A DNA stretch of 64,000 nucleotides from an uncultured delta proteobacterium (GTDB lineage: Bacteria > Desulfobacterota > Binatia > UBA9968): NCBI GenBank assembly GCA_963737905.1, contig CAVTUQ010000019.1:136837-200836 (forward strand), given 5' to 3'. Each line of letters opens with the position of its first letter. Positions within the stretch are counted from its first letter, which is position 1. Positions 1 to 64,000 of the stretch are shown here, piece after piece. The notes under the pieces were generated by a model that was given only the letters and a program-made list of their open reading frames with translations, ran no database searches and had not been told where the DNA came from. The translations under genes were made by a program, and so were the position numbers.

Positions 1-266
1 TCAAGGGCCACGGCATTGTGACGGTCGGTGCGACCATCGACGAGGCCTGCATCAATGCGCTTTATATGGAGCGCACGGCAAAAATCATGGCGATCGCGCG
101 GCTGCACGGCTACCAGGGACCGACGAAGGAATCGATTCAAATTTTGAGCGCCAGCAAGAAGAAGCTTTTCACTCGGCCCAGAGCCAATATGCCTCACTCC
201 GCTGAATGGCATTACTACGCCGACAAGATCAAGAAGGGGGAGCGTTGGACGAGAGGCTGGACCTGA
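1..266 (+). CDS. class II aldolase/adducin-family protein, C-terminal part (5' end outside window)
   Basis: The frame is open from nt 3. KGHGIVTVGATIDEACINALYMERTAK resembles the C-terminal region of class II aldolase/adducin-domain proteins. Confidence 0.55.
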   Translation, partial: KGHGIVTVGATIDEACINALYMERTAKIMAIARLHGYQGPTKESIQILSASKKKLFTRPRANMPHSAEWHYYADKIKKGERWTRGWT

Positions 267-348
267 TTGGCGCGAGAGTCTCGAGTTGCAGATACGAGTC
301 TCGTGTTAGGCAGCTCCTCTTATCACACCCAAAGAACGGAGAGCTGGT

Positions 349-1476
349 ATGATTTTGAATAGGTGGTTGATTGCCGTCCTTCTTCTGCTGGCCTTGCCGG
401 GCGACCTCGTCGCGCAGGAGCCCTACCTTGTTGCCTATGCGGGGTTTGCGGGTTTTCAAGCGCCGGTTTGGGCGCCGAAAGATCTCGGACTAATGGCCAA
501 ATATGGTTTCAACGGCGACGTCATTTTGGTGCCCGGCTCCGTCCGGCAGATTCAAGCCCTCCAGGGCGGTAGCATTCACTTTGCCCAGGTGGATGCGGCG
601 ACGGCCATCAATGCGATCAATCAGGGGGCGGACCTCGTGATGCTATCCGGTTCGCTCAATTCTTTTCCCTATAGCTTTATGGCCCAAAAGGAGATCCGCA
701 AGCCCGAAGATTTAGTCGGAAAGAAGATCGGTATTCTGGCCGTGGGCGGGGCCACGGAGACGGCGACGATTCTGGCGCTCAAGGCCTGGAACGTGCCGCG
801 CCAATCGGTCACGATCTTTCCCGCCGGTGACCCGGTGGCTCGAATCGCCGCACTTTCAACCAAGGCGATTGATGCCACCGTGCTCTCTTACCCCGATATC
901 AATGAGGCGATTCGCGTGGGCATGCATGCGCTCGCGGACATGAGCGAAATGAAAGAAGCGTCGTTCCCTATGAACGTGATGGCTGCGCGCCGCTCGTTCG
1001 TGGAAAAGAACCGGGACACGGTTAAGCGGTTACAACAAGCCTACGCCGAGGGAACTTACCTGTTCATAAACAACAAGGAGAAGGGGCTCTCCGTGCTATC
1101 GAAGCGTCTCAGGCAAAAAAACCCAAAGGCGCTTGAAGAAACCTATCAATATTTTGCCAAAAAGTTTTCATTCCCCACGCGCGTATCCCAAGTCGGTCTG
1201 CGCAATACCCTGGAGCTGCTCTCGCAGCGAACTTCCGGAGCCAAGATCGATATGAACGTGAACAAATACCTCGACGAAAGCACCCTCGACGAGCTGGAGC
1301 GTGAAGGTTTCTTTAAGCGGTTGGGGGGAAAAGCTGAGGACACCTGCCAGAGCTTACGGGGTGGTTTGTCAAACGAATCCAGATTCTTCACCCTGCGGGT
1401 TCAGAATGACAGTTGTTGCGATCGCAAGTTGACGCGGCAGGAATCGCCGCAATATAAATTCAGCCAGGGTGTCTGA
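349..1476 (+). CDS. periplasmic solute-binding protein, NMT1/THI5-like (nitrate/sulfonate/bicarbonate-type ABC SBP)
   Basis: Signal peptide MILNRWLIAVLLLLALPGDLVAQ. It is a paralog of the SBPs at 3679-4659 and 8010-9020 (shared EDLKGKxxG, GF(F/V)xxL C-terminal motif). About 45 aa of tail beyond the usual end is unexplained. Confidence 0.7.
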   Translation: MILNRWLIAVLLLLALPGDLVAQEPYLVAYAGFAGFQAPVWAPKDLGLMAKYGFNGDVILVPGSVRQIQALQGGSIHFAQVDAATAINAINQGADLVMLSGSLNSFPYSFMAQKEIRKPEDLVGKKIGILAVGGATETATILALKAWNVPRQSVTIFPAGDPVARIAALSTKAIDATVLSYPDINEAIRVGMHALADMSEMKEASFPMNVMAARRSFVEKNRDTVKRLQQAYAEGTYLFINNKEKGLSVLSKRLRQKNPKALEETYQYFAKKFSFPTRVSQVGLRNTLELLSQRTSGAKIDMNVNKYLDESTLDELEREGFFKRLGGKAEDTCQSLRGGLSNESRFFTLRVQNDSCCDRKLTRQESPQYKFSQGV

Positions 1477-1508
1477 CACTCACCCAAACTAGAAAAGGAG
1501 TCTTCCCT

Positions 1509-2516
1509 ATGCTCAGGCTTTCGGTTTTGTTGTTTGGATGGCTACTCATCTTGGTGGCGCCGCCCGCCTTCGGGCAAACTACGGCACTCATCGAAGCCGC
1601 CAAAAAAGAAGGCGGGAAAGTAATCGTCTATACCTCCATGGAGACGTTTACGGCAGACGCGCTCCAAAAGGCCTTTCAATCGAAGACCGGCCTGCAAATG
1701 GAGTACTGGCGCGGCGGTTCTACCGAGGTCATCGATCGTGTTCTGAGCGAGCACCGCGTCGGCAAACCAACCTTCGATGTCGTGGCCACCACCGGCGATC
1801 ACATGCACTTGATGGCGAAGGAAGGTGCCTTCATCAAATACGAATCGCCCTCGTTGAAAGGATTTGCCAAGGAGGCCATCGATCCGACCCTGGGCGCCCG
1901 TTACCGCAACGTCTTGTACGGCGTCATTTATAATAAAAATGGCATCAAAGCATCGGAAGCACCGAAGACCCTGGAAGATGTAGTCAAACCGGAGTACCGC
2001 GGCAAGCTCGTCATGCCCCATCCGGTCAATCACACCCTGACAACGCAATGGCTTGCGAGCCTCGACAAGATTATGCCGAAGCCGCGCGCGGAGAAATTTA
2101 TCCGCGATCTGGCGGCTGCAAAACCCATCTTCGTGGAGTCCATCGTACCGGCGGCCGATCGCGTCGGCACCGGGGAAACGCCGGTCGGAATCACTTTCGT
2201 GCGCTTCGTGTTAACGTACAACAAACAGGGCGCCAATCTTGATTACGTCCGTGACTATAACATGCTTGGCGACGGGCAATACATCGCCCTGGGAGCCAAG
2301 GCGCCCCGAGCCAATGCCGGCAAAGCTTTCATCGACTTCTTCCTCGACGACGAGAGCATGAAAATTCAGGCGAACACCGGTGAGTTCGTGAATCGAAAAG
2401 GCATCTATCCGCCGCTGGCCGACGCGGACAAAATCAAGTTCGTGCAGATGTATCAGTTTGGGAAAGAAGATTACGAGATTAAGAAAAAAGAATATCAGAA
2501 GATTTTTCTACAGTAG
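1509..2516 (+). CDS. extracellular solute-binding protein, family 1 (Fe3+/polyamine-type ABC SBP)
   Basis: Signal peptide LLILVAPPAFGQ. KVIVYTSMETFTADALQKAF and the overall length are typical of FbpA/AfuA-like SBPs. Confidence 0.65.
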   Translation: MLRLSVLLFGWLLILVAPPAFGQTTALIEAAKKEGGKVIVYTSMETFTADALQKAFQSKTGLQMEYWRGGSTEVIDRVLSEHRVGKPTFDVVATTGDHMHLMAKEGAFIKYESPSLKGFAKEAIDPTLGARYRNVLYGVIYNKNGIKASEAPKTLEDVVKPEYRGKLVMPHPVNHTLTTQWLASLDKIMPKPRAEKFIRDLAAAKPIFVESIVPAADRVGTGETPVGITFVRFVLTYNKQGANLDYVRDYNMLGDGQYIALGAKAPRANAGKAFIDFFLDDESMKIQANTGEFVNRKGIYPPLADADKIKFVQMYQFGKEDYEIKKKEYQKIFLQ

Positions 2517-2533
2517 GTATTCAGGAGAGAACG

Positions 2534-3607
2534 ATGTCAGGATTCGTTATTGATGCCGACGGGCATGTGATGGAGCAACACCAGGACCTCTTCGCTCACA
2601 TCAAAGGAAATTTTGGCGAAATGAATTGGCATTCCACCTGGCCCATGTTCGATGCCGACGGCTGGCAGCGGGGTCTGTCGCGCAAGGGAAAGCGCGAAGA
2701 TCCGGATGCCGAGGCGTGGATTCGTTTTCAGAACGAGAACGGCATCGACTGTGCCGTGCTTTACCCAACCTCGGCCCTCGCGTTGGGGATGATCCAGCTA
2801 CCCGCCTGGGCGTCCGCTCTCGCGCAAGGCTATAACGACTGGCTGCACCATCGCTTCATCAGCCAGACGCCCCGCCTAAAAGGAGTCGCGCTGCTGGCAC
2901 CGCAGGATCCCAAAGCCGCGGCCGGGGAACTTAGGCGGTCAGTGAAAGAACTCGGCTTCGCTGGCGGACTGTTGCCCTCGGTGACGAACAATCGCCTCCC
3001 CCTGTATGGCTCATCCGTCTTTCACGAAATCTACGATGAGGCTCAACGATTGGATGTGCCCCTCGCCATCCATGGGGGAGTCAGCCAAAATCTCGGCCTC
3101 GACCGCGTCTGCAGTTTTTTGGAGGCGCACATGCTGGAACACCCGGTGGGGTTGTTCCTGCAAATTACCAATATGATGTTTCAAGGGGTTTTTCAGGAAT
3201 TTCCCAGGCTGCGCGTCGCATTTCTGGAAGCCGGGGCCGGCTGGGTGCCGTTCATGATGGACCGGATGGAGGAAGACTACGAAAAATTCGCCGCCCGTCT
3301 GGCGCCGCATCTAAAGAACCCGCCGAGTCATTTTTTTAAAAGCGGCAACATTTTCGTCACGATGGAAGTTGAGGAACGTACCGCCCCCTATGTCGTCGAC
3401 CTGCTCCGCCCTGACGTCATCATGTGGGCCTCGGACTTTCCCCACGAGCGCGAGCGCGACCAATTCGGCGGCGACCTGCCTCATCTGATGGGACGGAAAG
3501 ATCTTTCCGACGAGATCAAACAAAAGATGCTCTTCGACAATCCGGTCCGTTTCTATCGGTTCAGCGAAGGCGATATCGCCGCGGTGAAAAATGCGAAAGG
3601 GGATTAG
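2534..3607 (+). CDS. amidohydrolase-2 family metal-dependent hydrolase/decarboxylase (ACMSD-like)
   Basis: N-terminal VIDADGHVME, internal LAIHGG, and C-terminal ASDFPHE are hallmark metal-ligand motifs of PF04909-type proteins. Confidence 0.75.
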   Translation: MSGFVIDADGHVMEQHQDLFAHIKGNFGEMNWHSTWPMFDADGWQRGLSRKGKREDPDAEAWIRFQNENGIDCAVLYPTSALALGMIQLPAWASALAQGYNDWLHHRFISQTPRLKGVALLAPQDPKAAAGELRRSVKELGFAGGLLPSVTNNRLPLYGSSVFHEIYDEAQRLDVPLAIHGGVSQNLGLDRVCSFLEAHMLEHPVGLFLQITNMMFQGVFQEFPRLRVAFLEAGAGWVPFMMDRMEEDYEKFAARLAPHLKNPPSHFFKSGNIFVTMEVEERTAPYVVDLLRPDVIMWASDFPHERERDQFGGDLPHLMGRKDLSDEIKQKMLFDNPVRFYRFSEGDIAAVKNAKGD

Positions 3608-3678
3608 GACAACGATCAGTAGCCGATCTCGTCGGAAGGAAGATCGGCTGGCGGCCCATCTTGGTTGCGAGGTTTATC

Positions 3679-4659
3679 CTACCGGCCCAACAGCTTCCGC
3701 ACGAAACCCTCTTCTTCCAGCTTCTTCAGATAGCGATCGGTGACATAGTTATTGGCGTTGACTTTAGCCAATTTTGGCTCGCGCTCGATGAGGGGATCGA
3801 TTACGGCTTGCATGGCCGTCGCAGAGGGATACGGCACGTCGGGGATGCGCGCTTTGTTGTATTCGTAAGCTTCTTTCAACAATTCCTGGTCGTTGACGCG
3901 GCTAAACTGCGCCAGCGCTTTCAAGGTATATTCCGGCTCGGTCTTGAAAATTTTGATCGCTTCCAGGTAAGCGCGGAGAAAATTCAAAGTCTTGCTCTCA
4001 TGCTTTTGCAGCAACTTCGCGCTTCCGCAGATCCCGGTGTTAAAATACGGGATGCCCAGCGCAGCGGCATCGGCGAGGATATTGAAGTTAAATTTCTTTG
4101 CCTCCGAGCCGAAAGGGGCGTTAAAAACCGACGCGTCGATGTTGCCTGATTTGAGAGCGACCAGCCGCTCCGTTTCGTTACCGATCTGTAGAATCGTTAC
4201 TTCCTTTGGATCGATACCAACTTTCTTTAGAAGAGTCCGCACTCCGAATTCCGACGACGAACCGAAGCGGCTGATACCGAAACGTTTGCCTTTTAGCTCC
4301 GCTACGCTCTTAATTTGAGATCCCGTTACCAGTTGGTACCCCATGCGATCGTCCGACATGGCGATATAGAGGATATCGGCGCCCCGCAAATTGGCGGTTA
4401 CGCCCGGGGCGCCGGTAAGCTGAGCCACGTCCGCGTCTCCCGAGATCAGGGCTTGAACCGCCGTACTGCCACCCGGAACGTAAACCAGAACGGACGACAA
4501 GCCGTACTTTGCATAAAGCCCGCGTTTTTCTGCGATCGACGCCAGAAGAGCGTGGGGATTGACCGAACTATAAATGATCCGCAGGCTTTCTTGGGCGCGA
4601 GCATTGGGCTCCGCGAACAGACTCAAGCAGAAACAAAATAGTAGAATCGCAGGCTTCAT
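3679..4659 (-). CDS. periplasmic solute-binding protein, NMT1/THI5-like
   Basis: Start moved to MKPAILLFCFCLSLFAEPNARAQ (ATG 4657-4659) behind a GGAGAGG RBS. Paralog of 349-1476 and 8010-9020. Confidence 0.75.
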   Translation of the reverse strand: MKPAILLFCFCLSLFAEPNARAQESLRIIYSSVNPHALLASIAEKRGLYAKYGLSSVLVYVPGGSTAVQALISGDADVAQLTGAPGVTANLRGADILYIAMSDDRMGYQLVTGSQIKSVAELKGKRFGISRFGSSSEFGVRTLLKKVGIDPKEVTILQIGNETERLVALKSGNIDASVFNAPFGSEAKKFNFNILADAAALGIPYFNTGICGSAKLLQKHESKTLNFLRAYLEAIKIFKTEPEYTLKALAQFSRVNDQELLKEAYEYNKARIPDVPYPSATAMQAVIDPLIEREPKLAKVNANNYVTDRYLKKLEEEGFVRKLLGR

Positions 4660-4854
4660 CTTTGCCTCTCCATCGTCTGCCCCGCAACATCGATAGCTAG
4701 AATTTGCGCCATAGCATCCTCCTCGTCGTTTCAATTACGCTTCTACTCGTTTCGTCGGATGGCTGTCAACGAGGAATGGAGTGATGGAGTATTGGAGTGT
4801 TGGACTTTCCAGCGACTTGAGACTCGGAACGCGGAAAATCGAGACTTGGGTCCG

Positions 4855-5760
4855 CTATGTTCTCGCGTAGTCCGCGAGGGCGGCACGCCAGTCTCGCATC
4901 GGGGACAGACCAAGCTCTTCAGAGAGTACACAGCGCATCGGGGTGTAGCGGGGTCGAACGGCGGCTCTTTGCATATCCGCTTCCTTCACCACTTCGATGA
5001 GAGGGTCGAGCTGCTCTCGACTCAAACCGCCGAGACGTCCCGCTTCCAGGGCGAATTCATAATAGGAGCAAACACCCTCGTTAACGATATGGTAGGTGCC
5101 GTAACGACCTTTGCCCAGAATTTGGAGTATACGCTTGATCAGATCTTCGACGTACGTCGTGCTGGACCAGATATCGACGATGGCGCGAACCCGTTTCCCG
5201 GCGCACAGGTCGTCGTGCACGGTGCAGAGAAAACTATTTTTGCCGCTGCCATAAACCCACGAAGTGCGAATGATATAGCTCCGACCACAAGCATCCCGTA
5301 CTGCTTCCTCGCTCGCGACTTTTGTTCTGCCGTATCCATTGACCGGTCGCGGCTCGTCCTTAATTGTGTACGGCGGCCGGCCGATGGGCTCGCCGTCAAA
5401 GGCATACTGGGTGCTGAAGTGAATGATCTCCGCGTCCAGCCGGGTGGCCGCTGCCGAGAGAAATCGCGGTCCCTCGACGTTAACCGCCCGAGCTTTGCCC
5501 GGATTTTGTTCGGCCTCGTCGACCTGTATCACTGCACAATTGACGATCAAAGACGGTCTAATGGAGAGCGCACAACGATTGACGGCATCGCGATCCGTGA
5601 TATCGAGGTCGCCATGCCTCAGCGCCCATAGGTCGTGATCACCGGCCAATGCGCGTGCCAGATGGCTGCCCACGAGCCCCTCCGCGCCTGTGACAAGAAT
5701 TCTCACTGTGACGACGACTTTAAAACGAACGGGCGCGGTCATCAAGGACGTGAAAAACAC
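4855..5760 (-). CDS. RmlD-like SDR (dTDP-4-dehydrorhamnose reductase family)
   Basis: ILVTGAEGLVGSHL Rossmann motif, YGRTK catalytic motif, and RmlD substrate-binding-domain-like C-terminus. The true start may be internal (VRILVTG). Confidence 0.7.
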   Translation of the reverse strand: MFFTSLMTAPVRFKVVVTVRILVTGAEGLVGSHLARALAGDHDLWALRHGDLDITDRDAVNRCALSIRPSLIVNCAVIQVDEAEQNPGKARAVNVEGPRFLSAAATRLDAEIIHFSTQYAFDGEPIGRPPYTIKDEPRPVNGYGRTKVASEEAVRDACGRSYIIRTSWVYGSGKNSFLCTVHDDLCAGKRVRAIVDIWSSTTYVEDLIKRILQILGKGRYGTYHIVNEGVCSYYEFALEAGRLGGLSREQLDPLIEVVKEADMQRAAVRPRYTPMRCVLSEELGLSPMRDWRAALADYART

Positions 5761-5766
5761 CGTTAA

Positions 5767-6630
5767 TTAACGATTCAGCAACGCGACCGCTATCAGTCCC
5801 ACGATTAGTCCGAAAGTCTTCAAACGAGAGAGTTGCTCCTTGAACAGGATCATCGCGAGTAATGAGCTCACGCCAACGACGCCAACGCTGTAGATAGGGA
5901 ACAATTGCGAGCTCTGCCAACCTTCCAGACTCAGGACTTTGACGAGACAGTAAATCGCACCGTAGTTTATCAAGCCTAGAAGTCCACCCCATATGAAGTC
6001 TCCGGCGTGAACTCCGACTTTATTAAGAATCTGCGCGAGCCCAATGGCAATACTTGTTGCAAAGGCAAAGAAAAAAGACGTCGTCACGTAGAGGTGGTAG
6101 GAAGAACTGTCGAGATAGCGCGCCTGCGTGAACTTCAGCAACGTGAAGTGACAGCCGAACATGAAGAACACGAGAATCGGCAGGATTCGACGCAACCCTA
6201 CATGAGTAACGCCCAAGTCCTGCCCGGTCACCGTGCAAAGATAAAGCGACGAGAGCGCGGTTGCCAACCCGACGATCTTCACGCTGTTCAACGAGTCGCC
6301 GTAGAGGAGGAAAGCCAGGATCGCCGGGATAGCCACCGACAACCGACTCGCCAGAGCCGCAACCGAGACACCCGCGCGCTGGGCGGTATAGGCCAACAAG
6401 TAAAAGTTCACGGCGAGAATGAATCCTTGCAGCAGCGCAAACAAAAACCACGGCCGTGATACAAGCTCGAAAACGTCACGCGACGCCGGGTCGAAGATTG
6501 CTCCCACCACCATGCAGGTGAAGTAGTTTATCGGGATTGCCCAGAAGAGATTCACCCGCCAATCGCCGAACGCCCGGAATAACAACGGCAACGAAGCCGA
6601 GCAAAGAATCGCGAGCAACAGGAAAATCAT
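5767..6630 (-). CDS. EamA/DMT-family membrane transporter
   Basis: 287 aa, about 10 hydrophobic helices, with the two-repeat architecture typical of drug/metabolite transporters. Confidence 0.6.
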   Translation of the reverse strand: MIFLLLAILCSASLPLLFRAFGDWRVNLFWAIPINYFTCMVVGAIFDPASRDVFELVSRPWFLFALLQGFILAVNFYLLAYTAQRAGVSVAALASRLSVAIPAILAFLLYGDSLNSVKIVGLATALSSLYLCTVTGQDLGVTHVGLRRILPILVFFMFGCHFTLLKFTQARYLDSSSYHLYVTTSFFFAFATSIAIGLAQILNKVGVHAGDFIWGGLLGLINYGAIYCLVKVLSLEGWQSSQLFPIYSVGVVGVSSLLAMILFKEQLSRLKTFGLIVGLIAVALLNR

Positions 6631-6636
6631 CGAGGG

Positions 6637-7989
6637 CTAGAAACGCAGCGCGCTTAAGCGAGTCATGAGATCGAGGTTTGCTTTTCTCGCCTCTTCCAAG
6701 ACCTTTCCCTCTTCCGCGAGTTGGAGCTGGCGGTCTCTCATTATGACCCGCCCATCAACGATGACTGTTTGAACATCGCTCGCCTTGGCGCAGTGCACGA
6801 GCTGGCTAAAGAGATCATTGACAGGTTGGTTGTGGATCGTATCCAAGTCCACCAGTATCAGATCCGCCCGCTTCCCGACGTCGATGGTTCCACAGAGGGA
6901 CGCGAGCCCCAAAGCGCGAGCGCCGCCCGCGGTGGCCATGCGAAGAACCGTATACGGATCGATAACTCCCGCATCCAGGTGATGCACCTTTTGCAGCAAA
7001 GAGGCGGTTTTCATGGTTTCGAAAAGGTCCTGGGAATGATTGCTGGCCGCCCCATCGGTGCCAAGCGCAACGTTGACCCCGTGACGCAGCATCGCGACCA
7101 CAGGCGCAACACCGTCGCCCAGTATCATGTTGCTCACGGGATTGTGGGAGACCGACGTGCCGCGCTCCTCGAGAATCTGAATCTCGGCGTCTGAAATATG
7201 AACGCAGTGGGCAAACAGGGAGGTTTTGGCAGGAATGCCAAAATCGTCGAGAAATTTCACGACTCCGGATTTCCCGTGCTTCTCCTCGGTGAATTCGACC
7301 ACGGACTTGGACTCCGCAACGTGAGCGCTGATGCCGATTCTCTTATCGTCCGCGAAACGCCGGATGTCCCTCAGCAACTCCGGCGTCGTGTTGAGCGGCG
7401 GTGTGTTGGGGCCGGTCATAAATGAAAAAAGCTCGTTTTGTTTATTCCCATCGATAATCGTTTCGATATGCCGAAAGGCTTGATCCGAGTTTTCTTTTAC
7501 GCAGTCGGGAACCATCTCCCCGGTGTCCATGATGGTTCTGGCAAACACCGCGCGCAACCCGGAGTCTCGTATCGCGCGAACCGTTTCAAACGCACACCCA
7601 GGGTGAGGATTGAGAAAATTATGCTCGCAAAGCGTGGTGACGCCGCTTCGGATGGCTTCAATGCAGCCCAGCCTTGTTCCGGCGTAGAAGTGCTCCGGGC
7701 GAAGGACCTGCGCCGCGCCGTAGATTCGTTTGAGCCACGGCAAGAGGGGGAGATCTTCCCACACCGCGCGCAGTAAAACCTGGTAGAGATGCGTGTGGGC
7801 GTTCACTAGACCCGGCATCAAGACCGAGCCGGATGCGTCGATGATGTCTGGGTCAGTGCCGGTTTGGTTCGCTGAGCCTTCGCTTACTTCCGTGATGACG
7901 CCGTCTTGGACGCGCACGTAGCCGGAGAACGACTTGCGCTCTTCCGTCATCGGAACAACAAGGGCATTGGCGAGGGTCAGGCGGCTCAC
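6637..7989 (-). CDS. amidohydrolase-1 family deaminase/chlorohydrolase (MtaD/guanine-deaminase/TRZ-ATZ-like)
   Basis: GLVNAHTHLYQ metal-binding motif, HCVH, GTDGAASN, 450 aa. Confidence 0.75.
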   Translation of the reverse strand: MSRLTLANALVVPMTEERKSFSGYVRVQDGVITEVSEGSANQTGTDPDIIDASGSVLMPGLVNAHTHLYQVLLRAVWEDLPLLPWLKRIYGAAQVLRPEHFYAGTRLGCIEAIRSGVTTLCEHNFLNPHPGCAFETVRAIRDSGLRAVFARTIMDTGEMVPDCVKENSDQAFRHIETIIDGNKQNELFSFMTGPNTPPLNTTPELLRDIRRFADDKRIGISAHVAESKSVVEFTEEKHGKSGVVKFLDDFGIPAKTSLFAHCVHISDAEIQILEERGTSVSHNPVSNMILGDGVAPVVAMLRHGVNVALGTDGAASNHSQDLFETMKTASLLQKVHHLDAGVIDPYTVLRMATAGGARALGLASLCGTIDVGKRADLILVDLDTIHNQPVNDLFSQLVHCAKASDVQTVIVDGRVIMRDRQLQLAEEGKVLEEARKANLDLMTRLSALRF

Positions 7990-8009
7990 TCTAGATTCCT
8001 GGTCCTAAG

Positions 8010-9020
8010 TTAGCTCGCTTTGCCGTAAAGCCGGTCGATAAAGCCGCTCTTCTTGATCTCCTCCATCAAGCTCGTGTCCATGAAACTTTCTGCTCGCGCG
8101 CCGCGGGCTTTGGGAGTCAAGAGCGCATCGATCGCCGTCTGAATACCCTTGGCTTCGGGAAGCGGATATGGATTCATGCTCTTTACGAGCCGCTCGTAAA
8201 CCGGCTCGACTTCCGGTTCGTCGATGCTTTGTCGTAGCACGGCTTTGGCAATTTCCGGCTTGGTCTTGAACACGTAGATCCCTTCCGTCAAGGCCTCAAG
8301 GAAGCGGCGGATATTCGGCCTTTGGGTTCTCAGCAATGAACCATCAACAACGACTCCGTAGTTCGCGTAGTCCAGCGGCAGTTCAGCAAGGTCGGCAAAA
8401 ACCCGACAGCATCCGCTGGCTAAGATTTTTTGCACCTGGGTAGAGCTGACGATGGCCGCGTCCATATGACCGCCCATCAAGGCGGCGATTCGAGTCGGTG
8501 TATTGCCGGATTGCAGTATGCGTACGTCTTTATCGGGATCGAGTTTCCAGTAACGCAGGATGACGCGGGTGATAATGTCTGATCCTGAACCGTAGCGGCT
8601 GATGGCGACCGTTTTCCCTTTGAGGTCGGCTGGAGTGTTGATGGCTTTACGTACGACGAAAAAGGGCTCCAAACGGTTGATCATGACCGATATGACTTTG
8701 ATGTCGGTGGCGCCGGAAACACCCAGGCTTAAGAGCGCTGTCACATCGAAGCCTGCCAAACCGATATCGCCGGCTGAAAGCGTCTGGGCCATTAACGTTC
8801 CGCTGGTCAGGTAGATCGGTCTCACATCGACGCCGTGTTTGCGCCAGAGATTAGCGCGCTCGGTTACCCTGATGAGATCAGCGCCAACTCCACTGCCGCT
8901 GAAACCCAAATTCAAAACCGGGATAGTCTGCGCGCTCGTCTTAACGGAGCAGGTCAGAACTAGCGCAATGGAAACCCAGAGTGTGAAGCGCTTTATCATA
9001 AAGCTCCTCCTTGCCGTCAT
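8010..9020 (-). CDS. periplasmic solute-binding protein, NMT1/THI5-like
   Basis: Signal peptide FTLWVSIALVLTCSVKTSAQ. Third paralog of this SBP type. The start could be the internal MIKRF. Confidence 0.7.
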   Translation of the reverse strand: MTARRSFMIKRFTLWVSIALVLTCSVKTSAQTIPVLNLGFSGSGVGADLIRVTERANLWRKHGVDVRPIYLTSGTLMAQTLSAGDIGLAGFDVTALLSLGVSGATDIKVISVMINRLEPFFVVRKAINTPADLKGKTVAISRYGSGSDIITRVILRYWKLDPDKDVRILQSGNTPTRIAALMGGHMDAAIVSSTQVQKILASGCCRVFADLAELPLDYANYGVVVDGSLLRTQRPNIRRFLEALTEGIYVFKTKPEIAKAVLRQSIDEPEVEPVYERLVKSMNPYPLPEAKGIQTAIDALLTPKARGARAESFMDTSLMEEIKKSGFIDRLYGKAS

Positions 9021-9181
9021 CTTACCGGACCTGCGACTAATTGATACAGTGACAAGGGTGAAGTTAACAAGTCGTCTCGTTGCCCCAGGAGTCCGCCTTG
9101 GCCTTGACGATCTATCCCCGACAGGATTAAAGTAAAAAGGCTTGGTGATGCAAGCAAATTTAATGGAAAAGAGGTAGCCCC

Positions 9182-9589
9182 ATGGCGCAGGAAGCGAAAA
9201 TCTTCAAATATCAGACTCCCGAATTCGAGGGCGTCAAGAAGTCGATGATTGTGTGCAACAGCGATCTCATGAAAGTCATGGTCCAGGTCGTGAAGGACGG
9301 GGGCGAAAACAACCTCCATACCCACACCGGCGACGATGCCTTCTGGTATGTGATGAACGGCGCCGTGAAATTCTACGGCGAGGGCGACAAGTTGATCGGC
9401 GAATTCAACAAAGGCGAGGGAATCTTGATTCCTCGGGGATTCAAATATTGGTTTGAAAGCTGTGCCGGCGAGCCGCTTGAAATTCTCCGCGTGACCGCGA
9501 AAGACCAGACCGTCGAAAACAAGCGGGTCAATCTCACAGCGCCCAAGCAGTGGATGATCGATCAAGGCACGCCTGGCGTCACGGCGTAG
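9182..9589 (+). CDS. cupin-domain protein
   Basis: 135 aa with NNLHTHTGDDAFWYVMNGAVKF...IPRGFKYWF, a two-motif cupin signature. Confidence 0.6.
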   Translation: MAQEAKIFKYQTPEFEGVKKSMIVCNSDLMKVMVQVVKDGGENNLHTHTGDDAFWYVMNGAVKFYGEGDKLIGEFNKGEGILIPRGFKYWFESCAGEPLEILRVTAKDQTVENKRVNLTAPKQWMIDQGTPGVTA

Positions 9590-9617
9590 TCTCACCTTCC
9601 CTCTAAGCGATTCATCG

Positions 9618-9664
9618 ATCGGACTTCATGACGACAGTCGCGAAGTCCGATTTCTTTTTGTTTG
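9618..9664 (+). terminator. rho-independent terminator-like hairpin between convergent genes
   Basis: Perfect 10-bp stem ATCGGACTTC (9618-9627) / GAAGTCCGAT (9642-9651), followed by TTCTTTTTGTTTG. Confidence 0.6.
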
Positions 9665-9781
9665 CGTGCTCCGGCCAAAGATTAACCCTGTTCCGAACAT
9701 TAGTTCGAGCATTGAAGTGACTCTTTCCTGGGTAACGAAGTGTTTGTCGGAGCAGGGTTAATTCGTCTTCGCGGGGCCCGT

Positions 9782-10816
9782 CTACAGGAACCAGTGCAAT
9801 ATCTTAAGCGCCCCCTGCTCCACTGCGGACCGGTGATAGCTGACGGCGCTCTTATCGGCGAGTACGGCGGCACGATGGGCGAGATACCATTCGTAGCTTT
9901 CGACGAACATCTCGTTGTTCGAATAGCGGGGAACCCATCCCAGCTTCGTGCGTGCCTTGGCAATGTCAAAGTAAAAGGATCGTCCGTACATCGAGGCGTG
10001 ATAGGCACCCAACGGTGAGATTCCCAGGCCGGAGGAGAGATTCATCGCAGCCACCATGGGCCACATCGGCAGAGACTTTACCTTGGATCCCGTACGCGCA
10101 TAGTTGCAGAGATGCTCCAGCGCCTCGCGCATGGTCCCGAACCGGTTGGTGCCGCAATTAAAAGCGTCGCTACCCTTCAAGATACTTGCCCGTATACACC
10201 CTTCAGCAAAATCATCCGCATGCACGAATTGATAGATGTTTTTCCCGTCATCGAGCACAGGAATATTCTTCCCCTGATAAATCCATTCGAAAAGAATCTG
10301 AAAAATGCCCATTCGGCCGTGCCCCAAGATGGTACAGGGCCGGACAATGGACACATCCAGACCTTGCCGCGCATATTCGTGGCACAAGTCCTCTCCCGCT
10401 AGTTTGGTTTTTCCATACTCTTCCGCGGGAGCTGGCACAGCGTCCTCCGTTACCGGATTCGATTTAGGAATTCCGTACACCGCGCTCGAAGAGGTGTAGA
10501 CCACCTTCTTTACCGCTCCGCGTGCGCAGGACTCTAGCAGGTTCTTTGTCCCGTCGCGGTTAACACTCCAGAGCAACGGTTTGTTTATGGCTATAGCCAC
10601 CTGCGCTGCGTTATGGAAGACGACATCGATTCCCTCACAGGCTGACAGAACCGTATCAGGGTCGCGAATGTCCGCTTGCACCATCTCGGTTCCGGGATAC
10701 TTATCCGCAGGCAGATTGATATCGAGGATGCGGACGAAGTAGCCGCGCTCCAAGAGCTTTCGAGTGAGCAGGTCACCGAAATAACCTGCGCCGCCAGTAA
10801 CTAGAGACTTGATCAT
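9782..10816 (-). CDS. NAD-dependent epimerase/dehydratase (extended SDR)
   Basis: LVTGGAGYFG Rossmann motif, YGKTK catalytic motif, 344 aa. Confidence 0.8.
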   Translation of the reverse strand: MIKSLVTGGAGYFGDLLTRKLLERGYFVRILDINLPADKYPGTEMVQADIRDPDTVLSACEGIDVVFHNAAQVAIAINKPLLWSVNRDGTKNLLESCARGAVKKVVYTSSSAVYGIPKSNPVTEDAVPAPAEEYGKTKLAGEDLCHEYARQGLDVSIVRPCTILGHGRMGIFQILFEWIYQGKNIPVLDDGKNIYQFVHADDFAEGCIRASILKGSDAFNCGTNRFGTMREALEHLCNYARTGSKVKSLPMWPMVAAMNLSSGLGISPLGAYHASMYGRSFYFDIAKARTKLGWVPRYSNNEMFVESYEWYLAHRAAVLADKSAVSYHRSAVEQGALKILHWFL

Positions 10817-10850
10817 TTTTAGCCGAGACTAAGCCGATGGTTCCATCGCG

Positions 10851-12341
10851 TCACGGCTTGAATATCGCGAAATCAAAGGTGGCGGCGAGCAACACCAGGA
10901 TGGCCAAGAATGCCGCGCCATACGTCGAAGGTTCGCGGGCAGTGTACTGGATCGGGTCTTCCGTTAGTTCACCTCTCCTGCAGATCACCCATAGACGGCT
11001 GATATAATATAACAGGATGGGTTGCAGGCCCCAAAGGAAGATCGGCTGTCGATAGAGCAATTGTACGGTCTCACTGTTGATGTAGAGGGCGAGTACCAGG
11101 GACGACAAGAATCCGCTGCACATGCCGGCAATACAGACCGCGTCCAGATCGGTTGTCACATACCCCCGTCCCGGGATGACTTTTCGATTATCCTGCTGGT
11201 GCTGAATCAAATCGGCGGCACGTTTGCTGAAGGCCAGACTGAGGAACAGAAAAAAAGCGAAGGACAACAGCCACGGTGAGAGAACGATCCCAGTAGCCGC
11301 GCTGCCGGCGACGACCCGCAACGTGTACAGAAGAGCCAGAGTGAGCACGTCCACTACAAGGAGACGCTTCAAGAAGAGCGAGTACACGCAGGTCAGCACG
11401 AGGTAAGCGATCAACGCGCTCACGAACGCGCGTGGAACCCAGGTGGCTATCGCCGCGCTAGCCGAAAGCGATGCGATTGTGAGCAAAATACCGGAACCGA
11501 TGGCCGCCCGGCCCGAAGCGAAAGGGCGTTGCTTTTTGATAGGATGGCGGCGGTCCTCCTCCAGGTCCAGCAAGTCGTTCAGAATATAGCCGGCGGAAGC
11601 CGCAAATCCGAAGGAGAGAAATGCCAGTGTCGCGTTGCCGGCAACAGATAAATCGAAAACGGTGTGCGAGGTGATCGCTGGAACGAAGAGCAGCAAATTC
11701 TTCACCCATTGGTAAAAACGCATCGAGCGGAGGGCCTCGCGGAGGTGGGTGAGCGGGCGGGGAAAGACGCGCACCACGTTCCCTGCACGGCGGGCCGAGC
11801 GTTCCACGCGCCCGGAGGTATTCACCAGAATCGCATGCCGGCAGCCGCGCCAGATCTCCAGGTCTGCGCTTGAATTGCCGACGTAGTCAAACTTTTCTCC
11901 GCAGACTTCCATGATGGTTTCGAGCTTTTTTCGTCCCTTCAAATTGCGTTGTCCATCGCTCCCCAGCACCGTGTCGAAAAGGGCGAGCGGTTCGACTACC
12001 GAGCACGCTTGGTGATAATCGGACGCTGTCGCGAGTACCAAACGTCTGCCGCGTGCCTTCTCATCTCTCAGCCACGCCAACAGTTCCTTATGGGAGGGTA
12101 GGAGTGAGACGTCAATCCGAACCCGCTGGAAAATTCTGTGCTTCAGATAGGCCCGCCCGCGCAACAGCCAAAGAGGCACAAACAGAACCCGCCACGGCGT
12201 CTGCTTGATGAGTCGTAACGCGGACTCGAGGAGGAGATCGGTGCGGAGCAGTGTTCCATCCAGGTCCACCACTAACGGAGGAGCCTCCGAGCAAGACTCG
12301 CTCCGATTACACACGGCTTCCACTGGCCAATGTTGAGTCAT
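10851..12341 (-). CDS. HAD-phosphatase / UbiA-family prenyl-phosphate phosphoribosyltransferase fusion (DPPR-synthase-like)
   Basis: N-terminal VVDLDGTLLRTD (HAD motif I). C-terminal polytopic domain with NDLLDLEEDRRHPIKKQRPFASG (UbiA NDxxDxxxD motif as in decaprenyl-phosphate phosphoribosyltransferases). Confidence 0.75.
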   Translation of the reverse strand: MTQHWPVEAVCNRSESCSEAPPLVVDLDGTLLRTDLLLESALRLIKQTPWRVLFVPLWLLRGRAYLKHRIFQRVRIDVSLLPSHKELLAWLRDEKARGRRLVLATASDYHQACSVVEPLALFDTVLGSDGQRNLKGRKKLETIMEVCGEKFDYVGNSSADLEIWRGCRHAILVNTSGRVERSARRAGNVVRVFPRPLTHLREALRSMRFYQWVKNLLLFVPAITSHTVFDLSVAGNATLAFLSFGFAASAGYILNDLLDLEEDRRHPIKKQRPFASGRAAIGSGILLTIASLSASAAIATWVPRAFVSALIAYLVLTCVYSLFLKRLLVVDVLTLALLYTLRVVAGSAATGIVLSPWLLSFAFFLFLSLAFSKRAADLIQHQQDNRKVIPGRGYVTTDLDAVCIAGMCSGFLSSLVLALYINSETVQLLYRQPIFLWGLQPILLYYISRLWVICRRGELTEDPIQYTAREPSTYGAAFLAILVLLAATFDFAIFKP

Positions 12342-12417
12342 TTTCAGGAGCTGTTGGGCTGTAATCTACCATGTACCAATAGCACACGACGCGCTTCCTA
12401 GCGGATTTAGGCCATTT

Positions 12418-12543
12418 TTAGGAGTTGTAGCCCTGGAAAATACCAATATCTTCCAGCACCGGCAAGTGGATACCACGTTTAAGAAAATTTTCACGCATCG
12501 GGCAACCGTAACGGCAATCGGAATACCGGGGGTTCGGCGCCAT
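12418..12543 (-). CDS. possible 41-aa small ORF (MAPNPRYSDCRYGCPMRENFLKRGIHLPVLEDIGIFQGYNS)
   Basis: ATG lies 1 nt after the stop of the upstream methyltransferase reading frame. It fills the gap before the HAD-UbiA gene. No recognisable family and no clear SD. Confidence 0.2.
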   Translation of the reverse strand: MAPNPRYSDCRYGCPMRENFLKRGIHLPVLEDIGIFQGYNS

Positions 12544-12544
12544 C

Positions 12545-13154
12545 CTATGCCCGCACTAGTACGTAAGTTACTCGCCTCAGGAGACCCAGCGAGCGGGAGT
12601 AGAGTGCCGCACTGACATCCAAGCGCAGGCCCTGGAAGGCCTGCCGCCAGCCCGTGTCAGTACGGTTCGAGCGCGGATGATTGAAAAACTCAAAGTTGAA
12701 CAGACTGTCTATTGCGTAGGTACAGTACTTTTCGTACACATTTTCATATATCTCTTCAATGACGATGATACGCTCTCGCTACTCTCCTAGCTTCCGCGAG
12801 AATAGCGTCGGGATCTCGAACGTGGTGTAACACCGTGATGATCAGAGCGACGTCGAAACTATCGTCGCCGAAGGGAAGTGTCGTGCCGTCGTAAGCCACA
12901 GGCACGATCTCGTCGACAAAGCTGAGGTTCTTGAGGTCAACCGGGACGACATTGTATCCAAGCCGTAGAAGCTCCTGGCAGAGAATACAGTTCCCGGCTC
13001 CCACGTCCAGGACACGATCGTCCGGGGCCAGATGGGAGCCGATCTCCGCTAGTTTCTCTCGCACGCGCCAGAGGGCCAGGCGGCAAAGAGCCTGGCGCAG
13101 CGCGCTTATTTTCAAGAACGCTTTGAAGGACATGGAGCAGCAAGCTCTTGACAA
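12545..13154 (-). pseudogene. class I SAM-dependent methyltransferase interrupted by one frameshift near 12770-12785
   Basis: Frame 1 (12756-13154) carries VLDVGAGNCILCQEL and LHHVRDPDAILAEARRVA, then stops. Frame 2 continues RIIVIEEIYENVYEKY...NHPRSNRTDTGWRQAF. Together this is about 200 aa, a normal Methyltransf_11-like length. Confidence 0.65.
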
Positions 13155-13293
13155 TTATTTTACAGAATCCCTATCCTGATCCTATCTTATTCTTATCACG
13201 TCGCACGAAATCCAAATCAGTGAGTTCTGCCGAAGACCGTCCCGGCCACAGGATCGGGCAGCGACGGTATAGCGCCAAAACGCTGAAACGCTT

Positions 13294-15433
13294 GTGGTAG
13301 ACGCGAAGTCCAGGCAAAAGGCTAGGTCGGGGCGAGCCACGAAAACCGGAGTTGACCCGGTCTCTTCGGCGATTACATCGGCCCGACCGCTGTCTGTCCC
13401 TTGGCTTATTCCTGCGTTAATCGCCCTTATTACTTTCATCGTTTTTCTTCCCACCCTGCAAAATGGTTTTGTCAATTGGGATGACGACTCACATCTAATC
13501 AACAATCCCCTTTACAGAGGCCTGGGATGGGAGCAGCTTCGCTGGATGTTTAGCACGTGCCTCAATGGCTCTTGCATGCCCTTGAACTGGGTGACGTATG
13601 GTTTGGATTATGTTCTCTGGGGCATGAATCCCAGAGGATATCATTTCACGAGTTTACTCGTTCACGTCGCCAACGGCGTGCTCTTTTATTTTCTGAGCCT
13701 GCGACTCCTCCGACTTGGTTTCGGAACTATTTTATCGAATCTGCCAATCCGGCTGGCGGCAGGTTTCTCTGCTCTTTTCTTTTCTCTCCATCCCTTGCAA
13801 GTTGAAGTCGTGGCATGGGCGACTGGCCGGGAAATAGCCATTGCCGGCTTTTTCTTCATTTTGACCTTGATTTGTTACTTGAAGGCGGCTGAGAACGAGT
13901 CGGCGGGCTTGTCTCGCCGCGGATGGATGATTGGAGCCTGGGGCCTTTACGCCCTGTCTCTTTTGGGTAAAGAGATGGCGCTGACCTTGCCTTTCGCTCT
14001 TTTGGTTTTGGACATTTATCCCTTGAGGCGGCTCGGGGGCGGTCATGGGAGGTGGTTCGGACCACAAGTTCGTCAGGTATGGTGGGAGAAAATACCATTC
14101 CTGCTTTTAGCCCTGGCGGCCGGCGTCAGAGCAACCTTAGAAAAGCAGCAAGCGGGAAGCATTTATCCCATCGCAGATTATGGCTTGCTGCCCAGGGGCG
14201 CCCAGGTACTGTATAGCGTAGCATTTTACCCGTGGAAAACGCTCATGCCCGCCGGGCTATCTCCCCTCTACCCGTTGCATCCTTTCACCGGTCTTTGGAG
14301 CTTGCCCGTGCTGCTCAGCGGTGGGGTCGTGTTTGTGCTCAGTGTATCGTTTTTTATCGCCAGGCGTCGCTGGCCTGTCGGTTTAGCGGCGTGGCTGTTT
14401 TATGTTTTACTACTCGCACCGGTGAGCGGTATCCTTGCGTTTGGTCCCTATCGCGCCGCTGATCGGTTTAGCTATCTGCCCTCCCTCGGCTGGGCCGTCT
14501 TGGCGGGAGCAGCGTTATTTTATTTCTGGCAACTTTGGGCCGGCGGTCGTATCGGACGACGAATATGGTTTTTGGCGCCGTCTTTTTCCGTCCTGCTCTT
14601 AATTGCTTTAGCGGCTTTGACTTGGGGTCAAACGCAAATTTGGCATGACTCTGAGAGGCTGTGGAGGCATGCGCTGGCTGTTGATGAAAGGTCAAGTATC
14701 GCACATAACAATTTGGGCCTTGTCCTCGCCGAACGCGGTAGCCTTGAAGAAGCGATTGATGAGTTCCGGCGGGCCGTGGAAATCGATCCCTTGTTCGTGG
14801 AAGGGCAGACAAATCTGGGAAATTTTCTTGCGCAGCGGGGTTCAACAGAGGAAGCGATCTCTCATCTGCGAAAGGCTTTAGCGATCGATCCGGCGTTTGC
14901 CAACGCGCACAATACGCTGGGCAATATTCTTGACTGATAGAGGCGAATCGGATCGGGCAATTGAGCACTTTCGCCAGGCGCTGCAAACAAACCCAAAATC
15001 CGCAATGACGTACTATAACTTGGGGCGGGCCCTTGCCAAGCGTGGAGATCTCACAGAGGCCACAGAAAGCTATCGCAAGGCCGCGGAACTTAACCCGAGT
15101 GATCCCGACGTGTACAACAACTTGGGTCTGGTTTTGCAAAGCCAGGGCAGGCTGCCGGAAGCCGCCGAGCAATTTCACAATGCTTTACGAATCGACCCGA
15201 AATACGTGAAGGCATATTTTAACCTTGGAAAGACTTTTGCCGGGCAAGGAAAGTTTGATGAGGCGGTGGAAAACTTCCGTAGGGCGGTACGGATTCAGCC
15301 CGGATCAGCCGAGATTCACGAGCAGCTGGCGCGCGCTCTTGCGCAAGAGGGAAAGAAAGAGGAAGCGCTTCAGCACTATCAAGAAGCGCTAAGACTCGTG
15401 AAAGCCCGGCAAGGAGTGCGTCCTGGCAATTAG
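13294..15433 (+). pseudogene. GT-C fold (PMT_2/TMTC-like) membrane glycosyltransferase with C-terminal TPR array, split by a frameshift at about 14932
   Basis: Polytopic N-terminus with FVNWDDDSHLINNP. The TPR repeat ...ANAHNTLGNIL|TDRGESDRAIEHFRQAL continues seamlessly from the 13294-14937 frame into the 14897-15433 frame. Confidence 0.7.
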
Positions 15434-15526
15434 GGTGTCCAGTCGACCTCGTTAAAAGTTGCACAGGGGCACCGATTTTCACCGGCCCGATGTGTGAACT
15501 ACTTTGCCTTGTAATACTTCTGGGCT

Positions 15527-15730
15527 TCAGGTAACCCCCGCTTTTCGAGTCCCGTCGCTCGGGTGCGTGTATAGGAACTCGGGGGGCTTCTCATCTTGTT
15601 GGAGCTTGGACATCCTTTCCCAAAACCCCACGGCGGCGGAAAGATCACAACCTGCCTTGGCCATCAAGATAGACAGGCTGAAAGACCCCAGTAGGAGTAA
15701 GACGCCAAAACTAAGCCATTTTGTGTACAC
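15527..15730 (-). pseudogene. remnant of an M48-family peptidase C-terminus
   Basis: LMAKAGCDLSAAVGFWERMSKLQQDEKPPEFLYTHPSDGTR matches the M48 C-terminal signature (AGYDxxA..FWxRM ... P.FLSTHPS..R). There is no HExxH part upstream. Confidence 0.45.
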
Positions 15731-15946
15731 TATCTTTTATGTGTTCCGACGTGTTTTCAGTTACATTTCCGGTCGCTTGCCAAGTCGCAGGCCGAAGGGA
15801 GATTGTTTAGACAGTACCTAGCGGACCCGATGGCTTGTGTCAAATCTGGCCTTAGATTGAATCCCAATACTAGATGTTGTGGGCTGGTTCCTGCTGATCG
15901 GCTGGAACGGCGGGGAAAAATGTGCTGAAATTTCCCGATTTTTTCC

Positions 15947-15975
15947 TTGACAAGGAAAACCGCTTGTACTACTTT
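15947..15975 (+). promoter_or_regulatory. sigma-70-like promoter for the OmpA-family gene
   Basis: TTGACA (15947-15952), 17 nt spacer, TACTTT (15970-15975). A GGGAGGGAG RBS precedes the ATG at 16013. Confidence 0.45.
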
Positions 15976-16012
15976 GGGCGAAAATTTGTAAATTTTTTTC
16001 TGGGAGGGAGCG

Positions 16013-16723
16013 ATGGAGAAAAACAAATACCTAGCCATCAGCACGCTTGGTTTTTTCCTGACGGGTTGTGCGGGGATGACTAAGTGGCAAGCTGCAACAG
16101 TGGGTGCTATCACCTGTGGAGCGGCCGGAGCAGCGGGTGGAGGAGTGGCCGCAAACAATGGTGTGGAAGGTCATAAGAGAAACATAGGCGCTGGGGTGGC
16201 GATCGGCATGACGACCGGCGCTTTGCTTTGCGGCGGTCTGGGGTACTTGCTAGCGCAGGAGCCCAAACCTAAGCCACCACCGCCACCGCCGCCACCACCG
16301 CCACCGCCACCACCACCGCCGCCACCACCGCCACCAAAACCAAAGCCGCCACCGCCGCCACCGCCGCCACCGGCGCCGAAGGTCGAGCGGACGATCATCC
16401 TGGATGACGTGTTGTTCGATTTTGACAAGAGCACGATCAAGCCTGAAGCGGCGAAGATTCTCGATCGGCTGGTAGCGTTCATGAACGAGAACAAAGATAA
16501 GAAAGTCGCTTTATCGGGTTTCACGGACAGCATCGGGACGGAGGCCTACAATTTGAAGCTATCCGATCGACGCTGGATGTCGGTTAGGGATTATGTGGTG
16601 AAACATGGTGTGGAGGGCGGCCGGGTCTCGGGTCAGGGATTCGGAGAATCCAAACCGATCGCTGACAACAAGACTGCGGAGGGCCGTAGCAAGAACCGCA
16701 GGGTCGAAATAAAAGTGGACTAG
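16013..16723 (+). CDS. OmpA-family lipoprotein with glycine-zipper region and poly-proline linker
   Basis: Lipobox FFLTGC, GxxxG-rich segment, about 40-aa Pro/Lys linker, and a C-terminal OmpA_C domain (GFTDSIGTEAYNLKLSDRR...NRRVEIKV). Confidence 0.85.
   Translation: MEKNKYLAISTLGFFLTGCAGMTKWQAATVGAITCGAAGAAGGGVAANNGVEGHKRNIGAGVAIGMTTGALLCGGLGYLLAQEPKPKPPPPPPPPPPPPPPPPPPPPPKPKPPPPPPPPPAPKVERTIILDDVLFDFDKSTIKPEAAKILDRLVAFMNENKDKKVALSGFTDSIGTEAYNLKLSDRRWMSVRDYVVKHGVEGGRVSGQGFGESKPIADNKTAEGRSKNRRVEIKVD
16259..16378 (+). repeat. low-complexity CCACCGCCG-type tract encoding PKPKP(21)KPKP(9)
   Basis: Direct reading of nt 16259-16378. There are runs of 21 and 9 consecutive Pro codons. Confidence 0.95.
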
Positions 16724-16748
16724 ACGGATCACTGAAGGGGGAACAGCA

Positions 16749-17141
16749 ATGCGGAACAGACAAAAAGCAGCGGCCATTGTCCTGGTATTCGGGTTGCTGT
16801 TCCCTGTATTATCCTCAGCTCAGAGTTTGAGTTTTAAGGAGATTCAATCTCGCGTATCTGAGTACAAAAGCTGGCTGGATAAGCTCGGTGCCAATGGGTT
16901 GCATTACTGGCTTAGAGTCGACGGTACCAAAAGACCTCATCGGCTTTACGTGGGAGAAGGGTTCATGCAGGCTACCACGGGTGAGAAAGAGGAATTTATA
17001 GAAATCTTCTCCCGCTACCTTGCCGGTCATCCGGAGAAAAACATGCTCATCGATATCTATGACGGGTCCACCGGCAAGGAAATTGGTGAATATGGATTCG
17101 GCGGCTTTAAGCTTTTCACTGTAACGGCTCCCCCTCGATAG
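16749..17141 (+). CDS. secreted hypothetical protein
   Basis: Signal peptide AAAIVLVFGLLFPVLSSAQS, followed by a strong terminator. No family recognised. Confidence 0.5.
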   Translation: MRNRQKAAAIVLVFGLLFPVLSSAQSLSFKEIQSRVSEYKSWLDKLGANGLHYWLRVDGTKRPHRLYVGEGFMQATTGEKEEFIEIFSRYLAGHPEKNMLIDIYDGSTGKEIGEYGFGGFKLFTVTAPPR

Positions 17142-17171
17142 TTTCCTTTCACGAAAGCAAACTGCTCTCGA

Positions 17172-17209
17172 ACCAGGAGGTCCGGAAATCGGGCTTCCTG
17201 GTTTTTTTT
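17172..17209 (+). terminator. rho-independent terminator
   Basis: Stem ACCAGGAGG / CTTCCTGGT with an internal mismatch, followed by a T8 run (17202-17209). Confidence 0.65.
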
Positions 17210-17262
17210 CTTTGGTTTTCTAAATTCAAGAGAACGCGATCGGTGCCTAGTTATTAAAAACC

Positions 17263-18594
17263 ATGCGCTCTTTGCAACAGCAACGGCAAGACGCACGCAG
17301 CATATTTGAAGCGGGCCTCGAAGCGTCCGACCCCATGGTGTTGATACGAAGGGGTGTGCGAGTGGACGGGCAGATTCTTCGCGCCGGCGAACGTCTTTAC
17401 GATTTGGCAACCTACGGTCATCTCTTTGTGGTCGGCGCGGGCAAGGCGACAGCGAAAATGGCTCTCGCCGTCGAAGATCTGTTGGGGGAAAGGATTAGCG
17501 GAGGAATCGTCATTGTCAAGCGAGGACATACCGTTCCGCTGAGGAAACTAGAGGTTGTCGAAGCCGCCCACCCGCTCCCGGATCAAGCAGGAGTTGACGC
17601 TACTGAGACCATTATCGGGTTGCTGAGACGGGCTCAAAAAACGGATTTCATTCTTTGTCTCATTTCCGGGGGCGCGTCTGCGCTGCTGTCGTCTCCCGCG
17701 ATGAGTCTAAGCTTGCACGATAAGCAACAAACCACGCAGGCGTTTCTGAACTGTGGTGCGAGGATTCAAGAAATCAACGCGATCCGTAAGCATATTTCCA
17801 AAGTCAAAGGAGGTCGACTTGCGCAGCTGGCCCATCCTTCGACTGTTCTATCGCTGATTCTATCGGATGTGATCGACGACTCCATTGACTCCATTGGTTC
17901 GGGACCGACGGCTCCTGACTCGAGCACGTTTGCCGATTGTCTGTCTGCTATTGATCGCTATCGTGTTGGAGAAATGATTCCCGTCGCCGTGACCCGCTTG
18001 CTGAAAAAGGGAGCCGCAGGAGAAATCATAGAAACTCCCAAAGCGGGCGATCCAATCTTTCATAAAGTCCAAAATCTCATTGTCGGCGATAACCAGTTAG
18101 CCTTGTTAGCCGCCAAAGAAAAAGCCGAGACGTTGGGATATGACACGCGAGTTCTTTCGAGCTCGATTGAAGGCGAAGCGAGGGAGGTGGCGACCGAGCA
18201 CGCGGTTATGGCAAGAGATATCCTGTCGGATTCCAGTCGGATTCGCCGTCCCGCTTGTATTATTTCCGGTGGAGAGACGACGGTAACAATCCAAGGTGAT
18301 GGCTTGGGCGGCCGGAACCAAGAATTCGCGCTCGCGGCGGCCATCGAAATTGACGGGCTGGAGGGCGTTGTGGTTCTAAGTGGAGGCACGGACGGCACGG
18401 ACGGGCCGACGGATGCGGCGGGCGGAATCGTTGACGGGACAACGGTTCAGCGCGCACGGGACCAGGGACTCGATGCACGAGGGTATCTCAGAACAAACGA
18501 TTCGTACCCTTTTCTAAAGACCGTCGGCGATTTGCTCGTGACGGGACCGACACTGACAAACGTCATGGACCTCCGGATGGTCCTCATTGCCTGA
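17263..18594 (+). CDS. glycerate 2-kinase / hydroxypyruvate-reductase-like protein (DUF4147 + MOFRL)
   Basis: 443 aa with VVGAGKA, LISGGASALL and SGGETTV...GGRNQEFALAAA...GTDGTDGPTDAAG, typical of the MOFRL family. Confidence 0.8.
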   Translation: MRSLQQQRQDARSIFEAGLEASDPMVLIRRGVRVDGQILRAGERLYDLATYGHLFVVGAGKATAKMALAVEDLLGERISGGIVIVKRGHTVPLRKLEVVEAAHPLPDQAGVDATETIIGLLRRAQKTDFILCLISGGASALLSSPAMSLSLHDKQQTTQAFLNCGARIQEINAIRKHISKVKGGRLAQLAHPSTVLSLILSDVIDDSIDSIGSGPTAPDSSTFADCLSAIDRYRVGEMIPVAVTRLLKKGAAGEIIETPKAGDPIFHKVQNLIVGDNQLALLAAKEKAETLGYDTRVLSSSIEGEAREVATEHAVMARDILSDSSRIRRPACIISGGETTVTIQGDGLGGRNQEFALAAAIEIDGLEGVVVLSGGTDGTDGPTDAAGGIVDGTTVQRARDQGLDARGYLRTNDSYPFLKTVGDLLVTGPTLTNVMDLRMVLIA

Positions 18595-18750
18595 AGGCGA
18601 AAGCAGTCTTCTCCATTCGCCTCCTTCCCGCACCGTCATCCGTGCCCACCCGGGTAGTTGATTTCGTAAACCATCCGTGATTAAAGTTCTGGCTTTCGGA
18701 AGCATTTGTTTTGAACCCATAACATAACCGACGTCGGATGGAGTGAGGAA

Positions 18751-18966
18751 ATGATTGACGTCAGCTTGCGAGGAGTTCGCTGTCGGGCGGCCCAAGAAAT
18801 TCTCGATCTCGATGGAACCATTGGCGCTGCCACCGAGGGCACGATTGTCTATGAACTCGAGGGAGAAGGGGGACAACTGGTACACGTTCAGTGGGACAAT
18901 GGGACGAGCTCCCTTGTTTCCGCGGAGGAGATTGAGATCACCGACCGCGCCGTGATCTGGCAATAA
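18751..18966 (+). CDS. small DUF4314-like protein
   Basis: 71 aa with GTIGAATEGTIVYE...LVHVQWDNGTSSLVSAEEIEI, resembling the G..GT...V.WDNG signature. A GAGG-type RBS lies upstream. Confidence 0.4.
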   Translation: MIDVSLRGVRCRAAQEILDLDGTIGAATEGTIVYELEGEGGQLVHVQWDNGTSSLVSAEEIEITDRAVIWQ

Positions 18967-19015
18967 CAGAGCTGCAGCTGGGTGGGTCCGCGCAGAGTGA
19001 AAACATTTTGGGGAG

Positions 19016-21439
19016 TTAACTAACCTTGACCGCAAGCTTCTGGCCTAACGCCCGGATGTCTTTCAGCCACGTCTCGGCTGCTTTATCACCCTGCTCCTTC
19101 TCCCGTTGCATCTTTGGATAGACGTTTTCGAGAAGGCGGTAGTAGCTGTTTTGGATTTTCCACAGGTCCACGGGAAAGGGGAGGATTTGAATGATGCTGA
19201 CGGCAGTGTCCAGCTTCTTTAATTGATTCTCGCTCGGATCTGATGCCAGACGCTCCGCCAGTCGTTCGAGATTGTGCCGATAGGCGAATTCCAAGGTAGC
19301 CGCATCGACGGACACGCCTTCGAGCCAGGCGGTCTCAAGCAGCCCGCGAATTCGGTCTACGTCTACATCGTCTTTTTCGAGTGCTTCGCGCAGGTAGCCG
19401 TTGAGCACGAATTCCGCCGCCGAGTGAAAAGCTTTGGGCAGCGGGATATGAAGGTTGGTGAGAAAGCGCATCATGGGCGCGCGGTGTTCATAGATCTGCC
19501 GGTAGAGCGCCTCGGCTTCCCGCAAGGTGGACTCGAGTATCACGTTTAGCACTTTGCGCTGCTCATCGCGAAACAGCCAGCTGATCGAATAATTCGACTC
19601 GCCAAAGCGCCGGTTCATGATGCGGATGACTTCCGCGAAATCGGCGTGCATGAACGGCTCGACTTCTTCCCGCGTCAATTCTTGGTAAGCATCGGTCCCC
19701 TGAAACCTGCGCACGCCTCCGTTAACGTTGTGATCACCCATGTGCAGCACACCAAAACTCAGCATTTCCGATTCTTGAGTGATTTCCGATGTGAGCTTTA
19801 CCCGGCCCACAGCCATTTTGGCTAAGCCGGCGCTGAAAACTTGGTAGTCCTCACGCTCTGCCTTGAAACAATAGAGCTTCGTTCGCTCCGAATAATCTTC
19901 GAAGAGAGAGCTCACCGCGTAGTGTGCGCCGACCCGTTCAAAATCGACCCGGGCGGGCTTCACAAAGTTTTCATAGATACGCCCGCCGTCGCGGTGTTCC
20001 GGGATGTTGCTCTTGGCCTTTGCCAGCCGCTCAACGAATTGTTCTTCCAGGGAGTCGCCGAACAGGTTTTGGGCCAATTGGACGGCGCGCCCAGCGTATT
20101 GGATGATCTGCACGGTTTCGAGGCCTGAGATTTCATCGAAGAACCAGCCGCAGCTCGTATACATAAGCATGGCGTGGCGTTGCATTTCGAGCAGCTTCAG
20201 CGCTTGGATCAATTCTTTTTCGGTCAAAGGGCGGGCGCGATGGCGGGCGAGAAACGCGTCGACATTTGCCGCGGAACGGTCGAGCACCACGCCCACGTAG
20301 TCGTCCCGTGCCGCCCACGGATTTTTTAAATATCGCGCGCCGAGTTCTTGATAGCGCGCCGCCACCGAGTCGCGCAGCCAATCCAAGGCGTTCCGAAGCG
20401 GTACGCGCCATTCTTGGTTCCAACTTGGGTGGCCTCCCGAGTTGCAACCGCAGTTGCTCCACCACCTGTCGATGCCGTGGAAACAGCTCCAGGAGGTTCC
20501 GTCGATGATCTCGACTTGGTAGGTCGGGGGATGCCGTTCGAGATATTCGCCATAGTTCGTAAGTCGGGCTAATTGATTAGACTCGATGGTGTTCAAGGCG
20601 TAGGCCAATGCCATGTCGCCAAAGCGATGGTGATGGCCATAGCTCTCTCCGTCGGTGGCGATATGCACCAGTTCAGGCCAGTCGCGCTCCTCGGAGAAAG
20701 CGCCCGCAAGGCGGTGGGCGAAATTCTCGCCGCTGGACAATAAATTCTCAAACGCGACGGCTCGGGAAACCGGCCCGTCGTAAAAGAACAGCGCGATTGT
20801 GCGACCCGAAGGCAGCCGTTGCTCGTAGGCCTGGGTCGGATCGATGTACCCGCCTTTAACGTCGCGCCATGCGCGGCCGCCGAGCCGCCGGACGCGCCCG
20901 GCCTGGTGCGGTGCGAGGATGGTAAATTTGATCCCCATCTCAGCGAGAATTTCCAGCGTTGCTAGATCCACGGCGGTTTCCGGAAGCCACATTCCTTCCG
21001 GCTGCCGTTGGAAACGACGCTCGAAGTCGGAGATGCCCCAGAGGATTTGGGTGCGCTGGTCGCGGCCGTTAGCCAGCGGAAGGATCATATGATTGTACGC
21101 CTGAGCCAATGCGGAGCCGTGACCGGAATAATTCCTTTGACTTTCCCGGTCCGCCTCCAGAACCGCGCCATAAACATCCGGCGCTTTCGCCTCCAGCCAA
21201 GAGAGCAAGGTGGGGCCGAAATTAAAACTGATCTTGGAGTAGTTGTTGACGAGCCGGATGATTTGGTTGTCGCCGTCGAGAATCCGCGACACGGAATTCG
21301 GCGCATAGCACTCCGCTGCAATGCGCTCGTTCCAATCGTGATAGGGGTATGCCGAATCCTGCAGTTCGACGCTTTCGAGCCAAGGGTTCTCGCGGGGAGG
21401 TTGGTAGAAATGGCCGTGAATGCAAATGTAGCGTTCCAT
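19016..21439 (-). CDS. glycoside hydrolase family 57 protein with DUF3536-type C-terminal extension
   Basis: N-terminus MERYICIHGHFYQPPRENPW plus GHGSALAQAYNHMILPL are GH57 signatures. 807 aa. Confidence 0.85.
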   Translation of the reverse strand: MERYICIHGHFYQPPRENPWLESVELQDSAYPYHDWNERIAAECYAPNSVSRILDGDNQIIRLVNNYSKISFNFGPTLLSWLEAKAPDVYGAVLEADRESQRNYSGHGSALAQAYNHMILPLANGRDQRTQILWGISDFERRFQRQPEGMWLPETAVDLATLEILAEMGIKFTILAPHQAGRVRRLGGRAWRDVKGGYIDPTQAYEQRLPSGRTIALFFYDGPVSRAVAFENLLSSGENFAHRLAGAFSEERDWPELVHIATDGESYGHHHRFGDMALAYALNTIESNQLARLTNYGEYLERHPPTYQVEIIDGTSWSCFHGIDRWWSNCGCNSGGHPSWNQEWRVPLRNALDWLRDSVAARYQELGARYLKNPWAARDDYVGVVLDRSAANVDAFLARHRARPLTEKELIQALKLLEMQRHAMLMYTSCGWFFDEISGLETVQIIQYAGRAVQLAQNLFGDSLEEQFVERLAKAKSNIPEHRDGGRIYENFVKPARVDFERVGAHYAVSSLFEDYSERTKLYCFKAEREDYQVFSAGLAKMAVGRVKLTSEITQESEMLSFGVLHMGDHNVNGGVRRFQGTDAYQELTREEVEPFMHADFAEVIRIMNRRFGESNYSISWLFRDEQRKVLNVILESTLREAEALYRQIYEHRAPMMRFLTNLHIPLPKAFHSAAEFVLNGYLREALEKDDVDVDRIRGLLETAWLEGVSVDAATLEFAYRHNLERLAERLASDPSENQLKKLDTAVSIIQILPFPVDLWKIQNSYYRLLENVYPKMQREKEQGDKAAETWLKDIRALGQKLAVKVS

Positions 21440-21518
21440 GGGGAGCTAAATCACGGCGCGACTCTGATCGTGAACTTTTCCAAAAGATGCCGCTGTCGTC
21501 CGAACGTGCTATCCGACT

Positions 21519-22784
21519 TCAGAATCCTTGCGGCGGTTGACCGGTCATAACCCAGCTGGTTCTTCGCTCGCCGCGGCCGATCACCACAATCCCGCTTTCG
21601 GAGACAAAATAGCGTTGGCGGTCTTGTTCGATATTGTATCCAATTTCGGTTCCTGGAGGGATCACGTTCGATTTGTCGATAATGGCTCGGCGAATTTTGC
21701 AACCCCGGCCGATTTCCGCCCAGTCCATAATCACGGAGCCTTCGATCTGGCTGTAACTATGAATTCTGACATTGCGGCCGACGACGCAGTTCTTGACCGC
21801 ACTGCCGCTAATGATGGTTCCTTGAGCGACAATGGAGTCCACGGCCATACCCTTGCGATCATACCAGTCAAAGACGAACTTGGCCGGCGGGTCGCCAAAG
21901 TCCGTCGTTCGAAGCGGCCAGCCGCGATTATATAAATTGAACGAAGGATCCACGGAACACAGATCCATGTTGGCTTCGTAGTAGGCTTCGATGGTTCCGA
22001 TATCGCGCCAGTAACTCGGCTCTTCCCCTTTCTGCGTAGACGGAACGCGGTTTTTGCGAAAGTCGTAGGCGTAGACTGCTTTTTTATTGATCAGCGATGG
22101 AAGGATATCGCGGCCAAAGTCATGGTTGCTTGATTCTAGTTTTGCGTCCTGAATCATAGCCTCAATCACGCTATCGGTATTAAAAAGGTAGTTGCCCATA
22201 GAGACCAGCACCGAATCAGGTTCGCCGGGAATAGGTTTCGGCAGGCCCGGTTTCTCGTCGAAGCCGACGATACGCCAATCGGGGTCGACTTCTATGACCC
22301 CAAACTGGCTCGCCTCTTCGATTTTCACCGGCAACGCCGCGACGGTGACATCGGCGCCTTTTTTTTGGTGCTCGTCAATCATCTGGCGAATGTTCATTCG
22401 GTAGATATGGTCCGCGCCGAAGACAGCCACGAGCCGGGGTCTGTGTCGCTCAATCAAATACAAGTTCTGATAAACAGAGTCGGCGGTACCCTGATACCAA
22501 TCCTTGCCCATGCGCATCTGGGCCGGAACCGGCGTGATGAAGTGATCTCCCAAGAAATCAGTGGTTCGCCAGCCCTTTTCCAGATGCTCCAATAACGATT
22601 GCGCTTTGAATTGTGTCAGAACGTAGATCGAAAGGATGCCGGAATTCACGAAATTGGAAAGGACGAAATCGACAATTCTGTACCGGCCTCCGAACGGTAC
22701 TGCGGGCTTCGCTCGGTGTGCCGTCAAGGGATAGAGACGCTCGCCCCTACCGCCCGCGAGGACAATTCCCAAGACATACATCAT
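21519..22784 (-). CDS. glgC: glucose-1-phosphate adenylyltransferase
   Basis: GIVLAGGRGERLYPLTAHRAKPAVPFGGRYRIVDF and the C-terminal left-handed beta-helix region. Confidence 0.9.
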   Translation of the reverse strand: MMYVLGIVLAGGRGERLYPLTAHRAKPAVPFGGRYRIVDFVLSNFVNSGILSIYVLTQFKAQSLLEHLEKGWRTTDFLGDHFITPVPAQMRMGKDWYQGTADSVYQNLYLIERHRPRLVAVFGADHIYRMNIRQMIDEHQKKGADVTVAALPVKIEEASQFGVIEVDPDWRIVGFDEKPGLPKPIPGEPDSVLVSMGNYLFNTDSVIEAMIQDAKLESSNHDFGRDILPSLINKKAVYAYDFRKNRVPSTQKGEEPSYWRDIGTIEAYYEANMDLCSVDPSFNLYNRGWPLRTTDFGDPPAKFVFDWYDRKGMAVDSIVAQGTIISGSAVKNCVVGRNVRIHSYSQIEGSVIMDWAEIGRGCKIRRAIIDKSNVIPPGTEIGYNIEQDRQRYFVSESGIVVIGRGERRTSWVMTGQPPQGF

Positions 22785-22805
22785 TGCACCTCTACTGTTA
22801 CCTCC

Positions 22806-24245
22806 TCAATGTAAAAGCTTCTCGTATAGGTTGCTGTACGCTTGAGCTGAGCGAGCCCATGAAAAGTCCATGCGCATCGCTCGATGGATCAGCGCGGTCC
22901 AGGACCGCTTCTCGGTGAAAACCTGTAATGCCCTTTCAATGCTTTCCCATAGCGCGGGCGGCTCGTATCTGTCAAAAACAAAACCGGTACCCTTGCCGGG
23001 CTCGGCGTCATAGTCGATCACCGTATCTTTTAGCCCGCCGATTGCCCGGACGATCGGCATTGTACCATACTTCAAGCTGAACATCTGGTTGAGGCCGCAG
23101 GGTTCGTACAGGGACGGCATCAGAAAAATGTCCGCGCCCGCTTCGATGCGATGGGCTAAGGCCTCATCGAAACCCGTCCGCACGGCAAATTTTTCGGGAA
23201 AGCGGGCGGCGGCGGTGGTAAAAAAATCTTCATACCGCAATTCGCCGCTCCCCAATAGGACCAGTTGAAGCTCACGCTCCATTATCTGATCAAAAATGTT
23301 CTGAACGAGGTCAAACCCTTTCTGGGACGTTAAACGAGAAATCATGCCGAACACCGGCACTGCGGACTTGACGGGGAGACCCAAGCTCCCCTGCAGTTTA
23401 TCCTTGCAGACGCGTTTTCCTGTAAGATCGTTCTCGCTATACCGTCTGGCGATAAAGGGGTCGATTTCCGGGTTCCATTCGCTGTAGTCTACGCCATTGA
23501 GAATTCCCGTCACATCGGCCGCTCGCTGCTGCAGTACCCCCTGCAAGCCGAAGCCCTGTTCCGCACTCATGATCTCCTGCGCGTAAGTCGGGCTCACGGT
23601 AGTGATTTTATCGGCACAGAGGAGGGCACCCTTGAGAAAATTGATGTTCCCGTAAAACTCCAAGTACTGCGGGCTGAAATAGCTGAGATCAAGGTTTAGA
23701 AATGGCCAGTTCGACTCGCGAAAAATTCCCTGGAAGCCAAGATTGTGCGCGGTGAGAACGGTGCGGGCCGATGCGACTTCAGGGTAGCGAGAGCCCTGGG
23801 TTTTCAAAAAGACAATACCCAGCGCTGCCTGCCAGTCGTGGCAATGGACGATCTCGGCAGGATGCCTGCGGAGGATTTCTAACGCGGCCCGGCAAAAAAA
23901 GGCGAACCGTTCCGCGTTATCGGGATAATCGCCATAGGGTGTCCCGTATAGAAAGTCGCGGTCAAAGTAACGGTCAGCGCGCACCAGGTATACGGACACG
24001 TTCTGGCCCAGCCGGGCCTCGAAAACCGACGTTTTTTCTGTGGATGCCCCCAAGGGAACAGCCAATTGCATCCCCGTCTCTTCCAGTGCAAAGGGCCCGT
24101 TGAGAACGCAGCGATAGGCCGGCATGATTAAAGAGATCTCATGGCCGCGTTTCTCCAGCGCGATGGAAAGCGTTCCGAGGACATCAGCCAAGCCGCCTGT
24201 TTTGGCGAAGGGGGCAATCTCGGAAGACAGCATCGCGATTTTCAT
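22806..24245 (-). CDS. glgA: glycogen synthase (ADP-glucose type, GT5)
   Basis: MKIAMLSSEIAPFAKTGGLADV N-terminal KTGGL motif, 479 aa. Confidence 0.9.
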   Translation of the reverse strand: MKIAMLSSEIAPFAKTGGLADVLGTLSIALEKRGHEISLIMPAYRCVLNGPFALEETGMQLAVPLGASTEKTSVFEARLGQNVSVYLVRADRYFDRDFLYGTPYGDYPDNAERFAFFCRAALEILRRHPAEIVHCHDWQAALGIVFLKTQGSRYPEVASARTVLTAHNLGFQGIFRESNWPFLNLDLSYFSPQYLEFYGNINFLKGALLCADKITTVSPTYAQEIMSAEQGFGLQGVLQQRAADVTGILNGVDYSEWNPEIDPFIARRYSENDLTGKRVCKDKLQGSLGLPVKSAVPVFGMISRLTSQKGFDLVQNIFDQIMERELQLVLLGSGELRYEDFFTTAAARFPEKFAVRTGFDEALAHRIEAGADIFLMPSLYEPCGLNQMFSLKYGTMPIVRAIGGLKDTVIDYDAEPGKGTGFVFDRYEPPALWESIERALQVFTEKRSWTALIHRAMRMDFSWARSAQAYSNLYEKLLH

Positions 24246-24288
24246 GACGGCTCAGCGGCAAGTGCTCAGACTACCGAAATCCTCATCT

Positions 24289-26199
24289 TTATCCTTGGTT
24301 CTTAAAGAAACAAACCGACAGCGGCGGCAATGTAATCGTGAGGGAACAGGAACGACCATGGAGCGGTACAGGAACCGTCTCTACGCCGCCGAGATTTCCC
24401 ATGTTGCTGCCACCGTATTCGCTTGCGTCGCTGTTCAGGATCTCCTGCCAGAACCCACTGCGCGGGGAGCCGAGCCGGTAGCTGTAACGCGGTACGGGCG
24501 TAAAGTTGCAGACCACCAGAATAATGGCGGAGGTCGATTTGCCTTTGCGGATCAGGCTAACCGTACTGGCATCCTTATCGTCGCAGTCGATCCATTCGAA
24601 GCCTGCCGGCTCGCAATCCATTTCGTGTAACGCCGGTTCGCTGCGATAGAGTCGATTTAGATCTTGCACCCATTTTTGCAGTCCGGCGTGGGGCGCATCG
24701 TTCAAAAGATACCAGTCCAAGCTCGAATCGTGAACCCATTCGCGCCACTGCCCGAACTCGCCTCCCATGAAAAGCATTTTTTTACCGGGTTGCGCGTACA
24801 TGTAGCCAAACAATGCTCGCAGATTGGCAAACTTCTGCCAATCGTCACCTGGCATTTTCCTTATCAGAGAGCCTTTACCGTAAACAACCTCGTCGTGGGA
24901 AAGCGGCAGAACGAAGTTTTCGTGAAACGCATAAAGCATACGAAACGTCAGCTTGTCGTGGTGGTAGCGCCGAAAGACCGGATCTTTGCTCATGTATTGG
25001 AGCGTGTCATGCATCCAGCCCATGTCCCATTTGAAACCGAAACCCAGGCCGCCTACGTAGTTAGGCCTTGACACCATCGGCCACGAGGTGGATTCCTCAG
25101 CGATGGTTTGAGCATCCGGATGGTTTTTATACACCTCTTCGTTCAACCGTCGCAGGAAATTAATTGCTTCGATGTTTTCCCGCCCGCCATATTGGTTTGG
25201 AATCCACTCACCCTCTTTGCGGGCATAGTCCAGATAAAGCATTGAGGCAACCGCGTCGACGCGGAACCCGTCTACATGGTAACAGTCGAGCCAGAAGAGC
25301 GCGTTGCTGATGAGAAAACTTTGAACCTCCTTACGGCCGTAATTGAAGATGTAACTCTTCCATTCGGGATGATAGCCCTGGCGCGGATCGGCATGTTCGT
25401 AAAGATGGGTTCCGTCGAAGAATGCCAAACCGTGCTCATCAGCGGGAAAATGTGACGGCACCCAGTCGAGGATCACGCCAATGCCGTGTTGATGCAAAGT
25501 ATCGACGAGATACATAAGATCCTGCGGCGTGCCATAATTTCCGGAGGGAGCGAAATAGCCGGTTGTCTGATAGCCCCAGGAGCCGAAGAATGGATGATCC
25601 ATAACAGGTAGAAACTCCACGTGGGTGTATTCCATCCTTTGGAGATATTCCGCCAGCTGCGGCGCTAACTCGCGATAGGACAACGAGCGATTACCCTCTT
25701 CAGCCACACGTCGCCAGGAACCGATATGCATTTCGTAAATCGCCATCGGCTTACCCAGGCCGCTCCGTTGCCGGCGGCTTGTCATCCAATTCTGATCGCC
25801 CCACGGATAATCGAGATTCCACACAATGGACGCCGTCTTTGGCGGTATCTCATTGAAGATCGAAAACGGGTCCGTTTTGTCTACTCGATAGTCGTTGAAG
25901 CGAGAAAGGATGTGATACTTGTAGAGTGTCCCGTTACCGATCCCGGGGAAAAACCCTTCCCAGATACCCGACTGGCCCTTGGGGTGGAGAGGATCGCTGC
26001 TCTTATTCCAGCCGTTGAAATCACCCATGACAAATACCTGCGCGGCATTGGGCGCCCAGACGGCGAATTGGGTGCCGCTGGCGCCTTGGTGGTTGACGAC
26101 GTGCGCGCCGAGTTTGTCGTGGAGTCGAAAATGGCTGCCCTCGTTAAACAAGTAGAGATCCTGATCGGTCAGGAGACTGACGATTTCATGGCTCCCCAT
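24289..26199 (-). CDS. glgB: 1,4-alpha-glucan branching enzyme (GH13)
   Basis: 636 aa with GVILDWVPSHF, DGFRVDAVASMLY, IAEESTSWP and SHDEVVYGK conserved regions. Confidence 0.9.
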   Translation of the reverse strand: MGSHEIVSLLTDQDLYLFNEGSHFRLHDKLGAHVVNHQGASGTQFAVWAPNAAQVFVMGDFNGWNKSSDPLHPKGQSGIWEGFFPGIGNGTLYKYHILSRFNDYRVDKTDPFSIFNEIPPKTASIVWNLDYPWGDQNWMTSRRQRSGLGKPMAIYEMHIGSWRRVAEEGNRSLSYRELAPQLAEYLQRMEYTHVEFLPVMDHPFFGSWGYQTTGYFAPSGNYGTPQDLMYLVDTLHQHGIGVILDWVPSHFPADEHGLAFFDGTHLYEHADPRQGYHPEWKSYIFNYGRKEVQSFLISNALFWLDCYHVDGFRVDAVASMLYLDYARKEGEWIPNQYGGRENIEAINFLRRLNEEVYKNHPDAQTIAEESTSWPMVSRPNYVGGLGFGFKWDMGWMHDTLQYMSKDPVFRRYHHDKLTFRMLYAFHENFVLPLSHDEVVYGKGSLIRKMPGDDWQKFANLRALFGYMYAQPGKKMLFMGGEFGQWREWVHDSSLDWYLLNDAPHAGLQKWVQDLNRLYRSEPALHEMDCEPAGFEWIDCDDKDASTVSLIRKGKSTSAIILVVCNFTPVPRYSYRLGSPRSGFWQEILNSDASEYGGSNMGNLGGVETVPVPLHGRSCSLTITLPPLSVCFFKNQG

Positions 26200-26461
26200 A
26201 GATCTAAATTACCTTCTTTCTTTAGTTTTCCAGGTATGGCGGAGCGACTTTTGGATATCCGCCGCAAAAGTTTGTGATAAATTCTTAAAACGAAAATGCC
26301 GCGTTGCGATTGCTGCTTAATCCGAGCTCTACAAAAATTCTGACATGTGGAGGCGAGTTTGTCTATCGGGGGACTCTCGGCAGAGAACCCAAATTCTTGG
26401 CCGGAAGCGATCCGGTTTTTAAGATAATAACGTTCTTCCGGTGAACATTTGTGACGAGCCC

Positions 26462-28145
26462 TCAGTGTTGATCGGGGTCTCTGTTATCGGCATCCTCTTG
26501 CTCGGAAGGCAAATAAATGTTGAAGAGGGTCCCTTTGCCCGGCTCACTTTCGACTTCGATCCGTCCGTTGTGATTCTTAACGATCCTTTGACAGATGGGA
26601 AGACCGAGGCCCATACCGCGTCTTTTCTTTGCCGTAAAAAAGGGCTGAAAGATTTTCGGCAGGTCTGTCTTTTCGATGCCAAACCCCGTATCCGCCACCG
26701 TTATCACCGCTATGGGCCCCCTGCTATCAGATCGCGTTGTTTTTGCTTCCACTACGAGCTTGCCGCCTTCCGGCATTGCGTCGATGGCGTTCAGGTAGAG
26801 GTTGACCAAAACCTGCTCCAGCTGCTGGGAATCGGCTTGAATTCGAGGCAGATCCGGATCCAGTCTTTTTTCCACGGTGATTTTCTGTTTGTAGAGACGG
26901 TTTTCCACCAACTGAAGGGTTTTCTCAATTGCATCTGTTATCGAGGTCGAGCAAAACTCTGTACTTCTGGGGCGGGCGTATTCCATAAGGTCTTTTACGA
27001 TCTGCCTGCACCGCTTCGATTCCTCGTCGATGATTTGCAAAGCGCGATAGTTGGGATCGGCGGGGTTTATGCCGCTCAACATGTCTTCCACGAACCCCAT
27101 GATGATTCCGAGGGGATTATTGAACTCGTGGGCCATGGAAGCCGTCACCTCGCCGAGGGAAACCAATCGCCCCGACATGATCAGTTGTTGCTCCAGTTCC
27201 TGAGCCTGCTGGCGCAGCTTCTGTTCACTCTGGCGCAATGCATCCTCTATCTGCTTGCGCCGGCTGATATCCCGGGCGATCTTGGACGCGCCGACGATAT
27301 TCCCTTTGGCGTCTCGAATGGGCGACACGGTGAGAGAGATATCAAACCGACGGCCGTCCTTACGCCGGCGAATCGTCTCATAGTGTTCGATGCGCTCGCC
27401 CCGCCTAATGCGCTCAAGAATTCCTGGCTCTTCATCGTGGCGCTCCGGAGGAATTAAAAGGGTGATGGGCTTTCCAATCACCTCTTCAGCCACGTACCCA
27501 AAGAGCCGCTCCGCGGCTTGGTTCCAACTGGTAATGATTCCGTTGAGGTCTTTGCTAATGATCGCGTCTTCTGAAGACTCGACGATGGCGGCCAGCCGCC
27601 GGCTGGCTTGTTCCGCCTGCCTTAGATCCGTGATGTCTGCAAAGATGTTGATCGCGCCCACAATTTCGCCGGCGGCGTTGGTGATCGGGTCGATGTTGAC
27701 CAGCGCGGTAATACGGGAGCCGTCCGGGCGCTCGATAACGACCTCTTGATTTCGAATAGGAGCAGCTCCGCTTAGGACTTGAGCCATCGGAGTTTCTGCG
27801 TGGGGCAGGCGCTTCCCATCAGTCCGAAAAAGCCGAAAGGCGCCACAGAAACGCTCATCGTGTTTCCCCGATGACAGGCGCACGTCCCCAAAGCTCCGAG
27901 GCTCGGCGGTTGTAATAGTTGATGATTCCGGAAGGGGTCTCGCAGATATATACTCCCGCCGGAAGCAATTCCATAAGACGGAGCGCGAGAGATGAGTTGG
28001 GTGACTCAAACAGACGACAAAACTCGGACGCAAAGACGCCGCTCTGTTGGTCAACGGTCTGCTCATGGTTTTCTCGAACCATGGTAGAGTGCTGCGCCCG
28101 CAAGCGGTCCATGGTGGGTCGATTTGGCGGCGGCTTATCACTCAT
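26462..28145 (-). CDS. multi-PAS sensor histidine kinase, reading frame broken at a C4/G4 run (27866-27869)
   Basis: HisKA (MAHEFNNPL) and HATPase (DTGFGI, GMGLGL) at the C-terminus. The N-terminal PAS continues from the 27855-28145 frame (..ELWGRAPVIGE) into the 26462-28141 frame (KHDERFCGAFRLF...). Confidence 0.75.
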
Positions 28146-28312
28146 CTGGGCACTCGCCTAACCCTATTATGGACCGGACGTAAGTCCCCGGGAAAGCTAA
28201 AAAGCTCGGCATTTTTAGTTTGCCTCTCGACCCAACGGAAAATAGAGCTCGAAGGTCATACCCTAACGGACGACTGCTGAACACAAGAAATTTTTTGATA
28301 CGCTCGGATTTT

Positions 28313-28675
28313 TCAATGGGACAGTAAGCCATCGACGGTGGTCTTAAGTTCTTGGATATCCACGGGCTTGGTTAGGTAGGTGGAAGCCCCTTTTTTTATG
28401 CATTCGTTGCGAGTGTCAATGGTCGGATAGGCCGTGATCATTATCACTTCGATTGCAGGACGGCGGCTTTTAATCTCGCCTAGAAGCACGACGCCATCTA
28501 TGGGAAACATCTTGATATCGAGAATAGCTAGCTGGAAAACCCGGGTCTCCAGTAAGGCGAGTGCGTCGTAGCTGTTTTTAGCGGTTATTACTTGATAACC
28601 CTGTTTGCTAAGAATTCTTTCGAGGAGCAATAAGAGATTCTCTTCGTCGTCAACGATCAATATGTTTTTCTGCAA
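28313..28675 (-). CDS. single-domain response regulator (CheY-like receiver)
   Basis: ILIVDDEENL, acceptor-Asp context LAILDIKMF, 120 aa. Confidence 0.85.
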   Translation of the reverse strand: MQKNILIVDDEENLLLLLERILSKQGYQVITAKNSYDALALLETRVFQLAILDIKMFPIDGVVLLGEIKSRRPAIEVIMITAYPTIDTRNECIKKGASTYLTKPVDIQELKTTVDGLLSH

Positions 28676-28967
28676 AAACCCTCTCCCCTCCGAGCCTCGT
28701 AGTAAACGCCTTTCGGTGGCTCAGGCTCACTTTCCGCAACATCATTTCAATCTAGTGATGAGAACAGCAATCTAAATGCCAGGTAAAAAAGGGATTTCGC
28801 AGTATGAGATCGCCCCTTGGTGGGCCCAAATTGGGTCTGTGGACCGGTAAAATGGGAGAAATCGATGTGGTTCTATGGTTAATTTAGCAAGCCAGCTCAG
28901 AACGAGACAAGCCGTGTGAGTAAAAGGCACACTCACTCTATGAAAAAAACCTACAATCACGAAGATA

Positions 28968-29654
28968 TCATTTTACTTGGCGCAAGGCTGCGATTCTATC
29001 TTGGGTTGCCGGATGAGTTGACAGGAATCCGCCGCCGTTTGCTTGAGAGGATTGCATAACCCAGGAAAGCGCGTCGATCATGACGTCTTTAGAGTAGCCG
29101 GCCCGCTGCAAAATTTCCACGCCATGCCGATCTGCTTCCAACTCTTCTGATCGGCTGTAAGCGCGTGCGACCAGTGTGCCCGCAATAGGGGTGATGGCGC
29201 TACTGCCGGGAATGATTTGCTCGAGCAATATAACGCCTAGACTCAATCCGGTTCCTAGCACTTGGGCGCGGGCCACATGCCCAAGATCGTCATGGGCTAT
29301 TTCGTGGGCCAATATTCCTCTCAGTTGCTCATCGTTTGCCTTCTGAAGAAGACCCGTTGTGACGTAAAACTCGCCGCCGCCCGCGTTGGCGGCGTTTATA
29401 TCAGGCTCTTCCACGACACCAACGCGGACCTCTTTTAGCGACCGAGTTTTATCGCCCGCACGTAGCAAAGGCACCATGATCCGCTGAAGTCGTGCCGCTT
29501 GACTGGGATCGAGCGGTTTGACGTTCGGCGTGCGAGCTTCCTGTGGCGACGGACGCGGCGGCCCGGACGTAGTTTCCACTGTACAACCGACCGCAAACGC
29601 GAGAAACAAGACCCACACCGAAGCGGCAGATAGAATCTTTTTATCTCGTGTCAT
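28968..29654 (-). CDS. M48-family zinc metallopeptidase, lipoprotein
   Basis: Start moved to MTRDKKILSAASVWVLFLAFAVGC (lipobox). HEIAHDDLGH zinc motif. C-terminal FLSTHPATQDRI. Confidence 0.8.
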   Translation of the reverse strand: MTRDKKILSAASVWVLFLAFAVGCTVETTSGPPRPSPQEARTPNVKPLDPSQAARLQRIMVPLLRAGDKTRSLKEVRVGVVEEPDINAANAGGGEFYVTTGLLQKANDEQLRGILAHEIAHDDLGHVARAQVLGTGLSLGVILLEQIIPGSSAITPIAGTLVARAYSRSEELEADRHGVEILQRAGYSKDVMIDALSWVMQSSQANGGGFLSTHPATQDRIAALRQVK

Positions 29655-29662
29655 CTTTTCGG

Positions 29663-30298
29663 TCAGACGGCCCGAGCCTGTTGAGATTTCTGCGCTGCGG
29701 GTCCTGCCATGCGCTGTTCCACTGCGTTCCAATCGATATTGGAGAAAAACGCCTCTATATATTTTGGCCTTTCAGCCGGCTTATAGTCCAAAATAAACGC
29801 GTGTTCCCATACGTCCATGACTAGCACCGGCGTGTAGCCTGCAACATTGCCGATCTCGTGCAACGTGATCCAATGATTGGATAGACGGCCGGTCGTGGGA
29901 TCCTGATAGCAGATCGCCCACCCGACGCCGCGCATTTTGCCGATGCCGACGAAGTCTGTTTTCCAAATGTCGTATGTGCTGAAACTCTCCTCGGTCGCTT
30001 TGACGAAAACAGAGCCTTTCTTGGGATCGCCGCCGCCCTCTTTTTTGAGGTTGCCAAAATAGTATTCATGCAACACCATGCCGTTATACTCAAAACCGAG
30101 GCGTCGTTTTAATTCCGAATAGGCCGGCATCTCCTCTTGATCGACCTTGCCATCTTTTAGGATGGCAGAGATTTTTTCCTGAAGGAGGTTGGTCTCTTTG
30201 ACGTAGCCTTCATAAAGCTTGAAATGCATCTCCAGAGTTTGGTCCGAAATGCCATTTAGCCCGCTCAACTTAAATTTTTTGGCTTGATAAGAGTTCAT
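29663..30298 (-). CDS. sod: Fe/Mn superoxide dismutase
   Basis: HFKLYEGYV, the LHEYYF region, and DVWEHAFILDY, which is the Fe/Mn-SOD C-terminal signature. Confidence 0.85.
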   Translation of the reverse strand: MNSYQAKKFKLSGLNGISDQTLEMHFKLYEGYVKETNLLQEKISAILKDGKVDQEEMPAYSELKRRLGFEYNGMVLHEYYFGNLKKEGGGDPKKGSVFVKATEESFSTYDIWKTDFVGIGKMRGVGWAICYQDPTTGRLSNHWITLHEIGNVAGYTPVLVMDVWEHAFILDYKPAERPKYIEAFFSNIDWNAVEQRMAGPAAQKSQQARAV

Positions 30299-30358
30299 GC
30301 TGAAAGTCCTTCCCTTTTTTTTAAACTTCCCTTCTTGTTAATAGCGCGAAATGACTCG

Positions 30359-30511
30359 TCATACGCGACCCATAACGAGCAGTAGGATCAATACGAGTAA
30401 AATAAGCCCCAGACCACCGCTCGGGTAATAACCCCAGCCCGAGCTATAGGGCCATGTCGGCAATGCTCCGACCAGAAGCAAAACGAGGATGATCAACAAG
30501 ATTGTTCCCAT
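30359..30511 (-). CDS. DUF3309-family small membrane protein (50 aa)
   Basis: MGTILLIILVLLLVGALPTWPYSSGWGYYPSGGLGLILLVLILLLVMGRV, preceded by a GGAGG RBS. The longer ORF-track start was rejected. Confidence 0.7.
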   Translation of the reverse strand: MGTILLIILVLLLVGALPTWPYSSGWGYYPSGGLGLILLVLILLLVMGRV

Positions 30512-30635
30512 AAGACCTCCTTTCCATATCTCGTCCCCATGATTTTTATTTTGGACTCGCGATAACGTGAGCACACCTCGGGCCTTCTCCACGAACTCTC
30601 CGCCTCCGCTCCCCCGGGCGGGAGAAGTCCGATGA

Positions 30636-30872
30636 TTAAATGGCTCTTGTTTTCCGGGCGGCTTCCGCATCCGTCTCCTGGCGTTCGAACCATTGGTCCG
30701 CCCAGCGGCTTACCTCTTGTTTTTTGTCGCCGTAACGGGCTTGCAAAGTTCCCTGGAACTTTTGATAGTCGCCTTCGATCTGCAGCAAATCGTCATCGGT
30801 AAATTGTCCCCATTGCTTTTTTAGCTCGCCTTTAAATTGAGTCCACCTACCCTTAAATTGATCTTTGTTCAT
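30636..30872 (-). CDS. csbD: CsbD-family general-stress protein
   Basis: MNKDQFKGRWTQFKGELKKQWGQFTDDDLLQIEGDYQKFQGTLQARYG is a textbook CsbD motif. AAGGAG RBS. Confidence 0.85.
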   Translation of the reverse strand: MNKDQFKGRWTQFKGELKKQWGQFTDDDLLQIEGDYQKFQGTLQARYGDKKQEVSRWADQWFERQETDAEAARKTRAI

Positions 30873-30937
30873 AACGGCTCCTTTCTGGTTTTGTCGTCGT
30901 GTTTTTGTTTTTTTCTACGTCTTGTGATCTCAGATTA

Positions 30938-30953
30938 CCCAAAGCATGTGCCA
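30938..30953 (-). promoter_or_regulatory. sigma-54-like -24/-12 element (TGGCAC-N5-TTGG) upstream of csbD
   Basis: The minus strand reads TGGCACATGCTTTGGG, about 65 nt upstream of the csbD ATG. The -12 is GG rather than the canonical GC. Confidence 0.3.
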
Positions 30954-31669
30954 ACCGAGCGAAGGAGGGGATCGCTGTTGTTTTGTAAAGATTTATTTCG
31001 TGCTGGATCGTGAGCGATCCATCTTTGTCCGAGCTTCGCGCACAAGGTGGAAGAAAAAAACAGACGCTAGCGTTGGATGCTCTAAACACAACTATCGCGA
31101 TGCGAGCGATGTCTATTGAGTAAGTGGATTGTCAGAAACCGGACGGAAGTTTTTCTGTGTGCTCCAGAAAGATGTTGAATAAACGGAATCCATGAAAAGT
31201 TCGTTGAGAGGAAGTTTTCGTTGTTGATGATTTCGCCTTGTGCATGATTTTTGCTGTTGTCACAGATTGCCTCCTTTTTGAATTCCTGTGCGATGAGGCG
31301 ATGGTGGTTTTTGTCGCCGAAAATTCAGCTGTAGATTAGAACTTTAGGGCCGCTTCTCTCTTTTTACGGGCCGCGAAGAAATAAAAGGCCGGTATTTGGC
31401 GACCTTAGAGAATAGGTTCATCAGCGGCTTAGGTTTTAAGACAAACCCATGGTATGAGAGTGGTCCGGTTTATTGTGCGCATTTTAGATACAAAATAAGT
31501 ATGATATCTAGGACAGCCACGTTGGGGAGCATTACGGTAGTGGCTAAAAATTGGGAATATTGAAAGAGGAGACCGATTTCGTTAGAGCGTATTGAAGTAG
31601 GCTCATTAGAGGTGAATAGATAGTCTATCCGACGAGCGGCTAACCCATGGCCGCAAGAGAGAAAAGCCA

Positions 31670-33127
31670 ATGAGTAAAGAAAACGGACAGCCCCTGAGAG
31701 CGGGAAAACTGTTAGTGGTCGATGACGACAGCAATCTCGTGGAGCTTGTTTCTATGAAGCTTCAGGCGGCGAACTATGAGGTGGCCACCGCCCTTAAGGA
31801 GGAAGAGGCCCTCAAAGCCGCCACCAGCGATGTCTTTGACCTTTGTATTGTCGATCTTAAGCTTTCCGGGCGAAACGGGATCTCTCTAATGACGGAACTG
31901 CACTCGGTCAACCCCGAGATGCCGGTCATTATACTGACCGGTCATGCCAGCGTGGAAAGCGCTGTGGAGGCGATGAAGAAGGGGGCCTACAGCTACCTGA
32001 CCAAACCCTTTAACACCCCCGAACTATTGTTACAGATCGAGCGGGCGTTGGAGAACCGCCGGCTGAACTCTGAGATCCAAAGACTGAAGGAGCTTTTGGA
32101 GGAGCGATACGATTTTACGAACATCATTGCGAGAAGTGAAGGGATGCGAAAGGTCCTCGACGTGGTCTCGCGCATCGCCTGTACCGAATCGACGGTATTT
32201 CTGCAGGGGGAGAGCGGCACGGGCAAGGAAATCGTGGCCAAGGCCATCCATCTCGCGAGTTCACGGAAAAATAAACCCTTTGTGGCCATCAATTGTGCGG
32301 CCCTGCCCGCAACCTTGCTCGAAAGCGAGCTTTTCGGTCATGAAAAAGGGTCGTTCACGGGCGCCAACCGAAGCACGAAGGGCCTGCTCAGCCAGGCCGA
32401 TGGAGGCACGATCTTCTTGGATGAAATCGGCGATATGCCGGCTTCCCTTCAGGCTAAACTCTTGCGCGTGTTGCAGGAGCGTGAATTTTATCCCGTGGGC
32501 AGCGAGAAGCCGGTTCAAGTCGATGTCCGCATCATCACCGCCACCAATAAGGATCTGCAGGCTGAGGTCAAAGAAGGCCATTTCCGCGAGGATTTGTTTT
32601 ACCGGCTTCACGTGATTCCGATTCATCTGCCGCCGCTTCGCGAGCGAAAGGAAGATATCCCGCATTTGGCCAACCATTTTCTAAAAATCATTTCCCAGCA
32701 GATGAAAAAAGAGGTCAAGGGTATTACCCCCCAAGCGATGCAGAAGCTCATGCTTCACGATTGGCCGGGCAACGTCCGGGAACTGGAAAATTGCTTGGAA
32801 TATGCCGTGGCGATGACCCCCCTGGATACGATTACCGAAGAGTTTGTCCTCCAGACCCGGCCCTCTACCCCGGCGCTATCCCCGCAACAAGAAACCGGCC
32901 CCCAGATGCACATCGCGCTCAACGGGCCGGTCAAATCTTACAGGGATGCCCGCTATCTATTTGAAAGGGATTATCTGGTTAGGCTCCTGGAGCTTTGCGG
33001 CGGCAAAGCCAGCGAGGCGGCAAAACTTGCCGGCAAGTGCCGCACCGACTTCTATGAGCTACTTCGAAAACACGAGATCAAGATCGAAAATTTCAAGGCC
33101 GCCCCCAACGTAGCCCATACGGAGTGA
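31670..33127 (+). CDS. sigma-54-dependent response regulator (NtrC family: REC + AAA+ + Fis-HTH)
   Basis: LLVVDDDSNL receiver, Walker A GESGTGKE, GAFTGA-like loop GSFTGA, Walker B GTIFLDEIG, and a C-terminal HTH. Confidence 0.9.
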   Translation: MSKENGQPLRAGKLLVVDDDSNLVELVSMKLQAANYEVATALKEEEALKAATSDVFDLCIVDLKLSGRNGISLMTELHSVNPEMPVIILTGHASVESAVEAMKKGAYSYLTKPFNTPELLLQIERALENRRLNSEIQRLKELLEERYDFTNIIARSEGMRKVLDVVSRIACTESTVFLQGESGTGKEIVAKAIHLASSRKNKPFVAINCAALPATLLESELFGHEKGSFTGANRSTKGLLSQADGGTIFLDEIGDMPASLQAKLLRVLQEREFYPVGSEKPVQVDVRIITATNKDLQAEVKEGHFREDLFYRLHVIPIHLPPLRERKEDIPHLANHFLKIISQQMKKEVKGITPQAMQKLMLHDWPGNVRELENCLEYAVAMTPLDTITEEFVLQTRPSTPALSPQQETGPQMHIALNGPVKSYRDARYLFERDYLVRLLELCGGKASEAAKLAGKCRTDFYELLRKHEIKIENFKAAPNVAHTE

Positions 33128-33146
33128 CGCTCACGGAACCTCGGCG

Positions 33147-35315
33147 TTAAACGGAATTGGTTTCCAGGTCTTTCGCTTCGCCGGCCTCTTGGTGAGGCAA
33201 TCCTAACAGCGCCAGTGAGCGGGCTTCCAGCGGATATTCGGTGCCGCCGTGAATAAGCCGCTGTCGACGCTTGTTTTTCTCTTCTTTGGTGTCGAAGACG
33301 ACCTGCCAGCGCATCTTACGACGGTGCGCCGGGAGAACAAAGTTAACCGGCTCATGGTGCGCGTTCAGTAAGATCAGCAGAGTGTCATCTAAAATCCGGT
33401 TGCCGCGGGCGTCAACTTCTTCGATGGCGTCGCCGGCAAGCCGCAATCCGAGGCAGCGGGCGAATCCGTTGTTCCAATCATCGTCCGTCATTTCTTTCCC
33501 ATCCGGCTTAAACCAGGCCAGATCTTTAACCTCGGAGCCGCGGATCCTGCGTCCTTGAAAAAATACCCGGCGCCGGAGAACCGGATGTTGGTGAAACAGC
33601 CGGATCAACAACCGGGTGAATTCCAACAGGTCCCGTTTCCAGCGATCGAGCTTCCAGTCCATCCAGGAGATCTCATTGTCCTGGCAGTAAGCGTTGTTGT
33701 TGCCTTGTTGCGTGCGTCCGATCTCGTCACCCGCCAGCAGCATGGGAACCCCTTGAGAGAGAATCAAGGTCGCCAGGAAATTGCGCTGTTGGCGGGCCCG
33801 CAGAGCGATTATTTCTCTGTCGTCCGTGGGGCCTTCTGCGCCGCAATTCCAGCTTAAATTCTCATTGTGCCCGTCACGGTTCTCTTCCCCGTTGGCTTCA
33901 TTGTGTTTTTCGTTGTAGCTGACGAGATCAGCCAGGGTGAACCCGTCATGGGCAGTCACGAAGTTAATGCTCGCGTAAGGACGACGTCCGCCTCTGCCAT
34001 AGAGGTCGCTGCTCCCGGTCAGACGCATGGCCAGACCTCCGACCAACCCACCCTCGCCCTTCCAAAAACGTCGCACGGTGTCGCGATATTCCGCGTTCCA
34101 TTCGGCCCACAGAATGGGAAAGTTTCCAACTTGATACCCGCCTTCGCCTAAGTCCCAGGGTTCCGCGATCAACTTCACCTGTGATAGCACGGGATCTTGA
34201 TGAATAATGTCAAAGAACGCGCCCAGGCGATCCACGGAATGAAGCTCTCGCGCCAGGGTAGATGCCAGATCGAAGCGAAATCCATCGACGTGCATATCGA
34301 GCGCCCAGTAACGCAAGCTGTCCATAATCAGCTGCAGGGTATGCGGGTGAGTCATGTTCAACGTATTGCCGCAACCGGTGTAATCCATGTAGTAGCGACG
34401 ATCCTCAACCAGACGGTAGTAAGAGGCGTTGTCGATTCCCCGAAAGCACAGAGTGGGTCCCAGGTGGTTTCCCTCGCCGGTATGGTTGTAAACAACATCG
34501 ATGATGACCTCGATACCTTCACGATGAAGGGTCTTCACCATAGTTTTGAACTCCGCCACTTGCTCGCTGAGCACTCCCGTCGACGCATAGCGGGCGTCCG
34601 GCGCAAAAAATCCGATGGAGTTGTAGCCCCAGTAATTGGTCAGGCCTCGATCCACGAGCGATTTGTCGGCGACAAATTGATGCACCGGTATCAGTTCAAC
34701 AGCCGTGATGCCCAACGATTTGAGGTAATCGACGACGGCCGGATGGGTCAAACCGGCATAAGTGCCTCTCAGCTCTTTCGGCACTTTGGGATGCCGCGCC
34801 GTGAATCCCTTTACATGCATCTCGTAGATCAGTGTCTTGTGCCAGGGGATCCGCAGGGGGGCATCTTGTCCCCAACTGAAGGCTGCATCTACGACCACGC
34901 ACTTCGGCAACCCATCGGCACTGTCGCGCTCGTCTAAAGACAAGTCGGCTTCGGGATGTCCTATCGTATAGCCGAAGAGTGCATCGCTCCAGCGTATGGG
35001 TCCGGCAATGGACTTGGCGTAGGGATCTAAAAGAAGTTTGGCGGGGTTAAACCGGTGCCCTTCGGCGGGGCTGTACGGTCCATGCACACGATAGCCGTAG
35101 AGCTGTCCTGGCCGCGCTTCCGGCAAATAAACGTGCCATACCTGGTCGGTCTGTTCGGTCATCCGGATTCGCTGCGTCTCGCGGGTTCGGTTTTCGCCGT
35201 CGAACAGGCAAAGCTCTACACCCGTCGCATTTTCAGAGAACAGCGCAAAGTTCACGCCGGATCCGTCCCAGGTAGCTCCCAGTGGATAGGGATTGCCAGG
35301 CCATACTTTCATCAA
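33147..35315 (-). CDS. glgX: glycogen debranching enzyme
   Basis: [23 protein letters not shown]-terminus. GH13 regions [19 protein letters not shown]. Confidence 0.9.
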
Positions 35316-35503
35316 AAACCCCCATTATTAGTTTGCGCTGTGCATCATCTTTCGGCGCGCTGAACGATCATTGTCGTGATTTCGAGACATCCGAAGGATG
35401 TTGTTCGTAGCTGTGCAAATCAAAGACCACGAACGATACTATCAAACTATCGTAGAAGACCTTCGCAACATGGGGACTCGCGGGAAAGGCGGAGTCGAAG
35501 GCG

Positions 35504-37611
35504 TTAGGGGGCGCGGCTGCGGATTTCATTGATCGCTTTTAAAATCTCCGTAACCGAATCCATTTTGCGGATCTCATCTAGCGAAAAGCGCGCTTTGCGT
35601 TTCCAGTTGGGCCGTTCCTCCCAGGTCCCGGGCACATTTTGTGGAAACGGTTCAAGCCAGAGATCTTCCAGATTCACCAGCAGCAGATAGGCATCCCCGC
35701 TCGCCAACTGAGAGAGCCAAGCGCGCAGAATCGCCAGAGGATCCGGCGATTCTCCTTCAAGCCAGCCGCGCGATTGTAAGTAGGTGGTGAGTGCTTCACG
35801 GATGGATGCGCGGTCCTGCTGCGCAATTTGCGCCTCCGGCGGGGATAGAAGTCCAAGCGCAAGCCGATCCTCAATGTCTTTGCCTTGCCAAAAGCCGGCG
35901 AAGGTCGGCGTATCATGAGTGTTCAAGCTCGCCACCGCGTCACGAGCAGCCTCTTGAAGCGCGCTCTGCGAATCGGCTGTGACGCAGAATTGGCTAACGT
36001 ACATGCCGTGGACTCGATGTTTGGCCAGGGCTGTATTGACGTACGGCGGCACGGTGCCGAGGTTCTCACCGACTATTTGGACCCGATTCCGGTGCGATTC
36101 CAGACTCAAGATCGCGTAGAATTCTTCAGCCGGATAGTGGACGTACATTCCTTCGCTGGGCCCAAAGCCGTCAGGGATCCAAAATAGACGGTGGAGTCCC
36201 ATAACATGATCCATGCGCAGCATTCCCGCATGCTGGAGATGATGCCGCAGACACGCGATATAGTAGCGATAGCCTTGCTGCCGAAGCCCATCGGGCTGCA
36301 GTGGCGGGAAACCCCAGTTCTGACCCTTGGTAAAAAAACTGTCCGGCGGCGCGCCTCCGCTTGCGTCTAAAGCAAACGCCTGGCGCTCGCGCCAGACATC
36401 GTAGCCGTCGCGGTTTACTCCCAGCGGAAAGTCGAGGTAAAGTGCCGGCCCGCCCGCTTTCATCTTTTCTGCCAGGGCCTGCATCTGTTCTTCGGCCTGC
36501 CATTGCACGTAGAGATGATACTGTTTGGCTTTTTCATCGTAGTCGCCCGCTCCCAGCGTGCCATCGCGATGGACCCCGGGCCAAAGCTCCCATGGCTTAC
36601 GCTCGCGCTCCACTTTGGCGCGAAACGCGGCGTAGTCCTGGGCTTGCGGATGAGTCTCAACGAAACGTTGGAAAGCTACTCTCCGTTTGGAAGCCCGGTG
36701 CAACAGCGTGTGAAGCAGTTCCTCAAGGATCCGGCGCTTAAGCGCCATCATTGGCCGGTATCCAATCAAAGAGCCGGCGCGTAAACGCTCGAGATCAGTT
36801 TGGAAGCCAGAGGAATGGAGCATTAAACGGGCTGCCGTATTGCGTTGGAGCTCCGTTATGCGCGTGACATCGAGATAGAATTCGTTCCAAAAAAGACGGC
36901 TTACAGGAGCATAGGGGCTCGGATTGAAAGGCTCATCGAGAAATGTCGAAAGTAAGGGCAACGTTCCCACGAAGTCTCCGCCCATTTGACCTGTAAAATC
37001 GACTAATCTTTCGAGGTCGGAAAAATTGCCGGCACCCCAGTTTTTCTCAGAGGCGAGGGCGTACAACGGACAGAAAAGACCCCAGAGTTGGGGGTTGACG
37101 GTCGATCCGCCATAGGTTTGAAAGATCGAGGACAAAACATAGGAGTCAAAGTTAAGCGCGCCAACCTGCAAATGCAGGCGATGGTAACCGAGGGGCAAGG
37201 GCCCGGGAAAAACGATCCGGCGCGCCACATAGCACACACCTTCGATGCGGCTTTCTACGGGCTTTGTTCTAAAGTCGCTCTGGCATTTGCCTTCAACGAC
37301 CTCGCCGCTTTCCAGCTCGATTCGATACCGAGGCTCCGCCGCCGCGAGCGGGCTCGGCAGTCTAAGTTTGAGCCGCAGGGGAGCGCCGTCCCAGGCGATG
37401 ACTACTGGATCAATGGCTCGCTGGATCAGAAATTGCCGGCGCTGGCGGAGCGCGCCGGCAAGATCATCCATGCGCTCTACCGGCGCGCCTAAAATGTTGA
37501 GCACGCGAAGAATGGCTTCGGGAGGCGGTCGCATCAAATGTCCGATGCCGTCGTGGAGATTAATTTGAATGTTGAAGAGGCGAGCGACGTTGTGCAGCAG
37601 TTTGCTTTCAG

Positions 37612-37615
<4 letters not shown>
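35504..37615 (-). CDS. malQ: 4-alpha-glucanotransferase (amylomaltase, GH77) with N-terminal extension
   Basis: GH77 regions [39 protein letters not shown]. Its ATG overlaps the treS stop (ATGA). Confidence 0.85.
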
Positions 37616-40989
<3,374 letters not shown>

Positions 40990-40999
40990 AGTGGTCGGC

Positions 41000-43030
41000 T
41001 CACATGAAATAATCGAAATCTTGCTCGCGCCGGACATGCGGGCGGACGCGGAAGATCTGGGCTGGCACGCTGTTGGGATCCAATTCAATGTAGTTGCGCG
41101 GGCCGTGCCAGAGATAGCGAGCGTTGGTCAAAAGATCGTGCACCTGAAAGGCCTGTTGGGGATCAAGCCCAAGTTCTTCCGATGGAAGGTCCAGCCATCC
41201 GGACTGAATGTGATGGGGATCCAAATTGACCACGACCACGATGACATTGCTCAGGTCCTCCGTGGTTTTGCTGAAGGCGATGATCTCCGGGTTGTCGATC
41301 GGGTGAAAGCGCAAGTTCCGGTCGCTCTGCAAGGCGCGGTTCTCCTTCCGTATGCGGTTCACGCGCGCGATCAATTCTCTCAAACTGCCCGATTTCTCCA
41401 AGTCCCAGCGCTTGATCTCGTACTTCTCCGAATTGAGGTATTCTTCGCTGCCGGGTTCCCGTGGAATATTTTCCCCGAGTTCAAAAGCCGCGCCGTAAAT
41501 ACCGTAGCTGGCTCCCAGGGTTGCCGCCAGCACCAGCCGGGTCATGAAAGCCGGCCGGCCGCCGAACTGAAGATATTCGGTTAAGATATCGGGTGTATTC
41601 GGCCACAGATTGGGGCGGAAAAAATCGCTGACCTCCGTCTGAGTAAGTTCGGTAAAATACTGCGTGAGCTCCGATTTCGTGTTGCGCCAGGAAAAATAAG
41701 TATAGGATTGGCTAAATCCCAGTTTGGCTAACCGGTACATCACTTTTGGGCGGGTGAAGGCCTCCGCTAAGAACAGCGCATCCGGATAGTGTTTTTTCAC
41801 TTCGCCGATGATCCACTCCCAAAAGGGAAAAGGCTTGGTGTGAGGGTTATCTACGCGGAAAATATGCACGCCCTGCTCGCACCAAAATAGCATGACGTTC
41901 TTCAGTTCGTTCCAAAGCTCCTGCCAACCTTCTGATTCGAAATCCAGTGGGTAGATATCCTGATATTTTTTGGGCGGATTTTCCGCGTATTGAATCGACC
42001 CGTCGGGACGTTTGCGAAACCACTCCGGATGCTCGGTGACATAGGGATGATCCGGCGTGCATTGAAAGGCGATGTCCAGGGCAATCTCAATGTCAAATTT
42101 TTTGGCTTCGGCGAGGAGATACTTGAAGTCCGCCAATGTCCCGAGCTGCGGGTGAATGGCGGTGTGGCCCCCTTCTTTTGCGCCGATGGCCCAGGGGCTC
42201 CCGACGTCGTCGGCGCTGGCCGCAAGCGTATTATTTTTCCCCTTACGGTAGGAGTAACCGATCGGGTGAATAGGTGGGAGATAGAGAACGTCGAAACCCA
42301 TTTCTGCGACATAGGGCAGACGCTCCGCACAGTCGCGCAAGGTACCGTGTTGGCCCGGTGTACCACTGCAGGAGCGGGGAAACAGCTCGTACCAGGTGCT
42401 AAAACGAGCTTTGCTGCGCTCGACGTTGAGCCAAAGTTCTTTGTCATAGGTGGTCGCCCAGCGCCGGTCGGGATGTTTTTTCATCAACGCCGCAAGCGCA
42501 TCATCCAGGGCGGCGGCAATCGCTTCAGATGAATTCCCGCTCAAGGCCGCCGCGAAGTTTGTTAATAACTGGCGATCTTCCCCTGCGGCGCGCTTTCCTG
42601 CCAGCTCGACGAGCGCCGCACCCGCCAACAAATCCTGTGCCACCTCTTGTCCGGCTTTCACTTTTTTGGCGAATCCCTGTCGCCACGAGTCGAACCCGTC
42701 TATCCATGCTTGCACGGTATAGCAGTAATGGCCGATATCGTTGACTTCGAACGTGCCGGTCCAGCGGTCGTTGACCAGCGGCTGCATGGGAGTCTCGGTC
42801 CAGGACGACGCTCCTTCTTTACGGTATAGGAGCAACGCCGAAAGAGTGTCATGACCATCAGCAAAGATGTCCGCCTCCACGGTGACGCGCTCCCCAACGG
42901 TCCTTTTCGCGGGAAACCGCCCGCAATCAATCTCGGGTTTGACGTTTTCAATGACGGCGCGCGAGCGGCCCTGGCCTAACCTGATCGCCGGCTGTTCGCT
43001 CGTGGATTGCAACTTCGAATCTCTTTTCAT
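41000..43030 (-). CDS. glgE: alpha-1,4-glucan:maltose-1-phosphate maltosyltransferase
   Basis: [36 protein letters not shown]-terminal domain and a GH13_3 catalytic core ([10 protein letters not shown]). Confidence 0.9.
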
Positions 43031-43236
43031 GGAAGCGTTGTTTTAGGTTAACATCCTCTTTTCTTAAGGCAACCAGGGCGCGTGATTCACTTGGGAAAAT
43101 TTTATCGGCGGGGGAAGTTATAGAGTTCAATATTTTCAAGATGCAAAGTCCTAGGATCCGAAACGAATTGAAACGTTGAACCCGGAACCGATTCGATAAT
43201 CTCAGGGCAGGCATTGAACGTTGAACCGCCCGTGGG

Positions 43237-44436
43237 TCAACCCCGGTTGGTGTCGGCGGCTGCAGGAATTTTCTTGACGAAAAGTCTAAGGGTAGAGGGA
43301 TTGAGTTCCTGCAACGTCAATTCTTTGGGGTAGCGGATGTTCTGTTCTGAGATGTTGAAGGTTCGCCGGCCCATCTCCGCCATCGAAACGTCGATAGCAA
43401 CTCTTATTTTTCTTGCGTCAAAAAGATAGAAAGCTCGGCGCGGGCCGCTAAAAGTCGCATTGACGACAGGCGGCTCGATTTCTTCAACCCGTAGATCCGC
43501 AGGGAGATTCTCCACGCTCACCGGAATCCGGTAGCTGACTTGGACCGTTTTTGAACCCGGTACGAAGATGTACCAAAAGCCGATGGCTAAGGAGAGAGAG
43601 ATGGCCTTGGCGATCCAGTTCTCTCTGAAAAACTGCAGTGAGAGATTGCTATGCTGGGCGGAAGGGAATTTCGTCCGCAAAAAGCTATCGATCACGGCGC
43701 CCAGCTGCTGCAGATTCTCGACCTCTCGAAGCTGGCCGTCTCTGGCGACGGAGATGGTGCCTCGCTCCTCGGAAACCACGATGCACAAAGCATCCGTCAA
43801 CTCGGCCAGACCCAGGGCTGCGGAGTGTCGCGTGCCGACATTGGCGAGCTGTGTGAGATTCTTCGAAAGCGGCAGATGGGCAGCGAAACGGGTGATGCAG
43901 TCTTGCTCCACTAGAACGGCCCCGTCGTGACCCGGAGAATGAGGATCGAAGATGCTCCTCAGTAACGGTCCGCTGAGTTTTCCATCGAGAGGAATGCCCC
44001 CGGTGATGTGTCGCTCGAGCGGGTCGTTGCCACGGATCACAATCAGAGCGCCGACGTGTTCCTTGGCCAGATCCGACAACGTGCGCACCAGGGTATCTGA
44101 AGTGTGGGAGCCGAGGGCCGGGACTCGTTTTCGGGCCAGACTCCAAACGGCGATTCGTTCGAAGAACTGGCGCAGCTCCTCCTGAAAGATCACGACGATC
44201 ATGATTAGGAAAATAGCGAAGAAGCCCTGAAAAACCCACGCCGTCATTTGCAGGTCGAGGTAGCGAGCGATAATGTAAATGCCTCCCAGAATAAGGATGC
44301 CGCGAACGACGAAAGCGGCCCGCGTGCGGCGCGCCCAAACGATGGCCGTGTAGAACAGCACCGCCACGAAGATGATGTCAACGATCTCCGCAAAGGTGAT
44401 GGTCGGAAACGGATTGATGATAGCGCTGTCACCCAT
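43237..44436 (-). CDS. cdaA: membrane diadenylate cyclase (CdaA/DisA_N) fused to a C-terminal YbbR-like (CdaR-type) domain
   Basis: Three N-terminal TM helices. DAC motifs HDGAVLV and GTRHSAALGLAE. An extra TM helix, then a YbbR-like beta-rich segment VQVSYRIPVSVENLPADLRVEEIEPPVVNATFSG. Confidence 0.75.
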   Translation of the reverse strand: MGDSAIINPFPTITFAEIVDIIFVAVLFYTAIVWARRTRAAFVVRGILILGGIYIIARYLDLQMTAWVFQGFFAIFLIMIVVIFQEELRQFFERIAVWSLARKRVPALGSHTSDTLVRTLSDLAKEHVGALIVIRGNDPLERHITGGIPLDGKLSGPLLRSIFDPHSPGHDGAVLVEQDCITRFAAHLPLSKNLTQLANVGTRHSAALGLAELTDALCIVVSEERGTISVARDGQLREVENLQQLGAVIDSFLRTKFPSAQHSNLSLQFFRENWIAKAISLSLAIGFWYIFVPGSKTVQVSYRIPVSVENLPADLRVEEIEPPVVNATFSGPRRAFYLFDARKIRVAIDVSMAEMGRRTFNISEQNIRYPKELTLQELNPSTLRLFVKKIPAAADTNRG

Positions 44437-44643
44437 AGCTCAAGAGTAAGGTACCACGTTTTACGGCTTGAAGAAATTACCCCCTCAGATTTCTGTCGCG
44501 TTGACTGTCGCGTCTCTTCCGTTTGCGGCTTATGCTACCTAATTTCCTAGATCGGCGGGCTTAGGATTACGATTGCGGTTAGGGTTGAGTAGCACGCCAA
44601 GGAGATGAAATAGTGGAATCGGGAATATTGGAATAGTAAAATC

Positions 44644-46014
44644 GTGAACGGACTGCTTCAACAATTAAGGTTCCATTCCTTCCTTCGTCTCGTTTTTCTG
44701 CTCCGGCTCGCATTATTTTTGGGTGTGGGGATTTCCGCAGCGGCGCACGGACAGACAAATCCTCCATCTTCGATGCGTTGTCCATCTCCCGCCGACCCAC
44801 GGCAATTGTATTTCGAATGCAGGGGCCGGCCGTTTGATTTCATCGAAGAAACGCTGACCAAAGACTGGGCGGGACTTCGAACCGAATTGAACCGGCTTGG
44901 GATCATGCCAACCGCCTCATATACGGCCCAGGTCATGGGAAACCCCGGTGGCGGACAGTCGCGCGGATTCACCTACAGCGGGACATTGCAGGCCTCGATC
45001 AATTGGGACCTCCACAGGCTCCTCGGCATTCCCGGACTTTCGCTCAACATTGGAGGCGCCTGGTCCACGGGCAAAGACCTTTCCGCCGATTATATCGGGA
45101 ATATCTTTACGGTTCAGAGCGCGTACACCGCTCCGGATAGCGGCACGAATAATCTCACCTTAGGCGAGCTCTATTTACAGCAGCGGTTGTTTAACGATTC
45201 ACTCGTGATCGCGGCTGGACGCCTGGCGCCTGGGACCACCTTTGTTCTCATGCCGGTGCTCAATAATTATGTTAACGCGGCCATCAATCCTGGCTTGTTC
45301 GCTCTCGGCATCAACGACGCGTCGTTTACGTTCTATGCCCCTGGCGTGGAATGGGGCGCTCAAGCGATCTACAACATTACCCCAGCGCTGCAGTTGGCGG
45401 CAGGAGCGTTCAACACCAACCAGAGTTCCGCTCTGGGTGGTAAGGGTGGGGTTAACTTCGCGTTCCAGCAAGGCAACCGGGGCGCGCTATCGGTGGTGCA
45501 GTTGAATTACCTCCTAAACGACGCGCCGGGGGATACGGGTTTGCCGGGGCAGTATAGTTTCGGCGGCTTCTACGATAGCAACAGATTTACCAGTCTCAGC
45601 AACCCTAACGTCGCCAAGAGCGGCACCTACAGCATCTACGGCATGTTTCAGCAGATGGTTTACCGCGATGGAGGGACCGGCAGCCAGAAAGGCCTAACGG
45701 TTTGGGCGGAAACCGCCCTCGCGCCTAAATCAAGAGTCAACACCATGCCCTATTTCATGGGTGGTGGTGTCAGCTATCGGGGCCCGCTTCCCGGGCGCGA
45801 GAACGATATTGCCGCGGCAGGAGTGATTTACGGGACCTTCAGCCGTTACATTCCCCGCACAACGGCCGAGACGTTGATTGAAATGAATTACCAGGTCACC
45901 TTCAATCGCTGGCTCTCGATAACGCCCGATGTGCAGTATGTAATCCGGCCGAGCGGCACCAGTGCAATCAAAAACGCATTTGTATTGGGCACGCAAATGG
46001 CGATTGTTTTTTAG
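44644..46014 (+). CDS. carbohydrate-selective porin, OprB family
   Basis: Signal peptide ending AAAHGQ. LTKDWAGLRTELNRLGI..YTAQVMGNPGGG is typical of OprB. C-terminal F. Confidence 0.75.
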   Translation: MNGLLQQLRFHSFLRLVFLLRLALFLGVGISAAAHGQTNPPSSMRCPSPADPRQLYFECRGRPFDFIEETLTKDWAGLRTELNRLGIMPTASYTAQVMGNPGGGQSRGFTYSGTLQASINWDLHRLLGIPGLSLNIGGAWSTGKDLSADYIGNIFTVQSAYTAPDSGTNNLTLGELYLQQRLFNDSLVIAAGRLAPGTTFVLMPVLNNYVNAAINPGLFALGINDASFTFYAPGVEWGAQAIYNITPALQLAAGAFNTNQSSALGGKGGVNFAFQQGNRGALSVVQLNYLLNDAPGDTGLPGQYSFGGFYDSNRFTSLSNPNVAKSGTYSIYGMFQQMVYRDGGTGSQKGLTVWAETALAPKSRVNTMPYFMGGGVSYRGPLPGRENDIAAAGVIYGTFSRYIPRTTAETLIEMNYQVTFNRWLSITPDVQYVIRPSGTSAIKNAFVLGTQMAIVF

Positions 46015-46339
46015 AAAATCAAAATGTCTCCCGCAAAGGCGCAAAGCATATCCTGAGTGAAATCGAAGGGAGCGCCAAGGGTGATAAGAGGTTTCTTTTG
46101 GGGGCTTGGCGCGACAATCTGGGTTTCAGATCTTGCTTCGTGTCCCGGCAGCAAGATCTGCCCGCAAATCGAGATCAGGTTGACATGAAAGCTCGATAAC
46201 GGATAGGCTCCGAAAAAAATCGAGTACGGGACCAGATCGCTTTCTCCTGATAGCTGCTGGAGCTTTTCGAACCATGCGTACATCGGATCATCGCAGCAAT
46301 GGGTTGTTGGTGACTGACACTTCAAAAGGAGCTTACATA

Positions 46340-46894
46340 ATGAGAATGAAACATGTGCTTCGCCTGATACTGGTCGTTGCCCTCGCTGGCTGCGCTCCCT
46401 ATGCGCTTGCGGTCAGGGAAACCTATGACGTCGCCACCGACCCCCGCTCGGTGCTGACCCAGGCCACGGACACGCAGGCAGAAGTGCAGATCAAGGCTGC
46501 CCTCCTGGCCTCGCCGGTGAAGGGCACCAGCGGGATCGACGTATACTGCCGCCAGGGAGTCGTGGTGCTCGTAGGCGTCGTGCCACCGGGCTCACAAGCG
46601 GGTCAGGCGGCGGTGGCGATCGCGCGCCAGACGCCGGGCGTGAGACGGGTCGAGACGTATTTCGTGCCCTCTCGGCCCTCCTGGGAGAGCGACATCGCCA
46701 TTAAGGAACAAATCAGAGCGTCTCTCATTGCGGACCCTGCCCTGATATCCGGCCGGGTCGACATCGCCGTCTACGCGGGTCACGTCGTGCTCGTCGGAGT
46801 CGTCGACTCCCGTGCAAATGTCCAGAGGTTTATTTCAGACGCAAGCTCGGTTTCTGGTGTCGTGTCCGTGACGTCATACATCCAGACGGTCTAG
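46340..46894 (+). CDS. BON-domain lipoprotein (OsmY-like, two BON domains)
   Basis: Start moved to MRMKHVLRLILVVALAGC (lipobox, AAGGAG RBS). Two repeats of I.V....G.V.L.G.V. Confidence 0.75.
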   Translation: MRMKHVLRLILVVALAGCAPYALAVRETYDVATDPRSVLTQATDTQAEVQIKAALLASPVKGTSGIDVYCRQGVVVLVGVVPPGSQAGQAAVAIARQTPGVRRVETYFVPSRPSWESDIAIKEQIRASLIADPALISGRVDIAVYAGHVVLVGVVDSRANVQRFISDASSVSGVVSVTSYIQTV

Positions 46895-47072
46895 GTGATT
46901 GTGTCCATTTTTACGGTTTCCGATTTCGACAATCGGAGTTTCGGACTTCGTCTTCCTCTTCCCTCGTATTGGACTAAAGTCCAATAGACAGGGTTTCAAT
47001 TGTTTACTAGAAAGAACTCTAACGATTCCTCAATCGTGACGAGAAAATAAGCGAAGGGAGTTCAGAAATATT

Positions 47073-47855
47073 ATGGTTATGATTTCGAATATCGTTTTAA
47101 GAAAAGAGTTTGTGGCCCTGGTTGTAGCTTTGCCGGTGCTACTCCTCCAAGGATGTCTTGCCACGCAGGATTGGGTGAGGGAACAACTAACACCGACTGA
47201 AAGTCGGGTCGGTACACTGGAAGGGCAGTTGAAACAGATGTCAACTCAGCTATCCGCCACCGAGAATCGGCTCACCAGCGCGGAGGGTCGCATCAGTCAG
47301 GTGGATGCCAAAGTCGATGAGGTCAGCATGAAGGCCGACAAGGCTTTAAATAGCGTGGCTAATCTTCGTTTGGAGCGGAAGCTCTTGCTGGATCTCAAAG
47401 ATGGCGCGTTTTATCCCTCGAACTCAACGGTGCTAACGGCGGCGGGAAAGCACAACATCGACGTATTTCTGAGCGATATCAAGACTGACTTTGCTGAGAA
47501 TAGTAATGTCGTGCTTGTGGTTGCCGGTTATACCGACAACACCGGAACTGCGGAATATAATTACGAGTTGGGGCTTTTGCGAGCCAGGGGGATCATGAAG
47601 TATCTGACCCTTGAGAAAAATGTCAATCCGGCGCGGGTAAGCTCGGTATCTTATGGCGCCACTGCGCCGGTGGGGGACAATAGCACCGCCAAAGGGCGTG
47701 AACAGAACCGGCGCGTGGAGATTCGCGTCTACACCGAATCGATCACCACCGCTTCTGCCACAACCGCGGCACAACCTGCCGCAGCTCCTACCGCTGCACA
47801 AGCTCCAAGAGCTGTGACAGTTCCAAAAACTGCAGCAGCTCCAAAAGCTCCATAG
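47073..47855 (+). CDS. lipoprotein with Lpp-like coiled coil fused to OmpA_C peptidoglycan-binding domain
   Basis: Lipobox LLLQGC. Heptad segment ESRVGTLEGQLKQMSTQLSATENRLTSAEGRISQVDAKVDEV. OmpA_C motifs GYTDNTGTAEYNYELGLLRA...NRRVEIRV. Ala/Pro-rich tail. Confidence 0.8.
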   Translation: MVMISNIVLRKEFVALVVALPVLLLQGCLATQDWVREQLTPTESRVGTLEGQLKQMSTQLSATENRLTSAEGRISQVDAKVDEVSMKADKALNSVANLRLERKLLLDLKDGAFYPSNSTVLTAAGKHNIDVFLSDIKTDFAENSNVVLVVAGYTDNTGTAEYNYELGLLRARGIMKYLTLEKNVNPARVSSVSYGATAPVGDNSTAKGREQNRRVEIRVYTESITTASATTAAQPAAAPTAAQAPRAVTVPKTAAAPKAP

Positions 47856-48041
47856 CGCTGAGCTGCCAGAGTCTTCCCGGTTTGATGAGGTTACAATGAG
47901 AGGCTGAAAGTATTCGAAGCTCGAAATCCCAACTGCGAAAGTGTTTGGAAGGAGCAAACGGGCTTAACCGAGAGCTTTCCTAAAATTTCTGTTTCCTCTG
48001 CTGCCTGCTGTGAAGAAGCGGCGAATTTCCCCCCTCGCATC

Positions 48042-48680
48042 TCAACATTTTTCGCCGCAGGCTTGCGAGCTATTGCGACCGGAAACCGCTTTTTCCTTCA
48101 TGTTGCGGAGGAGCTCTTCGTAGGATGACTTGCTGATCACCCGGTTGAATTGGGAACGGTAGTTGTTCACGACGCTGATGTTCTCGATGACGACGTCGTA
48201 GACTTTCCAATCTTTACCTACAAGACGGAGCCGGTAGTTGATCGAGTAGCTGTCTTCGCCTCTGGTCGTTAGCGTGGTTTGCACTTCGGCGCTGTCTTGT
48301 TCTAGGAGCTCGCGGTTATAGGCGACCTTATCACCGCTATAGGATTCGATGGTCCCAATGTAATTGTCCTGCAACAAGTCGGTAAAGATATTAATAAACT
48401 CCTGCTGTTCTGCGGTGGTCCGACGGCGCCACTCGGGACCCAGGGAGCGCCGTGCCATCTCGGCAAAATCAAAGCGCGCAAAGATGACTCGCCGTAGTTG
48501 GTCGCGGCGTTCTTTCTGTTTGCCCTCCGTCTTGAGGGACGAGTCCTGCAAAATGGCGATAACCTGATCGACCGTGCTGCGAACCTGTTCCGTTGGAACG
48601 CCGGCGTTAGCGGCGGTCGCGCGAAAAATCGCCGCAAGACCAATAATTATTAAACCCCTCTTGATCACATACTGAACCAA
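48042..48680 (-). CDS. mlaC: MlaC/Ttg2D-family phospholipid-binding periplasmic protein
   Basis: Signal peptide. FDFAEMARRSLGPEWRRRTTAEQQEFINIFTDLLQDNY is characteristic of the MlaC/HpnM family. Confidence 0.75.
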   Translation of the reverse strand: MVQYVIKRGLIIIGLAAIFRATAANAGVPTEQVRSTVDQVIAILQDSSLKTEGKQKERRDQLRRVIFARFDFAEMARRSLGPEWRRRTTAEQQEFINIFTDLLQDNYIGTIESYSGDKVAYNRELLEQDSAEVQTTLTTRGEDSYSINYRLRLVGKDWKVYDVVIENISVVNNYRSQFNRVISKSSYEELLRNMKEKAVSGRNSSQACGEKC

Positions 48681-49000
48681 TGCTCTTCTCCCCTTACCGC
48701 GAGTTTCGTTGTGACGAATCGTAGCACACGAGTCAGAGTTCCGCCATCATTCCGCCACCTCTGAGATTAAAAAAATTTAACCCAATGTCTCGAACATTCT
48801 TCGTGTCTGCAGGAAGAGTCGGTAACCCAACTACGGTTAACGGTTTAGTCCGAATGTCTGATGAACAGCCGGGCAAGCTCAGAGATCTCGCCCGGTACAT
48901 GATTGAATCTCACCCGGATCGATCTTGGCGCGATCGGACCGGTTTCCGGCACTGCCGTCCTCGGTGAAGTTGCGGGCGGCCTCGTTATGCCGCTTGGCAA

Positions 49001-49423
49001 TTAAACTTTAGGAGCCAGACCAGCGGCTTTGATTCCTTCAATGGCGCAAACCTCATCCTCATCGGCAGTGCCGCCGCTGACTCCCACCGCACCGATAATT
49101 TCGTTTCCATCCATGATTAACACGCCGCCCGCAACCGGAACCACTTTACCGCCGGACATGTCCGACAAGGATCCCAAAAAAGCCGGCCGCTCTTTCAAAC
49201 GCTCGCTCAATTGCCGGCTGGATTCGCCCATCCCAACGGCTCCCCAGGCTTTGCCGATGGCGATGTTTGGTCGCAAAATGCTGGCGCCGTCTTCGCGCTT
49301 CAACGCCTTCACGTGCCCGCCGTCATCCAACACAGCGACGCACATCGGCCTGAACTTGGCTGCTCGCGCCTTGGCGAGGGCTTTATCGATAATCAACGAT
49401 GCGCTTTCAAGTGTCAGCTTCAT
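49001..49423 (-). CDS. glcG: GlcG/HbpS-like heme-binding protein (DUF336)
   Basis: 140 aa with AVLDDGGHVKAL.R.DGA, GKAWGAVGMG and GAVGVSGGTADEDEVCA. Confidence 0.8.
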   Translation of the reverse strand: MKLTLESASLIIDKALAKARAAKFRPMCVAVLDDGGHVKALKREDGASILRPNIAIGKAWGAVGMGESSRQLSERLKERPAFLGSLSDMSGGKVVPVAGGVLIMDGNEIIGAVGVSGGTADEDEVCAIEGIKAAGLAPKV

Positions 49424-49744
49424 TTTCTATTCCTCCGATGTTTTTTTACTTGAGTCGAAACTTTGAACCTGGAAATCGCCGACGTTAAGCGACTGGGTCA
49501 TGGATGTCGTGCTTTTCAAAGGCGCATTTCTTTTCCTCGGCTCATCGTATCGCAGGACCTCGGCCTGTCTGTCAAGCGCGACATGGATTTACCCTGAGGA
49601 GTTTGGCGACAATGGCTATCAGTTCTTCCCGTCTCCGCAATCGGCAGCTACAAAAAGCGGCTGAAGCGCGAGTCATTAATTGTAGTACTGTCTCGCCGGT
49701 CCGTTCCTGAACCGTGCGAAAGTGTTGCGCGTGAAGTTATTGGA

Positions 49745-50980
49745 CTACCTCTCCAAGGTTTCGTGACCCACGGCTGCGAGAAGAAGGGCGGATAACACAA
49801 GGAGCGGCGCGTAGGCAAGAAACGGCACACCCGGGCCGAAACTATCGGCGAGAAAGCCGCCGAGCAGCGGCGCGCTGACACCTCCCATTTCAGCCATCGT
49901 GCGCCGTGCGGCTTGCAGCCGCCCACGGGCGCTTGGCGGCACAACATCATAGGTCGACGTGGCCAACGATCCCAGCGAAAGGCCGTTGGCAATGCCGAGA
50001 AAAGCAAGCAGCACGGCCAACTGGAGGAAAGTCCCAGAAAAAGGAATGAGCAGAAAAGCCAGAGCAGGAATTCCGGTACTGGGAACGGTTGCCCATTTTC
50101 TTCCAACCTTGTCGATGACAAAGCCGGCGGGCAGGATCATGGCGAAAACAGTGAAGCCGAAAATCGAAAACAAGAAGCCCACTTCTTTAGGCGTCAGGTT
50201 GAGCTGCGAACTGGCATAGAGCGGTACGATGCTCTGGGTTGTGACCCGGTGAACGAAACTGGTGAACGTGGCAAACACCAACACGACATAGGTTGCCCGC
50301 AGTTCCGGTTGAATCTGATGAAAAAGATCTCTCAGGCTGCGCAGCCGGTCGAGTACCGCCGAAAGCCCCCAGCCCTTTATGGAGTCCAGTGTAGAATGAG
50401 TTTCATAAGAGGATCGCGAGTTTTGAACCGAAAGTCCAATGAGCACGGATAGCGCCGCGCATACCGCGTAGGCAACGAATATCGCTCTGAAGCCCAGGTT
50501 TTCAGTGAGCACGCCTCCCAACAAGGGACCCAAAGCGAAACCCAAGTAATTAACGCCATGAAAACCGCTGAGAACTCTGCCGCGCTGGTCCGGCCGGGCG
50601 AGATCGATGCCGGCTACCTCGCGGGCGATAACCCAGACACTCTCTGCGACGCCGATCAAGAAGACCAACACCAGGATCAAGCCGAACCAGGGCATGCCGG
50701 CGGCCAATAGCCCCGCAATGCAACCTAATGCCGGCCCCGCTATCAGCGCGGAGCGCGTGCCCAGGCGATCGAGGACCATGCCGCTCACGGGCAAGCCGGC
50801 AAATCGACCGAACGCCAATGCCGTAATGATTTGCGCTGCGGTGCCGGCGGAAATGCCGAACGATTTTGCCACGACCGGAAGGGCGGGAACAATCATCGAC
50901 CACATTCCTGCCAGCAGTGTGCTGGTGTAGAGCGTGACGAGCCCACGGACCGTGGGACTGGACTTTAGTGAAAAGATCAT
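49745..50980 (-). CDS. MFS transporter
   Basis: 411 aa, about 12 TM helices, MFS loop motif GMVLDRLGTR. Confidence 0.75.
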   Translation of the reverse strand: MIFSLKSSPTVRGLVTLYTSTLLAGMWSMIVPALPVVAKSFGISAGTAAQIITALAFGRFAGLPVSGMVLDRLGTRSALIAGPALGCIAGLLAAGMPWFGLILVLVFLIGVAESVWVIAREVAGIDLARPDQRGRVLSGFHGVNYLGFALGPLLGGVLTENLGFRAIFVAYAVCAALSVLIGLSVQNSRSSYETHSTLDSIKGWGLSAVLDRLRSLRDLFHQIQPELRATYVVLVFATFTSFVHRVTTQSIVPLYASSQLNLTPKEVGFLFSIFGFTVFAMILPAGFVIDKVGRKWATVPSTGIPALAFLLIPFSGTFLQLAVLLAFLGIANGLSLGSLATSTYDVVPPSARGRLQAARRTMAEMGGVSAPLLGGFLADSFGPGVPFLAYAPLLVLSALLLAAVGHETLER

Positions 50981-51072
50981 GCGTGGTTGTGTGTTTGAGA
51001 GCGGTCGCGCGTGGTCGGCTCTATATTCGAGGGCGGCTAGGGTAATATTTCCCTGAATGCAATCGTGTTGTT

Positions 51073-52464
<1,392 letters not shown>

Positions 52465-52604
52465 GATTTGAAGTATCGAATAAAGCGTGAAGATGTCAAC
52501 TCTTGTGGCCGACCGAGTCATGTAGATAAAATGCCTCCAGAAGTCAGGTCCAGGGTCCGCGATTACTGGCAATCCGAAAAGAACGGCATGCACACATCGT
52601 TAAA

Positions 52605-52928
52605 ATGACGATTCGGGTTGGAAATTTATTTGCGAATTTGCCGGAGCTTTCCAGGTCGGAGCAGTTGCTGAGCCTGTTTGAAAACCCCCTCGTCGAGATC
52701 CAGCGCATCATTTCGCAATCTCATAGCAGCCCGCCCGGCTTTTGGTATGATCAAAACGAAGACGAGTGGGTCATGGTGGTACGCGGGGAAGCGACTCTGG
52801 AATTTGAAGGCGGAGAGCTCGTGCCCATGGCAGAGGGAGATTATGTGACGATTCCGCGCCATGTAAAGCATCGAATTCAGCAGACTGGTCCTAAAACGAT
52901 CTGGCTTGCTGTACATGTTCGCGGCTAG
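52605..52928 (+). CDS. cupin-domain protein
   Basis: 107 aa. WYDQNEDEWVMVVRGEATLEF..GDYVTIPRHVKHR is a cupin_2 pattern. Confidence 0.65.
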   Translation: MTIRVGNLFANLPELSRSEQLLSLFENPLVEIQRIISQSHSSPPGFWYDQNEDEWVMVVRGEATLEFEGGELVPMAEGDYVTIPRHVKHRIQQTGPKTIWLAVHVRG

Positions 52929-52951
52929 AGAAAGGCTGGAGGAACCTGTGG

Positions 52952-53428
52952 ATGACGCGCATTTACAATAGCATCCAAATCCGGCGATCCATCGAGCAGG
53001 TTTTCGATTTCATCACGACGCCGGCAAGCTGGCCGCAGTGGCATCCGGCTTCGGTGAGTGTTGGCGGCAACGCTGACCATTCTTTGCTGCCGGGCGAAGA
53101 GGTTATGGAAAACATTTCCGTGGCGGGTCGTGGTGGGAAGGTCACCTGGTTGGTGCGGGAACGGAGCGCACCTCATCGCTGGATCATCGACGGCACCGGG
53201 AAAGACGGCGGCCGCGCAACGATTACCTATACCTTGACTGAACAGTCGGGTGGGACAAACTTCGAGCGAGAGCTCGTCTACACGATGCCGAACCCGCTGC
53301 TGGCGGTCTTGGATTGGTTGATTATCCGTTCGCGCATGAAGGCGGACTCCATGGAAGCATTAAAACGTTTGAAGCGTCGACTTGAATCCAGCGTCGTGAA
53401 TCCAGTCTTTGTACGGCTCGAACCGTGA
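52952..53428 (+). CDS. SRPBCC-superfamily (polyketide cyclase/dehydrase-like) protein
   Basis: N-terminus IQIRRSIEQVFDFITTPASWPQWHP is typical of the SRPBCC/START fold. Confidence 0.65.
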   Translation: MTRIYNSIQIRRSIEQVFDFITTPASWPQWHPASVSVGGNADHSLLPGEEVMENISVAGRGGKVTWLVRERSAPHRWIIDGTGKDGGRATITYTLTEQSGGTNFERELVYTMPNPLLAVLDWLIIRSRMKADSMEALKRLKRRLESSVVNPVFVRLEP

Positions 53429-53454
53429 CCTGTGATTTGATACCAACGGTCATT

Positions 53455-53985
53455 TCACTTTCTTCTTTTTATATACTCCTTAACTTGAAACTCGTAGAGC
53501 GCGGAAATCGGGTATTCTTCCAAATTACGAACAGCCTCCTTTGTCTCGGACAAAATGACGACTTCTTGACCACGATTGGAAGCAAAGAGAAGTTTGATAC
53601 CGGGCTTGCGGTCTAAAAACTCCCCAACGGCGCGAAGGGTATTGGAGAGACTATATGGATCAGGCATCGCATTGGGATCATCGCTCGGCTCCTTGCGTTC
53701 TTCATCCTGGCGGTCTAACTCTTCCAGGGAATATAAGAACTCCACATTCATTGAAATGCCCTCGTTCGGCTTCTCGGCAACGCTCGGATTTTCTGGCTCC
53801 CTCCATAGCCGCAGAAACGCTGCGAATCCTCTAACCTTTTTTTCTTCCTCTTTCTTGCTCTGGCTGTCTTCCTTGACTCGGCACCGGACGAGGTAACAGT
53901 TGCCGTAACACACCACTTCGTATGTTTCAGGCCGTAACGGCTCTAGCTTCTGCCCAACAACCCTAAGGATTCTTGAATAACTCAT
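53455..53985 (-). CDS. hypothetical protein, no recognised family
   Basis: Clean 176-aa ORF with an acidic/Lys-rich centre and weak internal similarity between the N- and C-terminal thirds (LRVVGQKLE / LRAVGEFLD). Confidence 0.5.
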   Translation of the reverse strand: MSYSRILRVVGQKLEPLRPETYEVVCYGNCYLVRCRVKEDSQSKKEEEKKVRGFAAFLRLWREPENPSVAEKPNEGISMNVEFLYSLEELDRQDEERKEPSDDPNAMPDPYSLSNTLRAVGEFLDRKPGIKLLFASNRGQEVVILSETKEAVRNLEEYPISALYEFQVKEYIKRRK

Positions 53986-54414
53986 TGCCTCTGATCAGAT
54001 AGCTCGTTTACAATGAAGATGCGATTTTCCCTAGACCCGCGTCCGTGCCACCTCTTCTTTGATTCCGGTTTTTTCAAGAGACTGGCCGCTTCCCGGCCAA
54101 TAGCGTTATTGTCCCCCCATGGGGTTAGAGCTGTCAACCCGAGATTCGGGTATCGAGATTCCAGTCGGCACAAATCAGTTGAGGAAGGTGATCTAAGGGC
54201 TTTCTTGTTGCGCATCCGTGTGGGAAAATCTAATTATCAAGGAAAACAAGCCTAAACATCTGCACCGCCGGGCGACCTTAGCAATTCGAGCCACCTCGAA
54301 CACAGCGGTGTCCAGACCGGCCCGGCGACGATAGGCAATCGCGTTCCTCGTTTCGAGCAATGTAAAGCTCGCGTAAAGTTCTCAATTCGAGTCGATCAGA
54401 AAAGAGGATCCATC

Positions 54415-55314
54415 ATGCCTTTTTCAGAAATTGTCAAGGCAATCCAATACGGAATGCATTTCAGGCTTTTTGAGATCAACAGAACCGCGATCACGTTGTC
54501 TTCGCTCATCATGTTTTTCGCGGTGATCTTTGTATTTGCTTTGATCTCGAAATTGTTGCGCCGGATCGCGGCATCACGGATATTTGCCCATCTGATTGTT
54601 GATGAAGCTACGCAGTACACGCTAAACCGCATTAGCCACTATGTCATCATGATCATCGGCGCTCTCGTTGCCTTTCAGTTCATCGGCATCGACTTGACCG
54701 GGCTCGCGGTGATTCTGGGCTTTCTCTCCGTCGGCATCGGTTTCGGTCTGCAAAATATCACATCCAATTTCGTGGCCGGCTTGATTCTGCTTTTCGAACG
54801 ACCCATCAAGGTAGGAGACCGCGTCACCGTCGGCGATCAAGAGGGTGATGTGATAGAAATCAAGATGCGGTCGACGACCATCCGAACCTTGAATAACATC
54901 GCGGTCATTGTTCCAAACTCCAATTTCATTTCGTCTACGGTTGTTAATTGGTCCTATGGCGACCGCCGGGTCCGGCTCGAAATCGAAGTCGGAGTATCTT
55001 ACGGTTCCGACCTGGAGAAGGTTCTGCGGGTCTTGAAGGAGGTTGGCGATGAGCACCCCGAGGTTCTTAAGAATCCACTATCCGAAGTCCTTCACGCCGG
55101 ATTCGGGAATTCTGCGTGGAATATGAAACTGCGCGCTTGGATTGCTGAACCGCAACGACATCCGCAAATCAGCTCGGAACTCCACTGTGCGATTGTAAGA
55201 AAGTTTCGCGAGAACGGCATTGAAATCCCCTTTCCACAGAGAGACTTGAACTTGCGTTCCCCTTTGCCTGTACCCTTTATGTCAACTATGTCAACGGCTT
55301 CGGCCGAGTCATGA
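54415..55314 (+). CDS. mscS: small-conductance mechanosensitive channel (MscS family)
   Basis: TM3-like GFGLQNITSNFVAGLILLFERPIKVGDRV followed by the beta-domain, 299 aa. Confidence 0.85.
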   Translation: MPFSEIVKAIQYGMHFRLFEINRTAITLSSLIMFFAVIFVFALISKLLRRIAASRIFAHLIVDEATQYTLNRISHYVIMIIGALVAFQFIGIDLTGLAVILGFLSVGIGFGLQNITSNFVAGLILLFERPIKVGDRVTVGDQEGDVIEIKMRSTTIRTLNNIAVIVPNSNFISSTVVNWSYGDRRVRLEIEVGVSYGSDLEKVLRVLKEVGDEHPEVLKNPLSEVLHAGFGNSAWNMKLRAWIAEPQRHPQISSELHCAIVRKFRENGIEIPFPQRDLNLRSPLPVPFMSTMSTASAES

Positions 55315-55461
55315 GCGCTCAACCGTCTCTGATCTGCGAGAAAGAGGACTGAAAAAAGCACCAACTATATAGTATAGTAATTGCGAGTCTTTATCGGCGG
55401 CAAAGATTATTATGAATAGAACCAGTCCGCGTTTAAAGCGAATGAGCGAGGGAGGCTCACG

Positions 55462-56025
55462 ATGACGAGACGTGCCCTGTTGCAGAGTGTGTTTGCATCC
55501 GCGATTTGGACCTTATTCAAGGATCTCGCTTTTGCGGCCCAGCCGCCATCAATGAAGGACATCGAGAATTTGCAGAAAAACTGGAAGGCGCTATTGGCTG
55601 ACGGGACCAAGTTGCCGTCGCCTTCCGATCCGCTCAAGCTGTCGAAAGAAGAATGGCGCAAGCGTCTGAACCCAACGCAATTCAATATCCTGCGCGAGGA
55701 AGGTACCGAGCCCCCCGGCACGAGCCCTCTGAACAACGAAAAGCGGCCCGGCGTATTCGTTTGCGTCGGCTGCAACCTGGCCCTTTTTACCTCCGATATG
55801 AAATACGAGAGCGGCACCGGCTGGCCGAGCTTCTTCACCACGATTCCGGGCGCCTTCGCCAACAAAACGGATTACAAACTGATTCTGCCGCGGAGCGAAT
55901 ACCACTGCATCCGTTGCGGCGGCCACCACGGCCATGTCTTCGACGACGGCCCGCCGCCGACGGGGAAGCGCTGGTGCAACAACGGCGTGGCTTTAAAATT
56001 TATCCCCAAAAGCGGCAGCGCATAA
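55462..56025 (+). CDS. msrB: peptide-methionine (R)-S-oxide reductase MsrB with twin-arginine signal peptide
   Basis: MTRRALLQSVFASAIWTLFKDLAFA (Tat-like). SelR domain with CVGC / CIRC zinc sites, GHVFDDGP and catalytic RWCNNG. Confidence 0.85.
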   Translation: MTRRALLQSVFASAIWTLFKDLAFAAQPPSMKDIENLQKNWKALLADGTKLPSPSDPLKLSKEEWRKRLNPTQFNILREEGTEPPGTSPLNNEKRPGVFVCVGCNLALFTSDMKYESGTGWPSFFTTIPGAFANKTDYKLILPRSEYHCIRCGGHHGHVFDDGPPPTGKRWCNNGVALKFIPKSGSA

Positions 56026-56074
56026 CCAGTAAGGATTGAGACGACTTCCGAGTCGTTTCAATCCGATGTTCAAG
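56020..56074 (+). repeat. attC-like site 0 (weakest): GCATAAC ... GTTCAAG
   Basis: Overlaps the msrB TAA stop. 14-bp stem GGATTGAGACGACT / AGTCGTTTCAATCC with one G:T (56033-64). Shares AACCA and TTGAGACG with sites 1 and 2. Confidence 0.4.
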
Positions 56075-56361
56075 AAGCCCGTGGTTGAGGCAGGCGGGAT
56101 CAATATAAGGGAAATGGTTGTGGTGGGCGGTTTGCGCCGAAGGAAGAGAAGGTTAAATTACACGGTGGACTTCGGCTCGCGGTAGAAATGGGCGCGGTAG
56201 AGTTTGCTCGGGTTTAGTTTTTTCTCCTTGAATTCCCACAACAAGAGAGACTCGGAACGATACCATCGGTAACGTGAGCGCACTTCGGCGCCTGCGCTCT
56301 GATTTCAAAGCAATACAGCAGAGACAAACCGCGAGACGATTATCAGGTTGAGCGAACTTTT

Positions 56362-57453
56362 TTATCCCGAGCGGCGCAGAATTTTGAACGGCGGCAGCAC
56401 CGAGCGTAGCTTCAGCAACCCGCCACAACTTGGGCAGGCAGTGCGTTTTGGAGGGTCGATCTCGGGGACCGGCAAATCGACAGCGAAACCGTAACTTAAT
56501 TCGATCAGGCCACGAATCCGATCGAGCGGGATCTTGCAGTTGGGATTCATAAAGCCGTAGTAGCGGATTTTCATGAAGCCAGTGGGCAGCACATGCTGCA
56601 AGAAGCGGCGGATGAACTCCATAACATCAAGAGCCAAGATTCTGGAGCGCTGGCTGTGAGGCTTGCGATAGCGAATCAGCACGGTGCGGTCCTGGACGCC
56701 AAGGATGCGCGAGTTGGAGATGGCGACTTTGAAGACGTAGGGAGCGAGGTATTTGAGGCAGGCCTCACTGGAGGAGACCGCTTGGCAGTTGACGTTCCAG
56801 GCGATTTGCCAGACATCGTTGGGAATTTGATCGAACAATTTTGCTTGTTTCATCAGATCGCGGAACTTGGCCCTAAAGATGATCGAGAGCGCTTTGACCG
56901 GCAGAAAGAAATCGATTCGGGAAGGATGCCAAGAGCCATCCAATGAACGCATAGCGCCACCCGAAACGATGTAGTGGATGTGGGGATGGTACTGAAGAGT
57001 TCGTCCCCAGGTGTGCAGCACACCGAAGAAGCCTGGGAGATCGGCACCGATGTGTTTGGGATCAGTGGCGAGCTTTTTGATCGCCGCAGAAGAGGACTTG
57101 AACAGAGCCGAGTAACCGAGGCGCTGGTGTTGGCGGATGAAGGAACGCAATTTTTCTGGAACGGTAAACGTGATCAGGAAGTGATGGCCTGGGAGTTGGC
57201 GCTGGATCTGGGTTTGGAGCCACTGTTGGGATTTGTTGTACTGGCAGGTGGGACAGTGGCGATTGCCACAGGAAACGAAGAACTGTTGCGGCTCAGCACA
57301 GCCCTCGCACTGATAGAAAGCGATCCCGCAAGCCTCGGTGCGACAAGCGATGATGGCATCGATGACTTTACGATGGCTGCTGGGCATGGTCGTAGCATAG
57401 CGTTGGAGATACTCGGGGCCGAAGGTGGAAAAGATTTCACGAATGGAGGTCAT
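56362..57453 (-). CDS. IS91-family Y2 (HUH rolling-circle) transposase
   Basis: N-terminal Zn-binding CEGC...CGNRHCPTCQ, HUH motif HPHIHYIV, and Y2 motif YLAPYVFKVAIS. Confidence 0.85.
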   Translation of the reverse strand: MTSIREIFSTFGPEYLQRYATTMPSSHRKVIDAIIACRTEACGIAFYQCEGCAEPQQFFVSCGNRHCPTCQYNKSQQWLQTQIQRQLPGHHFLITFTVPEKLRSFIRQHQRLGYSALFKSSSAAIKKLATDPKHIGADLPGFFGVLHTWGRTLQYHPHIHYIVSGGAMRSLDGSWHPSRIDFFLPVKALSIIFRAKFRDLMKQAKLFDQIPNDVWQIAWNVNCQAVSSSEACLKYLAPYVFKVAISNSRILGVQDRTVLIRYRKPHSQRSRILALDVMEFIRRFLQHVLPTGFMKIRYYGFMNPNCKIPLDRIRGLIELSYGFAVDLPVPEIDPPKRTACPSCGGLLKLRSVLPPFKILRRSG

Positions 57454-58324
57454 GATCGAGTCCCTCCATCACGTGATTGATCAACTGACAGGCATCTTCC
57501 TGACCCTTCTGGGTCAGGTGGAGATAGAGCATGGTGGTTTCGAGACGGGAGTGGCCCAGGTAGCGTTGGATGACGCGCAGGTTGACGCCGGCTTCGAGGA
57601 GATGGGTGGCGTAGGAGTGGCGCAGGGTGTGGACCGCAACGCCCTTTTTGTTCACGCCGGCGTCCCGCTTGGCTTGGCGAAAGGCGCTCTGGAGGGTGCT
57701 CTTGGCCATGGGTTGGGTAGCCTGATGGGCATCGGTTTTTTTGTGGCCGCGAGCGGGGAAAACAAGCCGAGGATGGCGATGAGTGAGCCAGTATTGGCGC
57801 AGCAGATGGAGTGTGGGCTGGGGCAGAGCGACGTAGCGGTCCTTGGCGCCCTTGCCGCGGTGGACATGGATCATCATGCGCTTACTGTCGATATCGGAGA
57901 CTTCGAGGTGGCGGGCTTCGTCAAGGCGCAGGCCGCAGGAGTAGACGGTGGAGAGAAAGACGTGGTGGGGAGAGTTTTTAACCTGGGCCAGAAGGCTTCG
58001 GACTTCTTCGACGCTTAAGACAGCGGGCAGGCGGTGTTCGTTCTGGGCGCGCAGAATCGACAGGATGTGCCAGTCGCGCGCTAGCACATGGACGTAGAAA
58101 AAACGAATACCGCAGTAGCAGATGCGCATCGTCTTGGGCGCCCAGCGGTTGACGTTTTTGCGATGCAGAAAGTATTCTTGGAGCTCGGGTTCGGAGACGA
58201 GATCGGGCGTTTTCTCGTAAAACTCAGAGAGCATCCGTACCGCGCGGGTATAGGCTTTCTGGGTGGGTTCTCCTTTCCCATTGAGTTGCAGGATGGCGAT
58301 CATCCGTGGATACCAATCGTTCAT
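57437..58324 (-). CDS. tyrosine recombinase (phage-integrase family), IS91-associated type
   Basis: R..HxxR..Y catalytic set (GLRLDEARHL, HTLRHSYATHLL, LGHSRLETTMLYLH). Its stop overlaps the transposase start by 17 nt. It lacks the long IntI-specific insertion. Confidence 0.8.
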   Translation of the reverse strand: MNDWYPRMIAILQLNGKGEPTQKAYTRAVRMLSEFYEKTPDLVSEPELQEYFLHRKNVNRWAPKTMRICYCGIRFFYVHVLARDWHILSILRAQNEHRLPAVLSVEEVRSLLAQVKNSPHHVFLSTVYSCGLRLDEARHLEVSDIDSKRMMIHVHRGKGAKDRYVALPQPTLHLLRQYWLTHRHPRLVFPARGHKKTDAHQATQPMAKSTLQSAFRQAKRDAGVNKKGVAVHTLRHSYATHLLEAGVNLRVIQRYLGHSRLETTMLYLHLTQKGQEDACQLINHVMEGLDHDLHS

Positions 58325-58425
58325 AAAGTTCTCCTTCCGAAATAAGATAGGAGAGCTTATCGAACAACGATGGTGGTGGGACAGGAACGAATGTCAGGGC
58401 GAATTAACTGCCGCGGAGCGGCTTA

Positions 58426-58485
58426 CTTGAACCATTGGGTTGAGACGGTCGCGGCAGACCGCGCCTCTCACCCACAACGTTAGAC
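58426..58485 (+). repeat. attC-like site 1: CTTGAAC ... GTTAGAC (60 bp)
   Basis: Arms CATTGGGTTGAGACGGTCGCGG / CCGCGCCTCTCACCCACAAC pair around the loop CAGA, with three single-base bulges on the left arm. Confidence 0.6.
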
Positions 58486-58616
58486 AGCCGAAAGTCAGGA
58501 GAGCGCCGATGATGGATCCGATCAGACGCAAAATCCTTCAAACAGGCGGCGCGGCAACGGTGATAATCGCAGCGCGGCGAGTGTTTGGTCAGCAAACTGC
58601 ACAAGGAGGAGCTGCA

Positions 58617-59372
58617 ATGTCGTTCTACAAAAAAGGCCCCGTTTGCATTCAATATGAGGAGGCCGGTTCTGGCTTCCCGTTGTTGCTCGTTCCTGGCGGG
58701 GGATTGAACTCGACGATCGCCGGCTTGAAACGCGGCGGGCCTTTCAATGCGATCGAAGAGTTCAAGGGAGAATACAGCTGCATCTTCTCGGACATGCGCA
58801 ACGCCAATGGCGGTCAGTCCTACGGCCCACTTGAGATCGATCGGCCGTGGGATGCCTATACCGATGACCATATCGGTGTGATGGATCATTTAGGAATAGA
58901 CAAGTTCATGGTCATGGGCTTCTGTATCGGCGGTCCGTTGATTTGGAACCTTCTGAAGCGGGCACCCGATCGCATCGTCGCAGCCGTGCTGGCACAGCCC
59001 AGCGGATTCCGCCCGGAGCTGCCCAACCACTCGTACGACAACAACATCAAGGGTTGGGGCCCCGAGCTGGTCAAGCGCCGGCCCGACATCACGATGGAGA
59101 TGGTCGACAAATTTCTAACCAAGATGTACCGCACCAACCCCGACTTCGTCTGGACTGTGACACGCGATTTCGTGCGCAATTGCCGGACGCCGGTGCTGAT
59201 CCTGCCGGATGATACCCCGCCGCATCCGTACGTCGTCGCCATGGAGGCCGCCATGCTTGCGCCGAAGGCAGAAGTGAGCATGTTCCCGTGGAAGGAGCCG
59301 AAGGAACGGATTCCCCTGGCGGTGCGCCAGATACGTTCCTTCCTCCGGGCGCACCGGCTCGCTTCTGTTTAG
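58617..59372 (+). CDS. alpha/beta-fold hydrolase
   Basis: Start moved to MSFYKKGPVCIQYEEAGSGFPLLLVPGGG behind AAGGAGGAG. Nucleophile-elbow-like MGFCIGG. The ORF-track start at 58440 lies inside the repeat. Confidence 0.7.
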   Translation: MSFYKKGPVCIQYEEAGSGFPLLLVPGGGLNSTIAGLKRGGPFNAIEEFKGEYSCIFSDMRNANGGQSYGPLEIDRPWDAYTDDHIGVMDHLGIDKFMVMGFCIGGPLIWNLLKRAPDRIVAAVLAQPSGFRPELPNHSYDNNIKGWGPELVKRRPDITMEMVDKFLTKMYRTNPDFVWTVTRDFVRNCRTPVLILPDDTPPHPYVVAMEAAMLAPKAEVSMFPWKEPKERIPLAVRQIRSFLRAHRLASV

Positions 59373-59435
59373 ACGGAGGCGTCAGTACCAGAAGGCCGTC
59401 GACGCCAGGTGACCGCATGAAACCTTTCTTACGCC

Positions 59436-59495
59436 GTCTAACCATTGGGTTGAGAATGACGCGGCAGAGCGCCCCTCTCATCCATGGCGTCAGAC
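59436..59495 (+). repeat. attC-like site 2: GTCTAAC ... GTCAGAC (60 bp)
   Basis: Same length as site 1, sharing AACCATTGGGTTGAGA, CGCGGCAGA and CCTCTCA in the same order. The arms pair with bulges. Confidence 0.6.
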
Positions 59496-59499
59496 GTCA

Positions 59500-59996
59500 G
59501 TCTCAGTCAACAGGTTACGGAGGTGGCTATGGAACCCAACTGCACACCGATGCTGATAAGTACCAGGCCGGAATGGGAGGCGCGTCACAAAAAAGCGAGG
59601 ACCTGTTGCAACTTGTGTATGGGATAACAGTGGAGGCTTGGAGTTAGCGGAAAGATTCTGGGACGCGGCTATTGCGGTTGATCCAGAAGCTAAACGAACT
59701 GGGGATAGCGTTATGGATCACCAAGTGCGCTTTCAGATTTGTGGACCGCCACTGGTTTTGCGAATGTTGAAACAAAGGCCCTGATTATTCCTATGGAGTT
59801 TACTTCCTTCGAGGATTTGTGGCGCATTGAGTCGAATGCCCAGGGACCGCCTAAACTTTATATCAGTACTCTCTCTGAGCATCGCCAACAGGCATTGAAG
59901 GAGCGACTACGCACGGATATTCTTGGTAATCGCCCTGATGGATCGATTATGCTTAGTGCCAAGGCTTGGGCAGTGCGCGGGGTGGTACCGGCATAG
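59500..59996 (+). pseudogene. 5'-truncated, multiply frameshifted class I SAM-methyltransferase remnant
   Basis: Three frames join to LHTDADKYQAGM | RRVTKKRGPVATCVWDNSGGLELAERFWDAAIAVDPEAKRTGD | YGSPSALSDLWTATGFANVE...FTSFEDLW...DGSIMLSAKAWAVRG, a recognisable MTase C-terminal half. Confidence 0.55.
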
Positions 59997-60032
59997 AATT
60001 TTTCCGCGGACTGGTTTTTCGCAAAACGGAGC

Positions 60033-60089
60033 GTCTAACTTGGCCTCAGACCGATCGCTTACAGCGCCGGCTGAGCGTGAACGTTGGCC
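60033..60089 (+). repeat. attC-like site 3: GTCTAAC ... GTTGGCC (57 bp)
   Basis: Canonical inverse core. Arms GCCTCAG / CTGAGC and CGCT / AGCG pair around TAC. Confidence 0.5.
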
Positions 60090-60111
60090 TTCAAATTACC
60101 GAAGTTTGCTT

Positions 60112-60828
60112 ATGAAAATATTTCTGTCGCATCGCAGCCGAGATAAGGCGTTGGTCCGTGAGTTTAGGGACCTACTGCCAAGGTTCTTAGACGCTTGGCT
60201 CGACGAGGAAAGGCTTTCGTGGGGCGATTCCTTCCCAGGAGAGCTGAAGTCGAGCATTCAGTCGGGGGTCGATTTCTTAATCATATTCCTGGACAGGGAG
60301 GCGCTTAGTTCGGCATGGGTGAAACAGGAACTCCAATGGGCAATCGAACGCGAAAAGGAATTGAAGAGGACGTTTATCCTGCCCATCCTGCTCGAAGAAG
60401 TTTCTCCTGAAAATCTGCCCACTGAGTTTTCCACGCGATTATACCTTCGACTGGACGATTTCAGCCGTGCGTCGGTTGAGGCATTGGCGACCAGAGCGAC
60501 ACTACAACTGTTTCGTTTGGTTGTCGAAAGTTTCTCAGCTGTCCAGCTCGAAATACCGCGTCGCGAATCGCTCAACGCAATCCGTGACGGGCTTAGTGCA
60601 GGGCAGGCTCGTCTGCTAGGGTATATAGTCCGACAATGCAGTGATGGCTCAGAGCTGACGCAACGCGAGATCGAGACTGCAATGGGACACGCCCATGGCT
60701 CAGCAGAACTCTTTTACCGACTGGAATCGCTGATCGCACAAGGTTTCCTATTGAAGCGGCGCATAGCGGCAGATGGACAGTTTTCATATCGACTAAGCAA
60801 GGACTTTGGGGAGTTACGAGAAGGCTAA
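60112..60828 (+). CDS. TIR-domain protein with C-terminal winged-helix (wHTH) domain
   Basis: Start moved to MKIFLSHRSRDKALV. TIR_2-like motifs FLSH.S.D, DFLIIFL, SSAWVKQELQWA (conserved Glu), FILPILL. C-terminal LTQREIETAM...LFYRLESLIAQGFLLKRR..GQFSYRLS. Confidence 0.7.
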   Translation: MKIFLSHRSRDKALVREFRDLLPRFLDAWLDEERLSWGDSFPGELKSSIQSGVDFLIIFLDREALSSAWVKQELQWAIEREKELKRTFILPILLEEVSPENLPTEFSTRLYLRLDDFSRASVEALATRATLQLFRLVVESFSAVQLEIPRRESLNAIRDGLSAGQARLLGYIVRQCSDGSELTQREIETAMGHAHGSAELFYRLESLIAQGFLLKRRIAADGQFSYRLSKDFGELREG

Positions 60829-60910
60829 CCAAGCGTTGGACCGAACGGTGAATAGCGGCGATCGTGATGGCAGCGATTTTTCGCGCCGCCGGTCAACTCG
60901 GCTGTTAAGC
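60823..60910 (+). repeat. attC-like site 4: GGCTAAC ... GTTAAGC (88 bp)
   Basis: Overlaps the TAA stop of the TIR gene. GTTG[G]ACCG pairs with CGGTCAAC (bulged G), and GCGGCG pairs with CGCCGC. Confidence 0.5.
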
Positions 60911-60970
60911 TGCCTGCACTATGCCACCTTGACACTTGTCAATTTCGTTCAGATACGCCAGATATGATCC

Positions 60971-61812
60971 ATGACAACCATCAACCAAAATCGCACGCGA
61001 ATGAACGACGCTCTTGATCCCTCATCTATCCTCCAAACCGCTTTCGGTTTTTGGCATTCCAAAGTCCTGCTCACGGCCGTCGAGTTCGGTGTGTTCACGA
61101 AACTCGCCGGTCGCCGTCTCACCGGCGCCACCCAGCGGCGCATCGGACGATTCGAGTTGGCGAACGGCGGTACGATCTTTCTCGACGAGGTTACCGAGTT
61201 GCCCATCGATACGCAGGTCAAGCTGTGCGCGTGCTGCAAGAAGGAGAGTTCGAACGAGTCGGAAGCAGCAGACGATCAAAGTCGATGTGCGCGCCATCGC
61301 CGCCACCAATCGAGCTCAATGAGGTTGTGAAGAACGGAACCTTTCGGTCGGATCTTTTTTACCGGCTCAACGTGTTTCCTCTGAGGGTGTCGGCGCTGCG
61401 CGAACGGAAAGATGATATTTCGCTCCTGGTCAATTTCTTTCTGAGCAAATTTGGCAAGAAATTGGGTAAAGAGGTGCGGGGTGTCTCTCAGAGATCGATG
61501 GATAGTTTGGTCAACTACGACTGGCCGGGAAACGTGCGTGAATTACAAAACATCATTGAGCGCGCGGTGGTGCTCGCCGCGGGTCCGATCGTCCAGATCG
61601 ACGACTCGATGATGCGCTCCGGTGAAGCGGCGCAGGAGTCGGCCCTCGATACGCTTGAGAATGCTGAACGCAATCACGTCCTGCGGGCGTTGTACGAAAC
61701 CCATTGGATTGTTCACGGCAAGAAGGGCGCGGCGGAGATCCTTGGGATCAACCCCAGTACCTTGCGATCGCGGATGGAGAAGCTTGGAATAAGGCGGCCA
61801 GCGCAATCGTAA
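60971..61812 (+). pseudogene. chimeric remnant: O-methyltransferase dimerisation-domain fragment fused to a 5'-truncated, frameshifted sigma-54 activator
   Basis: [33 protein letters not shown] (OMT N-terminus) runs at about 61130 into [20 protein letters not shown] (Walker B). At least 3 frame changes follow (61225-61320) before FRSDLFYRLNVFPL...WPGNVRELQN...HTH. Confidence 0.7.
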
Positions 61813-61814
61813 AA

Positions 61815-61925
61815 GTTCCAGTCGTTTCAATTGTTCCAGAAGTTCCAGCGGTTGAGGTCAACGGTCCGTTGGACGGTTCAACGACGACGACTTGAACGAA
61901 TGGAACAACTGGAGCTTTTGGAACC
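61815..61925. repeat. about 110-bp imperfect palindrome with three GTTCCAG copies on the left arm
   Basis: GTTCCAG at 61815, 61833 and 61842. Inverse TGGAAC/CTGGAG/GGAAC at 61901-61925. Centre CAACGGTCCGTTG at about 61866. Confidence 0.6.
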
Positions 61926-62523
61926 TCGGCCATCGCGGCGCCCATATGATGACCAACCGGTACCCGAGCAGCAGCGCCAATATCGCACCGTATTGAAACG
62001 GCCGGCGAATATCGGCTTTCACCAACCAGTAGAAATGAATGACGCCGGCGATTGCCGCGATATAAACCAAGCGGTGCAACCGCTGCCAGCGCTTGCCCAG
62101 CCTGCGAATCATAGCTGCCGTCGAGGTGATCGCCAGCGGGATCATAAGCACGAAGCCGGTAAATCCCGCGGTCACATAGGGGCGCTTGATGATGTCTTTG
62201 ACGATCGCTTGAAAATCAAAGAAATGATCGAGCACCAGGTAAGTCGAGAAGTGCAGGCCCGCGTAGAAGAAGGCGAACAGTCCTAGCATCCGCCGGAACT
62301 TGATTATCTCGTTCCATCCAAAGATTTTGCGTAGCGGTGTCACGCTGAGTGTTGCCAGCAAGAAGATCAAAGTCCAATCGCCGGTAAAGTGCGTGATAAA
62401 CTCGATCGGGTTTGCTGTCAGATCACCAGCCCATGCGTTGTACAGTAGCTGCCCCAACGGGATGAGACAGGCGATAAAGACAGCGAGTTTTAAGCGGGAC
62501 AACATAGTCGGCATATAGCTCAT
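61858..62523 (-). CDS. msrQ: protein-methionine-sulfoxide reductase heme-binding subunit MsrQ (YedZ)
   Basis: 221 aa, 6 TM helices, ferric-reductase-like His pairs, immediately downstream of msrP. Confidence 0.8.
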   Translation of the reverse strand: MSYMPTMLSRLKLAVFIACLIPLGQLLYNAWAGDLTANPIEFITHFTGDWTLIFLLATLSVTPLRKIFGWNEIIKFRRMLGLFAFFYAGLHFSTYLVLDHFFDFQAIVKDIIKRPYVTAGFTGFVLMIPLAITSTAAMIRRLGKRWQRLHRLVYIAAIAGVIHFYWLVKADIRRPFQYGAILALLLGYRLVIIWAPRWPRFQKLQLFHSFKSSSLNRPTDR

Positions 62524-62623
62524 GGTTTATAGCATATGGCGCGGCCTATGACTTATCGCAGCGTCTGCTCTCGATTGGTGCATAGCCGAGCCATACGCTA
62601 TAGGCCATACGCCATTTACTCTC

Positions 62624-63586
62624 CTAATAATACTTCTTCAAATCCATCCCACGGTAAAGGTCCGCGACCTGTTCACCGTAGCCGTTGAACATCAAGGTCT
62701 TTCGCCTGAGGAATTCACCGATGCGCCGTTCCGTCGCCTGGCTCCAGCGCGGGTGGTCGACTTCGGGGTTTACGTTGGAATAAAAGCCGTATTCCTGCGG
62801 CTGCATCAGGTTCCAGGCGGTGGGTGGTTGTTTTTCGACGAAGCGGATCTTGACGATGGATTTGATGCTCTTGAAGCCGTATTTCCACGGCACGACAAGC
62901 CGGATTGGCGCTCCGTTTTGCGAGGGTAGTGTTTCCCCATACAGGCCCACAGACAGTATCGTCAACGGGTGCATCGCTTCGTCCATCCGCAGTCCTTCGA
63001 CATAGGGCCATTCCAGCACGGGGAATTTTTGCCCGGGCATGCGCTTTGGATCTTGTAGTGTGACAAACTGGATGTACTTTGCTTTGCCGGTGGGCTCCGC
63101 GAGCTTGACGAGCGAATTCAAAGGAAAGCCGACCCAGGGAATCACCATCGACCAGGCCTCGACGCAACGCAAGCGATAGATTCTTTCTTCCAGCGGGGCG
63201 ATCTTTATGAGCGTGTCAATGTCGTAGGTTTTTGGTTTATTAATTTCACCCTCGACGGCGATCGTCCAGGGACGGGTCGTGAGATATTTGGCGTTTTCTG
63301 CCGGATCGCCTTTGTCGGTACCGAGTTCATAGAAGTTGTTGTAGGTTGTGATGTCTTTAAGTGAATTCAATTTTTCGCTGGTACTGAACGAGCTTTTGCG
63401 AAGGTCGCTCAATTTTTCTCCCGCGATGACTTGACGAGGCGAGAGAGACGCACCGAACCCGCTGAGGACTGCGCCGGCGGATAGCGCCGTGGCGGACGCA
63501 GCGAGAATAAACTGACGCCGGTTCAAGTAAAGATCTTTGGGGGTGATCTCAGATGACTTTATGTCGTTCGATTTCGTGATCAGCAT
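62624..63586 (-). CDS. msrP: protein-methionine-sulfoxide reductase molybdopterin catalytic subunit MsrP (YedY)
   Basis: Tat signal [42 protein letters not shown] and [18 protein letters not shown] are YedY hallmarks. Confidence 0.9.
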
Positions 63587-63636
63587 TCGGTTTCCTCCTC
63601 ACTGCTATTTACGCGCGACCCTTCGCGAAAGATTGG

Positions 63637-64000
63637 CTAGAGGTCCTTCTCTGCCAGGAGCTGCTTGATAAGCGCTTCAGTTTTCTCATAGGCGCCCTCG
63701 CCGACATGGCCGTACCGGATAATACCTTTTTTGTCGATCAAAATCGTTGTCGGCCACGCCCAGATCCCGTAACGCTTCCAAATATCGAAGCCGTTGTCCT
63801 GTACGACCGGGTAGCGGATCCCCAGTTGCTCTGTTGCCGTTTTCACCTTGTTCAGGGGTTTCTCCCAGAAAAATTCAGGCGAGTGGACTCCTACAATTGT
63901 AAAACCTTGCTTTTCGTACTTGTCGTACCAGCCCCGCAACTGCGGGACAACGTTTTTGCAGTTAATTCAGCCGTAAGTCCAGAATTCGACCAGAACAACA
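63637..64000 (-). CDS. thioredoxin-fold redoxin (TlpA/ResA-like), probable selenoprotein with UxxC active site; N-terminus outside window
   Basis: The frame reads VVLVEFWTYG-TGA-INCKNVVPQLRGWYDKYEKQGFTIVGVHSPEF...WPTTILIDKKGIIRY. The in-frame TGA (63967-63969) occupies the first Cys of the FW..WCxxC motif. Confidence 0.65.
63931..63948 (-). promoter_or_regulatory. SECIS-like hairpin downstream of the in-frame UGA
   Basis: The RNA reads GUCCCGC-AGUU-GCGGGGC (7-bp stem including one G:U, 4-nt loop containing GU). The stem starts 18 nt after the UGA. Confidence 0.5.

Follow-up and report, generated by a model that had tools for sequence, protein, structure and literature searches.

A probable integrase-less integron cassette array beside msrB, with an inverted IS91-type unit in its first attC site

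RESULTS

Genes and cassettes of the locus

The sequence analyzed here is a 64-kb stretch of chromosomal DNA (the window), in which the locus of interest begins just after the repair gene msrB and ends in a decayed sigma-54 activator gene (Table 1). Two overlapping genes of an insertion sequence (IS) unit follow msrB, and further genes, among them those of an alpha/beta-hydrolase and a TIR-domain protein, lie between GC-rich hairpin sites. A preliminary description of the DNA had proposed five attC sites, here numbered 0 to 4, and all five are present, together with their end heptamers, at the positions it gave. As it also stated, two of them contain the TAA stop of the preceding gene, that of msrB in GCATAAC and that of the TIR gene in GGCTAAC.

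Table 1. Features of the array and its borders. Site numbers follow the preliminary description; R1 and R2 are covariance models, R2 being run with filters off.
Feature	Positions	Strand	Description
msrB	55462-56025	+	Chromosomal, left border; Pfam SelR, 141 bits
IS-unit terminal hairpin (site 0)	56020-56074	-	attC-like; reads CTTGAAC-ATC-stem-TTACTG-G↓TTATGC; R1 12.1 bits, R2 14.1 bits (E 0.37), both on - strand only
IS unit	56026-58431	-	2,406 bp; TTCAAG, recombinase gene (int), transposase gene (tnp), 290 nt, attC-like hairpin, G; cassette-like mobile unit
Transposase gene (tnp)	56362-57453	-	IS91 family (Y2 HUH), 363 aa; NF033538, 361.6 bits (cutoff 125); Pfam Y2_Tnp, Zn_Tnp_IS91
Tyrosine recombinase gene (int)	57437-58324	-	Xer/IntI-like, 295 aa; 17-nt overlap with tnp; TIGR02249, 168.8 bits
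Host attC1 (site 1, 58426-58485)	58432-58485	+	First 6 nt of R'' box missing; R2 69.1 bits over 58426-58485
Cassette 2	58480-59489	+	1,010 bp; alpha/beta-hydrolase gene 58509-59372 (Pfam Abhydrolase_1) and attC2
attC2 (site 2)	59436-59495	+	Same family as attC1; R' GTCAGAC; R2 49.6 bits (E 3e-11)
Cassette 3	59490-60083	+	594 bp, bounded by attC2 and attC3; decayed
attC3 (site 3)	60033-60089	+	GTCTAAC...GTTGGCC; R2 12.6 bits (E about 1), exact boundaries
Cassette 4	60084-60904	+	821 bp; TIR-domain gene 60112-60828 (Pfam TIR_2, 62 bits) and attC4
attC4 (site 4)	60823-60910	+	88 nt, GGCTAAC...GTTAAGC; R2 19.3 bits (E 0.012), exact boundaries
Cassette 5, truncated	60905-61119	+	First ~50 codons of O-methyltransferase gene (ATG 60971); Pfam Dimerisation domain at aa 16-50; without attC
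Sigma-54 activator pseudogene	61120-61812	+	C-terminal part, several frameshifts; right border of array

The host attC sites delimit the hydrolase cassette, the decayed cassette, and the TIR cassette, and a fifth, methyltransferase cassette follows. The hydrolase cassette recurs in L061 with 91% identity over window positions 58477 to 59443, from the R' box of attC1 to the R'' box of attC2, and is flanked there by different attC sites. A TIR protein identical to that of cassette 4 is found in L002 and L003 in another context, with homology over positions 60056 to 60890; the attC in front of the cassette in L002 is a different one (R2, 20 bits), with the identical GTTGGCC at its end. For both cassettes, homology breaks at the predicted boundaries or within about 30 nt of them. 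The TIR-gene product has a weak MarR-like region at its C terminus, and PADLOC returns weak TIR matches for it. Cassette 3 holds no recognizable intact gene, its only open reading frame being one of 85 aa with a TTG start (59739 to 59996) and no Pfam or NCBIfam match.

Cassette 5 breaks off at about 61120, where it is joined to the decayed sigma-54 activator fragment, whose homology to such activators begins at TGATQRR (about 61121) and whose domains comprise Sigma54_activat (Pfam positions 78 to 167, split over two frames), AAA_lid_14, and HTH_8. The possibility that this junction is an assembly chimera, the array continuing in the real genome, is suggested by its lack of a GTT recombination core and by contig L001, which is 98.7% identical and stops exactly at 61120. 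We consider it unlikely, however: the fragment is frameshifted several times while the rest of the contig is clean, which fits a real and old pseudogene, and two sister contigs from a single assembly begin close to a common point on the left, as would fit a strain bubble closing at 61120.

Left border and the question of an integrase

In three close relatives (L036, L062, and L063), msrB is 93 to 97% identical to the window at the nucleotide level, and homology ends at 56024 to 56026. The comparison of synteny with relatives that had been suggested earlier revealed that the three differ module by module downstream of msrB-DUF1272, at a locus where they are unlike the window and also unlike one another. 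L036 carries a truncated intI, which keeps the IntI-specific motif, about 8 kb downstream of msrB. Since R2 detected attCs in neither L036 nor L062, the reading of the relatives' variable modules as cassettes depends on sites read by eye; in the window itself, R2 found no attC upstream of msrB. A chromosomal integron, hypervariable in this lineage, is the probable ancestor of the array.

No IntI was found in the window, a search that covers 55 kb upstream and 3 kb downstream of the array. The sole recombinase at the locus, that of the IS unit, indeed lacks the IntI insertion, as had been noticed at the outset: its TIGR02249 score is below the cutoff of 265 and comes from two stretches, and in an alignment with the IntI proteins of L025 and L032, 31 residues (23 + 8) of the IntI-specific region are missing. 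The IntI-specific domain binds extrahelical bases. That the integron still works, either through an intact intI outside the window or because the IS-borne Xer/IntI-like recombinase shuffles the cassettes, is improbable, although the source contig spans 247,583 bp and the window only 64 kb of it, L036 retains its intI remnant near msrB, and the IS recombinase is the nearest thing to IntI here (32% identity) and acts at attC cores if it is the mover of the IS unit. Besides the absence of IntI over the distances searched, housekeeping genes and a deletion junction border the array, its cassettes include a decayed and a truncated one, and the IS recombinase is devoid of the domain for extrahelical bases.

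The first unit is an inverted mobile element

Both genes of the first unit lie on the minus strand, so the earlier view of units all on the same strand fails for it. The unit is inserted, inverted, at AA↓C of the R'' box of attC1, the first attC of the array (arrows mark junctions). When it is taken out, joining 56020-56025 to 58432-58485, an intact 60-nt family attC is restored (GCATAAC CATTGGGTTGAGA...GTTAGAC), which folds at -15.8 kcal/mol (z -4.8) and whose R'' box, GCATAAC, is also present in family members from L021, L022, and L024. The last codons and stop of msrB (GCATAA) now supply this R'' box. Because the first unit is an inverted element splitting the first attC, the host attCs number four rather than five: attC1 (56020-56025 plus 58432-58485), attC2, attC3, and attC4, all on the plus strand. 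Only positions 56026 to 56074 of site 0 belong to the IS unit, GCATAA being chromosomal; its stem has no bulges (folding z-scores, -6.2 and -4.2). The single orientation claimed for all sites holds for sites 1 to 4, whereas site 0, which the models match on the minus strand only and which is conserved within the IS unit, has the opposite one.

Independent copies of the unit (L038 to L041) show 82 to 89% homology from window position 58432 to 56019-56023, and 19 further metagenome copies have conserved ends and unique flanks. The identical end structure and inverted orientation are shared by at least 18 further insertions, each with flanks of its own. Left ends read G↓TTCAAG and are preceded by the bottom strands of host attCs, which vary between copies; right ends read G↓TTRRRY followed by unique flanks, and the opposite strand carries what is left of the host attCs. 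Every other copy keeps the site-0 hairpin, with divergence starting right after GTT. IntI homologues lie ~0.3 to 1.2 kb from the right end in L039, L044, L045, and L047/L049. The transposase has 7,119 homologues at an E value of ≤1e-50; among the matches listed, most are on contigs of 1 to 4 kb.

These copies already contradict the layout originally proposed, in which all five sites are plus-strand attCs and the recombinase and transposase are simply carried by a long but ordinary first cassette with site 1 as its attC. That layout, now very unlikely, drew on the perfect complementarity of GTTCAAG and CTTGAAC, on the strength of site 1 as a plus-strand attC, and on the symmetry of attC ends; because of that very symmetry, heptamers alone give no orientation. 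The block that moves in independent copies, however, includes site 0 and excludes site 1 past its first 6 nt; site 0 scores on the minus strand only; L036 has msrB and GCATAAC in common with the window without the rest of site 0; and the attCs at the left end of the unit vary between copies. The cassette rule put forward earlier, by which the core at the 5' boundary of each unit complements the inverse core at its 3' end, was correct in its heptamer complementarities, but the 7-of-7 match of the first unit comes from the ends of the IS unit itself and not from site 1.

Since the IS unit starts with TTCAAG and ends with CTTGAAC...hairpin...G, a circular form would rebuild a perfectly paired R box. 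The unit integrates by conservative recombination at AA↓C of the host R'' box, a reaction that its own recombinase may carry out, possibly on single-stranded circles provided by the HUH transposase; it is always inverted relative to the array because AA↓C is the position offered by the host top strand. At msrB, the unit's end may also have recombined with the pseudo-core GTTATGC at the stop codon. Such an event would have deleted DUF1272 and the proximal locus, perhaps including an intI, a scenario that turns on one coincidence of breakpoints.

The attC family and covariance model

Sites 1 and 2 had been described as alike; they are both 60 nt long, are 82% identical over 56 nt, and represent an attC family whose members occur in 31 genomes spread over many phyla. 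Conservation in the family ends exactly at the R'' and R' cores (xxxTAAC and GTTRRRY), 87% of cells are paired in the proposed structure, and in R-box pair 2-59 both sides are changed in 13 sequences. Family members form same-strand arrays with cassette spacing at 15 loci, and in two genomes (L025 and L032) a family site lies directly downstream of a true IntI gene (TIGR02249, 471 and 408 bits; cutoff, 265).

Scoring of the sites with a covariance model placed all five among the top eight matches in the window and reproduced the boundaries first drawn for every site. The training alignment of this model, R2, holds sites from other genomes and no window sequence, and the model descended from a seed that had included window sites 1 and 2. 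The remaining 59 kb of the window contain one comparable match (12.9 bits), and R2 detects four attCs of class 1 integrons at 11.9 to 32.8 bits. Bottom-strand folding, a check advised earlier, favored sites 0 and 1 (z -4.2) and by itself gave weak support for sites 2, 3, and 4 (z -1.6, -1.8, and -0.9), the minimum-free-energy fold of attC4 being not significantly better than shuffles. In attC3, L'' GC[C]TCAG[A]CCG pairs with L' CGGCTGAGC, with two extra bases on the R''-L'' arm; in attC4, L'' GTTG[G]ACCG pairs with L' CGGTCAAC.

That the sites are merely REP-like or terminator hairpins with no tie to integron recombination has scarcely any probability left and is already contradicted by the comparative data. 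In its favor, all sites are imperfect, GC-rich hairpins located where a gene ends, and none of the Rfam families reached threshold, which means no more than that. Against it, the 64 kb of the window hold just two copies of the family, neither of them outside the array; same-strand arrays of family sites with cassette spacing are found in many phyla, and family sites also adjoin IntI; mobile-cassette homology breaks at or near core sites; and R2 also detects class 1 attCs.

DISCUSSION

The attC family, the mobile cassettes, and the variable locus bear out the initial suggestion that this is a cassette array of the integron type, without an IntI in view. The IntegronFinder classification uses the name CALIN for clusters of attC sites that have no integron integrase, and of the names first offered, CALIN and the distal part of a chromosomal integron, CALIN is the best. 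We conclude that positions 56020 to 61119 are very likely a short chromosomal array of this kind, the first unit of which is an inverted mobile element. The cassettes of the array moved as in other integrons, in which attC sites, folded as single strands, are recombined at G↓TT by an IntI.

Integrons of the "inverted integrase" type, known from Treponema denticola, resemble L025 and L032, in which intI is transcribed towards cassettes with the same attC family as in the window, and L039 appears to share the layout; unlike these, the window itself has no intI. Like CALINs and decayed sedentary chromosomal integrons, the window has several same-strand attCs <4 kb apart, promoter-less cassettes of 0.6 to 1 kb, some of them decayed, no intI nearby, and a cassette content that varies between strains. 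It differs from CALINs in that its array directly adjoins a housekeeping-gene stop codon and has been cut short by a deletion that runs into a regulator gene, and its attC family is common to many phyla rather than lineage specific.

The IS unit is similar to IS91-family elements with an upstream tyrosine-recombinase gene (ISAzo26, ISMno23, ISWz1, and others in ISfinder), in which the recombinase gene likewise precedes an IS91-type transposase and no target is duplicated; its closest plasmid-borne relative is only 40% identical. The classical IS91 target, GTTC/CTTG beside the ori end, is supplied by the host, whereas here the host contributes an attC-core G↓TTRRRY and nothing more, TTC being brought by the unit itself. 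The mobile elements known to target attC specifically are the IS1111-attC group of the IS110 family and group IIC-attC introns. The IS unit shares with them a site- and orientation-specific insertion into array attCs and an abundance in environmental integrons. Those elements encode a DEDD transposase or a ribozyme with reverse transcriptase; the IS unit, in contrast, combines a Y2 HUH transposase with a tyrosine recombinase, targets the R'' box, brings its own attC-like hairpin, and has cassette-like junctions, with G↓TT on both sides and an R box rebuilt on circularization.

A CALIN-type cassette array downstream of msrB

The array follows a run of housekeeping genes (lysS, an MFS transporter gene, a polyketide-cyclase-like gene, mscS, and msrB), and the msrB stop codon sits within the heptamer GCATAAC. 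All five attC-like sites of the preliminary description, with their heptamers, were found at their coordinates, and each consists of a 5' inverse core RYYYAAC and a 3' core GTTRRRY with 0 to 2 mismatches. The array has four host attCs (attC1 to attC4, 0.6 to 1.0 kb apart) instead of the five proposed, and the remaining site, site 0, is the attC-like end of an IS unit (int-tnp unit), a minus-strand pair of an IS91-family transposase gene (tnp) and a Xer/IntI-like tyrosine recombinase gene (int) between sites 0 and 1. After site 1, an alpha/beta hydrolase gene, a segment with no recognizable gene, a TIR gene, and the 5' part of an O-methyltransferase gene follow on the plus strand, and minus-strand msrQ-like and msrP-like genes lie downstream of the array. 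The array is thus bracketed by methionine-sulfoxide repair genes (msrB to its left, the msrQ/msrP-like genes to its right); exact-protein look-ups with MsrQ and MsrP gave no result, and GC and skew profiles did not set the array apart.

With the 2.4-kb IS unit discounted, the array fits the definition of a CALIN (at least two attCs less than 4 kb apart, with no intI within 4 kb), which supports the CALIN-type interpretation proposed earlier. No IntI was found in the 64-kb window, where tblastn with two true IntI proteins matched only the IS recombinase (32% identity), so within the window the locus is not a complete integron of intI, adjacent attI, and array. The array itself is an ordinary, well-documented type of CALIN in an uncultured soil bacterium.

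Features of the array region and matches of covariance model R2 in the window (for R2 matches, the strand is that of the match)
Feature	Position	Strand	R2 score (bits)	E value
GCC/ACC-rich repeat run	16261-16388			
R2 match outside the array	43960-44032	-	12.9	0.77
msrB	55462-56025	+		
Site 0	56020-56074	- only	14.1	0.37
IS unit	56026-58431	-		
int	57437-58324	-		
Site 1 (attC1)	58426-58485	+	69.1	8.9e-17
Site 2 (attC2)	59436-59495	+	49.6	3e-11
Site 3 (attC3)	60033-60089	+	12.6	0.99
TIR gene	60112-60828	+		
Site 4 (attC4)	60823-60910	+	19.3	0.012
Sigma-54 activator remnant	61120-61812			

Model scores and folding of the attC sites

As a proxy for the IntegronFinder attC model, the covariance model R2 was trained on 69 hits of a first model, R1, in 31 loci of the site-1/2 family (L005-L035), with the window sequence left out, and the whole window was searched with filters off. 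R1, which covers the site-1/2 family only, was too family-specific and was replaced by R2; a hand-made scan (RYYYAAC...GTTRRRY plus hairpin) gave 51 matches over the window, missed sites 0 and 1, and was dropped as too unspecific. The hand-made scan also picked up, as a false positive, a long GCC/ACC-rich repeat run (GCCACCACCGCC...) that lies within an ORF. At every site, the R2 match boundaries were exactly those of the preliminary description, and the clustering of matches within 5 kb is far from chance. As a positive control, attCs of class 1 integrons scored 32.8 (aacA4), 23.2 (arr-3), 16.0 (dfrA14), and 11.9 bits (aac(6')-IIc), with several other class 1 integron attCs undetected by R2; sites 0, 3, and 4, though weak, therefore score within the range of proven attCs. 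An Rfam scan of the sites at gathering thresholds, which reports only described families reaching threshold, gave no match.

Imperfect L''/L' pairing, with unpaired bases on the R''-L'' arm only, marks the recombining bottom strand of attC, and such imperfect pairing was read from the sequences and the consensus structure. Site 1 and site 2, both 60 nt long as described earlier, share 82% identity across 56 nt. Their consensus structure, in which 87% of cells are paired, leaves three columns unpaired, all of them on the top-strand 5' arm; within this proposed structure, R-box pair 2-59 is altered on both sides in 13 sequences of the family. The R''-L'' arm has two extra bases in site 3, one in site 4, and none in site 0, which is one of the differences of site 0 from the attC pattern. 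The attC-like folding claimed for all sites held in part: bottom-strand hairpins are strong for sites 0 and 1 (z = -4.2 each), weaker for site 2 (z = -1.6) and site 3 (z = -1.8), and not significant for site 4 (z = -0.9), so that folding alone backs only part of the attC claim.

The site-1/2 family lies next to integron integrases in two loci

An exact-pattern scan of 185,579 species genomes located the site-1/2 sequence in 31 stretches, from MAGs labeled Binatia, "delta proteobacterium", Acidobacteriota, Verrucomicrobiota, Methylomirabilota, Chloroflexota, Bacteroidota, Sulfuricaulis, and Syntrophobacteraceae. Conservation runs from xxxTAAC to GTTRRRY and stops exactly at both cores, with unrelated flanks, and in 15 of the 31 loci R1 detected more sites on the same strand, spaced as cassettes are. 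In two of them, L025 (site 4851-4910) and L032 (site 2746-2805), the family site lies just 3' of a gene that passes the IntI model (471 and 408 bits, respectively) and reads toward the cassettes. We regard sites 1 and 2 as genuine attC sites, and their association with IntI in these two loci points to a link with an integron integrase. The "inverted integrase" layout, with IntI transcribed toward the cassettes, is seen beside this family at L025:5710-6768 (-) and L032:1193-2113 (+) and probably at L039:5466-6248 (-).

That the recombinase matches in L025 and L032 represent int-tnp units was ruled out, as both are IntI. The family sequence as an IS end was likewise rejected, a recognizable int-tnp fragment being present in only one of the 31 loci, L012; this degenerate fragment (L012:1503-2119; left end TTCAAGTAAGCCGCT, partial int and tnp) lies within a same-strand attC array. 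A REP-type dispersed repeat, named earlier as the refuting case, does not agree with the two family copies in 64 kb, both in the array, or with the occurrence of the family in arrays elsewhere. The family is near-identical over at least 25 specified bases in MAGs of at least eight phyla, a spread that MAG binning errors could inflate; attC types are usually regarded as lineage specific, and a family common to so many phyla bears on the travel range of cassettes.

Cassettes of the array are mobile

The cassettes of the array are mobile, and the array itself was seen in other samples (L001, 98.7% identical, and L004). The hydrolase cassette (cassette 2) recurs in L061 with 91% identity over 58477-59443, a span bounded by the R' core of attC1 and the R'' core of attC2, with different attCs on either side and an adjoining dnaE2-like gene. 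Homology starts on the left at GTTAGAC, at most 3 nt from the predicted G|TT, and stops on the right at the R'' box of attC2 rather than at a G|TT core. When L061:1701-1769 is compared with 59436-59443, the cassette keeps its ORF and R'' core, and the remaining attC is of another type, which suggests that crossovers at the R'' core between ordinary cassettes also occur. The hydrolase homologue search did not reach the far end of contig_63420.

The TIR cassette (cassette 4) recurs in L002 and L003 (98% over 60056-60890). There it is preceded by a monooxygenase gene and by another attC (R2, 20 bits), which has the same GTTGGCC end. Taking the left edge of the hydrolase cassette, the TIR cassette, and the IS unit junctions together, we judged that cassette boundaries lie at G|TT, as they do for attC. 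The attC of the TIR cassette in L002/L003 (L002:2105-2200 versus attC4) diverges 20 nt before its end, has no L' box, and carries GGCTGAC as R'' versus GGCTAAC in the window; it may be a rearranged or hybrid site. Besides its TIR domain, the TIR gene product shows a weak MarR-like match at the C terminus, and its anti-phage TIR matches are weak only (PADLOC PDC-S66, 41 bits; ThsB, 19 bits; NCBIfam retron-TIR, 37 bits). One array cassette thus encodes a TIR protein of the kind known from anti-phage systems and, judging by these domain matches, may be a single-gene defense cassette.

The methyltransferase cassette (truncated cassette 5) retains the first 50 codons of the O-methyltransferase gene and ends at ~61119; at ~61120, the C-terminal part of a sigma-54 activator with several frameshifts starts at TGATQRR. 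We read this as a real deletion junction. It may alternatively be a misassembly, as contig L001 ends at 61120. A search with the sigma-54 fragment found only partial genes on short contigs. The activator remnant has at least three frameshifts within ~150 nt, and the neighboring genes are intact.

An IS91/recombinase unit has invaded the array

The tnp product scored 361.6 bits on NF033538 (cutoff, 125), in agreement with the Y2 HUH hallmark of the IS91 family, and has thousands of close homologues, mostly on 2- to 3-kb contigs among the matches listed. As noted previously, the lone recombinase of the window lacks the IntI insertion: it reached 168.8 bits on TIGR02249 (cutoff, 265), matched in two stretches, and 23 + 8 residues of the IntI-specific region are missing in its alignment with IntI, so that it does not qualify as IntI.

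Four longer copies (L038-L041; 82 to 89% identical) have one block in common with the window, from 58432 down to 56019-56023, and a hairpin-core scan of metagenomes yielded 19 more; no unit hairpin was found in a scan of viral contigs. In its own orientation, the unit reads G|TTCAAGTAAGCC..., int, tnp, ~290 nt, and CTTGAAC-ATC-GGATTGAAACGACT-CGGA-AGTCGTCTCAATCC-TTACTG-G|TT. The left end is G|TTCAAG in every copy, in most preceded by the bottom strand (as read) of a host attC, and all right ends not lost to a contig end have GTT and four variable bases mostly fitting RRRY, followed by unique flank. R2 confirmed host attCs antisense to the unit in the window, L038, L039, L040, L045, L047, L055, L056, and L058; wherever the unit hairpin is complete, R2 scored it on the same strand as the unit. 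If 56026-58431 is removed, GCATAA joins CCATTGGGTTGAGA... to give an intact 60-nt family member, and the R'' form GCATAAC is also found in L021, L022, and L024. Site 0 is therefore the attC-like end of the unit, as the shared block, the end structure, the opposite-strand host attCs, and the intact site upon removal indicate, and the 7/7 heptamer match once taken as the array cassette rule reflects instead the unit's own R-box complementarity. That site 0 is the attC of msrB was ruled out, since the close relative L036 has msrB and GCATAAC but not the remainder of the site.

The unit thus has the geometry of a cassette, and its insertion, at AA|C in the R'' core of a host attC, is invariably inverted. 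IntI homologues occur ~0.3 to 1.2 kb beyond its right end in L039, L044, L045, and L047/L049. A second, more divergent recombinase and IS91-transposase pair lies in the same array as the first in L040, on the opposite strand (L040:1-1559); several such units can therefore occupy one integron.

The locus is hypervariable in close relatives

Three close relatives (L036, L062, and L063) are 93 to 97% identical across the msrB region and have DUF1272 four nucleotides after msrB, and the synteny comparison suggested earlier revealed three different continuations right after the DUF1272 stop; the locus is hypervariable. Some modules are common to relatives at different positions (L063:8082-8662 and L036:9795-10377; L062:8613-8668 and L036:10189-10244), the recurring modules being a 117-residue membrane-protein ORF and the junction element after it. 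An R2 scan of L036 and L062 found no attC in either, and these modules are therefore not claimed as cassettes. L036 also has an intI remnant 8.3 kb from msrB, in which the IntI-specific ALERKYPNAGKEWGWQWVFPA stretch is present and which is cut off before the catalytic tyrosine. The remnant (L036:17500-18440) is followed by a frameshifted BrnT-like toxin gene, read by eye (18500-18800); the L036 assembly is rich in frameshifts, some of which may be sequencing errors.

DUF1272 is missing from the window, and homology with L036 stops at GCATAA|C, the crossover point of the unit; in L062 and L063, the heptamer is GCATAGC, with no GTT on the other strand. In the simplest account, recombination between the unit end and the pseudo-core GTTATGC at the msrB stop would have removed the intervening DNA. 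In this way, the unit may have joined the array to the stop codon of msrB, with loss of intI.

Insertion mechanism and comparison with known elements

An IS91/recombinase element that targets attC has invaded the array and probably altered its form; this element is abundant in metagenomes and is a more interesting result than the array. Integration would be a conservative exchange of the tyrosine-recombinase type between the unit hairpin and a core on the top strand of the host attC. The recombinase encoded by the unit is the likeliest enzyme, given that IntI uses attC top strands only rarely and that every one of at least nine independent insertions is inverted; the HUH transposase may supply single-stranded copies or circles of the unit. 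We tentatively propose, as a reading that could well prove wrong, that the int-tnp unit belongs to a class of integron parasites not described before, being an IS91-family element turned self-mobilizing "anti-sense cassette", whose recombinase, lacking the IntI extrahelical-base domain, joins a bulge-free hairpin to the host top-strand R'' core, with circles perhaps given by the HUH transposase, and whose units remodel integrons. If the element's own recombinase acts in this way, the element would be a natural system using the "wrong" attC strand and could help explain the evolution of strand choice in integron recombination as well as the loss of integrases by integrons.

In the full-text literature collection searched, no description of an IS91/recombinase element targeting attC was found. 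Classical IS91 elements insert by rolling-circle transposition next to a GTTC or CTTG provided by the host, and the unit junctions do not fit this target rule: the host targets are G|TTA/G... attC cores (GTTATGC, GTTAGAC, GTTAGGC, and others), and in the left GTTC the TTC is part of the unit. If its own recombinase drives insertion, the element would add a third kind to the mobile elements specific for attC.

What the first reader, a model, noticed from the sequence alone, without database searches (positions are those of the whole stretch)
56068..58432. IS91-family transposase plus overlapping tyrosine recombinase fills exactly one cassette slot
- **Gene pair.** The 363-aa Y2/HUH transposase (HPHIH, YLAPYVFKVAIS) and the 295-aa tyrosine recombinase overlap by 17 nt. 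Both are on the strand opposite to the array. ISfinder describes an IS91 subgroup with an upstream tyrosine-recombinase ORF.
- **Flanks.** The pair is flanked by perfectly inverted GTTCAAG (56068-56074) and CTTGAAC (58426-58432), extended to GTTCAAGAAGCC / GGCTTACTTGAAC.
- **Ambiguity.** IS91 needs GTTC/CTTG next to its ori end. The heptamers therefore serve both as attC cores and as an IS91 target.
- **Alternative reading.** Sites 1 (58426) and 2 (59436) could be ter-like ends. One-ended rolling-circle transposition would then have captured the alpha/beta hydrolase.
Basis: partly seen in the sequence, partly recalled or inferred. Interest (0 to 1): 0.6.

Follow-up and report, generated by a model that had tools for sequence, protein, structure and literature searches.

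The report
attC-targeting IS91 element, not a cassette
The gene pair is one 2.4-kb jumping gene of the IS91 family that carries its own integron-like hairpin and has landed backwards inside an integron recombination site (attC); its relatives in many uncultured bacteria prefer the same spot, a target rule I did not find in the papers I could search.

Summary
The sequence facts hold. There is a 363-aa IS91 transposase, a 295-aa tyrosine recombinase overlapping it by 17 nt, and inverted GTTCAAG/CTTGAAC at the stated coordinates.

The "one cassette slot" reading does not hold. Homology with copies in other genomes runs from about 56020-56027 to 58432. The unit therefore includes the left hairpin (56033-56064) and excludes the right one. 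Removing 56027-58432 rebuilds one intact attC directly after msrB.

The element is a 2,406-bp IS91-family insertion sequence. Its coding strand is continuous with the bottom strand of that attC, and it sits just 3' of the attC stem, at the GTT of the R'' box. Group IIC-attC introns use the same place and orientation.

Its termini (GTTCAAGTAAGCCGC ... GGCTTCTTGAAC-hairpin) are conserved in most of 80 loci from several phyla. The base next to the hairpin end is GTTA or GTTG in 66 of about 78 genuine ends. 29 of 52 complete insertions lie in attC-like sites, against 14% of control sites. The heptamers are the element's own inverted repeats, not attC cores.

Whether the HUH transposase or the IntI-like recombinase does the insertion is not settled.

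This scan has reported the same kind of element on other genomes. The papers I searched hold only passing hints.

The parts
56020..56026 (+). R'' box (GCATAAC) of the interrupted attC. It overlaps the msrB stop codon (56023-56025). On the element's strand it reads GTTATGC, the target abutting the oriIS end.
   Evidence: In 16 left junctions this heptamer varies as RYYYAAC while everything to its right is conserved. Joined to 58433-58485 it rebuilds a foldable attC.
56027..58432 (-). The whole IS91-family element, 2,406 bp. AAC occurs at both junctions, so each boundary is ambiguous by up to 3 nt.
   Evidence: Homology with G051, G026, G013, G076, G084 and other genomes starts at window 56020-56024 and stops at 58432-58434. 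Complete relatives are mostly 2.39-2.6 kb.
56027..56067 (-). Hairpin module at the oriIS end: spacer CAGTAA, a 14-bp stem with 4-nt loop (56033-56064), and spacer GAT.
   Evidence: The 32-nt hairpin is 100% identical in the second, 81%-identical copy on G000:C25. A hairpin at this position is present in most of the 80 distant loci. It folds with the R box in the circle junction.
56068..56079 (-). Right terminal inverted repeat GTTCAAGAAGCC (element strand GGCTTCTTGAAC).
   Evidence: Conserved as GGCTTCTTGAAC, with at most 2 changes, in L051-L130.
56362..57453 (-). tnpA: HUH-Y2 IS91-family transposase, 363 aa, intact.
   Evidence: Pfam Y2_Tnp and Zn_Tnp_IS91. NCBIfam NF033538 scores 361.6 bits against a cut-off of 125. 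HPHIH and YLAPY motifs are present.
57437..58324 (-). Tyrosine recombinase, 295 aa, of the Xer/IntI type. It overlaps tnpA by 17 nt.
   Evidence: Pfam. It is below every NCBIfam cut-off: XerA_Arch 172/220, integron integrase 169/265 in two stretches. The best solved relative is VchIntIA 2a3v, E 1.3e-33. It is 27% identical to the genome's own IntI, with about 43 alignment gaps, part of them over IntI's ALERKYP region.
58410..58432 (-). terIS end: subterminal palindrome GCCGC-GGA-GCGGC plus the left inverted repeat GGCTTACTTGAAC. On the element strand it begins GTTCAAGTAAGCCGC.
   Evidence: The 15-mer GTTCAAGTAAGCCGC is exact in most of the 80 loci. Flanks diverge immediately after it in nine genomes.
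58433..58485 (+). Remainder of the interrupted attC: spacer CATT, L''-loop-L' stem, and R' GTTAGAC.
   Evidence: It is a direct repeat of the next attC at 59440-59495. The same hairpin type recurs in many related genomes without the IS. It folds with 56020-56026.

Best explanation
Window 56027-58432 is one intact copy of a two-gene IS91-family insertion sequence.

Layout on its coding (minus) strand: 5'-GTTCAAGTAAGCC (terIS end with a small palindrome), recombinase, transposase, about 290 nt, GGCTTCTTGAAC, ATC, a 14-bp hairpin, TTACTG-3'.

Shown:
- The element is inserted inside the attC that follows msrB, between the R'' box and the rest of the site.
- Its coding strand is continuous with the attC bottom strand.
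- It has no target duplication beyond the shared GTT/AAC.
- The left hairpin is part of the element. That is why the region looks like a cassette slot.

Inferred mechanism:
- The element moves as single-stranded DNA, as IS91 does.
- The HUH-Y2 transposase recognises 'hairpin, short spacer, GTTN' at the element's own oriIS/terIS junction.
- A folded attC bottom strand offers the same shape (stem, 3-5 nt, GTTRRRY), so attC sites are preferred targets. Plain GTTA sites are used less often.
- The recombinase has an accessory role (termination, circle handling or resolution) that is not known.
For: Boundaries:
- Family-wide blastn gives homology from window 56020-56024 to 58432-58434 in independent genomes.
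- The junction table shows 16 left and 9 right junctions with unrelated flanks.

Empty site:
- Deleting the element rebuilds a foldable attC in the window, L022 and L023.

Family membership:
- NF033538 scores 361.6 bits against a cut-off of 125. The HUH and YxxxY motifs are present.

IS91 rules, from PMC13181058, are all matched:
- terIS lies upstream with a 5'-GTTC cleavage site and one subterminal palindrome.
- oriIS lies downstream with palindromes.
- A target tetranucleotide abuts oriIS.
- There is no target site duplication.
- A functional ssDNA circle exists.

Conservation:
- Termini are conserved in most of 80 loci with TnpA 52-90% identical, from Desulfobacterota, Binatia, Rokubacteria, Anaerolineales and Proteobacteria.

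Target:
- Next to the hairpin end the sequence is GTTA in 55 cases, GTTG in 11 and other GTTN in 4. About 78 of the 102 motif matches scanned are genuine ends; the rest are spurious matches inside tnpA.
- 29 of 52 non-redundant complete insertions lie just 3' of AAC-hairpin. Of 600 control GTTR sites, 86 do (odds ratio 7.5).
- In 25 of those 29 the extra-helical bases are on the 3' arm, and the 5' spacer is the longer in 18 against 2. That is the bottom-strand signature.

Precedent for this place and orientation:
- Group IIC-attC introns insert at the R'' of the attC bottom strand, opposite to the cassettes (PMC7923331).
Against: - No experiment is available. Which enzyme cuts and joins is inferred.
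- Tandem copies of the hairpin module in L059, L061, L063, L084 and L096 begin with G, not C (GTTGAAC). That places the crossover after the first base of GTT. This fits an IntI-like G|TT exchange at least as well as the cut placed before the tetranucleotide for IS91.
- The recombinase is closest to an integron integrase among solved structures, and the circle junction is a near-perfect attC mimic. Both would suit a recombinase-driven reaction.
- 23 of 52 insertions are not in recognisable attC sites, so the preference is not absolute.
- My attC rule is home-made, and the control flanks themselves contain attC arrays.
- The 52 insertions are not phylogenetically independent.
Confidence: 0.8

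Rival explanations
1. Self-inserting cassette. The HUH transposase makes a single-stranded circle. The element's own IntI-like tyrosine recombinase then recombines the folded attC-like junction (CTTGAAC, hairpin, GTTCAAG) with a folded resident attC, as IntI does with cassettes, but using the top strand of the target. That would give the reversed orientation at R''.
For: - The circle junction folds as a 7-bp R box plus a 14-bp L stem.
- Read on the window's + strand, the product has exactly the form of a canonical attC x attC product: xxxxAA|C, own hairpin, cargo, xxxxAA|C, target hairpin.
- The recombinase's best solved relative is VchIntIA.
- Tandem hairpin modules start with G of GTT, as expected for a G|TT crossover.
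Against: - 23 of 52 insertions lie at GTTA sites with no partner hairpin.
- The recombinase lacks the IntI-specific domain that reads extra-helical bases and misses the IntI cut-off.
- Every feature also fits the published IS91 plan.
- The IS91 transposase is intact and conserved in all full copies examined.
Confidence: 0.13
2. First reader's reading. The gene pair is a true integron cassette occupying one slot. It would run from TTCAAG (56069) to the G of GTTAGAC (58479), with the right hairpin as its attC, moved by IntI.
For: - GTTCAAG and CTTGAAC are perfectly complementary, as a cassette's first bases and its R'' box should be.
- The next cassette shows the same rule: GTTAGAC at 58479 and GTCTAAC at 59436.
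Against: - Copies in G051, G026, G013, G050, G084, G019, G037 and G005 carry different attC remainders after CTTGAAC.
- Copies always carry the left hairpin.
- The genes are on the strand opposite to the array.
- The same termini occur at non-attC sites in a Desulfobacterium chromosome.
Confidence: 0.03
3. History variant. The element did not jump into a resident attC here. It arrived together with the neighbouring cassettes by IS91-type one-ended transposition into a plain GTTA at the msrB stop codon. The rebuilt attC would then be partly accidental, and the integrase-less array would have been delivered by the IS.
For: - msrB is a core gene: 56 of 90 family genomes have it, and none of seven relatives examined has an attC after it.
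- Only AAC of the R'' box is needed to mimic an attC.
- IS91 relatives miss terIS in 1-14% of events (PMC13181058).
- The block lies on the terIS side, which is the side that one-ended events carry along.
Against: - No second locus shares both the IS and the adjacent cassettes.
- The far end of the block is a deletion-type gene fusion near 61130, not a GTTC-type end.
- No empty site was found to compare.
Confidence: 0.12

Closest known systems
IS91 family (IS91, IS801, IS1294, IS1294b)
   Same: - HUH-Y2 transposase with an N-terminal zinc domain.
- terIS lies upstream, beginning with GTTC next to a small palindrome.
- oriIS lies downstream with palindromes.
- The oriIS end abuts a GTTN target tetranucleotide.
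- No target duplication.
   Different: - An extra tyrosine-recombinase gene lies upstream.
- It has 12-bp terminal inverted repeats.
- The target is mostly GTTA or GTTG rather than GTTC or CTTG.
- It strongly prefers the bottom strand of attC hairpins.
- The TnpA is less than 41% identical to any plasmid-borne IS91 relative.
Two-gene IS91 members recorded in ISfinder (ISShvi3, ISWz1/ISMno24 type)
   Same: - A tyrosine recombinase lies directly upstream of the IS91 transposase.
[quoted passage not shown]
- Tandem ISWz1/ISMno24 annotations appear in PMC10973501.
   Different: - I could not compare sequences with ISfinder entries.
- That paper read the arrangement as a new cassette, not as attC targeting.
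- I found no statement of the target rule.
Group IIC-attC introns
   Same: They insert into the attC bottom strand at R'', just 3' of the folded stem, opposite to cassette transcription. They are also found in integrase-less arrays (PMC7923331).
   Different: They are retroelements with a ribozyme and reverse transcriptase. No Rfam family hits the window. Here the machinery is an HUH nuclease plus a tyrosine recombinase.
IS1111-attC group (IS110 family)
   Same: Insertion sequences that home to attC sites (mentioned in PMC9229058, and in PMC11187229, listed).
   Different: They use a DEDD transposase guided by an RNA. Family and ends are unrelated.
Integron gene cassette with attC
   Same: The circular junction of the element would be an attC look-alike. 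It has a 7-bp R box (CTTGAAC/GTTCAAG), an unpaired spacer, an L stem and an exchange point at GTT.
   Different: - It is inserted at R'' rather than R', and in reverse.
- It also occurs at non-attC sites.
- It encodes its own enzymes.
ISCR28 next to sul4
   Same: [quoted passage not shown] This may be the same resemblance between oriIS and attC.
   Different: It is a single-gene ISCR. The data were not shown, and I did not compare it here.

Membership tests
IS91 family insertion sequence | HUH-Y2 transposase (Y2_Tnp) with an N-terminal zinc-binding domain | tested here: met
   PF04986 scores 186 bits and PF14319 93 bits. NF033538 scores 361.6 bits against a cut-off of 125. HPHIH and YLAPY are present.
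IS91 family insertion sequence | Two different ends (terIS upstream, oriIS downstream), each with subterminal palindromes, and no target duplication | tested here: met
   Ends were defined by 16 left and 9 right junctions. The terIS palindrome is GCCGC-GGA-GCGGC at 58410-58422 and the oriIS hairpin is at 56033-56064. Only the shared AAC occurs at both junctions.
IS91 family insertion sequence | Specific tetranucleotide (GTTC or CTTG) abutting the oriIS end | tested here: inconclusive
   A GTTN tetranucleotide abuts the end in 70 of about 78 genuine ends, but it is GTTA (55) or GTTG (11) and only rarely GTTC (2). The rule is the same; the fourth base differs.
IS91 family insertion sequence | Rolling-circle or single-strand transposition with a circular intermediate | not testable with these tools
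   Needs junction PCR or transposition assays.
Integron gene cassette | The unit is bounded by G|TT of successive R' cores, carries its own attC at its 3' end, and has the same orientation as the array | tested here: not met
   The conserved unit runs 56027-58432, includes the left hairpin and excludes the right one. It is on the opposite strand and is inserted at R''.
Integron integrase (IntI), for the 295-aa recombinase | Scores above the TIGR02249 cut-off and has the IntI-specific additional domain | tested here: not met
   It scores 168.8 bits against a cut-off of 265, in two separate stretches. The alignment with the genome's own IntI (456 bits) is 27% identical with about 43 gaps, part of them over the ALERKYP region.
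Group IIC-attC intron | Group II ribozyme plus reverse transcriptase | tested here: not met
   No Rfam family reaches threshold in the window. The two ORFs are a transposase and a recombinase.
attC-targeting mobile element (functional class) | Independent insertions at the same position of different attC sites, above background | tested here: met
   Nine of 9 right junctions in the window's taxonomic family lie in different attC sites. Across phyla the figures are 29 of 52 insertions against 86 of 600 control GTTR sites. 25 of the 29 show the bottom-strand signature.

The most novel reading that the evidence does not exclude
The two enzymes work in series on single-stranded DNA. The HUH transposase peels off a circle. 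The IntI-like recombinase, which lacks the IntI insert, then recombines the circle's folded attC-like junction with folded attC sites. The element would be a self-mobilising cassette, and this IS91/recombinase lineage would be an evolutionary relative (ancestor or offshoot) of the integron IntI/attC system.
Probability: 0.13. Interest if true: 0.85.

Novelty: new variant of a known kind. Interest (0 to 1): 0.6.

Why it matters
- Two kinds of mobile element are known to home to integron attC sites: IS1111-attC elements and group IIC-attC introns. This adds a third with different machinery, an HUH nuclease plus a Xer/IntI-like recombinase. It appears in thousands of metagenomic protein clusters.
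- Its terminal hairpin, next to half of a split attC, looks like a complete attC. Integron annotation pipelines may therefore miscount cassettes and attC sites around these elements.
- Its recombinase can be mistaken for an integron integrase.
- It gives a concrete system for asking how single-strand nucleases and tyrosine recombinases recognise folded DNA.
- It also allows a test of whether IS91-type one-ended transposition moves integrase-less cassette arrays.

Tried and rejected
- Rfam scan of the window found nothing.
- A first attC classifier required the R boxes to pair in the minimum-energy fold. It rejected even the window's own attC, so I replaced it.
- A strict RYYYAAC...GTTRRRY scan of three G000 contigs missed the known sites. 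It flagged only two loci on C25, one of them the hairpin end of a second IS91 group. I did not use it.
- Looking for an empty site downstream of msrB failed. msrB turned out to be a core gene with unrelated downstream DNA in seven relatives.
- I planned a tree of the recombinase with IntI and Xer, but the genome offers no outgroup integrase, so I dropped it.
- DNA search of E. coli genomes gave no match. Plasmid searches gave only distant hits in coding sequence, with TnpA below 41% identity. A link to clinical integrons stated in earlier scan notes was therefore not confirmed here.
- Nine paper searches found no description of the target rule, only passing hints.
- The sequence could not be compared with ISfinder entries.
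Full report
**Observation**

The ORFs are as described. 56362-57453(-) encodes 363 aa and 57437-58324(-) encodes 295 aa, and they overlap by 17 nt.
- The first ORF is an IS91-family transposase. It matches Pfam Y2_Tnp and Zn_Tnp_IS91. It scores 361.6 bits on NCBIfam NF033538, whose cut-off is 125. The HPHIH and YLAPY motifs are present.
- The second is a tyrosine recombinase with a complete catalytic set.
- GTTCAAG (56068-56074), CTTGAAC (58426-58432) and their extensions are present.
- The bare heptamer occurs 18 times in the window against 8.8 expected. The pair means something only because of what follows.

**Where the unit really ends**

I searched 90 genomes of the same taxonomic family by blastn with window 55990-58500.
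- Matches start at window 56020-56024 and stop at 58432-58434 in G051 (84% over the full length), G026, G013, G076, G084, G050, G019, G037 and G005.
- The junction table shows 16 left junctions. They read [unrelated DNA]-RYYYAAC | C(A/C)NNAA-GGATTGAGACGAC..GTCGTTTCAATCC-NNN-GTTCAAGAAGCCCG.
- It also shows 9 right junctions. They read ...GCGGCTTACTTGAAC | [remainder of a different attC ending in GTTRRRY].
- One left junction (L044) comes from the unpublished genome G060. The other 15 do not.
- The statement that the right-hand hairpin type is widespread also rests partly on the unpublished genomes G018, G021 and G040.
- The left hairpin (56033-56064) therefore travels with the genes, and the right hairpin does not.
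- A second, truncated copy in the same genome (G000:C25, 81% identical) has the 32-nt hairpin unchanged, next to an unrelated upstream gene.
- A decayed stub lies 3.5 kb from the genome's only true intI on contig C7.

**What it interrupts**

Removing 56027-58432 joins GCATAAC to CATT-GGGTTGAGA...GTTAGAC.
- The result has the spacing of the neighbouring attC at 59436-59495 and folds at -14.8/-15.8 kcal/mol.
- The same reconstruction works for L022 and L023.
- The element therefore sits inside one attC, between R'' and the stem.
- The cassette genes are on the + strand and the element's genes are on the - strand. The element's coding strand is thus continuous with the attC bottom strand.

**Anatomy compared with IS91**

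On its own strand the element reads GTTCAAGTAAGCC-GC-TCC-GCGGC... recombinase, transposase ...GGCTTCTTGAAC-ATC-hairpin-TTACTG, followed by GTTATGC of the target.

PMC13181058 describes IS91 relatives as having:
- terIS upstream, with a 5'-GTTC cleavage site beside one palindrome;
- oriIS downstream, with palindromes;
- a target tetranucleotide abutting oriIS;
- no duplication;
- a functional single-stranded circle.

Every structural point is matched.

A second, distant group of recombinase-plus-transposase elements in this genome (C25, C1, C22; TnpA 31-38% identical, the C1 and C22 copies broken) has the same plan with other sequences. It reads GTTGAACTAAACCGC ... GCGGTTTAGTCCAAC-hairpin-CTATAC | GTTAGGC or GTTCGCC.

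**Breadth**

- A scan of one genome per species gave 171 relatives. 80 loci were kept, with TnpA 52-90% identical. They are mostly Desulfobacterota MAGs, but also Binatia, Rokubacteria, Anaerolineales, Beta- and Gammaproteobacteria and Accumulibacter.
- The closest record titles ('uncultured delta proteobacterium', 'Candidatus Binatia bacterium') suggest what the window's own organism is.
- The 15-mer GTTCAAGTAAGCCGC, and GGCTTCTTGAAC followed by a GGATTG...CAATCC-type hairpin, are present in most of these loci.
- One Desulfobacterium chromosome has at least 12 copies whose homology ends exactly after the hairpin spacer.
- The motif scan gave 102 matches, of which about 78 are genuine hairpin ends. 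The sequence next to the end is GTTA in 55, GTTG in 11, GTTT in 2 and GTTC in 2.
- Protein homologues fill thousands of metagenomic clusters. Many lie on contigs of 1.5-3.5 kb, as expected of repeats that break assemblies.
- Sequenced plasmids hold nothing closer than 41% TnpA identity, and E. coli genomes hold nothing at the DNA level.

**Target preference**

- Of 52 non-redundant complete insertions, 29 lie immediately 3' of AAC-(10 nt or fewer)-single hairpin.
- By the same rule, 86 of 600 control GTTR sites in the flanks qualify (odds ratio 7.5, Fisher p 7e-11).
- An independent hairpin-energy test agrees.
- The figures are rough. The rule is mine, the copies are related, and the control flanks contain attC arrays.
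- In 25 of the 29, the unpaired extra bases are on the 3' arm. The 5' spacer is longer than the 3' spacer in 18 cases against 2.
- By the established description of attC structure, which I recalled and re-derived from the attC of aadA7 rather than tested, this is the bottom-strand signature.
- The remaining 23 insertions are at GTTA-type sites without a recognisable attC.
- The rule is therefore 'GTTR, preferably just after a folded attC bottom strand'.
- Group IIC-attC introns use the same place and orientation (PMC7923331).

**Mechanism**

- Shown: the structure, the boundaries, the target position and the strand.
- Inferred: the transposase recognises 'hairpin, spacer, GTTN', which occurs both at the element's own circle junction and at attC bottom strands, on the same strand. 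That explains the preference without any help from IntI.
- Three observations keep a recombinase-driven route open.
  - The circle junction is a very good attC mimic, with a 7-bp R box plus a 14-bp stem (-25.8 kcal/mol).
  - The recombinase's best solved relative is VchIntIA. However, it misses the IntI cut-off and lacks the IntI insert.
  - Tandem hairpin modules in five loci begin GTTGAAC rather than CTTGAAC. That places the crossover after the first base of GTT.
- I rate the HUH route clearly more likely. Hairpin-less targets exist, and the published IS91 plan already accounts for everything else.

**How the block came to lie after msrB**

- msrB is a core gene in this family (56 of 90 genomes). 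Seven relatives have no attC after it.
- One possibility is that an array was already there and the element jumped into its first attC.
- The other is that the element and the cassettes on its terIS side arrived together by one-ended transposition into GTTA at the msrB stop codon.
- I could not decide between these.

**Literature and earlier notes**

- Nine full-text searches found no description of an attC target rule for IS91-type elements.
- Two passing remarks point the same way. [quoted passage not shown]
- After finishing my own analysis I looked at this scan's notes. Several earlier reports on other genomes reach the same conclusion for related elements.
- Their claim of a copy in a clinical E. 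coli integron was not reproduced here for this subfamily.

**Verdict**

The finding is real, but it is not a cassette. It is a member of a widespread, uncharacterised subgroup of the IS91 family that prefers integron attC sites and mimics them.

Noticed in passing
G000:C25:342500-345065, G000:C1:58690-61160, G000:C22:19800-22300: A second, distant group of recombinase-plus-IS91-transposase elements (TnpA 31-38% identical; the C1 and C22 copies are broken) has the same plan. It has ends GTTGAACTAAACCGC and GCGGTTTAGTCCAAC, then an 80-90-nt hairpin (CGTTTTATCCCC...GGGGATAAAACG) and CTATAC | GTTAGGC or GTTCGCC. The flanks I read for two of the three copies (C25, C1) did not look like attC sites. 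A strict attC scan flags the C25 hairpin end as attC-like.
   Followed up: partly
L059:4347-4470, L061:3093-3215, L063:4352-4475, L084:4172-4295, L096:2420-2571: The 3' hairpin module is duplicated in tandem: ...CTTGAAC-AAA-hairpin-TAAAG-GTTGAAC-AAA-hairpin-TAAAG-GTTATCC. The second unit starts with G, not C. The module therefore behaves like an ORF-less mini-cassette, with a crossover after the first base of GTT.
   Followed up: partly
L067:4440-4480; L099:4520-4540 compared with L094: Short repeats occur at the oriIS end. GTTATGG occurs four times in a row after the hairpin in L067. L099 has an extra GTTTGG relative to the otherwise identical L094. They may be scars of repeated nicking or joining at the end.
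   Followed up: no
L030-L036, L049 (and L044, from unpublished genome G060); G000:C7:230928-231211: Many loci keep only the hairpin end of the element (60-330 bp, no genes), each still attached to an RYYYAAC box. One such stub, with a fragment of the recombinase gene, lies 3.5 kb from the genome's only true intI. In L032 the stub is flanked by GCCTAAC on both sides and is followed directly by an attC stem.
   Followed up: partly
window 55462-56026 and 56020-60910: msrB is a core gene of this bacterial family (56 of 90 genomes), and seven relatives have no attC downstream. The integrase-less cassette array therefore starts at the stop codon of a housekeeping gene.
   Followed up: partly
window 61051-61200: The ORF after the last attC changes from an O-methyltransferase N-terminus (..[17 protein letters not shown]) to the RxGx[11 protein letters not shown] region of a sigma-54 activator near 61125-61135.
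   Followed up: no
window 56153-56428 (-): A 91-aa ORF overlaps the 3' end of tnpA and runs into the non-coding region before the hairpin. It matches no Pfam family and is probably not a gene.
   Followed up: no

What the first reader, a model, noticed from the sequence alone, without database searches (positions are those of the whole stretch)
63931..64000. In-frame TGA at the CxxC position of a redoxin plus a downstream hairpin: probable UxxC selenoprotein missed by the ORF track
- **Reading frame.** The minus-strand frame is continuous across 63967-63969 (TGA): VVLVEFWTYG[TGA]INCKNVVPQLRGWYDKY, followed by 100 aa of clean TlpA/ResA-like thioredoxin fold.
- **Active site.** The TGA replaces the first Cys of the FW..WCxxC motif. 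This is the classic position of Sec in thiol-disulfide oxidoreductase selenoproteins.
- **Hairpin.** Starting 18 nt downstream is GUCCCGC-AGUU-GCGGGGC, with GU in the 4-nt loop. That falls within the spacing range reported for bacterial SECIS elements.
- **ORF track.** The track begins this gene at an internal TTG only because of the TGA.
Basis: partly seen in the sequence, partly recalled or inferred. Interest (0 to 1): 0.65.

Follow-up and report, generated by a model that had tools for sequence, protein, structure and literature searches.

The report
Selenocysteine redoxin heading an msrPQ operon
The in-frame TGA is almost certainly a genuine selenocysteine codon in an exported thioredoxin-like enzyme encoded just upstream of the envelope methionine-repair genes msrPQ; the call is correct, but this kind of selenoprotein is already known and gene callers routinely cut it in two.

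Summary
TGA at 63967-63969 (minus strand) lies in one continuous 190-codon frame that starts about 210 nt beyond the window end. It replaces the first Cys of a W-x-x-x-C-x-x-C thioredoxin-fold active site (FWTYG-U-INC). A 7-bp hairpin with an AGUU loop follows 18 nt later.

Evidence for Sec:
- 21 orthologs checked at the codon level have TGA in the same column, and many homologs have Cys there.
- Every Sec form keeps a hairpin with GUU in the loop, even though its register and sequence change.
- Codons on both sides of the TGA are under purifying selection.
- The genome has selA, selB and a Sec-containing selD, plus two fdhA and two ArsM-like genes with TGA and a matching hairpin.
- TGA is otherwise the commonest stop codon.

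Caveats: no tRNA-Sec is present in this 87%-complete MAG, although relatives have a nearly invariant one.

The protein is an exported DipZ-like TlpA-family redoxin (1.0 Å rmsd to M. tuberculosis DipZ-C). It is the first gene of a redoxin-msrP-msrQ unit conserved in two families. UxxC thioredoxin-fold selenoproteins are already catalogued, and this scan has already reported Sec-redoxin/msrPQ operons in Rokubacteria on other DNA. This is a new member of a known kind.

The parts
63637..64000 (-). Sec-redoxin coding sequence, the part inside the window. The gene runs on to its ATG at about window coordinate 64209 (G000:C19:201045). Stop codon TAG is at 63637-63639.
   Evidence: Pfam AhpC-TSA/Redoxin/Thioredoxin_8. 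AlphaFold model with pLDDT >95 over residues 50-190.
63967..63969 (-). In-frame TGA, the predicted selenocysteine codon (U82 of P0001, which carries one extra leading residue; U81 counting from the ATG; first position of UxxC).
   Evidence: Same column is TGA in 21 orthologs and Cys in many others.
63958..63960 (-). TGC, the resolving Cys of the U-I-N-C motif.
   Evidence: Cys at this position is nearly invariant (at least 90%) in the 44-sequence alignment (C85).
63931..63948 (-). bSECIS-type hairpin GUCCCGC-AGUU-GCGGGGC (loop at 63938-63941).
   Evidence: Passes the published bSECIS constraints. Conserved in all Sec forms. Modest covariation.
62624..63586 (-). msrP, the periplasmic molybdoenzyme methionine-sulfoxide reductase. 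It starts 50 nt after the redoxin stop and has its own GAGGAGG ribosome-binding site.
   Evidence: NF003767 at 494.8 bits against a cut-off of 207. Adjacency conserved in relatives.
61858..62523 (-). msrQ, the haem-binding membrane subunit.
   Evidence: NF003831 at 199.8 bits against a cut-off of 130. Adjacency conserved in relatives.
55462..56025 (+). MsrB with a Tat-like leader (MTRRALL...AFA/AQ). It is a possible thiol-dependent client of the redoxin but not a conserved neighbour.
   Evidence: PF01641 at 141 bits. Absent from the neighbourhoods of G170, G074 and G091.

Best explanation
The gene encodes a single 190-residue exported thioredoxin-fold thiol:disulfide oxidoreductase of the DipZ-like branch of the TlpA family. 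Its nucleophilic active-site cysteine is replaced by selenocysteine (FWTYG-U-I-N-C).

Decoding (inferred from sequence and comparison). During translation, SelB carrying Sec-tRNA(Sec) binds the hairpin 18-36 nt downstream of the UGA (loop AGUU) and delivers Sec instead of termination.

Catalysis (inferred from the family). An N-terminal signal or anchor segment takes the protein to the periplasmic side. There the selenolate attacks an oxidised substrate, forms a selenenylsulfide with Cys85, and is probably re-reduced through the genome's single CcdA-type membrane electron transporter.

Physiological role (inferred from conserved gene order). The gene is the first of a redoxin-msrP-msrQ unit, so its likely role is envelope oxidative-damage repair alongside MsrPQ. 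It may act as a reductant of oxidised Cys or of thiol-dependent Msr enzymes such as the exported MsrB encoded in the same window.

Shown: the frame, the Sec/Cys pairing, hairpin conservation, the Sec machinery genes, the fold and the synteny. Inferred: actual Se insertion, topology, electron donor and substrate. The confidence given is for Sec decoding of this codon; the specific functional role with MsrPQ is much less certain (about 0.3-0.4).
For: - Column conservation: TGA is at the identical column in 15 orthologs from three families of the same order, with Cys in two others. There are 5 more TGA forms in named soil MAGs and 1 on a JGI contig whose gene call reads W there.
- Both sides translated: the 36 codons upstream of the TGA have pN 0.15-0.36 against pS 0.5-1.0. 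The 100 downstream codons give similar values, pN 0.10-0.32 against pS 0.66-0.86.
- Hairpin against the bSECIS rules from PMC13188914: stem 7 bp, loop AGUU with G at position 2, 25 nt from UGA to loop, -12.3 kcal/mol.
- Sec versus Cys forms: a strict no-bulge version of the model passes 16 of 20 Sec forms and 3 of 26 Cys forms. The four failing Sec forms fold into the same hairpin with one bulge.
- Codon and pairing constraint: TTG is invariant in the loop of all Sec forms, although TTG is only 21% of Leu codons here. Compensatory changes occur, G-C to C-G within the alignment and C-G to U-A in L127.
- Decay in Cys forms: Cys forms that encode the same PQLR peptide have lost the hairpin through synonymous changes in 2 of 4 cases.
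- Sec machinery: selA (606.9 bits), selB (409.8 bits) and selD (381.4 bits) are clustered on C29. selD's own TGA is at its active site.
- Other selenoprotein genes in G000: two fdhA and two ArsM-like genes, each with one TGA and a model-passing hairpin 17-19 nt downstream.
- Standard code: TGA is the commonest stop, 756 of 1,914 long ORFs.
- Fold: mean pLDDT 86.9, and Foldseek gives 1.0 Å rmsd and 42% identity to DipZ-C (2hyx).
- Synteny: msrP-msrQ lie directly downstream in families f1 and f2 and in Binatia-labelled MAGs.
- Link to Msr: Cys homologs are fused to MsrB.
Against: - No tRNA-Sec in this assembly. ARAGORN and RF01852 find only Leu and Ser tRNAs. BLAST with the nearly invariant selC of relatives finds nothing. 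The site syntenic to the G002 selC lacks it.
- The assembly is a MAG with 87.5% completeness and 6.7% contamination, so the sel genes and this contig could in principle come from different cells. Their G+C is identical, however (0.548 and 0.549), and relatives carry both.
- The TGA could not be confirmed in reads.
- Covariation in a single register is modest, at 79% of cells paired and 2 compensatory pairs.
- Two Cys forms keep the hairpin (L045, L129), so the hairpin alone is not diagnostic.
- No experimental evidence for Se incorporation, topology or substrate.
- In family f3 the gene is not next to msrPQ.
Confidence: 0.9

Rival explanations
1. The organism has really lost tRNA-Sec. The TGA then terminates translation here, and the gene, like the other TGA-bearing genes, is an inactive relic in this strain although it is functional in relatives.
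For: No selC is found by three methods, including at the site syntenic to G002's selC. Same-genus G001 also shows no hit above cut-off.
Against: - selA, selB and selD are intact, and selD itself needs Sec.
- At least six TGA genes keep intact frames and hairpins.
- The assembly is 87% complete and lists only 44 tRNAs.
- Same-genus G002 has selC at 76.7 bits.
Confidence: 0.05
2. The gene is a pseudogene or carries a sequencing error. The TGA is a nonsense mutation or a miscalled base, and only the 100-aa fragment, if anything, is made from the internal TTG.
For: Table-11 ORF calling yields only the 100-aa TTG-initiated fragment. Reads were not checked.
Against: - The same TGA column occurs in 21 independent genomes or contigs.
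- Purifying selection acts upstream of the TGA.
- The fragment would lack the signal peptide and the whole active site.
- There is no Shine-Dalgarno sequence before the TTG, which lies inside the hairpin.
Confidence: 0.02
3. The TGA is read through by another route, either genome-wide code 4 or 25, or near-cognate Trp or Cys insertion, and not as Sec.
For: Public gene calls translate close orthologs with W or G at this column (P0002, P0004, P0003). For P0002 the codon was confirmed as TGA.
Against: - TGA is the commonest stop codon in G000, and neighbouring genes are full length under table 11.
- The position is the redox-active Cys, where W or G would kill the enzyme.
- A SelB-type hairpin and the sel genes are present.
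Confidence: 0.02

Closest known systems
[quoted passage not shown] Sources: Table 1 of PMC13188914, PMC1794560 and PMC2398784.
   Same: Thioredoxin or Prx-like fold. Sec at the first position of UxxC. bSECIS hairpin just downstream. Abundant Cys homologs. Found in delta-proteobacteria-type lineages. Hits the same Pfam models.
   Different: This subfamily has the motif FWTYG-U-[IY]-N-C, is DipZ-like, and in two families heads an msrPQ operon. I did not find that link in the papers searched.
C-terminal thioredoxin-like domain of Mycobacterium tuberculosis DipZ (PDB 2hyx, 5cyy).
   Same: 42% identity and 1.0 Å rmsd over 143 columns. Same FW.Y.CINC active-site context and extracytoplasmic location.
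   Different: DipZ has Cys rather than Sec. It is fused to a CcdA-like membrane domain and a further C-terminal domain. Here the domain stands alone behind a signal or anchor segment, and CcdA is encoded elsewhere.
Extracytoplasmic Trx-Msr systems: the N-terminal domain of Neisseria PilB (2h30, 2fy6) and the Streptococcus pneumoniae Etrx1/2-MsrAB2-CcdA system (2yp6, 4hqz; PMC3914529, PMC6210582).
   Same: Exported TlpA-like thioredoxin genetically tied to methionine-sulfoxide repair. Cys homologs of this protein are fused to MsrB. An MsrB with an export leader is in the window.
   Different: Sequence similarity is distant (E about 1e-7 to 1e-10). The partner here is the molybdoenzyme MsrPQ, which in E. 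coli takes electrons from MsrQ rather than from a thioredoxin (established knowledge). A Sec active site is not reported in those systems.
Sec-redoxin/msrPQ operons reported earlier in this scan in Rokubacteria/Methylomirabilota (notes e1-1240085 and e1-694288).
   Same: Exported UxxC TlpA-like redoxin encoded with msrPQ.
   Different: Different phylum. Those loci include a sensor kinase and response regulator, and this one does not. I did not re-test those notes.

Membership tests
Bacterial SelB/SECIS-decoded selenoprotein | In-frame UGA aligned with Cys in homologs (Sec/Cys pair), with coding conservation on both sides. | tested here: met
Bacterial SelB/SECIS-decoded selenoprotein | bSECIS hairpin: loop of 3-9 nt with G in its first two positions, stem of at least 4 bp, 16-37 nt from UGA to loop, MFE of -7.5 kcal/mol or lower. 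| tested here: met
   Stem 7 bp, loop AGUU, 25 nt, -12.3 kcal/mol. Conserved in all Sec forms.
Bacterial SelB/SECIS-decoded selenoprotein | selA, selB and selD present in the genome. | tested here: met
   All three score above curated cut-offs and are clustered on C29. selD is itself Sec-containing.
Bacterial SelB/SECIS-decoded selenoprotein | tRNA-Sec (selC) present in the genome. | tested here: inconclusive
   Not found in this 87%-complete MAG. Present at 64-79 bits in 15 of 20 relatives, including same-genus G002.
Bacterial SelB/SECIS-decoded selenoprotein | Selenium actually incorporated at the UGA. | not testable with these tools
   Needs 75Se labelling or mass spectrometry.
TlpA/ResA-like (DipZ-like) extracytoplasmic thiol:disulfide oxidoreductase | Thioredoxin fold with W-x-x-x-C/U-x-x-C at the N-terminus of helix α1. 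| tested here: met
   The model places U82 before helix 85-102. Foldseek gives 1.0 Å rmsd to DipZ-C, with ResA, DsbE and Etrx2 also matched. phmmer gives E = 6.6e-38 to 2hyx.
TlpA/ResA-like (DipZ-like) extracytoplasmic thiol:disulfide oxidoreductase | Conserved cis-Pro loop opposite the active site. | tested here: met
   W153-P154-T155 are invariant in the 44-sequence alignment.
TlpA/ResA-like (DipZ-like) extracytoplasmic thiol:disulfide oxidoreductase | Export signal or membrane anchor. | tested here: inconclusive
   A basic N-terminus followed by a hydrophobic helix (residues 19-34) and GRA/Q is seen in the sequence and the model, and equivalent segments occur in all orthologs. No dedicated signal-peptide predictor was available.
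Catalogued 'Prx-like thiol:disulfide oxidoreductase' / 'Redoxin family protein' selenoproteins | PF00578 or PF08534 domain with a UxxC motif. | tested here: met
   PF00578 at 66.3 bits and PF08534 at 52.5 bits. Motif U-I-N-C.
Catalogued 'Prx-like thiol:disulfide oxidoreductase' / 'Redoxin family protein' selenoproteins | Orthology to the prototype records (WP_010940744.1, HEU0032618.1). | not testable with these tools
   The prototype sequences cannot be fetched by accession here. Genus g25 of the relatives is not Geobacter by a pilin test.
NCBIfam selenoprotein redoxin models (NF041054 WAxxUGC_long, NF040769 SelL-related) | Score above the curated cut-off. | tested here: not met
   25.8 bits against a cut-off of 300, and 21.8 against 120. 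No NCBIfam model covers this subfamily.
Peroxiredoxin (AhpC/TSA) | Peroxidatic PxxxTxxC/U motif. | tested here: not met
   The active site reads FWTYG-U-INC, a Trx-type W...CxxC context. The Pfam AhpC-TSA hit reflects the shared fold.

The most novel reading that the evidence does not exclude
The Sec-redoxin is a dedicated third component of the MsrPQ system in this order, and independently in Rokubacteria. It could be a selenol-based periplasmic reductant or protector that repairs oxidised Cys or Met, or keeps MsrP or an exported MsrB active under hypochlorite-type stress, with Sec chosen because it resists irreversible over-oxidation. If so, the two-component MsrPQ model taken from E. coli would need extending.
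Probability: 0.25. Interest if true: 0.55.

Novelty: new member of a known kind. Interest (0 to 1): 0.3.

Why it matters
- Annotation: it corrects a systematic error. The gene is called as a 100-aa fragment here, and close orthologs in public metagenome calls carry W or G at this column; for the one whose DNA I fetched (P0002), the codon is a TGA. The family's Sec forms are therefore largely hidden in databases.
- Biology: it adds a conserved genetic link between a selenoprotein redoxin and the envelope methionine-sulfoxide repair system MsrPQ in soil bacteria.
- Evolution: it gives a clean example of Sec/Cys turnover. In the class sample, Sec forms were found only in one order. Some Cys revertants still carry a fossil SECIS, and others have lost it through synonymous changes.

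None of this changes the known picture of bacterial selenoproteins.

Tried and rejected
- tRNA-Sec search in G000. I used ARAGORN on the whole genome, RF01852, Rfam at E-value threshold on 20 kb around selABD, BLAST with relatives' selC, and inspection of the site syntenic to G002's selC. None found it.
- Single-register covariation. Register 22-28/33-39 gives modest support. Register 23-29/33-39 alone gives none, because clades use different registers.
- Identifying the relatives with complete genomes as Geobacter, in order to link to the Geobacter 'Prx-like' prototype. A pilin test was negative, and the taxon of the order remains unnamed. The nearest named MAGs are labelled Candidatus Binatia or Deltaproteobacteria.
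- Literature check for a described MsrPQ-linked Sec redoxin. Nothing was found in the papers held. PMC12013261 is not held.
- Exported MsrB as a conserved neighbour. Rejected, since it is absent from the G170, G074 and G091 neighbourhoods.
- Neighbourhood of the family f3 copy. Uninformative.
- Promoter and terminator scan. Uninformative.

Full report
**Observation.** On the minus strand the window ends inside a gene that reads ...VVLVEFWTYG-TGA-INCKNVVPQLRGWYDKY..., with the TGA at 63967-63969. Table-11 ORF listing gives only a 100-aa fragment (63637-63939) that starts at an internal TTG. The window is G000:C19:136837-200836. Reading past its end, the frame stays open for 82 more codons to an ATG at about window coordinate 64209. 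That ATG is preceded by AAGGGG and encodes MRRQTSSTIGASKIFRCQAVSSFALAITLIAWLLWPGRAQ..., a signal-peptide-like or anchor-like N-terminus. The hairpin GUCCCGC-AGUU-GCGGGGC lies at 63931-63948, starting 18 nt after the UGA.

**Is the TGA a conserved, translated codon?** A six-frame search of 40 related genomes found orthologs at 48-65% identity. Fifteen of them, from three families of the same order, carry exactly one in-frame TGA, and two carry none.
- In all fifteen the TGA is at the same column (FWTYG-U-[IY]NC). The two others read FWTFG-C-YNC.
- Among named genomes, five more TGA forms occur in soil MAGs labelled Candidatus Binatia, Deltaproteobacteria or delta proteobacterium. Dozens of Cys forms occur in other phyla.
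- The three closest proteins in the large protein database read W or G at this column. For one of them the DNA was fetched and the codon is TGA, so the gene caller had used code 4.
- The 36 codons upstream of the TGA have pN 0.15-0.36 against pS 0.5-1.0. The 100 downstream codons give similar values, pN 0.10-0.32 against pS 0.66-0.86. Both halves are therefore under purifying selection in one frame.
- TGA is otherwise the commonest stop codon in this genome, 756 of 1,914 long ORFs, so no alternative genetic code is involved.

**The hairpin.** The review PMC13188914 gives the bSECIS model as a loop of 3-9 nt with G in its first two positions, a stem of at least 4 bp, 16-37 nt between the UGA and the loop, and MFE of -7.5 kcal/mol or lower. 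The window's hairpin has 7 bp, loop AGUU, 25 nt spacing and -12.3 kcal/mol.
- A strict no-bulge implementation passes 16 of 20 Sec forms and 3 of 26 Cys forms. The four failing Sec forms, all from family f2, fold into the same hairpin with one bulge.
- The hairpin is kept in different registers and with different sequences in different clades: CCCGC-AGUU-GCGGG, CCCGC-AGUUG-GCGGG, UCCCAUC-GUU-GGUGGGA and AUUCUGC-AGUU-GCGGAAU. For that reason a single-register covariation count is only modest. It gives 79% of cells paired against 34-61% for slid controls, and two pairs with changes on both sides.
- The Leu codon in the loop is TTG in every Sec form, although TTG is only 21% of Leu codons in G000.
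- Four Cys forms encode the same P-Q-L-R peptide. Two keep the hairpin (L045, L129), which look like fossil SECIS elements. Two have lost it through synonymous changes, CCT...TTA in L128 at 88% protein identity and CCT...CTG in L130. This is the pattern expected if the RNA structure is needed only together with the UGA.

**Sec machinery.**
- selA (606.9 bits), selB (409.8 bits) and selD (381.4 bits) lie together on contig C29. selD has its own TGA at the active site, KAAG-U-AAKLGP.
- C19 and C29 have the same G+C, 0.548 and 0.549.
- G000 also has two formate dehydrogenase alpha genes with a TGA in the conserved context ...ENQAR[IV]-U-HSSSVP..., and two ArsM-like genes with one TGA each.
- All six TGA genes have a model-passing hairpin 17-33 nt downstream, with loops GUU, GGUCU, GUU, GGA, GGA and AGUU.
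- The weak point is tRNA-Sec. ARAGORN and RF01852 find only Leu and Ser tRNAs. Nothing is found near selABD. BLAST with the nearly invariant selC of relatives finds nothing, and the region syntenic to the G002 selC flank has no tRNA.
- The MAG is 87.5% complete and shows only 44 tRNAs. Fifteen of 20 relatives, including one of the same genus, have selC at 64-79 bits. I therefore read this as an assembly gap, but it is not proven.

**What the protein is.**
- Pfam gives AhpC-TSA, Redoxin and Thioredoxin_8. No NCBIfam model reaches its cut-off, and the Sec-specific redoxin models score far below theirs.
- The closest solved structure is the C-terminal thioredoxin-like domain of M. tuberculosis DipZ (E = 6.6e-38), followed by the Trx-like domains of SOQ1 and NHLRC2, and then ResA.
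- An AlphaFold model built on 44 sequences has mean pLDDT 86.9, and above 95 over residues 50-190. It superposes on DipZ-C at 1.0 Å over 143 columns. U82 sits just before helix 85-102, and there is an N-terminal helix at 19-34.
- W153-P154-T155, the cis-Pro loop, is invariant.
- The active-site context is Trx-type rather than the peroxiredoxin PxxxTxxC.

**Context and likely function.**
- The gene is followed after 50 nt by msrP (NF003767, 494.8 bits) and then msrQ (NF003831, 199.8 bits). Beyond msrQ lie a truncated sigma-54 activator fragment, a TIR-domain gene, an integrase and an IS91 transposase.
- The order redoxin(U)-msrP-msrQ recurs in family f1 (G006, G170, G074, G091), usually as mutY-mtgA-redoxin-msrP-msrQ. 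It also recurs in family f2 (G025, G029, G031, G033), in the Binatia-labelled MAGs and on metagenome contigs. It does not recur in family f3.
- Several Cys homologs are fused to MsrB, and some Cys-form loci have MsrB adjacent.
- The window also encodes an MsrB with a Tat-like leader at 55462-56025. This confirms note e1-4375792, but that MsrB is not a conserved neighbour.
- G000 has one CcdA/DsbD-type gene, on C37 next to a TlpA paralog.
- From this I infer an exported selenol/thiol oxidoreductase working in envelope oxidative-damage repair alongside MsrPQ and re-reduced via CcdA. The substrate is unknown. Known analogues are the N-terminal domain of Neisseria PilB and pneumococcal Etrx-MsrAB2-CcdA (PMC6210582, PMC3914529).

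**Distribution.** In a sample of 150 genomes of the class, ortholog-level matches with a TGA occur only in the window's own order (10 genomes including G000). Seventeen genomes of other families have Cys forms only, often in longer open frames.

**Novelty.**
- I could not test orthology to their prototype records.
- I found no paper describing the msrPQ link.
- This scan has already reported Sec-redoxin/msrPQ operons in Rokubacteria on other DNA (e1-1240085, e1-694288) and several other split TlpA-like Sec genes.

**Verdict.** The finding is real and correctly interpreted. It is a new member of a known kind and of modest interest.

Noticed in passing
L045 (DATBMR010000049.1, Cys codon at 1702-1704) and L129 (ENA ERZ27254792 k141_1542090): These are Cys-form orthologs (TGC) that still carry the intact CCCGC-AGUU-GCGGG hairpin. 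They look like recent Sec-to-Cys reversions with a fossil SECIS. L128 and L130 encode the same PQLR peptide but have lost the hairpin through synonymous changes.
   Followed up: partly
P0002, P0004 (JGI metagenome gene calls) and P0003: Public gene calls of the closest orthologs read W or G at the Sec column. For P0002 (L127) the DNA was fetched and the codon is TGA, read as W under code 4. P0003 and P0004 were not checked at the DNA level.
   Followed up: partly
G000:C29:71024-75669 and C29:33000-36100: The selD(Sec)-selB-selA cluster lies about 35 kb from a Sec-containing formate dehydrogenase alpha gene on the same contig. A second fdhA(Sec) is at C36:54276-55361.
   Followed up: partly
G000:C24:3230-3811 and G000:C4:73737-74315: Two near-identical ArsM-like methyltransferase genes each have one in-frame TGA (context ...DLWAA-U-I[SG]GALPEV) and the same hairpin GCUCUGCC-GGA-GGUGGAGC 17 nt downstream.
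   Followed up: partly
G000:C10:105739-107300: The PAS sensor-kinase gene that flanks selC in same-genus genome G002 is present here at 80% DNA identity, but no tRNA-Sec lies beside it. selC is missing from the whole assembly.
   Followed up: yes
window 55462-56025 (+): An MsrB (SelR domain) with a Tat-like leader, MTRRALLQSVFASAIWTLFKDLAFA/AQ. MsrB is usually cytoplasmic, and an exported copy would need a periplasmic thiol reductant.
   Followed up: partly
window 56362-61812: A mobile or accessory block lies between msrQ and the exported MsrB. It holds an IS91-family transposase (56362-57453), a tyrosine integrase (57437-58324), a TIR-domain protein (59923-60828) and a truncated sigma-54 activator fragment with only the lid and HTH domains (61051-61812).
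   Followed up: partly
L132 (G074:C21) 9015-9980: In this relative the Sec-redoxin frame runs on for 470 aa directly into the C-terminal half of msrP (residues 173-320 only). This is either a deletion or fusion, or an assembly artefact.
   Followed up: no
Relatives G012:C257:3014-3400, G031:C406:1659-2036, G009:C80:8933-9319, G007:C81:12291-12698, G018:C4:98076-98537, G022:C190:11984-12400, G027:C2:1218227-1218562: Other, more distant TlpA-like paralogs in related genomes also contain one in-frame TGA. This order may carry several distinct Sec-redoxin subfamilies.
   Followed up: no
G000:C37:146886-147993: The genome's only CcdA/DsbD-type membrane electron transporter gene sits directly after a Cys-type TlpA paralog. 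It is the likely electron source for exported redoxins.
   Followed up: no
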